This document shows, one piece after another, positions 1-32,000 of a DNA stretch of 32,000 nt. The stretch spans positions 273,272-305,271 of the forward strand of contig NZ_LT963434.1 in the NCBI RefSeq assembly GCF_900199515.1. The letters are read 5' to 3'. The notes under the pieces were generated by a model that saw nothing but the letters and a program-made list of their open reading frames with translations, did not search any database and was not told where the DNA came from. This DNA comes from Massilicoli timonensis (GTDB taxonomy: Bacteria; Bacillota_I; Bacilli_A; Erysipelotrichales; Erysipelotrichaceae). The position numbers and the translations under genes are program-made. Positions within the stretch are counted from its first letter, which is position 1, and the number at the start of each line of letters is the position of its first letter.

Positions 1-4
1 CGGG

Positions 5-17
5 AGTTTGACACCTA
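5..17. repeat. Left terminal inverted repeat of the IS
   Basis: AGTTTGACACCTA is the exact reverse complement of 1958-1970. Confidence 0.8.
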
Positions 18-146
18 AAAAAATAACAATATTCAAATAAAGGCTTAATCAAAAGCTTTTTTTATACTTTTTTTGTCAATTTTTTAGTTTTTGTATAGCG
101 TATTGTGCCGTATTGTGTTATAATGTCGTTAGGTGGTGATCCTTCT

Positions 147-1877
147 ATGCGTATCAATATTGTCAAATCTAAGAATGCTGAACAACTCTATATTATTCAC
201 TCTTACAGAATAAACGGTAAGAATACTTCCAAAATCTATAAAAAACTTGGCTCTATGGATCAACTCCTTCCTCTTCATAACAATGATCGTGATCAGGTCC
301 TTGCCTGGGCCAAAGAGCAGGCTCGTCTTGCTACCGAACAATATGATCAAGAAAATGAAAAAGTTTCTATATCTTTTCATCCTAATCTACATATCAAGAA
401 AAATGAACAACATTCTTTTAATTGCGGTTATTTGTTTCTTCAATCTATTTGCTCTCAGCTTCGCTTCGATAATATCTTCCGCAACATGAAAACCCGTCAT
501 AACTTCACTTTCCCTATTCAATCCATCTTCTCCGATCTGATCTATTCTCGTATCCTTCATCCTTCCAGTAAAAAGAGCTCTTATGATTTCGCTCACACCT
601 TGCTGGAACAGCCTAAATATGATATCCATCATATTTACAGAGCGTTATCTATTCTCGCTCAAGAATCTGATTATATTCAATCCGAAGTTTATAAGAACTC
701 TCACTTCATTCATCATCGTAATACAAAGGTCCTTTATTATGACTGTACCAATTACTATTTTGAAATTGAAGAGGACGATGATTTAAGAAAATATGGAAAA
801 TCAAAAGAACATCGGCCAAATCCAATCGTTACGATGGGACTGTTTATGGATACCGACGGGATCCCTTTGGCTTTCGATCTGTATCCCGGTAATCAAAATG
901 AACAGAAAACATTGAAGCCTTTAGAACAGAAGATCATTCGTGATTTTGATTGCAGTGAGTTTATCTATTGCAGTGATGCCGGTCTAGGTTCTCAAGATAA
1001 TAAACTGTTCAATGATATGCAAGGACGTTCTTATGTTATTGCCCAATCCTTGAAGAAACTGAAGAAAGAAGATAGAGAAATTGCTTTGGATCCTACTCAA
1101 TTTAGAAAAGTAGGAAGTAATCGATTGATCGATTTGCGTGAATTAGACGAAAGCGATCCATCTGTTTACGGAGAGATTTATTATAAAGAAGTACCTATCG
1201 AATCAAAGAAACTATCTGAAACGATGATCGTAACCTATTCGCCTAAATATCGTGCTTATCAAGCAAATATACGTCAAAAGCAATTAGAACGAGCACAAAA
1301 ACTATTAAATACAAGCAAGAACATTAGAAAAGAGCGGAAGAACCCGAATGATCCGGCTAGATTCATAAAGAAAACATCCGTTACAGAATATGGAGAAGTC
1401 GCTGATCAAGTTATTTATGAACTAGATCAGGAAAAGATAGGACAAGAAGCAATGTATGATGGTTTCTATGCCGTTACAACGGATATAGATGGAAGCATAG
1501 AAGAAATTATTCAGATCAACCAAAGAAGATGGCAGATAGAAGAATGCTTTCGTATCATGAAAACAGAGTTTGAGGCAAGGCCGGTATATTTACAAAGAGA
1601 GGATCGGATCAAGGCGCATTTTCTGATCTGTTTCATATCACTGTTGGTTTATCGTTTACTGGAAGAAAAGTTAGATAAGGAATATAGCGTAGAACAGATC
1701 ATACATACATTACGAGAAATGAATGTATGTGAGATAGAAGGATATGGATATATACCGACTTATAAACGAACCGATCTAACAGACAAATTACATGAATTGT
1801 TTGGATTTTATACAGATACCCAGATTATCAAACAGAAGAAAATGAGAAATATTATCCACAAATCAAAGAACAGATAA
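147..1877 (+). CDS. IS1634/IS4-family DDE transposase
   Basis: 576-aa ORF starting at ATG 147, preceded by the SD-like AGGTGGTGA at 131-139. The track start at 105 lies upstream of the element's own TGtTATAAT extended -10 (116-124). Motifs are YYDCTNYYFE, YCSDAGL and a C-terminal RRWQIEECFRIMK (R-3-E-6-K signature of IS4-type transposases). The N-terminus MRINIVKSKNAEQLYIIHSYR resembles IS1634-family proteins. Confidence 0.8.
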   Translation: MRINIVKSKNAEQLYIIHSYRINGKNTSKIYKKLGSMDQLLPLHNNDRDQVLAWAKEQARLATEQYDQENEKVSISFHPNLHIKKNEQHSFNCGYLFLQSICSQLRFDNIFRNMKTRHNFTFPIQSIFSDLIYSRILHPSSKKSSYDFAHTLLEQPKYDIHHIYRALSILAQESDYIQSEVYKNSHFIHHRNTKVLYYDCTNYYFEIEEDDDLRKYGKSKEHRPNPIVTMGLFMDTDGIPLAFDLYPGNQNEQKTLKPLEQKIIRDFDCSEFIYCSDAGLGSQDNKLFNDMQGRSYVIAQSLKKLKKEDREIALDPTQFRKVGSNRLIDLRELDESDPSVYGEIYYKEVPIESKKLSETMIVTYSPKYRAYQANIRQKQLERAQKLLNTSKNIRKERKNPNDPARFIKKTSVTEYGEVADQVIYELDQEKIGQEAMYDGFYAVTTDIDGSIEEIIQINQRRWQIEECFRIMKTEFEARPVYLQREDRIKAHFLICFISLLVYRLLEEKLDKEYSVEQIIHTLREMNVCEIEGYGYIPTYKRTDLTDKLHELFGFYTDTQIIKQKKMRNIIHKSKNR

Positions 1878-1957
1878 AAAAATACCACATATCGTTACAA
1901 AACGAAAACTCAAGATTAGCCTTTATTTATCAGCTTTTCTTGAGTTTTTTCATTGTC

Positions 1958-1970
1958 TAGGTGTCAAACT
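1958..1970. repeat. Right terminal inverted repeat of the IS
   Basis: TAGGTGTCAAACT is the exact reverse complement of 5-17. Confidence 0.8.
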
Positions 1971-2014
1971 TGGGATTATACCATTTTTTATGATACGATC
2001 GGATATATAAAAAA

Positions 2015-2068
2015 CAAGAAGTGCCTCATGTTTTGCGAACTAGGACGAGGTCATCTTCTTGCTTTTTT
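2015..2068 (+). terminator. Orphan terminator-like hairpin
   Basis: Outer stem CAAGAAG (2015-2021) / CTTCTTG (2055-2061) with inner CCTC (2024-2027) / GAGG (2047-2050), followed by CTTTTTTATTTT. No intact upstream gene exists because the IS ends at 1970. Confidence 0.45.
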
Positions 2069-2105
2069 ATTTTATCATATCTTTCCCTATCAGAAAAGAA
2101 AAAAA

Positions 2106-2168
2106 CTGTTGACTCCTTTCACTTTGTCAACAGTCTGTAAAAACTGCTTCGGCAGTTTTTTTCTTTTC
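2106..2168. terminator. Two further hairpins, the second a bidirectional-type intrinsic terminator
   Basis: First hairpin: CTGTTGAC (2106-2113) / GTCAACAG (2126-2133). Second hairpin: AAAAACTGC (2139-2147), loop TTCG, GCAGTTTTT (2152-2160), then a T-rich tail. The second has an A-run on the 5' side and a T-run on the 3' side. Confidence 0.55.
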
Positions 2169-2213
2169 AGGAAATGAGGGATATGATAAAATGAAGAAAA
2201 TAAGAGAGGTGTT

Positions 2214-2624
2214 TTGCATATGTGCATATTTTGTAAGATCGTAAATAAGGAAATCCCTTCGCATTGTATTTATGAAGATGATACCGTAATGGCGTTTCTC
2301 GATATTTCACAAGCTGCCAAAGGTCATACGCTGGTCATTCCAAAGGCGCATTATGATCATTTTCTAAACTGTGATGAAGCGCTTATGAAGCATGTGTTTG
2401 AGGTAGCGCAAATGCTGGGAAAACGCCTGCAGGCGGCCTTGCATGCCGATGGATTAAACATTTTAAGCAATGTCGGTACGGCTGCCGGACAAAGTGTTTC
2501 CCACTTTCACGTACATCTGATTCCGCGTTATGAAACAGGAGAAAATCATGTTACGATTGCGTTTGCGGACAATGCGCATGCGGACGCGGATATAGAAGCA
2601 ACCCTTGCATTGCTCAAACAATAA
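2214..2624 (+). CDS. HIT (histidine triad) family nucleotide hydrolase
   Basis: Carries the CIFCKI N-terminal motif and the histidine triad HFHVHLIPR. An SD AGAGAGGTG lies upstream. The start could be ATG 2214 or ATG 2220. Confidence 0.9.
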   Translation: MHMCIFCKIVNKEIPSHCIYEDDTVMAFLDISQAAKGHTLVIPKAHYDHFLNCDEALMKHVFEVAQMLGKRLQAALHADGLNILSNVGTAAGQSVSHFHVHLIPRYETGENHVTIAFADNAHADADIEATLALLKQ

Positions 2625-2644
2625 GGAAGGTGGTCGCCTTCCTT
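2623..2644. terminator. Bidirectional hairpin between convergent genes
   Basis: AAGGAAGG (2623-2630) / CCTTCCTT (2637-2644) with loop TGGTCG, overlapping both stop codons. Confidence 0.6.
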
Positions 2645-3800
2645 ATTTTAATATTTGCAGCTCCTCTAAGATGCGTACATCGGTTTCCACCGTATTTAAC
2701 AAAGCCAGTTCATCAAAATTAAAGGTGGGATCATGCAGCGGCTGATGGAAATCGGCATCTTTGATCCCGGTATAGAAAAACAATCCTTTTGTCTGCTGCT
2801 GATAAAAACTGAAATCTTCGGCGATCATCCGTGGCGATTCCTCGATGAAATCATCTGCACAAACAGCTTTGACCAGCGTATAAAGCTGTGGATCATTTTG
2901 CACGACCGGATAGCAGTCAACGATCTTGACCTGTATGACGACCCCATGCAGCAGCTCGATCCCTTTGGCAATCTCATGGATTCGTTTTTTCATCCGTTCA
3001 TGGTCCTGATCATCAAAACTGCGCATCGTGCCTTCTAAATGCGCCTTGGCAGCCAAGGCATTGCGCGCTTCTCCTGCACGCATCGTTCCGATCGTCAAAA
3101 CAGCACTATGTGAAGGATTGAGTGAACGCGATACGATCGTTTGCAACTGCTCGACGAATGCACATCCCGCTAACAGCGCATCATTGCCGTCATGTGGCAT
3201 TGCCGCATGGGCGCCGTTTCCCAAAATATCAAAGTAAAGCTCCGATACCCGTGCCATCAAAGGCCCTGCTTTTGTTGCGATCTTCCCTTTCTCAAGATCC
3301 GGCATGACATGTGTCCCGAAGATCGCTTTGATCGGATAAGTGCGAAACAAGCCGTTTTCGATCATGATCTTCGCCCCGCCGGGGTTTTCTTCCCCGGGCT
3401 GAAAAATAAAGACGATCCCCTGCTTCAGCGCTTCTTTATGTGCGCAAAGATAAGTGATCAAAGCAAGCAGCGCTGCCATATGTCCATCATGACCGCAGGC
3501 ATGCATCCGTTCCGGATAACTGCTGACAAAGGCCGCTTTCGTTTCTTCACTGATCGGCAATGCGTCCATATCAGCACGAAAAGCGATCATTTCGGTATTT
3601 TGCTTACCATATAAGACCGCCACCAGTCCATGTTCGATAAAATCTTCCCGCAGTTCATCAATTTTCAGCTGTTCCAGCTGTTTTTTCAAATACGCCTTCG
3701 TTTCGATCGTAGCCAATCCAATTTCCGGAATCTGATGAAGCGCGCGCCGATGGCGAATCACATCTTCGCCAAGCAAAGCGATTTCTTCTCTGATCTTCAC
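2643..3800 (-). CDS. M20D-family amidohydrolase, possibly N-acetyldiaminopimelate deacetylase (DapL/YkuR-like)
   Basis: 385 aa with N-terminal RRALHQIPEIGL, HACGHDGH and GEENPGGA metal-site motifs typical of M20D aminoacylases. GTG start at 3800, 16 nt after the coaD stop. The DapL assignment is inferred from family resemblance and the presence of dapH nearby. Confidence 0.75.
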   Translation of the reverse strand: MKIREEIALLGEDVIRHRRALHQIPEIGLATIETKAYLKKQLEQLKIDELREDFIEHGLVAVLYGKQNTEMIAFRADMDALPISEETKAAFVSSYPERMHACGHDGHMAALLALITYLCAHKEALKQGIVFIFQPGEENPGGAKIMIENGLFRTYPIKAIFGTHVMPDLEKGKIATKAGPLMARVSELYFDILGNGAHAAMPHDGNDALLAGCAFVEQLQTIVSRSLNPSHSAVLTIGTMRAGEARNALAAKAHLEGTMRSFDDQDHERMKKRIHEIAKGIELLHGVVIQVKIVDCYPVVQNDPQLYTLVKAVCADDFIEESPRMIAEDFSFYQQQTKGLFFYTGIKDADFHQPLHDPTFNFDELALLNTVETDVRILEELQILK

Positions 3801-3816
3801 ATTATCACCACTTCCA

Positions 3817-4299
3817 TTATATGCGCTGATGAGCGTTCTTTTCCAGCAGCTTCGCTTTTACGTGCGCATCCACATAGCCATCAATCTTACCGCCGCAATA
3901 CAGCACTTCTTTGACAGCGCTGGATGAGATAAAAGCAGTTTCAGCATTTGCCAGCATCCAGATCGTTTCCACCTGCGGCGCTAAATGCGCATTATTGCGT
4001 GCCAGTGTTTCTTCCAGTGCAAAATCCGCCGCACTTCTTAACCCCCTTAGCATCATCGTCGCACCAAGCTGCTGCACCGCCTGCACAGCTAAGCCGCTGC
4101 CGCTTGTTACCCTTACATTGGGAAAGCCGCTGATTGCATGATCGATCATTTCGATTCGCTCCTCAACGGTAAATAAGCAGTTTTTGGCGGGATTTTCCAT
4201 CACTAGCACCACCACCTCTTGAAACTGCGCCGCCGCTCTGGCAATCAGCTCCATATGTCCTTTCGTGATCGGATCAAACGTCCCCGGATATACGATCAT
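3817..4299 (-). CDS. coaD: Phosphopantetheine adenylyltransferase
   Basis: 160 aa with the YPGTFDPITKGH nucleotidyltransferase motif. Overlaps the rsmD 3' end, matching the conserved rsmD-coaD pair. Confidence 0.95.
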   Translation of the reverse strand: MIVYPGTFDPITKGHMELIARAAAQFQEVVVLVMENPAKNCLFTVEERIEMIDHAISGFPNVRVTSGSGLAVQAVQQLGATMMLRGLRSAADFALEETLARNNAHLAPQVETIWMLANAETAFISSSAVKEVLYCGGKIDGYVDAHVKAKLLEKNAHQRI

Positions 4300-4858
4300 C
4301 TACATTTCCTCCTTTTCGATAATAGCGCATACGGCTAATGCCGTACACCGCCTCCTTTTCTTGATAAAGCGAACCGAACTGTTTCGCAAACTGATCCTCT
4401 TTCAGGCTTTCTACGACCAGTACGCCGTCATCCTTCAATAATTCATAAGCGTCGATCAGAGTGATGATCTCCTCCATCTTTCCTAACGCATAAGGAGGAT
4501 CGACAAAGATCAAATCAAATTGACGCCCTTCCTCATGACAGCGAAGCAGCGCCTGCGCATAATCTAAATTCCAGATCGTACACTGTTGTTCCATCTGAAA
4601 CTGTTTTACATTCTTTTTGATGATTCCGATCGCCGCTTTGCTGTGATCATTCAAAAGGGCATGCGACATCCCTCTGGAAATCGCTTCATAGCTCATACTG
4701 CCGCTTCCCGCGAAAAGATCCAACATTTCCCCCTTGTCAAAATAAGTGCCGAGACTGGAAAATACCGCGCCTTTGGCTTTATCCGATGTCGGTCTGGTCG
4801 CTGCCCCCTCAAGGGTGGCAATGATCCGCGACCGATGTGTGCCGGCAATGATCCGCAT
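4274..4858 (-). CDS. rsmD: 16S rRNA (guanine966-N2)-methyltransferase
   Basis: Contains FAGSGS and VDPPY motifs. The start is set at ATG 4858 (MRIIAG...), which has AAAGGAGGG 7 nt upstream. The track start at 4885 lacks an SD. Confidence 0.85.
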   Translation of the reverse strand: MRIIAGTHRSRIIATLEGAATRPTSDKAKGAVFSSLGTYFDKGEMLDLFAGSGSMSYEAISRGMSHALLNDHSKAAIGIIKKNVKQFQMEQQCTIWNLDYAQALLRCHEEGRQFDLIFVDPPYALGKMEEIITLIDAYELLKDDGVLVVESLKEDQFAKQFGSLYQEKEAVYGISRMRYYRKGGNVDDRISGDV

Positions 4859-4976
4859 ACGATCCCTCCTTTTTCTTTTCTTCATTTTTTTGTATAAAGC
4901 AGATGGTAATGGGCAAGATAATAACGCATCAGGTAATGATGCAATCCCCCAATCTTTGTTTCTCCTCTTCCCTTTC

Positions 4977-5010
4977 TAAAAGAATCCCACTGCTGAAACG
5001 TGGGATTCTT
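4977..5010 (-). terminator. Intrinsic terminator downstream of the SEDS gene
   Basis: AGAATCCCAC (4981-4990) / GTGGGATTCT (5000-5009), followed on the minus strand by TTTT. Confidence 0.75.
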
Positions 5011-5013
5011 TCC

Positions 5014-6231
5014 TTATGTCTGTGATTGTCGTCTGATGCGGGAAATGACCGCCTGTGCGATCCCGATCGCACTCATGACTGACATCAGGGAAGATCCGCC
5101 GCTTGAAATAAATAACAACGGCACGCCGGTCAAAGGTATCAATCCCGTAACCCCGCCGATATTCAAGATAAAATGAAGCAGTATATAAAAAGCCGTTCCC
5201 ATTAAAATGATCTTATAGCCTTCACTGCGGGTACGCAGCGCATAATAGACCAGACGATAAATGACGATCCCATAACCGAGCACGATGATGAACAGACCGA
5301 TGATGCCTAGTTCCTCACTGGTGATCGCAAAGATATAATCGCTGCTCGCCTGCGTCAGATAACCGAATTTCTGTGTAGAATGCGTAAAGCCCAAACCGCC
5401 CAAACCGCCATTGGCGATCGCATACAAGCCGTTTACCAGCTGATAACCGGTACCGTAAATATCCTGAAACGGATTCATGCTCGCTTCAAAGCGTCCTACC
5501 ATATAGTCCAGCATCGGAATATGCTTTAACAAAGAAGACCCGAATTTACTGGTCAATAATAAGACAAACACCACCGCAATGACGATCAGCCATGCCAGCC
5601 ATTTCTGATATTTGCGCAGCGTCGGATGCGAAGGGATCAAAAAACAAAGACCGCAGATCGCCGTCAAGATCGCCAAGGTACCGAAATCCGGCTGCTTGGC
5701 AATCAACAGTGCAAAAACGGCATAAAAGATGACCGGATATTTCACGATCATCCACCACGTTACCTTTTTCTGAAAAAAACGTTCTACATTGACCGCCATG
5801 ATCACGATCATAAACACCTTGACAAATTCTGAAGGCTGAATACTGATATCGGTGATCACCAGCGGGATCCGGATCCATGCCTGCGATCCGGTGCCCATAT
5901 CGTCAAACAGAAAGGTCATGGCCAAAAGCGCAATAAAACAAAAGCCGATCACATTTCCATATTGCTTGGCTCTTTGCATCGTAAAGTAATTGGCAAAAGA
6001 AACCATCATGATATAAGAGAAGATGACAAATGCCACCTGCTTGACACAGGCAATGACCACCGACAGCACATTCTCCGTAGCCGATGCCTGAGAAGCAGAA
6101 AAGACCATCAGTGATCCGAACAGGACCAAGATCAAAACAAAAAGATGCAACAAAAAATCATATTTTGCCGGCATTCTCAATTTCATATAAGATAACAGTG
6201 TTTTTTTAGAAGACTGTTGTGAATTTTTCAA
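5014..6231 (-). CDS. FtsW/RodA/SpoVE (SEDS) family peptidoglycan glycosyltransferase
   Basis: Polytopic membrane protein with the conserved C-terminal GGVTGLIPLTGVPLPFISSGGSSL-like block. The likely start is TTG 6231, which has AGGAG 7 nt upstream. The GTG at 6240 abuts the SD. Confidence 0.85.
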   Translation of the reverse strand: MKNSQQSSKKTLLSYMKLRMPAKYDFLLHLFVLILVLFGSLMVFSASQASATENVLSVVIACVKQVAFVIFSYIMMVSFANYFTMQRAKQYGNVIGFCFIALLAMTFLFDDMGTGSQAWIRIPLVITDISIQPSEFVKVFMIVIMAVNVERFFQKKVTWWMIVKYPVIFYAVFALLIAKQPDFGTLAILTAICGLCFLIPSHPTLRKYQKWLAWLIVIAVVFVLLLTSKFGSSLLKHIPMLDYMVGRFEASMNPFQDIYGTGYQLVNGLYAIANGGLGGLGFTHSTQKFGYLTQASSDYIFAITSEELGIIGLFIIVLGYGIVIYRLVYYALRTRSEGYKIILMGTAFYILLHFILNIGGVTGLIPLTGVPLLFISSGGSSLMSVMSAIGIAQAVISRIRRQSQT

Positions 6232-6403
6232 AAGAATCACTCCTGTATTCTATTTTACACAATTTTCATCATTTTTGAAAGGACTACTTCTATTTTCGAA
6301 AGCAAAGATGTCCATGCCGGTCGCATCATGATTTCCTTTTTTCCCATTTCGTGTTAAAATAGGGTGCAGATGGAAAAAGTATGTTTAACGGAAAGGTGAT
6401 ATT

Positions 6404-6958
6404 ATGTTAATCAATAATCAGACAATCATCAAAGACAGTGATCCTTTGATGCGAAAAAAATCAAAGCCGGTAACGACTCCCCTTTCAAAAGAGGACGAAG
6501 AACTGCTGATGGATATGCTGCAATACGTTAGGGATTCCCATGATCCGGAAATCGCCGCAGCGAATGATCTGCGCCCGGCAGTCGGGATCGCGGCCGTACA
6601 GATCGGTGTTTTGAAGCAGATGCTTGCGATCTGCATCGACTATGAGGATGAACGAGTCGAATATGCGCTATGCAATGCCAAGATCGTGTCGCATTCCGTA
6701 CAAAACGCTTATCTGGCACAGGGAGAAGGCTGCTTATCTGTTGTAAATGAACATCCCGGTCATGTATTTCGACATGCGCGCATTACCGTAAGCGCCTATG
6801 ACGCTTTGCAAAAACAGCAAGTGAAATTTCGTGTATCCGGTTATGAAGCGATCGTTTTGCAGCATGAGATCGATCATTTCAGCGGCACGCTCTTTTATGA
6901 TCGGATCCCTGCCGACGACAACTGGAAAGAAGATCCAAACGCAATGGTAATCGACTAA
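6404..6958 (+). CDS. def: Peptide deformylase
   Basis: Has the three deformylase motifs GIAAVQIG, EGCLS and HEIDH. An SD GGAAAGGTG lies upstream. Confidence 0.95.
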   Translation: MLINNQTIIKDSDPLMRKKSKPVTTPLSKEDEELLMDMLQYVRDSHDPEIAAANDLRPAVGIAAVQIGVLKQMLAICIDYEDERVEYALCNAKIVSHSVQNAYLAQGEGCLSVVNEHPGHVFRHARITVSAYDALQKQQVKFRVSGYEAIVLQHEIDHFSGTLFYDRIPADDNWKEDPNAMVID

Positions 6959-7148
6959 AGAAAAGCGCATTCTTTAAGAACCGCTTTTTTTCTGCTTGCA
7001 TTTTTCTAAGAACTATGCGAAAATGTGCAAGTCAGTTTAATTGTTTTATCAAAGCACACAATTTTATTTCAGATATGTTATAATGTTGCTATTGAATAAA
7101 AGTGGTGCTTTTTCATACGACAATAATTATAACGAAAGGAGTTTATCA

Positions 7149-8975
7149 ATGAACCACACAACGAAAAATTATCGAAAAAGTGCACCTGTACACAATCAGT
7201 TGCCAAAAGAATCAACGTATAATCATCCGATCCATCGCCGCAATGATACCATGATCTATGCTTTGGGAGGACTTGGCGAAGTCGGAAAGAATATGTACTG
7301 CATCGAACATCTAAACGAGATATTGATCGTGGATGCCGGTGTCTTATTCCCGGAAGAAAATCTGCTCGGCGTGGATTATGTCATCCCTGATTTTAATTAT
7401 CTGATGCGGCATAATCACAAACGCAAAGTGCTCGTCATTACGCATGGTCATGAAGATCACATCGGCGGTATCCCGTTTTTATTAAAACAGGTGAATATCG
7501 AAGCGATCTATGCACCTCGCTTTGCGATCGCTCTCATCAACCGCAAATTGGAAGAACGGCGCATGCGCGGCGTCAAGCTAAGAGAAATCAATTCCGACAG
7601 TTCGATTCAAATGGAACATTTTACCGTCGGTTTCTTTGATACGATTCACTCGATTCCCGATTCACTCGGACTTTTGATCACGACGCCAAACGGCAAGATC
7701 GTTCATACCGGCGACTTCAAATTCGATTTAACACCAGTTGCGAAAAACGCCGATTATCAGAAAATGGCTTTTATCGGACAGTTAGGCGTTACGATGCTGT
7801 TAAGTGATTCGACCAATTCCGGCATCGAAGATTTTTCCATTTCGGAAAAACGGGTTGCCAATATGATCCTGGAAATCACCCGCAAGGCAAGCGGCCGTTT
7901 GATCGTAGCTACCTTTGCCAGCAATATGTATCGTGTCGCACAGATTCTTGAGGCGGCAGTACAATGCGGACGCAAGGTGATCGTACTTGGCCGCAGCATG
8001 GAAAATGTCGTTACGATCGGAAGAAAGCTGGGCAATATCAAGATTCCCGAAAAATGTTTTTTAACGCCGGAGCAGCTTTCCACTACCCCGGCAAACAAGA
8101 TCTGCATCGTCTGCACAGGCTCACAGGGAGAACCTTTGGCGGCGCTGTCGAGAATTGCCAACGGCACCCACCGCTTTATCAAATTGATTCCCGGTGATAC
8201 GATCGTCTTCTCTTCCTCGCCGATTCCGGGCAATGCCGGCAGCGTCAATACCGTTTTGAACAAACTGTTCCGTGCCGGTGCGAACGTACTCACCAAATCA
8301 GTCTTAAACGACCTGCATACGACCGGACACGCTTCTCAGGAAGAACAGAAACTGATGCTGCAGCTCATTAAACCGAAATATTTTATGCCGATCCACGGCG
8401 AATATAAAATGCTGAAGCAGCATCGCGATACCGCGGTAGAAGTCGGGATCCCGCCTGAAAATATCTTTACCTGCGCAAACGGCGATGTCCTGCTCATGCG
8501 CAATGAACGGGTATTCCTTTCTTCGATGCGGATCCAAGCAGATGACATCTATGTCGATGGCAATGATATCAGCGGTTTATCTACCGCAGTATTAAAAGAC
8601 CGCAAGATCTTAGCAGACAACGGCTTAGTTGCGGTCATCATCCCGATCGATTCCCGCACCAATTCTATTTTGGCAAAACCGGTCATCGTATCAAGAGGCT
8701 TTGTTTTCATCAAAGATTCACAGGGACTGTTAAAGGAAGCGGAAATGATCTGTTACAATGCATTAAAAGAAAGAATGGCTACAAAAATTACTTTCTCCGA
8801 TATCAAAAATACCGTGCGTTCTTCGCTGGAGCCGTTCTTATATCAAAAAACGCATCGTAATCCGATCGTCATTCCGGTTATCTTAAATTCCAAAGAAGCG
8901 ATGGCGCAAATGCAGGCAATGCGGCAGGCGCGTTTTCAGCAAAAGCAGCAGAAAGAAACAGCTGAAGAAGCATAG
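7149..8975 (+). CDS. rnj: Ribonuclease J (metallo-beta-lactamase/beta-CASP)
   Basis: Contains HGHEDHIGG, GDFKFD and HTTGHASQEE, and appears collinear with my recollection of B. subtilis RNase J1. The start is set at ATG 7149 with SD GAAAGGAG (7134-7141). The track start at 7041 lies in the promoter region (TGTTATAAT near 7075). Confidence 0.92.
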   Translation: MNHTTKNYRKSAPVHNQLPKESTYNHPIHRRNDTMIYALGGLGEVGKNMYCIEHLNEILIVDAGVLFPEENLLGVDYVIPDFNYLMRHNHKRKVLVITHGHEDHIGGIPFLLKQVNIEAIYAPRFAIALINRKLEERRMRGVKLREINSDSSIQMEHFTVGFFDTIHSIPDSLGLLITTPNGKIVHTGDFKFDLTPVAKNADYQKMAFIGQLGVTMLLSDSTNSGIEDFSISEKRVANMILEITRKASGRLIVATFASNMYRVAQILEAAVQCGRKVIVLGRSMENVVTIGRKLGNIKIPEKCFLTPEQLSTTPANKICIVCTGSQGEPLAALSRIANGTHRFIKLIPGDTIVFSSSPIPGNAGSVNTVLNKLFRAGANVLTKSVLNDLHTTGHASQEEQKLMLQLIKPKYFMPIHGEYKMLKQHRDTAVEVGIPPENIFTCANGDVLLMRNERVFLSSMRIQADDIYVDGNDISGLSTAVLKDRKILADNGLVAVIIPIDSRTNSILAKPVIVSRGFVFIKDSQGLLKEAEMICYNALKERMATKITFSDIKNTVRSSLEPFLYQKTHRNPIVIPVILNSKEAMAQMQAMRQARFQQKQQKETAEEA

Positions 8976-8993
8976 CTCAATCCATCGTTTCAT

Positions 8994-9021
8994 CAAAGAA
9001 GTGATCGCTCACTTCTTTTTT
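8994..9021. terminator. Bidirectional terminator between rnj and dapH
   Basis: AAGAAGTGA (8996-9004) / TCACTTCTT (9009-9017) with loop TCGC, an A-run before and a T-run after. Confidence 0.7.
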
Positions 9022-9662
9022 CTAAGCGCTTGATTGATGCAAAGACGCTGTTCATCATCAACAGTTCGCTCTCTGATCTTTTCAGCAGGCGCTTTGATCA
9101 TGACTGCCTTTGCTTCCACATCGTGCAGCACGACGCTGCCCGCACCGATGATCGCATGATGGCCGACCCTGACGCCTTCAGCAACGACCGCATTGGCACC
9201 GATAAATACGCCGTCTTCAATGATGACCGGTGTAGTACAGGCAGGCTCCATCATTCCCGCGATCACTGCTCCGGCACCGACATGCACATCATCGCCGATC
9301 TGCGCGCCGGAACCGATTACCGCATTCATATCGATCATGGTGCGTTTCCCGATCATTGCATCTTTATTTACGATCGCTCCCATCAATATCACAGCATCTT
9401 CTTTTAATCGCACGCCCTCTCTGATCACTGCCCCATATTCGATTCTCGCCGGCTGCGATAATTTATCCAAAAGGCCGAAAAAAGAATGAACACATTCTAC
9501 CTGTTCATATAAAATAACTGCCTGTTTTTTTCTAATCGTTTCTTTCGCTTTACGCATATCTCCGTAAAATAGCGTAAAATCTTTTCCGTGCACCGTTTCA
9601 TCCTCTTGCAGGATCCCTTTTACGATCATAATACCTTTATTGGTAAATTGTTTATTTTTCAT
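9009..9662 (-). CDS. dapH: 2,3,4,5-tetrahydropyridine-2,6-dicarboxylate N-acetyltransferase (hexapeptide-repeat)
   Basis: The block ARIEYGAVIREGV...MIDMNAVIG...VGAGAVIAGMMEP...PVIIEDGVFIGANAVV matches my recollection of the B. subtilis DapH (YkuQ) left-handed beta-helix core. Confidence 0.85.
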   Translation of the reverse strand: MKNKQFTNKGIMIVKGILQEDETVHGKDFTLFYGDMRKAKETIRKKQAVILYEQVECVHSFFGLLDKLSQPARIEYGAVIREGVRLKEDAVILMGAIVNKDAMIGKRTMIDMNAVIGSGAQIGDDVHVGAGAVIAGMMEPACTTPVIIEDGVFIGANAVVAEGVRVGHHAIIGAGSVVLHDVEAKAVMIKAPAEKIRERTVDDEQRLCINQALRKKK

Positions 9663-9724
9663 GACATGCCTTTCCTTTCTAGTTTAGGATATGATAAAAT
9701 AGGTAAAGATATGAGGTGTTATCT

Positions 9725-10588
9725 ATGATTAGAAAAATCAGAAGATTTTTGACTGTCCTATTGGTAGTCTCCCTATTTGCAGTCAGTTTCTTTTTATATG
9801 GTGTTTATGTCAGTGTGGAGCGCATCAACCTCAATTATGAAAGCATCGCTTCCGCAAAGATCCCGCAGGATCTCAATCAAGTGAATATCGCATTCATTAC
9901 CGATCTTCATTACAACGGCTTTATGAATCAGGAGCGTCTTACTTCCATGTTTGAAAAGATCAACAGTACCGATCCTGATGTAATCATCTTCGGCGGAGAT
10001 CTTTTTGATGATACTGCCAATCAGATGCCGGATGAGAGCAAACAGGCGGAATTGCTGAATTTATTAAAATCACTGGAAGCGCCGCTTGGCAAATTCGCAG
10101 TGCTCGGTGAACAGGATGAAACAAGCGAATCAATGAAAGAAATCGCCAAAAGCATTTTATATCAGGCGGACTTTGAACTGCTGGAAAATCGTTCCATCCG
10201 TATTCGCAATGAATCTAATTCCAGCATTACCTTGTTCGGTATAGATTCGATGGTAAATGGTGTCCCGAATATTGAACAAGCTTTTGCGGATATCAACGCC
10301 AATGAATTTAATATTGTCGTAACGCACTGTCCTGATCTGATCAGCGAGATCCCGACCACGGCCGTTGATTTGATGTTTGCGGGACATTCTCATGGCGGAC
10401 AGATACGCATTCCTTTCTTCGGTCCGATCGCAACGGTGGAAGGTGCAAAAAACTATTCCTATGGTACGCAGCAAGTCGGCAACACCCTGCTGCACATCAG
10501 CAACGGTTTAGGTACGACCGGCTATGACATGCGTTTATTCGCACCGCCGGAGGTATTGATCTATCGCTTGATTGCCGATCAAGCATAG
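9725..10588 (+). CDS. Membrane-anchored or exported calcineurin-like metallophosphoesterase (YkuE-like)
   Basis: Motifs DLHYN, GGDLFD and GHSHGGQ. The N-terminus MIRKIRRFLTVLLVV... has an RR pair followed by a hydrophobic helix. The start is set at ATG 9725, with GAGGTG 6 nt upstream. Confidence 0.85.
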   Translation: MIRKIRRFLTVLLVVSLFAVSFFLYGVYVSVERINLNYESIASAKIPQDLNQVNIAFITDLHYNGFMNQERLTSMFEKINSTDPDVIIFGGDLFDDTANQMPDESKQAELLNLLKSLEAPLGKFAVLGEQDETSESMKEIAKSILYQADFELLENRSIRIRNESNSSITLFGIDSMVNGVPNIEQAFADINANEFNIVVTHCPDLISEIPTTAVDLMFAGHSHGGQIRIPFFGPIATVEGAKNYSYGTQQVGNTLLHISNGLGTTGYDMRLFAPPEVLIYRLIADQA

Positions 10589-10616
10589 CACACTATCATT
10601 TTGATTCAGCATTCCA

Positions 10617-10657
10617 TGAAAACGAGCAGATCATTTGTTTGACCTGCTCGTTTTTTC
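10617..10657. terminator. Bidirectional terminator between convergent genes
   Basis: ACGAGCAG (10622-10629) / CTGCTCGT (10644-10651), flanked by an A-run and TTTTTT. Confidence 0.75.
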
Positions 10658-10674
10658 TACTGCCTGTTATCTGT

Positions 10675-13103
10675 CTACTGCTCGCTTCTTCTGTTCTTGC
10701 GTAACATTGCAGCGAACACGATCACACTTCCCCCTAGCAGTACATAATACATTCCCTTGCTTACTTCATCCCCTGTATTTACTGCTTCGCTCTCCTCTTT
10801 CTTGATCTCCTCTATACTGCTTTCTCCCTTTTCCTCTTCATTTGGTGTATTCGGCTTTTCTTCCGGCTCTGTCGGTTTTTCCTCCGGTTCACTTGGTTTC
10901 TCTTCCGGATCTGTCGGCTTCTCTTCCTTCTGCCACATCACCTCAAATGTCCCAAACTCCTTGCTTCCTACCTCAAACTCCAATCCACCCTCTGTCTTTC
11001 TTACTTCTATCTCTCTCGCCTTGCTCTTTGCGATCTCTTCATCCAAAGCCTCTTCGCTCATCTGCATCGTGTAATCTCTTGTCAATCCCTCATAATACAC
11101 GACCGCAAACCGATCCCCCGCTTCGCTTCCTTCCGGATATGGATAATATACGCTTACCGTTTCCTTTTCCGTTCCTACCCATAAGTTCCCGTCATTTTGA
11201 TCGACCAGATCCAAATACCGAAACTCTCTTTTTACTTCCTTCGTTTCATCTATCCCTTTCACTGCTTCCATTCCCTTTGCATGCAGTGCTTCCATCCGTT
11301 CTGCTGATCCCAATACCTCTTCGATCAATTCATCCCATAACAGCACGATCTTCGCATCTTCATTTACCGGATACATCGTATTCCCGTTCTTATAAAACTG
11401 CGTCCCTGCTTTTACATGTGCATGTGCCTCTTTGATCTGGCATGCTCCTTCTTCTTCATATACACCCTTATAGATCTCACTGCTCAGTGTCTCTGCACTT
11501 TCATCGCTTACTTCTCTTACCTTTACTTCCCCTACTGCCATCCCTTCTTCCGGTATACTCAATATGTGTTCATCTAATCGGATCTCTTTATCATCTACTC
11601 TTGGTAATGCATACAGTGCATAGCTTCCCGCTTTCGCTGCGCTCTCTACCTTCTCTCCCTCGCTGTTTCGATATTCCCATGCAAATGGCACTCCCTCTTC
11701 TTCCAGATCCCATGCTTCTCCATCTACGCTGATCGCATAGCTTTCCAAGCCTTCTTCCCATTGCGGTTCCGGCAAGGCATCGCCATGATTGCTGGCGTCG
11801 GTTCCCGATCCTCCTTCATATGCGATCAGTTCGACTGCTTGAAGCGGTTCACTGTATCCTGCATATAAGTGCAGCGTACCGTTCGCTAATGTCGTAAAGT
11901 CGATCGTTGCTGCTTCATCAAATGGCTTCGTACATGCTTCATCTAAATACCACCCATTGAATATGCTTCCCTCTTTGCTTAGGCTAGTAGATGGGTTATT
12001 TGTTAATACGGTTGTACCGGTTAAGGTAAACTCTTGTTTTGCTTCTTCCATTGTGGAATAGATGAAATGATCTGCTCGATATACGATTATTTCACTTTCT
12101 GTATTCCCATTATTAAAAGTACCGTCATTTCCATGATATACGACTTTTGCATAGTATGGGGTTCTACCCCAGATGCTATCTGGATCATTCAATTTATTAT
12201 ATAGTTTTTCTGAATCAGATATAATGATAGATGGAATAGGAACATTTTCAGTATCCACAGAATCAAACATGTAGTCCAATTCAGTTACTATATTGTCGAA
12301 ATCAATGTTTCCTAAGTCAAAAATATATATTTTTGAGCATCCATTAAAAATATTTTCCATTCTTTTAAGTTTTCCTGTATTAAGGTTTTCGAATCCTTTT
12401 ATATTTTCTAAATTGGTGCAATAATAAAACATTTCATCCATATTAACAACATTACTTGTATCAAACACACTTAAATCTACACTTTGCAAACTTGAGCAGC
12501 CACTAAACATTCCATAGGTAGTCGTAATGCTAGTTGTATCCAGCCCACTTAAATTTACATATTTCAAATTTGTGCAATTCATAAACATCTCATACATACT
12601 AGTTATACCACTACCACTTGTATCTAGTCCGCTTAAATCTACTGATACTAATTTATAAAACTGAACCTTATCATAATTCGTTGTTGTTGGATAAAATGCG
12701 CAATCAAGAATTTGTCCTTTTGAAATCACTTTCTTATCGGTGGTTCCTACTTTCAGTGATACTAATTTATTATAGTATTTTGATGGTCTTCCAGATGGAT
12801 TCTCTATCTTGAATTTGTCAAACATATTTCCAAGAGCTGTTACGATCTCTACTGTTTTCCCTTCCTGTCCTTCAAACTCAGAAGGAATGACAACATTTAC
12901 TTGATCCCCTTTGTACTTCGTTAATGTGATCTTATCACTTGTTTCTGTATAATCCCAATCATCCAGCGTTAATCCGCCAACATCATTTTCAGAGTACTGA
13001 TTTACAGTACCCCCCCCCCCTGGGCAAAAATCATGTTCGGTTTTACTGCCATGCCTAGCATCAGGCATAGACTTGCCAAAAGCAACGATACTTTCTTTTT
13101 CAT
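10675..13103 (-). CDS. Large cell-surface protein (BspA/DUF285-type 26-residue LRR repeats, a Listeria-Bacteroides repeat and a C-terminal anchor), frameshifted at a poly-G tract
   Basis: SD GAAGGAGG and ATG 13103 encode the signal peptide MKKKVSLLLASLCLMLGMAVKPNMIFAQ, which runs into G11 and stops at 13002. The 797-aa body ORF (10675-13068) uses the neighbouring frame. The body has repeats of the MFxxCxxLxxVDLSxxDTS type, then IFNGWYLDEACTKPFD...LHLYAGY, an acidic region, EEKPxxP repeats, and a hydrophobic segment with a basic tail. Confidence 0.8.
10840..10935 (-). repeat. Tandem 24-bp (8-aa) coding repeats, EEKP(T/S/N)(D/E/T)P, about 4 copies
   Basis: The protein reads EEKPTDPEEKPSEPEEKPTEPEEKPNTPNEEEK. 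On the + strand the DNA shows a reiterated TTCYTCCGGNTCNNTNGGYTT unit. Confidence 0.75.
12259..12723 (-). repeat. About 5-6 degenerate 26-residue LRR units (protein-level repeat)
   Basis: Reiterated pattern: LSGLDTSGSGITSMYEMFMNCTNLKYVN / LSGLDTTSITTTYGMFSGCSSLQSVD / LSVFDTSNVVNMDEMFYYCTNLENI. Confidence 0.7.
13010..13020 (-). repeat. Homopolymeric G11 tract (C11 on the + strand) at the signal-peptide/mature-protein junction
   Basis: Counted directly: c at 13010 plus ten c at 13011-13020. 12 or 9 G would put the signal peptide in frame with the body ORF. Confidence 0.95.
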
Positions 13104-13158
13104 CTTTTTCCTCCTTCTCGTCTGTTTCCTTTTACAGACGCTATCTTTGCTTGTTTAC

Positions 13159-13187
13159 ACTATACCATATTTTCCCATATTTATCTA
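13159..13187 (-). promoter_or_regulatory. Putative extended -10 promoter of the LRR gene
   Basis: The minus strand reads TGgTATAGT (-10 at 13159-13164, TG at 13166-13167) with a weak -35 TAGATA (13182-13187). A 7-bp hairpin CGTCTGT (13119-13125) / ACAGACG (13134-13140) sits next to the SD in the 5' UTR. Confidence 0.45.
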
Positions 13188-13223
13188 CTTTTATTGTAAG
13201 CGTAAACACCAGATATCTCTACT

Positions 13224-13262
13224 AATAAAAAACTGTCCTCCTCAAGAAAGAAGACAGTTTCT
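13224..13262 (-). terminator. Intrinsic terminator after pheT
   Basis: AAACTGTC (13230-13237) / GACAGTTT (13253-13260), with a minus-strand T-run following. Confidence 0.7.
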
Positions 13263-13274
13263 GCTAATAAGTGA

Positions 13275-15665
13275 TCAAGCACGCAGCTGTGCGTTTGTTT
13301 CTTTCTGCAAAGCATCCATGATCTTTGCATTTACTGCACTGATCTCTTCATCAGTCAGCGTTTTTTCATGTGAACCAAAGGTAATGCTTAAAGCGATCGA
13401 CTTATAGCCCTTTGCCACATGCTCACCGGTATAAACATCAAATACTTCTACATGGCTGACATACTGCTTGCCGTTTTTGCGAATGATATCAATTAACTGC
13501 TGGGCATTGACCGCTTGTGATACGACCAATGCTAAATCACGAACAACCGATGGGAATTTTGAGATCGGTTCATATTTAATCTTGCTTGCGCGATTAGCAA
13601 GCAGCACCTCGATATTTGCCTCTGCCATGACCAGACGGCTTACATCATAGCGTTTTGCCATTGCCGGATGGATTTCCCCAAATACCGCGAACAGATCTTT
13701 TCCGATATACAGGCAGGCACTGCGATATGGGTGGAAATGAGTGGTATCCACCGTATTCTCTTTCACACTGATTCGTGTGCCCTCGAAGCCAAATGTTTGA
13801 AGCAGATTCATGAGCAGTCCTTTTAACGTATAGAAGTCTGCTTTGATCTCAATATTTTGCCATCTGCTTTTCTGCAGCGCACCTTCCATTGCAATCGCCA
13901 GATGCTCCACTTCCTTTTCTGTACTGTAAACAGAGCTGATTTCAAATAAGGCGACATCTTTTGCAGAACGATTTTGATTATAGGAAACCGCATCTAATAA
14001 AGATGGGAGTACAGAGGTACGAATGGATTTGCGCTCTTCGCTCATCGGCACTGCCAAACGCACCGCCTCTCCGGCGCTTAAAATCGCATCTTCTAAAAAG
14101 GCATCTGATATGAGCGTATAAGTTCTGGCTTCATACAATCCCGCCTGATTGAGCTGTGTACGGATCTTTCTGCGCATTGCCTGACGAGGAGAAAGCGCAC
14201 CTTCACTTTCCGGAAGCAGCGGTAAAGTAGATGGCAAACGATCATAACCGATGATACGGATGATCTCTTCCGCAATATCTGCTTCGATCTTCAGATCGCT
14301 GCGATAACTCGGGATGCACAGATCAATTTTATGGTCGCGTACGATCGGCGATAGTTTCAGATCAGCCAGTACCTCAATCATTTCTTCAACAGTGAAATCA
14401 GTGCCCAGCATCGCATTGATGGAATCCGCATCTACGGTAAGCACAGTCGGTTCATACTGCTTGGTTTCATAAACAACCGTTTCTTCCAATCCGCTTGCAT
14501 CGGCATATTGTTCCAACAACGCGATCGCACGGTCCATCGCCTTATAAACAGCCAACGGTTCAATTCCCTTTTGATAGCGCAAAGAGGCGTCGGTATTTAA
14601 GTTTAAGCGGCGTGCAGTATTGCGAATCGATACATGATCAAAACTTGCGGCTTCGATGATGATGCCTTTGGTCGTTGCTTCGATCTTAGAATCATCACCG
14701 CCCATGACTCCGCCAAAGCCAATCGGTTTCGCTTCGGTAGTAATCATGATATCGTCCGGCAGCACTTCATATTCATTCCCATCAAGAGCGGTATAAGTGG
14801 TATGCAGACCATCTACAACTGTGATCTCCTGTGCCGGGATCGCGTCGATATCATAGAAATGCATCGGTTGCCCGGTTTCCAGCATGACGATATTGGAAAT
14901 GTCCACGACATTGTTAATTGACTTCATACCGCTTGCCAAAAGCAATTCTTTCATCCACTGCGGCGATTCTTTGATCGTTACATGATTGATGACCTTTCCT
15001 AAAAAAGTCGGACATTTTGCGGTTTTAGAAGCGATTTTCAGTTTTGTCGAGGAACCTTTTTGACTTGCCCCTTCCACCCTTGGAAGCATGACTTCTTTAT
15101 GTAAGATCGCCCCGCACTCCACTGCCATCGCCCATGCGGACTGACAGTCGTTGCGATTCGGTGTCAGACCGACATCAAAAACCGTATCATTTAAGCCTAG
15201 GTAAGCAAGCGGGTCCGTATGTCCGATCGGGGCGTCGGCACTTAATACTTCAATACCGTTTTTACTTTCTTCGCTCAATAAATGCGGATCGACGCCTAAC
15301 TCTGCCAAAGAACAGATCATGCCATTGGAAGCAACTCCGCGAATCGAACCTGCTTTGATTTCGCCGCCCGGCAGCTTTGCCCCGACTTTTGCCACGATGA
15401 CTTTTTGCCCTTTGGCAACATTCGGCGCACCGCATACGATCTGTTCTACCTGATCTTTCAGATCTACCTGACAAATGTGCAGATGATCGCTGTCCGGGTG
15501 CATTTCACAAGACAATACTTCACCGATCGCAAGATTTGTACCGCTTGATAATGGATGGATCGCTTCTACTTCTAAACCAGCCTGCGTGATCGCATCGGCA
15601 AACACCGCATCACTGATATCAGAAAGATCCATATATTGACTTAACCATTTTCTACTAATCAGCAT
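13275..15665 (-). CDS. pheT: Phenylalanine--tRNA ligase beta subunit
   Basis: 796 aa. The N-terminus MLISRKWLSQYMDL and the tRNA-binding, B3/4, B5 and FDX-ACB layout are typical. It lies directly downstream of pheS. Confidence 0.95.
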   Translation of the reverse strand: MLISRKWLSQYMDLSDISDAVFADAITQAGLEVEAIHPLSSGTNLAIGEVLSCEMHPDSDHLHICQVDLKDQVEQIVCGAPNVAKGQKVIVAKVGAKLPGGEIKAGSIRGVASNGMICSLAELGVDPHLLSEESKNGIEVLSADAPIGHTDPLAYLGLNDTVFDVGLTPNRNDCQSAWAMAVECGAILHKEVMLPRVEGASQKGSSTKLKIASKTAKCPTFLGKVINHVTIKESPQWMKELLLASGMKSINNVVDISNIVMLETGQPMHFYDIDAIPAQEITVVDGLHTTYTALDGNEYEVLPDDIMITTEAKPIGFGGVMGGDDSKIEATTKGIIIEAASFDHVSIRNTARRLNLNTDASLRYQKGIEPLAVYKAMDRAIALLEQYADASGLEETVVYETKQYEPTVLTVDADSINAMLGTDFTVEEMIEVLADLKLSPIVRDHKIDLCIPSYRSDLKIEADIAEEIIRIIGYDRLPSTLPLLPESEGALSPRQAMRRKIRTQLNQAGLYEARTYTLISDAFLEDAILSAGEAVRLAVPMSEERKSIRTSVLPSLLDAVSYNQNRSAKDVALFEISSVYSTEKEVEHLAIAMEGALQKSRWQNIEIKADFYTLKGLLMNLLQTFGFEGTRISVKENTVDTTHFHPYRSACLYIGKDLFAVFGEIHPAMAKRYDVSRLVMAEANIEVLLANRASKIKYEPISKFPSVVRDLALVVSQAVNAQQLIDIIRKNGKQYVSHVEVFDVYTGEHVAKGYKSIALSITFGSHEKTLTDEEISAVNAKIMDALQKETNAQLRA

Positions 15666-15676
15666 GATTCTTCCTC

Positions 15677-16708
15677 CTATTCAAAGCGTGTGAACGTCTT
15701 TAAGAAACGCACATCATTGGTATAAAAATGACGAATATCGTCAATGCCGTATTTCAACATGGCAATACGCTCGATTCCCACGCCAAATGCGAAACCGGAA
15801 TATTTTTTACTGTCATAGCCCGCCATTTCCAATACATTAGGATGTACCAAGCCGGCACCTAAAATTTCGATCCAGCCGGTACCTTTGCATACCGGGCAGC
15901 CTTTTCCGCCGCAAATATGGCAGGAAACATCGACTTCCACACTCGGTTCGGTAAACTGGAAATAACTTGGACGAAAGCGGATGACGCGCTTTTCCCCAAA
16001 CATCTTCTTTGCCATAAATTCCAGTGTGCCTTTCAGATCAGCTAATGTAATGTGTTCTCCGACCACTAATCCTTCACACTGTGTAAACTGATGGGAATGG
16101 GTCGCATCATCATCATCGCGGCGATATACCTTTCCCGGACAGATGACCTTGACCGGCACCTGCGGTGCAAACTGTTCCAACATTCTGGTCTGAATGGCTG
16201 TCGTATGGCTTCTTAACAGTGTTTGCGCATCAATATAGAACGTATCCTGCATATCTCTCGCCGGATGATTCTTGGGAATATTGGCACGTTCAAAATTATA
16301 AAGATCCAATTCTACTTCCGGTCCTTCCGCTACCGTATAACCAAGTCCCACAAACAGATCTTCCAGTTCCTGCTGTACCAATACCAGCGGATGTAAATTG
16401 CCAAGACGCGCTTCATAACCGTTTAAGGTAATATCGATCTTTTCCTTTTCCAGTCCTTCTTCCATCTCTTTGACTTCCAAGACCGCCTTTTTTTCATCGA
16501 TCGCTTCCAAGATCAGCGATTTGATCGCATTGACCTGCTGTCCAAAGGCAGGCCGCTCTTCCTTAGGCAGATCCTTCATGCTTTTCATAACTTCTTGAAT
16601 CGGTCCTTTCTTGCCAAGATAAAGCACACGTAACTGTTGTAGATCCGCTAAGTTTTCACATGCTTCGATCTGGGACAAGCTTTCCTGTTTTAATTCCTGT
16701 AATTCCAT
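15677..16708 (-). CDS. pheS: Phenylalanine--tRNA ligase alpha subunit
   Basis: Class II motifs [23 protein letters not shown] and [14 protein letters not shown]. The start is set at ATG 16708 (MELQELK...). The track's upstream extension runs through the T-box terminator U-run. Confidence 0.95.
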
Positions 16709-16735
16709 AACTTTCTTCCTTTCCTTGCCGGCATT

Positions 16736-16960
16736 AAAAAAAGCCGCAATCTGTGCGAGAACGATTTTCACCGCGGTACCATCTCGCTTCATCTTACGAC
16801 ACCCTTTATTTCATACTCATGATAACCGTTTGATACGGGAGGGGATTGGCCTCGCTCAAAGGTGAATTCTTATAGACTATCCGAAGAAGGCTTGCAGTCG
16901 ATGACCCTCTCTCCCTGACAGAAATCCTCTATAATACTAGTCCTTTTCAACGCTTTTACT
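16736..16960 (-). promoter_or_regulatory. T-box riboswitch leader (Phe) controlling pheST
   Basis: The minus strand contains a stem-I element CAGGGAGAGAGGG, a CCUUCUUCGG region with the UUC Phe codon, the T-box core GAGATGGTACCGCGG, an antiterminator GCGAGA-UGGUACC-GCG...CGU-UCUCGC, then a short GC hairpin and GCGGCTTTTTTT. Confidence 0.85.
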
Positions 16961-16967
16961 GTTTTTA

Positions 16968-16995
16968 ATTATAGCAGATAATCGCTAAATCGCAA
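16968..16995 (-). promoter_or_regulatory. Sigma-A-type promoter for the pheST leader
   Basis: Minus strand TTGCGA (16990-16995), 16 nt spacer, TATAAT (16968-16973). Confidence 0.6.
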
Positions 16996-17087
16996 GTGTT
17001 TTATCATTCATTCTTCTCTGCCAACATAAAAATCAACAACAAATTGCAAGCTGTACCACTACTGGCAAAAGCCATTCATTGAGAAAT

Positions 17088-17843
17088 CTATTTCAAAGAC
17101 ATCATCAGCAGATGATTGCTTGCCCCATAATAGTGTGGATTTTCACGATGTTTCCAAATATAGCGTTTCCACTCGTCCAGCTGTGCATCGGTAAACGCAT
17201 TGATCACATCGTATTTTACTTCGGAAAATGGATCGACCGCATACAAATGATCATTTGAAATGCCTAATCTTTGATACAGTGCCGTTATTTCTGATGGATC
17301 AAAGAACACAAAGACACCATCTTTGATCTGCATATTTTCCCGCTCATAATCTTCACTTAACAGCATAGACTGGTTCGCTTGATATAGCGCTTCGCTGACA
17401 AATACCGCTTCTTCGTTCACAAAGGCACATAACAGTGCGCATCTGCATACCCGCCACGCTTCCTTTAAGCATAGTTCCTGCTGGCTTTGTTCATGCAGAT
17501 GATACATCGGTCCTAAGCACAATACCACATCAAATTGTCCATCCTCAAAATGCTGCAGCGCCTGATGATCCGCATGGATCACGGTGATCGGCAGATCCCT
17601 TGCCTGCTCCTTTAGCACCTTCACATTGCGCCTTACCGGCTCAATAGCCACAACCTCATATCCAAGCTTCGCTAAGGTAGTGCTATAAGCGCCGCAGCCG
17701 GCGCCGACTTCTAAGATCTTCATGCCTTTTTTTAGAGGAAGTTCCATAATGATCTGCATCGTCATCCAGTGTTCAATAGAAAGCGCCTGACTCAAAAATC
17801 TTTTTTCTTCTTGAAATTGCTGATAATACGTTTGATAATCCAT
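17088..17843 (-). CDS. Class I SAM-dependent methyltransferase, substrate unknown
   Basis: Motif I ILEVGAGCGAYS, followed by VVAIEP and DVVLCLGPMYHL. SD AGAGGTGAAAG lies upstream of ATG 17843. Confidence 0.8.
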   Translation of the reverse strand: MDYQTYYQQFQEEKRFLSQALSIEHWMTMQIIMELPLKKGMKILEVGAGCGAYSTTLAKLGYEVVAIEPVRRNVKVLKEQARDLPITVIHADHQALQHFEDGQFDVVLCLGPMYHLHEQSQQELCLKEAWRVCRCALLCAFVNEEAVFVSEALYQANQSMLLSEDYERENMQIKDGVFVFFDPSEITALYQRLGISNDHLYAVDPFSEVKYDVINAFTDAQLDEWKRYIWKHRENPHYYGASNHLLMMSLK

Positions 17844-17938
17844 ATTCTTTCACCTCTATATGATAGGATAACAGATAAAAAAGAAACATTGGATTCTTTG
17901 CACATCAACAAAAAAGAAGCGACTCATGCACTTCTTTT

Positions 17939-19174
17939 CTACCGATACGCAAGCACACATTCAAATTCATACAGACTTTTATAATGCTTTGTCTGCTTTA
18001 CCAGCCATACCAACTGTTTATGAAATACTTGATGAAAAGCAGGGTGCAGACCTTTTAGAACCGGCAATACTTCTTTCATCAGACACCGTTCTAAAAAATA
18101 CACGTCTTTTCCCTTAAAATAAGCATCATAATAGCTCCAGCACTTCTGCAGCGCTTTGCTCGCCTTTGAAAGATCGCGTATGACGATTGCTTCTTTTGAA
18201 AGCATGCCATTAAAAGCAAACTGGGCATCCATATACCAAAGCAAGGCAGGCAGCTGTACGGATCTATCATCATTGAGATAGCAGGCAAACCATTTGATCG
18301 CTTTCTCGTACATTCCCATATCCGCATAGCACTGTGCCAGATTATGAACCGCGGCCAGTTTCCGTTTTTCTTCTAAGTCTTCGTAAGCAGCAAATTGCTT
18401 TTCACATAAAGAGGCATAATAAACAAACTCATTTTTCGCGCAGATGCCGCAAACAGATGCCAGATAAGCAAGCGCATCGACCTCACCGGTATGATTCTCA
18501 GCTTTTCTGCTTTGTTTCAAACAAATGCGCAGCAGCCGATATGCCGCAATTTGATTATCTGATAAATTCGCCAAATGCAGCGCCGCCGTGATCAGTAAAC
18601 GGTAGGCGTTAGACTGACTGATATATCGTTCGTACAGTTTCGCTAAAAAGAGGCGATCATGGCGATAGGCATATTCCCGCTGATAAAGTAAAAAAGCCAT
18701 TACATCCTTGATGCTGCCGGATAAGCAGCCGCATAGCTCCAGCCACTTTCCCGCCTCTTCATTTGTAAAACCGCGCTCCTGTTCCAGGATCTCTTTCATA
18801 AGCACACAGGCTTCACAGGCAATTTTTGAGAAAGCGCCGGACTGCTTCGATAATACTTCGGAGAGCTCCGCCAAAAGAATGAAAACTTCTTTATCGTGAT
18901 AATAAGCAAACGCATCTGACAAGCGCTTCGTTAATTGATGAAATTCCACATACTCGTCCATATGTGCATCATGATGCAAATGATAGATCGCTAAGATCTT
19001 TTCATAATGTTCGTCATCTTTTAAGAGCTTGCCTGCTTCAAGCGACTGATAAGAGCGAAGGGATATGCCGCAGCGATCCGCGATCTCCTGTTGTGTAAGA
19101 CGATGTTTTTTTCTCAGCATCCGAAAAAGGATCGCATACTGCTTTTTCTCTATGGGCAAAATCTCAAGAAGCAT
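17939..19174 (-). CDS. XRE-family HTH transcriptional regulator with a long TPR-like helical C-terminal domain (RNPP-like architecture)
   Basis: The N-terminus LRKKHRLTQQEIADRCGISLRSYQSLEAGK is an HTH_3 motif. About 340 aa of helical-repeat sequence follow, for example AAVHNLAQCYADMGMYEKAIKWF. The start is probably ATG 19174, with GAGGGG 8 nt upstream, overlapping the TrmH-family stop by 11 nt. Confidence 0.75.
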   Translation of the reverse strand: MLLEILPIEKKQYAILFRMLRKKHRLTQQEIADRCGISLRSYQSLEAGKLLKDDEHYEKILAIYHLHHDAHMDEYVEFHQLTKRLSDAFAYYHDKEVFILLAELSEVLSKQSGAFSKIACEACVLMKEILEQERGFTNEEAGKWLELCGCLSGSIKDVMAFLLYQREYAYRHDRLFLAKLYERYISQSNAYRLLITAALHLANLSDNQIAAYRLLRICLKQSRKAENHTGEVDALAYLASVCGICAKNEFVYYASLCEKQFAAYEDLEEKRKLAAVHNLAQCYADMGMYEKAIKWFACYLNDDRSVQLPALLWYMDAQFAFNGMLSKEAIVIRDLSKASKALQKCWSYYDAYFKGKDVYFLERCLMKEVLPVLKGLHPAFHQVFHKQLVWLVKQTKHYKSLYEFECVLAYR

Positions 19175-19919
19175 GCCCATTTCCCCTCATATGATACATA
19201 CAGATCCCCGCCGCTACCGCTACATTCAGTGATTCAAACGATTCCATCTCGATAAAGATGTTTTGATCACAGGCGTTTAACACCGCTTCACTGACGCCGT
19301 TTCCCTCATTGCCAAACACCAGTGCCACTGCTTTGACAGGCATGAATGCAGAAAGTCCTTTACCGCCGCGCAAAGCGGTGCCATACACCGGTATGTTCTG
19401 CTTTTTTAATTGAGCGATCACCGTGAGCAGGTCATTTTGAAATACCGGGATATGAAAGAGCGCCCCCTGCGTCGAACGAATGAGCTTATCCCCATACAGA
19501 TCGACACTGTTAGAGGATAAGACCACTGCATCAAAGCCAAAGCTGTACGCCGTACGAATGATCGTACCGACATTGCCGGGATCCTGCAAGCCATCTAACA
19601 AGATGACTCTTTGTGCATTTTCGCACAAGGTGGCTTCCTGCATTCGACATATCCCCATGTAATGCTCCTTTGATACGTGCATGCGCAGTTTCTCCATGAC
19701 TTCGCCGCTTACTTCATACACCTCATAGCCCGTAAAAGGCAGCGGATAACCGCGTTCCACAATGATCGTTTCCAATACGCCGGCATTTTTTGCTTCTTCT
19801 AATAAATGCAGGCCCTCGATCAAATAGCGCTGATCCTGCATCCGATATTTCTTCTGGTGATATTTTACCCATTTTTTTACTTTTGCATTTGTTTTTGACG
19901 TGATCTGCATGCTGTTCAT
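19164..19919 (-). CDS. TrmH/SpoU-family RNA 2'-O-methyltransferase (YsgA/RlmB-like)
   Basis: SpoU motifs LDGLQDPGNVGTIIRTA, FGNEGNGVS and SLNVAVAAGI. Its position relative to pheS matches B. subtilis ysgA. Confidence 0.85.
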   Translation of the reverse strand: MNSMQITSKTNAKVKKWVKYHQKKYRMQDQRYLIEGLHLLEEAKNAGVLETIIVERGYPLPFTGYEVYEVSGEVMEKLRMHVSKEHYMGICRMQEATLCENAQRVILLDGLQDPGNVGTIIRTAYSFGFDAVVLSSNSVDLYGDKLIRSTQGALFHIPVFQNDLLTVIAQLKKQNIPVYGTALRGGKGLSAFMPVKAVALVFGNEGNGVSEAVLNACDQNIFIEMESFESLNVAVAAGICMYHMRGNGHAS

Positions 19920-19936
19920 CCCTTCTTCGTATCGTT

Positions 19937-19945
19937 ATTATAGCA
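19937..19945 (-). promoter_or_regulatory. Extended -10 promoter element upstream of the TrmH-family gene
   Basis: The minus strand reads TGcTATAAT (TATAAT at 19937-19942). Confidence 0.45.
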
Positions 19946-19990
19946 TAATGCCCAGCGGTATTCCCAGCGTTTCAGCGAAAAGAAACAATA

Positions 19991-20046
19991 GAAAAATCCC
20001 ATCTGCTCAGCAGCACAAGATCGGCTGCCGCAAAATAGATGGGATC
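19991..20046 (-). terminator. Intrinsic terminator after ileS
   Basis: ATCCCATCT (19996-20004) / AGATGGGAT (20037-20045) with inner GCAGC/GCTGC pairing, followed on the minus strand by TTTTT. Confidence 0.7.
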
Positions 20047-20071
20047 GATCATTTGATAAAACTTCAATGTG

Positions 20072-22789
20072 TTATTTCAAAACATTGGCACAGCGTTCGC
20101 AAAGTCCATCCTCTGCATGTGAATGGGTGATGTTCCAGCAGCGTGGACATACGACGCCCTCCGCTTTTGTAACCGCCGCCTCACATGTTTCATAGGTCTT
20201 GAGCTGATCGCCGCTGAAAGAAACTTCCGATACGATCAGCCACTGGGCAAAGCGATCGCCGAATACTTTCTCGATCAAAGCACGATCTGCTTCGCTTACC
20301 TGCAAATGCACATGTGCTTCCAATGATTTACCGATGATCTTCTCACTGCGCGCTTCTTCCAGCGCCTTGAAAATATCGCTTCTCATTGCCAGTAACCGTT
20401 TCATTTTAGAAACGATATCATCACTGTTTGCGATCGGTACGTTTTCCGCAAAGCGGCCGAGATGAATGCTTTTTTCTTCTGCATGGAAGAAAGAATTGAT
20501 CTCTTCACAGGTATGTACCAGGATCGGTGCCCATAGGCGCAGCAGCACATCTACCGCATGATACAGCACGCTCTGTACCTGATGACGTCTTGGCGCATTC
20601 TGCTTTTCGATATATAAAATATCTTTGGTATAATCCAAGTAATACGCACTAAATTCATTCGTCATGACATTGGTAAGCAAACCGCTCGCATCGGAATAGC
20701 GATACTCCCGATACGCCTGTTTCACTTTTTCATTGACATCGTTAAGAACGCAAAGCATGTATTGATCACTTAACGGCAGCTCTTTAGCCGCTACCAGATC
20801 CGCTTTGGTAAAATCACTGATATTGGCAAGCAGGAAACGGAACGTATTGCGCACCTTGCGATAGGCTTCGCTGCACTGCTTCAAGATTTCATCGCTCATC
20901 GAGCAGTCTGCCTGATAATCCACACTTGCCGCCCAGATGCGTAAAATATCCGCACCGTATTTCTTTGTGATCTCACCCGGTGCCACCGCATTCCACTGTG
21001 ATTTTGACATCTTGACTCCTTTGCCGTCCATTACGAAGCCATGGGAAAGCACCTGTTTATACGGCGCATGTCCATGCACTGCCGTACCGATGATCAAAGA
21101 AGAATTAAACCAGCCGCGGTACTGATCGCTGCCTTCAAAATAAAGATCAGCCGGATAGCCTAAGCCTTTCTCCATCATGGCGCCGGTATGGGAAGAACCG
21201 GAATCAAACCAAACATCCATCGTATCCATCTCTTTGCGGAAAATGCCGTTTGGCGATAATGGATGCGTATAGCCCAGCGGCAATAATTCCTTCGCTTCTT
21301 TTTCAAACCAAATATTAGAGCCATGCTCCGCAAACAGCTTTGCCACGTGCGCAAACACCGCTTCATCCATGATCGGCGTATCATCTTCCGCATAGAAGAT
21401 CGGAATCGGCACGCCCCATGCACGCTGACGGGAAATACACCAGTCGCCGCGGTCTGCGATCATATTGTGCATGCGCTGTTTGCCCCATGCCGGGATCCAT
21501 TCCACTTGATCGATCTCCTGCAACAGTTTTTCTCTGATCTGATCGATCGATGCGAACCACTGCGTCGTCGCACGATAAATGATCGGCTTTTTCGTACGCC
21601 AGTCATGCGGATACGCATGCGTGATAAATTCCAGTTTCAACAAGGCGCCCAGTTCATCCAGACGTTGGGTGACGGTCTTGTTGGCGTCTTCCACATACTG
21701 TCCTTCTAACCACTCGCCCGCTTCTTTCATCATGCACCCTTTTTCATCGACATTGCAATAAGCAGGCAAGCCATACTTCATGCCGACAAAGAAGTCATCC
21801 GCTCCAAAGCCCGGCGCCGTATGCACACAACCGGTACCGGCATCCGCACTGACATGATCGCCTAAGATCACCAGTGATTCTTTATCATAAAGAGGATGCT
21901 TGCAGGTAATCAGTTCTAATTCTTTGCCTTTGAACGTCTTTAACCGTTTTTTCTCTTGCAGCGCAAACTTCTCCCAAAGGGTATCTACTAATTCTTCCAA
22001 AACGATCAGTTTGCCTTTTTCACTTTCCACTAAGGCATAAGTGAAATCCGGATTCAAACAGATCGCCAGATTGGCAGGAATCGTCCATGGCGTCGTCGTC
22101 CAGATCACAAAAGCACAGTCCTGATCCAAGATGCCTTTGCCATCTAATACCGAAAACTTAACAAAGATCGTCGGTGATTTCACATCTTTATACTCGATCT
22201 CCGCTTCCGCCAAGGCTGATTCACTGGAAGGCGACCAGTAGACCGGCTTCAATCCTTTATAGATCAAGCCATCCATCGCCATCTTTCCGAATACTTCGAT
22301 CTGTCGTGCCTCAAATACCTTTTGCAGGGTAATATAAGGATCATCATAATCCCCGATGCACCCAAGTGATAAAAAGCCCTTTTTCTGTCTTTCCACCTGC
22401 TCTAACGCATAATCGTAACAAAGCTTTCTGAAATCAGCGATCTTCATTTCCTTGCGGTTGTAGCCAAGCTTTTGGATCGCCGTTTCGATCGGCAAACCAT
22501 GTGTATCCCAGCCCGGCACAAACGGCGTGGCATAGCCATCCATAAAATGTGTACGCACGATAAAATCTTTGATGATCTTATTCATCGCATGCCCCAAATG
22601 AATATCTCCGTTTGCATAAGGAGGACCATCATGCAGTACAAAAAGCGGCGCGCCTTCCCGTTTCGCCAGCATTTCGTGATAGAGATCATCACGCTGCCAC
22701 AGCTCCTGAATGCCCGGTTCTTTCTTTGGCAGATTCCCTCGCATCTCAAATGCGGTCTTCGGCATCAATAGTGTTTCTTTATACTCCAT
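20072..22789 (-). CDS. ileS: Isoleucine--tRNA ligase
   Basis: The N-terminus MEYKETLLMPKTAFEMRGNLP matches canonical IleRS. It has HIGH (HLGH), KMSKS and C-terminal Zn-finger cysteines CPRCW...CERC. The start is set at ATG 22789, because the track start at 22834 lies in the T-box terminator U-run. Confidence 0.97.
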   Translation of the reverse strand: MEYKETLLMPKTAFEMRGNLPKKEPGIQELWQRDDLYHEMLAKREGAPLFVLHDGPPYANGDIHLGHAMNKIIKDFIVRTHFMDGYATPFVPGWDTHGLPIETAIQKLGYNRKEMKIADFRKLCYDYALEQVERQKKGFLSLGCIGDYDDPYITLQKVFEARQIEVFGKMAMDGLIYKGLKPVYWSPSSESALAEAEIEYKDVKSPTIFVKFSVLDGKGILDQDCAFVIWTTTPWTIPANLAICLNPDFTYALVESEKGKLIVLEELVDTLWEKFALQEKKRLKTFKGKELELITCKHPLYDKESLVILGDHVSADAGTGCVHTAPGFGADDFFVGMKYGLPAYCNVDEKGCMMKEAGEWLEGQYVEDANKTVTQRLDELGALLKLEFITHAYPHDWRTKKPIIYRATTQWFASIDQIREKLLQEIDQVEWIPAWGKQRMHNMIADRGDWCISRQRAWGVPIPIFYAEDDTPIMDEAVFAHVAKLFAEHGSNIWFEKEAKELLPLGYTHPLSPNGIFRKEMDTMDVWFDSGSSHTGAMMEKGLGYPADLYFEGSDQYRGWFNSSLIIGTAVHGHAPYKQVLSHGFVMDGKGVKMSKSQWNAVAPGEITKKYGADILRIWAASVDYQADCSMSDEILKQCSEAYRKVRNTFRFLLANISDFTKADLVAAKELPLSDQYMLCVLNDVNEKVKQAYREYRYSDASGLLTNVMTNEFSAYYLDYTKDILYIEKQNAPRRHQVQSVLYHAVDVLLRLWAPILVHTCEEINSFFHAEEKSIHLGRFAENVPIANSDDIVSKMKRLLAMRSDIFKALEEARSEKIIGKSLEAHVHLQVSEADRALIEKVFGDRFAQWLIVSEVSFSGDQLKTYETCEAAVTKAEGVVCPRCWNITHSHAEDGLCERCANVLK

Positions 22790-22834
22790 CTTTTTCACCC
22801 GGAATGCTTTTTCATTCCTGCTCCTTTCTTTCAT

Positions 22835-23030
22835 AAAAAAACGCCCTTATCGCTAAGGACGTAAAATTACGCGGTACCACCTTAGTTCATATGATTGCTC
22901 ATATGCGCTCAAACCTGTAACGCAGGCTGCGGATGATCCTACTCGCTTTCAGATCATCAGCTCAAAAGTGATCCAAACAGTTTCCCATTCATCGAACTTT
23001 CACCATACTTCGACTCGCTATCAATGTTTC
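22835..23030 (-). promoter_or_regulatory. T-box riboswitch leader (Ile) controlling ileS
   Basis: The minus strand has AGUAGGAUCAUCCGC with the AUC Ile codon, the T-box AACTAAGGTGGTACCGCG, an antiterminator CTAAGG-UGGUACC-GCG...CGU-CCUUAG, and a terminator CGTCCTTA-GCGA-TAAGGGCG followed by TTTTTTT. Confidence 0.88.
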
Positions 23031-23045
23031 ACTGCTTCGTCTTTC

Positions 23046-23522
23046 TCATTGCTTTTCATTTGTTTTCGTACTGTTCAAAAACTCCGGATCGGGGATCGGC
23101 GGTATCTGAAACTGCTCTAAAGTTGTGCTTAATGCATCTAACTGCTCGCGCATATTTCCTTTCAGTTCACTGGCTTCCATACCGAGCTTTGCCACATCCA
23201 ATAAGATCCTGCGCGCCGTCATCAGCGCTTCCTGCACGATCAGATCCGCATTGTTATGCGCGGTATTTACGATCGTGTTAGCGTCTTTCATGGCAATGCG
23301 GGTCAAATCCTGCGCCGCCCGTTCCTTCGCCGCCAAAGAATCCACCACCAGCTGGTATTTTTCTTTGATCTGGCGAATCTGCTTTTCCATTTCCTCGCTT
23401 TGCAGCTGATACATATCCAGTTTGCGATAGAGCATGGCGATTTCTTCATTCATAGATGCGATCTTGTCATCAACCTGATAACGATTGTAGCCGTTGCGCA
23501 TCGTATCAAATTTTTCTGCCAT
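23046..23522 (-). CDS. divIVA: DivIVA-domain cell-division protein
   Basis: The N-terminus FDTMRNGYNRYQVDDKIASMNEEI is followed by a coiled-coil. Its position between ylmH and ileS is conserved. Confidence 0.85.
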   Translation of the reverse strand: MAEKFDTMRNGYNRYQVDDKIASMNEEIAMLYRKLDMYQLQSEEMEKQIRQIKEKYQLVVDSLAAKERAAQDLTRIAMKDANTIVNTAHNNADLIVQEALMTARRILLDVAKLGMEASELKGNMREQLDALSTTLEQFQIPPIPDPEFLNSTKTNEKQ

Positions 23523-23535
23523 CCCTTCACCTCCC

Positions 23536-24306
23536 CTAACGCATTTTTCTTATCACTGCAACGAAGTTTCCTTTTTTTGTCGTATGGGAGATTTCCACAA
23601 AGACAAATCTGCCATAGCCACGAATCGAAATGGTACTCATATTATTGCATATTCTATCACATTGTTCAAGTATTACATGATTGATTTTTACCAAGCCGCG
23701 CTGGATCAGTTCCTTTGCTTTGGCTCTGGAAATGTGTGCGCAGGCGCTGACTACCGCATCGCATCGCGCACTGCTGATGATCGGATGAAACTCCTCGTAT
23801 TTTGCTTCATGGATCACTTCTTCATCACAGCATTCCAACTTCACGCTACTATGGCGCACACGGGTAAGCTCCATCATGAAAAAGTCAGCCATATGCTTTG
23901 CCACATACACATACAGCGCGTCCTCCTTGATCAAAATATCGCCGAATACATCACGGCTTACGCCCAGCTTCATCATTGCCCCCAGTACATCACGATGGGT
24001 GATCTTGTCATAACGAGGATGTAGACGCGCCTTTAATAACACGATCTGAAAATCCTCATCGACCTCTGTATAGGGCGGAAACAGTTTCAAACGACAATGC
24101 TCAGCGCCGGCATAACCGCCGCCGTATGTATAAGTCATGCGTCTGCCGATATATGTAACCGCGCACATGAGCTGTGCAGGCGTCAAAAAAGAGGTAATCA
24201 TCGGCTGATACGTGCGCTGCGCTTGATCCATCAGATCATGCAGACGCTCGATCAGTTCTTCATTACCTCGTTCGCTGCTGCCTGTTACATTATTCTTCGC
24301 CGGCAT
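23536..24306 (-). CDS. ylmH: YlmH-family RNA-binding (S4 domain) protein
   Basis: 256 aa with a C-terminal S4-like RCDAVVSACAHISRAKAKELIQRGLVKINHV. The order sepF-ylmH-divIVA is conserved. Confidence 0.8.
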   Translation of the reverse strand: MPAKNNVTGSSERGNEELIERLHDLMDQAQRTYQPMITSFLTPAQLMCAVTYIGRRMTYTYGGGYAGAEHCRLKLFPPYTEVDEDFQIVLLKARLHPRYDKITHRDVLGAMMKLGVSRDVFGDILIKEDALYVYVAKHMADFFMMELTRVRHSSVKLECCDEEVIHEAKYEEFHPIISSARCDAVVSACAHISRAKAKELIQRGLVKINHVILEQCDRICNNMSTISIRGYGRFVFVEISHTTKKGNFVAVIRKMR

Positions 24307-24688
24307 CCAAGTTGATTTTACCGCCGACCGAAATCACTTTCGGCGTACACAAGATCACGTTATGACCGATCTTTTGGATCGACCCGTCCAGTGCAAACAC
24401 CACACCGGTCAAAAAGTCGATCGTGCGCTGTGCGTATTCCCGCTGCAATTTATGCAGGTTGATGACTGCCGCACGGTTTTCCTTCAAACGGCGCGCCACT
24501 TCCTCCGCCTCATCAAAAGAACGGGGTTCAAACAGCACCATCTTCGTATCACCGGACATCTTCGGCATCGCTTTGGCATGATGGCTTTCATATTCAGAAA
24601 GGCCGACTGCTTCTTCCTCATCTAATTCAAGAACTTCATCGTCATCCATCGGCGCGATAAATTCCTTAAATTTCTGACCAAATCCCAT
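24290..24688 (-). CDS. sepF: Cell division protein SepF
   Basis: Conserved core MVLFEPRSFDEAEEVARRLKENRAAVINL. The start is set at ATG 24688, with TTAGGAGGTG upstream. Confidence 0.9.
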   Translation of the reverse strand: MGFGQKFKEFIAPMDDDEVLELDEEEAVGLSEYESHHAKAMPKMSGDTKMVLFEPRSFDEAEEVARRLKENRAAVINLHKLQREYAQRTIDFLTGVVFALDGSIQKIGHNVILCTPKVISVGGKINLDAGEE

Positions 24689-24782
24689 AAAGGCACCTCC
24701 TAATTCCATGATATTATAACATACTTTTTCTCACGAATATAGTACCTCTGCACTTTTTTCAGGTCTTTGTGTCCAAAAAGCT

Positions 24783-25031
24783 TTAAGAATTTGCTTCTAC
24801 CACCAAAATGACGTCCTTACCGATCTGTTCGATCCGTTTGACCGCGATCGCAATTTCCGGTTCCTGAAACAGCCATGGAAAGTATTTATGGATCCCTTTG
24901 GGCGGCTGCCTTACAAAGAGCACCGTGATCTTCAGATCACATTCCTCGATTTCCAGATCGCTGATATAGCCTAAAAAGCGCCCATCGCAAACACTGACCA
25001 CTTCTTTTTCTCTTAGCTCCGTATAACGCAT
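24783..25031 (-). CDS. ylmC: YlmC/YmxH-family PRC-barrel sporulation protein
   Basis: 82 aa. LREKEVVSVCDGRFLGYISDLEI...IEQIGKDVILV matches the YlmC/YmxH pattern. Confidence 0.85.
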   Translation of the reverse strand: MRYTELREKEVVSVCDGRFLGYISDLEIEECDLKITVLFVRQPPKGIHKYFPWLFQEPEIAIAVKRIEQIGKDVILVVEANS

Positions 25032-25075
25032 CCTATCACCCTGCTACAATATATGCGCGCTTTTATCAAATAGTG

Positions 25076-25852
25076 CTATTCAAACTGCTTTTTCAATGCC
25101 GCGATGGCGTTTTTTTCCAGCCTTGAAACCTGCGCCTGTGAAATACCAAGCTCTTGTGCGATCTCAACCTGTGTCATATCCTGAAAATAGCGTTTGCGAA
25201 TGATATCGCTCTCTTTTTCACTCAATGTCCGCATACTTTTGCGCAGCGTCATGATATTACACAGCTTGCCGATCTCATCATGCTCGTCTTTTACCTGATC
25301 GATCAAATATAATTCATCGCCGTCATGATTATAGATCGGTTCATAGATCGAAAGTACGCTTTGGATCGAATCAAACGCATCCTCAATATCCTTCACCTTC
25401 ACTTGCAGCTTTTCTGCCAGCCACTGGTTAGTCGGTTCTTGCTGATGTTGTTGCAGGTAGCGCTCTTTTTCCTGCATCGCCTTATAAGCGAGATCTTTCA
25501 GATGCCGAGAAATGCGGATCACGCTATTGTCTCTTAAATAACGCTTGATCTCACCGACGATCATCGGCACCGCATAAGTGGAAAAGCGCACTTCATGCTT
25601 CAGATCAAAATGATCGATCGATTTGATCAGCCCGATGCAGCCGACCTGAAACAGATCATCCATATTCTCACAGCGAGATGAAAAACGCTGTACGATCGAC
25701 AGCACTAATTTCAGATTTCCGTTCATCAGTTTTTCTTTGGCGCTTTCATCCCCCGCCTGCAGTTTCAAAAACAGTTCCTTCATTTCCTCATTGGATAAAA
25801 CACGCAGCGACGATGTCGTAATACCGCTGATCTCCACTTTATAGCGACTCAT
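25076..25852 (-). CDS. sigG: Sporulation sigma factor SigG
   Basis: The N-terminus KVEISGITTSSLRVLSNEEMKELF...NGNLKLVLSIVQRF is close to my recollection of B. subtilis SigG. It lies immediately after sigE. Confidence 0.9.
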   Translation of the reverse strand: MSRYKVEISGITTSSLRVLSNEEMKELFLKLQAGDESAKEKLMNGNLKLVLSIVQRFSSRCENMDDLFQVGCIGLIKSIDHFDLKHEVRFSTYAVPMIVGEIKRYLRDNSVIRISRHLKDLAYKAMQEKERYLQQHQQEPTNQWLAEKLQVKVKDIEDAFDSIQSVLSIYEPIYNHDGDELYLIDQVKDEHDEIGKLCNIMTLRKSMRTLSEKESDIIRKRYFQDMTQVEIAQELGISQAQVSRLEKNAIAALKKQFE

Positions 25853-25892
25853 GCCCCAGCCTCCTTGCTAGTAGCATTGTTCCCGAAAGCAA

Positions 25893-25923
25893 ACAAAAAA
25901 CAACTGGTAAAACATGCCAGTTG
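25893..25923 (-). terminator. Hairpin plus U-run between sigE and sigG
   Basis: CAACTGG (25901-25907) / CCAGTTG (25917-25923), followed on the minus strand by TTTTTT, and starting 2 nt after the sigE stop. Confidence 0.65.
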
Positions 25924-25924
25924 T

Positions 25925-26620
25925 CTAGTCTTGGTGCATCGTCGTTTTTAATTTTGCCAAGATCCGCTTTTCCAGGCGGGAAATATACGACTGTGAAATG
26001 CCCAAACGATCCGCAATGTCTTTTTGGGTCAGCTCTTCGTGATCGATCCCATAGCGCATCTGTAAGATCAGCCGTTCGCGCTCCTTTAACGTGCTCATCG
26101 CCTTTAACAGCTCTCTGCGGTTTTCATTCTTTTCAAATTCTTTTGTTACCAGATCATCATCGGTACCGATGATATCCGATAGCAACAACTCATTGCCGTC
26201 ATAATCGACATTTAACGGTTCATCAAAGGATACCTCGGCTTTGCGCCGGTTTTTCTTGCGCAGAAACATCAGGATCTCATTTTCGATACAGCGGGAAGCA
26301 TATGTAACCAGCTTGATATTCTTATCCCGCTTAAAGGTATTGACCGCCTTGATCAAGCCAATGCTGCCGATGCTGATCAGATCCTCCATAAAGATCGGAT
26401 TGGTCTCATAACGCTTGGCGATATAGACGACTAACCGCAGGTTGTGTTCGATCAATTTATTGCGCGCTGCTTCATCGCCGTTTTCAAAAGCGATCAGCGT
26501 TTCCCGTTCTTCCTCTTTGGAAAGCGGCTGCGGGAGCGCTTCACTTCCCTGCAAATACGCGACGCTGTGCAGATCTTTTTTATGAAATAGCCATTTCCAA
26601 ATACGCATCCATCGTTTCAT
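25925..26620 (-). CDS. sigE: Sporulation sigma factor SigE (pro-sigma-E)
   Basis: [17 protein letters not shown]...[12 protein letters not shown] matches pro-SigE, including an N-terminal pro-sequence. SD GAGGTGA lies within the spoIIGA 3' end. Confidence 0.92.
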
Positions 26621-26624
26621 ATGT

Positions 26625-27362
26625 TCACCTCACCATAAATATATTGCGATTCAAAATACAAGCCGCACCCAGTTCTTTGGATATCGTCTTTTCTACATTG
26701 ACATATACCTTCGCGCATATGCCGTTTTCCAATTTGATCCGCGCTTCATACACCCTTGTGATCTCGACCCCGCTCACACTGTGCAAAATGACCAGATCGA
26801 CCTGTGAAGCAGTAAAATAGGAGCAATAGCGCTGATCTAAAAAAATAATGGGAATCTGATGATAAGTCGCCAGATTGCCGCTGTCCAAGTATCCGATCAG
26901 CTTCAGCTTTGTATCTGCCGTATAAAGCGTAAATGGATAACTGTACTGCATCGCACATAGAAACAATTTGCCATTCGCAAACAAAAATACCAGACCGAGC
27001 AATAAAACCACCCAAAACAAAATGATTTCACAGCGCATCGGCACAAAGTAGAGCAGATTGTGAAAACTGCCCTTCAAAAAAGCATATTCCGCAAAGGACA
27101 AAAGCATGCGTATGGTATATGCGAACACGTAGCATTTCATATGCCAGCGAAAAATCGAAAAAAACAAAATGACCTCCATGGCGATCATAAACCATAAGCT
27201 CCAATCATTCCAAAGCACTACACCAAACAAGGTAATAAACAGCGTATAAATGAGCATCTTGCGCCATGACAGCGGCTGAATGGACAGATAGGACGCTGTG
27301 CATAAGGAAAATAAGATCACGATCACGGCATTCAGCCAAGTAACCTCCAAATAACTGTCCAC
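26625..27362 (-). CDS. spoIIGA: Sigma-E processing peptidase SpoIIGA
   Basis: Five N-terminal TM helices and a C-terminal aspartic protease motif GYLDSGN. It lies directly upstream of sigE. Confidence 0.82.
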
Positions 27363-27458
27363 TGCTTCCCTCCTCCTGTATTATAGAAAGGAGGACAACC
27401 GGATTTTGTCAGATTATGAGAACAGTTTGCTTTCTATCCTTTTCTTCCCGCAGACATA

Positions 27459-27496
27459 TAAAAAACATGCTCCGAATGAGAAGAACATGTTTTTAT
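27459..27496. terminator. A/T-flanked hairpin after the ABC operon
   Basis: AACATG (27464-27469) / CATGTT (27486-27491), extended by an A-run and a T-run. Confidence 0.5.
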
Positions 27497-27504
27497 GCGT
27501 TCGG

Positions 27505-28152
27505 TTATAACCATTCACTGTGTTTTGCCAAACGGATCAAAACGATATGCAGAAGCAGACAAAGGATCACCATAATGATGAGATACGTCTGAAGAGACAG
27601 AAACTTATTGACGATAAAAGATTGAAATAAAACCAAAAGCCCGCCGAGCAAAGCATTAAAACTTTTGCGGTTTTTCTCAAAGCGCTTCGGCAGCGGTATC
27701 AGATCGAGCCATAAATTCGCGCTCATAAAGGTAAGAAAGATCAAATGTAAGGAAACGATCACCTGAATGACGTTTTCCCACAACAAGCCGGTCTCATAAA
27801 GTACAGGAAGCCCCAGAAACGCAGTCATGACAAAGACCATGGAAATGAATAAAGTAACGATGCTGTTTAACAAGATCGAAGCATAAATACGTTTTTTCAA
27901 GGATACCGGTATACATTTCAGAAAGCGGTTCTTGCCGCTGTACCATGTATTCTGTACCTTCTCCACGCTGATCCAGCCGATCAGATACTCAAGCATGAGC
28001 ATGATCGTTAATACCAGCACCGTCTGTTCATAAGAACGATCCTGTGCCGATGCAATGAGAAAAAGCGATCCCAGCAGATGAATTCCGAAAATGATCAGCA
28101 GCGGTGATTTTAATTTATGCAGATCATAGCGTAAAAAAGCAAGCATCCTCAT
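27505..28152 (-). CDS. Polytopic membrane protein, putative permease partner 2 of the YtrA-type ABC module
   Basis: 215 aa with about 6 hydrophobic segments and no recognised motif. Its start overlaps the upstream stop by 4 nt (ATGA), consistent with translational coupling. Confidence 0.6.
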   Translation of the reverse strand: MRMLAFLRYDLHKLKSPLLIIFGIHLLGSLFLIASAQDRSYEQTVLVLTIMLMLEYLIGWISVEKVQNTWYSGKNRFLKCIPVSLKKRIYASILLNSIVTLFISMVFVMTAFLGLPVLYETGLLWENVIQVIVSLHLIFLTFMSANLWLDLIPLPKRFEKNRKSFNALLGGLLVLFQSFIVNKFLSLQTYLIIMVILCLLLHIVLIRLAKHSEWL

Positions 28153-28805
28153 CCCTCCTTATGAAACTGATAAAAGAACATGCCAAGCAATAGGAGCAGC
28201 ACACACCCAAATAAGATCAAAGCGATCGCATGTGAAGCAAACAGATTCATTCCGCCAAAGATCAGGATCAGACACACCGCTTCTGCTGTGATCATGATCG
28301 TTTCTCTATGCACGGCAGTAAACTCTTTCAGATAAACAAAAAGCAGTTGCAGCACCATCACGGCAATTGATACATGAACGAATTGTTCCACCAGCCAAAC
28401 CGGAAATTTCCGATCCGCAAAATTACTGAGAAGTCCTTGTTCATGTCCGCATAAATACAGGATCATATGCGTTAGCAGCAGCGTTACGATCAAAATAATA
28501 ACGCTATTCACTAAGATCAAAGACATTTTCCAAAGGACGATCTGATGTTTTCCGGCAACGATCAAAGACCGCCGCTTTGCTAATTTGCCCGCATACAGGC
28601 TGCGCCATAAAAGCATTGCCGCCGCATGCAGCAGCAACATCACCAACAGCGGTATCACAATGGCATCCGCACCGTCTGCGTGATCGCTTCGATACTGCGG
28701 CTGCATGAAATAAAACGATGCGATCACAAACAAAATAATCCATACACCACCATAGGCAAGAAGAAAGGAACGCAGCTGCCGCCACTCATAAACCAACCAT
28801 TTCAT
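28149..28805 (-). CDS. Polytopic membrane protein, putative permease partner 1 of the YtrA-type ABC module
   Basis: 218 aa with about 6 hydrophobic segments. The N-terminus MKWLVYEWRQLRS resembles MRMLAFLRYDLHKLKS of the downstream protein, suggesting they are paralogues. Confidence 0.6.
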   Translation of the reverse strand: MKWLVYEWRQLRSFLLAYGGVWIILFVIASFYFMQPQYRSDHADGADAIVIPLLVMLLLHAAAMLLWRSLYAGKLAKRRSLIVAGKHQIVLWKMSLILVNSVIILIVTLLLTHMILYLCGHEQGLLSNFADRKFPVWLVEQFVHVSIAVMVLQLLFVYLKEFTAVHRETIMITAEAVCLILIFGGMNLFASHAIALILFGCVLLLLLGMFFYQFHKEG

Positions 28806-28818
28806 GATGCTTCCTCCT

Positions 28819-29517
28819 TTAACCGTTTGCTCTAAGACACGTTTTCAAATAATCCTGCACGCCCATCTGTTTTTCGCCAAGGATCTTATCCACGCTTTGA
28901 TCGACGATCAGTTTGCCATCCTGTAAAAACAGGACCTGATCAAAATAGGATTCAAACTCCGCCAACAGATGTGTCGCAATCACATAGGTCGCATCTTCGC
29001 TGCCGCAGGAAACGATCATCTGCATCACTTCTTCTCTTGCCAAAGGATCCAGACTTGCAAACGGTTCATCAAACAGGTACAGCTTAGCACGGCGGCTGAG
29101 CGTAAATGAAAGCTCCAGCTTCACTCTGTTTCCCTTGCTTAAAGAGGATAAAGCGCTGTTACGATCAATTCCGTTTTGATACACTAGCCGCTCACATTTT
29201 TTTCGGTCAAAATCATCGAAAAAATATTCATATAAATCAAAGATCTCTTCTATTTCCACATCATCTGAAAAAAAGCTTTCATCCGCAAAATAAGCGATCT
29301 CCTTTCGATCTAAATAACTGAGCGAATGTGTTTCAAACAGCACATCTCCCTGATCAACACGCTCCACACTGGCCAATATGCGCATCAAGGTGCTTTTACC
29401 GGCGCCATTATTGCCGCAAAGGGCATAGAGTTTTCCTTTTTCCAGCTTTAAGCTCACATCTGCCAAAGCGGTTTTCTTTCCATATCGTTTACTTACATGA
29501 CGTACTTCCATCAACAT
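28819..29517 (-). CDS. ABC transporter ATP-binding protein
   Basis: Walker A GNNGAGKST, a degenerate signature LSKGNRVKL, Walker B LYLFDEPFASLD and an H-loop ATH. Confidence 0.9.
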   Translation of the reverse strand: MLMEVRHVSKRYGKKTALADVSLKLEKGKLYALCGNNGAGKSTLMRILASVERVDQGDVLFETHSLSYLDRKEIAYFADESFFSDDVEIEEIFDLYEYFFDDFDRKKCERLVYQNGIDRNSALSSLSKGNRVKLELSFTLSRRAKLYLFDEPFASLDPLAREEVMQMIVSCGSEDATYVIATHLLAEFESYFDQVLFLQDGKLIVDQSVDKILGEKQMGVQDYLKTCLRANG

Positions 29518-29872
29518 TTCGCTTCAACTCCTCTCTCACTGATGTCAATATGACTTCATCACTGATGCCAAAAGAACGCATTTCACTAACCAGCCGTTTT
29601 ACATAGACTGAAACCATTTCTTCTTTGAGCCGTGCAATGCGTCCGGCATCTTCACTGATAAAGCGTCCGGCCGTACGCTTGGTATAAACCAGTCCCTCCT
29701 GCTCTAAGATCGACAACGCCTTCTGCATCGTATTGGGATTGACCGCATATGCGATGGCACACTCCCGCACCGGCAGTACCTTTGATCCCGGTGGATAAGC
29801 GCCGCTTACGATCTTGCTCTTAAAATCATGAATGATCTGTAAATAGATCGGTTCATTGTTTTGATACTGCAA
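29489..29872 (-). CDS. GntR-family transcriptional regulator, YtrA subfamily (short, winged-HTH only)
   Basis: 127 aa. PIYLQI...G.KVLPVRECAIAYAVNPNTMQKALSILEQEGLVYTKRTAGRFI is a GntR wHTH with a short C-terminal tail. TTG start at 29872 with GGAAGGAGG upstream. Confidence 0.88.
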   Translation of the reverse strand: MQYQNNEPIYLQIIHDFKSKIVSGAYPPGSKVLPVRECAIAYAVNPNTMQKALSILEQEGLVYTKRTAGRFISEDAGRIARLKEEMVSVYVKRLVSEMRSFGISDEVILTSVREELKRNVDGSTSCK

Positions 29873-29889
29873 ACATATGCCTCCTTCCC

Positions 29890-29947
29890 ATATTGTATTA
29901 CTATCCTAGTACAATTATACAATATCGCATCACTTTGCTTTTGTCAA
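29890..29947 (-). promoter_or_regulatory. Promoter with an overlapping nested palindromic operator for the GntR-ABC operon
   Basis: Minus-strand promoter TTGACA (29942-29947), 17 nt spacer, TATTGT (29919-29924). A perfect 9-bp inverted repeat ATATTGTAT (29890-29898) / ATACAATAT (29917-29925) encloses a third half-site TAGTACAAT (29907-29915). The half-site ATTGTAy occurs three times. Confidence 0.65.
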
Positions 29948-30029
29948 GCGGATTTCATAAAAAACCGTTTTTCCACCCTGCTTTCTTTAGCAGTCCATAC
30001 TCATTGCATATAACGCTTCTTTGTATTTC

Positions 30030-30057
30030 CCCAAAAAGAAAAGGTGTTTGCACACCT
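30030..30057 (-). terminator. Intrinsic terminator after hpf
   Basis: AGGTGT (30042-30047) / ACACCT (30052-30057) with loop TTGC, followed on the minus strand by TTTTCTTTTT. Confidence 0.65.
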
Positions 30058-30601
30058 ATTCTGTTTCGATCAAACCATAACCGCCGTCATGACGCTTATA
30101 AACAACGGCAATTTCATTTGTTTCCTCATCACGGTAGATGAAGAATGTATGATTCAACATTTCCATACGCATGATCGCTTCATCCAGATCCATCGTTTCC
30201 GGAACCAGCGATTTCGTTTTGACCACTTCATCCTCATCTTCATCCACTTCATCATAATCAACATAAAGCGCTTCATCATCAATGAAAGCCATCGCCAGTT
30301 TTTCTTTATGCTTCCGTGTTAAACGCGTCTTCTGACGACGAATCTGATCTTCCAGTTTATCAACTACCAAATCAATGGCCGCATAGAGATCATCATGCGT
30401 AACCTCTGCACGAAGCACTGCATACTTGGTAGGAATCGTTACTTCTATCTTCTGTTTGTTCGGGTAAACTCTTACCACGACATTGGCAACCACCGAATCA
30501 TCAATGATGAAATACTTGGCTAAATGATCCAGCTTCTTTTCAATTTTTTCTGCGATTGCCGGAGTTACCGGAAAATTCTTCCCATAAATTTGGACTTTCA
30601 T
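30056..30601 (-). CDS. hpf: Ribosome hibernation promoting factor (long HPF)
   Basis: 181 aa. The N-terminus MKVQIYGKNFPVTPAIAEKIEKKLDHLAKYF and a C-terminal dimerisation domain ending FFIYRDEETNEIAVVYKRHDGGYGLIE. Confidence 0.92.
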   Translation of the reverse strand: MKVQIYGKNFPVTPAIAEKIEKKLDHLAKYFIIDDSVVANVVVRVYPNKQKIEVTIPTKYAVLRAEVTHDDLYAAIDLVVDKLEDQIRRQKTRLTRKHKEKLAMAFIDDEALYVDYDEVDEDEDEVVKTKSLVPETMDLDEAIMRMEMLNHTFFIYRDEETNEIAVVYKRHDGGYGLIETE

Positions 30602-30777
30602 AAAATCACTCCTTATCTTTACCTATATTATATGTCAGATAATTTGATTTACCAGTCTTTCTTTTCATCGTTGTTTCTGTTATAATATCGTTGTAGCGGG
30701 GATTTGGAAAATGGGATGTAATGGGAAGAATATGGAAAATTTACGATGCAAAGAAGAAAGGGATTCGGCTGCTTGCC

Positions 30778-31728
30778 TTATCTCTTTTTTGTTCTAAATA
30801 ACGCTTTTGCATTTTCACCAGCAATCTGTTTGATCTCTGTCAGCGTAAACACCTTTTTCATCTCTTCTAATAGACGACCGGTATCCTCACAGCTCAAAAA
30901 GTCCAGCGGCATCTCATTATCATCTTCAAAGAAATCCATGCAGTCTAATCCAAGCGCCACATGCTCGATGCCGATCAGATCGGCAATATACTTCATGTGC
31001 TTCACCAAATGCGCACAGTCCTGCTTGCTTCGCTTCTCATCAATAAACTGATTGGCGCTGTTGATGCCGATGATCCCGCCTGCCTTTGCGATCGCTTTTA
31101 ACTGTTCATCTTTGAGATTGCGGCGATGGGCACAAAGCGCATAAGCATTCGAATGACTGGCGATGAACGGTTTGCGCGCACATGCAACGACATCCCAAAA
31201 ACTGCGTTCGTTTAAGTGCGATACATCTAAGATCATCCCCAACTCTTCCATTTTCGCAATGGCGCACCGTCCCAGTTCGCTCAAGCCGCGCTCTTCACTG
31301 CCGCCGACACCACTCGCCAGCGCATTTTCATCATTCCATGCCAGCGACGCCAGCCGCACGCCCTGCTCATAGAGCCATGTGATCTTCGCTCCCACATCTT
31401 CTTTGATCCCACACATGCCTTCTACACTGATGATCGCATAGATTTTTCCTTCCTGCAGCACATCAGGCAGTTCACACACCGTTTCCACTTCTTTACAAGC
31501 TGCCAGATCCGCTTTTAACGCCAGCACCATTTCCTGCATTTCCTCCCATGTCTCATGCCCATCGAAGAAGCATGCCATGCACATGATCTGGATATTGCCT
31601 CTTTGAAATTTTTTCAGATGACGATTGGCAAAAATATCGCTTTCGCCTCTTCGTTTATGCAGCAGCACATCATAGCCGATATCGCCATGCAGATCAAAAT
31701 AACCGATTTCCCGCATCATTTCCCTCAT
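30778..31728 (-). CDS. M19-family (renal-dipeptidase-like) dipeptidase
   Basis: FDLHGDIGYD at the N-terminus, MILDVSHLNERSFWDV, and SHSNAYALCAHRRNLKDEQLKAIAKAGGIIGIN are typical of peptidase M19. Confidence 0.82.
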   Translation of the reverse strand: MREMMREIGYFDLHGDIGYDVLLHKRRGESDIFANRHLKKFQRGNIQIMCMACFFDGHETWEEMQEMVLALKADLAACKEVETVCELPDVLQEGKIYAIISVEGMCGIKEDVGAKITWLYEQGVRLASLAWNDENALASGVGGSEERGLSELGRCAIAKMEELGMILDVSHLNERSFWDVVACARKPFIASHSNAYALCAHRRNLKDEQLKAIAKAGGIIGINSANQFIDEKRSKQDCAHLVKHMKYIADLIGIEHVALGLDCMDFFEDDNEMPLDFLSCEDTGRLLEEMKKVFTLTEIKQIAGENAKALFRTKKR

Positions 31729-31734
31729 TCCTTT

Positions 31735-32000
31735 TTAATCCATATCATCATAGATCAGATCAAAGTGCTTCATTTTCGCACTTGGATCCATCCCTGTATC
31801 ATATGCCTGATCATGTAAAAGATTGCCTAAGCCAAAACCGCTTTCCTCACAAATATCCTGATAAGCGAGCTTTATCGCTTCTGCGGCGACCCCGATGCCT
31901 TCCTCAAACATCTCCGGCACGGAAGCATTGCTAAAAAGGCGCATCGTACATGGATGATACCATGTCTGCTTTTGTAAATTCAATACATCAAAACGCGGAT
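31735..32000 (-). CDS. Hypothetical protein, 3' portion only (the ORF stays open to the window edge)
   Basis: The reading frame has no stop between 31983 and 32000. The stop lies 6 nt upstream of the dipeptidase start, so the two are probably in one operon. No motif was recognised. Confidence 0.5.
   Translation of the reverse strand, partial: PRFDVLNLQKQTWYHPCTMRLFSNASVPEMFEEGIGVAAEAIKLAYQDICEESGFGLGNLLHDQAYDTGMDPSAKMKHFDLIYDDMD

Follow-up and report, generated by a model that had tools for sequence, protein, structure and literature searches.

The window analysed here (a 32,000-nt stretch of the Massilicoli timonensis genome) carries on its minus strand the coding sequence for a leucine-rich repeat (LRR) surface protein, with its signal peptide and its body in different reading frames and a run of 11 G at their junction. 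The elements at the 5' end of the gene are the following.

13159..13187, minus strand: promoter-like site, TAGATA, 17 nt, TG-extended TATAGT (consensus scan; putative function)
13119..13140, minus strand: 5'UTR hairpin CGUCUGU-(8 nt)-ACAGACG, ending two bases 5' of the Shine-Dalgarno (SD) sequence (scan and fold)
13110..13117, minus strand: SD sequence GAAGGAGG, with a 6-nt spacer to ATG 13103 (read directly)
13002..13103, minus strand: signal-peptide ORF, from ATG 13103 to TAA 13004-13002, 33 aa, MKKKVSLLLASLCLMLGMAVKPNMIFAQGGGVL
within 13002..13103, minus strand: putative Sec-type signal of 28 residues, MKKKVSLLLASLCLMLGMAVKPNMIFA/Q (the slash marks the cleavage site), then GGGVL and the stop TAA
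13010..13020, minus strand: poly-G tract, 11 G, the proposed slipped-strand switch; 9 and 12 G (divisible by 3) are the ON lengths
12992..13012, minus strand: hairpin abutting the tract, gGGUACUG-UAAAU-CAGUACUC, which takes in the last 2-3 G of the tract (fold)
10675..13068, minus strand: body ORF, 797 codons as listed, in another frame than the signal peptide and reading ..HDFCPGGGGTVNQ..

The signal peptide, assigned by inspection only, runs from MKKK through a 16-residue hydrophobic core to IFA/Q. A lipoprotein reading of this signal was rejected, since residue 13, a Cys, follows A-S-L and there is no lipobox. With 11 G the signal-peptide ORF gives a dead-end product. The mature protein begins at ACT 13008 (TVNQYSE...), and no purine-rich SD was found upstream of ATG 13068, the listed start of the body. 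Some gene callers restart internally at 'MNVVIPSEF', a choice which was also rejected: in the window the codon is GTA, not a start, and the product would have no signal peptide.

When the gene was rebuilt with 9, 10, 11, 12 or 13 G, the resulting ORFs had 808, 37, 33, 809 and 38 codons, and signal and body were fused at 9 and 12 G only. Repeat number thus toggles the gene between a full-length and a truncated product, as expected of an SSR contingency locus. The tract lies at codon 28/29 of the fused gene of 809 codons, and by translation the new N-terminus of the fused protein carries a short Gly linker. At 7, 8, 10 or 11 G, translation from the sole good SD stops after 32-37 codons; because of this early stop, and because the body has neither an SD nor a signal of its own, the gene is OFF at these lengths. 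The copy in the window is a single insertion away from ON and has no internal stop and no lesion besides the tract. Re-reading of the minus strand bore out the original prediction in all its coordinates and sequence claims, including the lack of an SD and of a signal peptide in the body (checked at ATG 13068 and by translation) and the fusion of signal and body at 12 or 9 G.

A G/C repeat of this kind, within the hypermutable range of about 7 or more and placed in the 5' part of the reading frame, is a further mark of SSR contingency loci. A tract of this length greatly exceeds chance expectation. No other run of six or more G or C exists in the 32-kb window, where a first-order Markov model predicts 0.002 C-runs of 11 or more, and within some 107 kb of related DNA the G/C runs of seven or more are exclusively the homologous tracts.

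The tract is part of a cassette of about 300 nt per paralogue, composed of the promoter, the 5'UTR hairpin, the strong SD, the Sec signal, the poly-G at the site for signal peptidase and the opening ~60 codons of the mature part. This cassette heads paralogues in at least five genomic contexts, and at least five paralogues are present on one genome, a count per genome which rests on protein records. P0008 and P0009 are paralogues of the window gene in this same genome. The promoter-like site is kept throughout these contexts, and homology between contexts starts just upstream of it. Paralogues agree almost base for base in promoter, SD and signal peptide, and the SD GAAGGAGG is unchanged in all loci with an intact 5' cassette. 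In the 5'UTR hairpin the stem is conserved while the loop differs among paralogues; in one locus (L018) the stem reads CGTTTGT/ACAAACG, a compensatory double change. The hairpin might have a role in, for example, mRNA stability.

Downstream of the tract the body ORF, which is identical to protein P0126, comprises four further elements.

12244..12603, minus strand: DUF285/PARCEL (BspA-type LRR) repeats (PF03382, 64.3 bits with a cut-off of 25; TIGR02167, 58.1 bits with a cut-off of 30)
11899..12000, minus strand: segment resembling the Listeria-Bacteroides repeat (Flg_new; PF09479, 23.2 bits, under the cut-off of 27)
10851..10927, minus strand: 21-nt in-frame tandem repeat, 3.7 copies, encoding PEEKP[ST]E heptads of a Pro/Glu-rich stalk (TRF)
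10678..10788, minus strand: putative C-terminal anchor composed of AVNTGD, the hydrophobic helix MYYVLLGGSVIVFAAML and the basic tail RKNRRSEQ (translation)

Tandem repeats of about 25 residues scoring over the curated cut-offs of both DUF285 and TIGR02167, the latter being the NCBIfam family 'PARCEL repeat-containing surface protein', place the gene in this family. In the same LRR region the Pfam model LRR_5 scored 25.6 bits, just below its cut-off, and homologues carry the source name 'BspA family leucine-rich repeat surface protein'. It is the DUF285/PARCEL LRR region that varies between paralogues. AF2 modelled mature residues 1-385 with confidence, but gave the conserved C-terminal region (residues 387-700) a pLDDT below 50. 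When the modelled region was compared with the PDB by Foldseek, nothing matched at E<=1e-3, and there were only weak matches to LRR ectodomains. PF09479 is also listed among the precomputed matches of homologues. The stalk repeat occurs in homologues in versions of 10, 24 or 31 residues, corresponding to ~1, 3 or 4 heptads, and comparison of these sequences shows that it adds size variation to the proposed phase variation. At the C-terminus, the cell-surface anchor of the original prediction would consist of a motif, a transmembrane helix and a basic tail, and every family member has the motif in the form [AT]V[NH]TGD (AVHTGD and TVHTGD in paralogues). It is not a canonical LPXTG signal: LPXTG models searched against the window protein gave no match at E<=0.1. 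One source labels a family member 'LPXTG cell wall anchor domain protein'. Anchoring may depend on sortase, and we take AVNTGD to be possibly a non-canonical signal resembling the clostridial NVQTG.

A switch is also supported by the variation of the tract, which was seen between strains and metagenomes in consensus assemblies. Among 113 distinct homologous proteins, tract lengths inferred from the N-termini rather than read in DNA were 7, 8, 9, 10, 11 and 12 G in 3, 10, 6, 59, 31 and 4 cases, respectively. Tracts of 7, 7+TT, 8, 9, 10, 11 and 12 G were found in 13 DNA sequences, namely the window and 12 loci. Some alleles are nearly the same except in the tract: the window and L001 have 11 and 10 G with 0 mismatches over 1,140 flanking nt, and L003 and L016 have 7G+TT and 10G+T with 1 mismatch over 1,015 nt. 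Flanks at least 98.5% identical surround tracts of 11/10/10/7 at the pheT locus and of 10/10/12 at the Fic/thiolase locus. An independent assembly (with a SPAdes-style contig name) contains an allele 99% identical to that of the window, which has 10 G and is likewise out of frame. Some of the 10-versus-11 calls could be due to homopolymer sequencing or assembly error.

Both states are represented. Uninterrupted in-frame tracts were read in DNA in L017 (12 G) and L018 (9 G), and ON alleles such as P0146, P0165, P0220, P0230 and P0250, among others, encode the predicted fusion. They belong to at least six paralogue clusters, and one is a WP_ record named Massilicoli timonensis. In a single metagenome sample L017 was ON and L015, a different locus, was OFF. 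Tracts that differ between close alleles and include both ON and OFF lengths are another feature expected of an SSR contingency locus. Of the 5 clusters retrieved by a homology search with just the N-terminus of the ON state, none was represented by an ON form; ON forms occurred only among the cluster members. In the genome collection, an exact DNA pattern of the tract flanks had no match, and when the conserved C-terminal region was searched as protein, the sole matches were distant relatives of Flg_new type from other genera.

OFF lengths clearly dominate. Only 10 of the 113 distinct sequences and 21 of 465 contigs are in frame, so that 91% of the sequences are out of frame. This share is far below the one third expected for random lengths (binomial p ~1e-9, with observations that are not independent). 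The tract has 10 or 11 G in 90 of the 113 sequences (~80%), each one nucleotide off frame, and dead-end peptides of 33 aa (11 G), 37 aa (10 G) and 36 aa (7 G) have been called on many metagenome contigs. At the consensus level most copies in gut populations are silent.

In spite of this the genes are constrained. Against homologues the dN/dS of the body was 0.07-0.20 in the C-terminal half (439 codons, every pair) and 0.19-0.50 in the N-terminal half, values which indicate that the body is under purifying selection. Beyond the tract, about 100 distinct sequences retain open ORFs of 470-960 codons. The distant homologue P0025 has its signal peptide joined straight to the body with no G tract, and the fused form can therefore be regarded as the functional architecture. 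Some copies are decaying, as seen from two cases. A nonsense allele of the locus seen in the window combines a 7-G tract with an in-frame TGA (L015 4917-4919; DSLY*) and is represented by P0173, which occurs on 125 contigs. The other case is L006, a degenerate copy that has lost promoter and ATG and has a frameshift in the signal-peptide region.

Taken together, these observations make it probable (we would put it at about 75%) that the gene in the window belongs to a multigene family of slipped-strand phase-variable (contingency) surface proteins of Massilicoli timonensis and is OFF in this copy. The original prediction had proposed a homopolymer phase-variation switch, in the OFF state, at the junction of signal and body. 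This proposal gains support from the 7-12 G found across orthologues and metagenomes, mostly out of frame, from the in-frame fused alleles and from purifying selection on the body. The poly-G run is very probably an on/off switch working by slippage, of a known kind in an unusual host. Slipped-strand mispairing during replication would add or remove G residues. With 9 or 12 G the signal would be in frame with the body, and a secreted, surface-anchored protein of ~809 aa would be made. If the loci switch independently of each other, a population would display varied combinations of LRR proteins. The variable LRR domain is flanked by the cassette on one side and by the conserved C-terminal region with its putative wall or membrane anchor on the other, and sequence comparison shows that recombination between these conserved ends shuffles LRR bodies among loci. 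The scarcity of in-frame alleles needs an extra assumption, which could be selection against ON cells, a mutational bias towards 10-11 G, or an arrangement in which few loci are ON at a time.

That scarcity could also be taken as a sign of recoding. Long homopolymers are known slippage sites of RNA polymerase, and RNA-polymerase slippage or ribosomal frameshifting on 10 or 11 G might act instead of, or on top of, a switch at the DNA level, with the tract tuning the level of expression. The preponderance of these two lengths and the under-representation of in-frame ones would fit, as would purifying selection on bodies whose alleles are mostly out of frame. A candidate stimulator is at hand in the hairpin abutting the tract, a conserved stem of 8-9 bp which begins within the final G's and has the dead-end stop codon in its loop. 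MFE and centroid structures of the RNA fold of 12960-13165 both contain it, with a z-score of -3.8 for the whole 206-nt stretch, and its sequence is invariant in the 12 other tract-bearing loci except L018, where a G-C pair has become G.U through TAC>TAT. As a stimulator, however, it would have essentially no spacer from the tract, and since it overlaps the conserved codons for TVNQYS, its conservation may reflect coding constraint. An Rfam search around the tract found nothing credible. The tracts themselves count against recoding. A programmed frameshift calls for a slippery site of fixed length in a constant non-zero frame, but both non-zero frames are found here (10 G needs +1 and 11 G needs -1), in addition to 7 and 8 G, and for this reason no single programmed shift fits. 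Alleles that are in frame at several loci also speak against it. We regard recoding as unlikely, and no less doubtful is its corollary that 10/11-G tracts and hairpin promote slippage so that each cell makes a small, tract-length-dependent amount of protein, the family serving as a set of heritable rheostats. If true, it would explain why strongly constrained genes are nearly always out of frame.

Still less probable is that the gene is an ordinary pseudogene in a decaying family, its frameshift a dead end and the tract variation neutral indel noise. The excess of out-of-frame sequences, the widespread nonsense allele at the syntenic locus and the degenerate copy L006 would be expected on this account, and the original prediction had named disabling mutations in orthologues as evidence against switching. 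Such a mutation does occur in one common allele of the same locus, the TGA allele, but neither in the window allele nor in most others. A pseudogene should have a dN/dS near 1 and further lesions, and only the DSLY* allele and the L006 remnant answer to this. Elsewhere dN/dS stays at 0.07-0.20 in the C-terminal part and below 0.5 in the LRR region, long ORFs are retained, in-frame alleles exist at several loci, and promoter, SD and signal peptide are nearly unchanged. With the exception of the nonsense allele in other strains, the gene is otherwise intact and selected, as contingency genes are.

That the true genome has 12 (or 9) G and an intact gene without any switch is most improbable. Several sequencing platforms do make errors in long runs of G, and contigs of other assemblies break within a few to ~140 bases of the tract (140 bases upstream in L001, 36 in L002 and 15 in L016). 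But the breaks are accounted for by the repeated 5' cassette, out-of-frame lengths occur in hundreds of independent contigs from metagenomes and in an NCBI isolate-genome assembly, 7 and 8 G are too distant from 9 or 12 for single-base miscalls, a 7-G allele is found on 125 contigs, and in the same assembly collection (with SPAdes-style names) a single sample has one locus with 12 G and another with 7 G. The contig breaks beside the tract had also been considered as a sign of read heterogeneity, which was rejected in view of the repeated cassette.

Phase variation by simple repeats is understood chiefly from pathogens, among them Neisseria, Haemophilus, Campylobacter, Helicobacter and the mycoplasmas, and interest in gut commensals has centred on invertible promoters. 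In Neisseria gonorrhoeae, pilC has a poly-G in the signal-peptide coding region and is present in two copies. It shares with the Massilicoli family the position of a G run in or just after the signal-peptide coding region, where frameshifts toggle a surface or adhesion protein; phylum (Gram-negative) and protein are unrelated, however, and in place of two copies Massilicoli has a family with a common cassette. In the Mycoplasma hyorhinis Vlp system the tract consists of a poly-A within the promoter spacer and acts on transcription, whereas the Massilicoli tract acts on translation and a Pro/Glu heptad of 21 nt is repeated in the stalk. So far as Vlp phase and size variation of surface lipoproteins is described in PMC11868660, which cites Rosengarten & Wise, in both systems a multigene surface family would undergo homopolymer ON/OFF switching together with size variation through in-frame tandem repeats. 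The Campylobacter jejuni phasome (PMC6321876, PMC8437040, PMC8355987) is similar in its G/C homopolymers of ~8-12 nt at many loci, its combinatorial phasotypes and its gut habitat, but there mostly glycan-modifying enzymes with varied tract positions are affected, in contrast to one adhesin-like family and one fixed position in Massilicoli.

The closest parallels come from the same protein family. In mycoplasmas, poly-G SSRs within the sequence that encodes the N-terminal part of DUF285/TIGR02167 surface proteins were predicted by manual curation in 2010 (PMC2996958). Family, tract position, predicted ON/OFF frameshift and the presence of multiple paralogues are all shared with Massilicoli, and the lineages (Mollicutes and Erysipelotrichia) are related, both being Bacillota-derived. 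Massilicoli differs in being a gut commensal that has a cell wall and uses the standard genetic code, in having a Sec/SPase-I signal instead of a lipobox and a C-terminal anchor, and in that its paralogues share an identical cassette from promoter to tract and metagenomes give a length spectrum. In Candidatus Mycoplasma girerdii, SSR phase variation of BspA-like surface proteins has been reported (Costello et al. 2017, PMC5476646). It likewise involves a large BspA-type LRR family with length-varying SSRs in or near genes, often OFF in the consensus with ON variants in the minority, and evidence from metagenomes; heterogeneity was measured there at the read level. Its repeats, however, are mostly dinucleotides, as opposed to a homopolymer at the signal-peptide junction with variation between samples only in Massilicoli. 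For this protein family there is thus precedent in a lineage that neighbours the one studied here (PMC2996958, PMC5476646), and the arrangement is not unprecedented for the family.

What Massilicoli adds is a walled human-gut species of the Erysipelotrichaceae with a whole BspA/PARCEL adhesin-like family, every copy of it probably gated by the common poly-G cassette, for which public metagenomes already supply a spectrum of tract lengths with OFF states dominant. It could become a tractable model for the way commensal Bacillota vary their surface under pressure from IgA and phages, and for the evolutionary link between the variable surface proteins of mycoplasmas and those of walled relatives. 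There is also a lesson for annotation, as genes of this family are entered as fragments or as N-terminally truncated 'intact' proteins: P0178 starts with MPD... in the wrong frame, and P0008 from an internal codon.

The original prediction implied a spore-forming Firmicutes host, which does not agree with the description of Massilicoli timonensis as non-spore-forming (PMC6796691), although the window contains SigE- and SigG-like genes.

The gene under study lies on the minus strand, and the original prediction that a poly-G tract interrupts it at the junction of signal peptide and body was borne out by reading this strand and listing its open reading frames. The elements concerned are:

13119-13140, minus strand: 7-bp 5'UTR hairpin CGUCUGU/ACAGACG, its 3' end two bases before the SD
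13110-13117, minus strand: SD GAAGGAGG, followed by a 6-nt spacer and ATG 13103
13002-13103, minus strand: signal-peptide ORF of 33 codons, MKKKVSLLLASLCLMLGMAVKPNMIFAQ, running into the tract and ending at TAA 13004-13002
13010-13020, minus strand: tract of 11 G
12992-13012, minus strand: hairpin of 8-9 bp, gGGUACUG-UAAAU-CAGUACUC, beginning within the last G's of the tract
10675-13068, minus strand: body ORF of 797 codons, reading the tract as ..FCPGGGGTVNQ.. from an ATG without SD
10851-10927, within the body ORF: 21-nt in-frame tandem repeat encoding PEEKP[ST]E heptads

When the gene was rebuilt with 9 to 13 G, signal peptide and body were fused with 9 or 12 G only, giving 808 and 809 aa as predicted, and with 10, 11 and 13 G translation stopped at 37, 33 and 38 codons. 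The copy in the window is OFF, one G away from the ON state, in which the tract length is divisible by three. No other G or C run of six or more occurs in the window, and a first-order Markov model gives an expectation of 0.002 C-runs of at least 11 per 32 kb. The A run between SD and ATG (13105-13109) is a second, shorter variable homopolymer within the translation-initiation region: it comprises 5 A in the window and in L001, one of the homologous DNA loci from other assemblies and metagenomes, and 4 A in all other paralogues.

The fused protein scored 64.3 bits against Pfam DUF285 (cut-off 25) and 58.1 bits against NCBIfam TIGR02167, 'PARCEL repeat-containing surface protein' (cut-off 30); its scores for BspA-type LRR_5 and Flg_new were slightly under the Pfam cut-offs. 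Its C-terminus consists of AVNTGD followed by a hydrophobic helix and the tail RKNRRSEQ, and the NCBIfam search gave no match to LPXTG models. In an AlphaFold model mature residues 1-385 formed a confident repeat solenoid and beta domain, residues 387-700 were without confidence, and Foldseek returned LRR ectodomains alone, all as weak matches. The body ORF is identical to protein record P0126, and close homologues carry the name Massilicoli timonensis (family Erysipelotrichaceae). Its neighbours are housekeeping genes, pheS and pheT upstream and genes for a metallophosphoesterase and a DapD-like acetyltransferase downstream.

Comparison across related strains and metagenomes, which the original prediction had called for, revealed tracts of 7-12 G with both ON and OFF alleles. 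For proteins, tract length was inferred from the N-terminus chosen by the gene caller, each rule being checked on at least one DNA locus: MPRGGGTVNQ (10 G), MPRGGTVNQ (7 G), ..FCPGGGGTVNQ (11 G) and ..FCPGGGTVNQ (8 G) are OFF, and MKKK..AQGGGTVNQ (9 G) and MKKK..AQGGGGTVNQ (12 G) are ON.

Tract lengths at DNA loci and among 113 distinct proteins (DNA loci; distinct proteins; contigs)
7 G: L007, L015 and, with an extra T, L003; 3; 127
8 G: L006; 10; 22
9 G: L018; 6; 16
10 G: L001, L002, L004, L005, L008, L016; 59; 205
11 G: window; 31; 90
12 G: L017; 4; 5

The 10 in-frame sequences, among them an NCBI WP_ protein entry under the name Massilicoli timonensis, belong to at least six paralogue clusters, and all have exactly the signal-Gly(3-4)-TVNQ fusion that was predicted. 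The window and L001 differ in tract length (11 vs 10 G) with no mismatch in 1,140 flanking nt, and L003 and L016 (7 G + T vs 10 G) with one mismatch in 1,015 nt. Within one metagenome sample the copy at the Fic locus (L017) is ON with 12 G and that at the pheT locus (L015) has 7 G. In P0025, a distant homologue, the signal peptide is joined straight to the body without a tract.

The best-supported reading is that slipped-strand mispairing at the poly-G tract switches each paralogue. The comparative evidence for a homopolymer switch at this junction, all directly seen, lies in the reading-frame arithmetic, the polymorphic tract lengths, the existing ON alleles and selection on the body. Mispairing would change the tract length in each paralogue; lengths divisible by three would yield an exported, anchored protein and other lengths a dead-end peptide of 32-37 aa. 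We infer that such switching takes place within a population and has a phenotype.

In-frame lengths are rarer than random: they account for 8.8% of the distinct sequences and for 4.5% of the contigs, where one third would be expected, although the observations are not independent, and the spectrum dips at 9 G relative to both 8 G and 10 G. Among several possibilities, the deficit fits counter-selection of ON cells in the gut, expression of a given copy in only a minority of cells, or a mutational bias toward 10-11 G. The deficit and the dip also leave some room for low-level expression of 10/11-G alleles through transcriptional or ribosomal slippage. The hairpin at 12992-13012, which holds the dead-end TAA in its loop, is invariant across paralogues except for one change from G-C to G.U in L018; it may be relevant to slippage or recoding, or may just reflect the conserved codons TVNQYS.

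That the family consists of decaying pseudogenes is ruled against, individual copies excepted, by low dN/dS (Nei-Gojobori), 0.07-0.20 in 28 of 28 pairs for the C-terminal 439 codons, and by ORFs of 470-960 codons that are open in about 100 distinct sequences; for the LRR part dN/dS was 0.19-0.50 with saturated dS. The disabling mutations by which the original prediction would have recognised a plain pseudogene exist only in some copies. In metagenomes the pheT locus is most often occupied by an allele that has both a 7-G tract and an in-frame TGA and in this form yields P0173, a 106-aa fragment on 125 contigs; the TGA allele was also found with 8, 10 and 11 G. In L015 the TGA lies at 4917-4919 ('DSLY*', QR in paralogues), syntenic with about 12700 of the window. 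L006 (about 3550-3760, minus strand) holds a degenerate remnant with unrelated sequence in place of promoter, SD and ATG, an extra T in the signal-peptide region, an 8-G tract and a frameshifted body (P0124, 59 aa). Together these alleles indicate that individual copies do get lost.

At least five family members (P0126, P0008, P0009, P0178 and P0251) reside on one 2.09 Mb genome. In an alignment of 11 sequences, homology between paralogues starts about 100 nt 5' of the ATG and defines a cassette composed of a promoter-like TAGATA-17-TGgTATAGT, the 5'UTR hairpin, SD, signal peptide, G tract and the first approximately 60 mature-protein codons. The loop of the 5'UTR hairpin differs among paralogues, and a compensatory double change in L018 (about 2965-2986, CGTTTGT/ACAAACG) suggests that the stem is a functional RNA structure. 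Beyond the cassette the upstream contexts are unrelated:

pheT: window, L004, L015 and probably L001
hydrogenase/arylsulfotransferase: L003, L007, L016
PTS/BglG-Fic/thiolase: L002, L005, L017
glycogen phosphorylase: L018
one further context: L008

Contigs end inside or just 5' of the cassette in three independent assemblies (L001 1-140, L002 1-36, L016 1-15). As a multicopy sequence the cassette is a probable cause of breaks in short-read assemblies, so that annotations often list the genes as partial or as truncated at the N-terminus.

Paralogues differ strongly in their N-terminal LRR part and are near-identical over the C-terminal 440 or so residues. One LRR body type (cluster 5) is found at different loci in two samples, at pheT in L004 and at Fic in L017, and the Fic locus holds three different bodies in L002, L005 and L017. 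The window and L001 share 338 identical N-terminal codons, with 22 variable sites between them over the C-terminal 439 codons. Homologues carry about 1, 3 or 4 of the PEEKP[ST]E heptads, whose number varies the size of the stalk. Heptad variation, the swapping of bodies among loci and the window/L001 mosaic suggest that paralogues recombine through their conserved ends and undergo gene conversion with one another.

Poly-G phasomes are textbook knowledge in Campylobacter, and pilC of Neisseria, with a G run in its signal-peptide region, is a classic case. Homopolymer contingency switches on PARCEL/BspA surface proteins are likewise of a known type. [quoted passage not shown] Of roughly 28 BspA-like genes in Candidatus Mycoplasma girerdii, 8 have SSRs of variable length, and the consensus is often OFF (PMC5476646). 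Full-text literature searches found no paper linking phase variation to Erysipelotrichaceae or Massilicoli. What is notable here is the host, a walled gut commensal, the single cassette common to a whole paralogous family and the strong OFF bias of the length spectrum in public metagenomes.

The original prediction took the host for a spore-forming Firmicute. Massilicoli timonensis was described as non-spore-forming and Gram-negative-staining (PMC6796691), but the window has adjoining minus-strand genes with top matches to SigG (25076-25852) and SigE (25925-26620), slightly under the equivalog cut-offs; sepF/ylmH/divIVA/ileS lie downstream of them, the arrangement known from spore formers. The G+C content of the window (44%) and the 2.09 Mb size of the matching M. 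timonensis genome are at odds with the published 53% and 3.12 Mb (PMC6796691). A 590-aa ORF with a DDE transposase domain (PF01609; 105-1877, plus strand) marks an IS element at the window edge. Three minus-strand ORFs of 215-245 aa without Pfam or NCBIfam match (26625-27362, 27505-28152 and 28149-28805) are flanked by an ABC-transporter ATPase gene on one side and the sigE-like gene on the other, and the first of them is in the position expected for spoIIGA.
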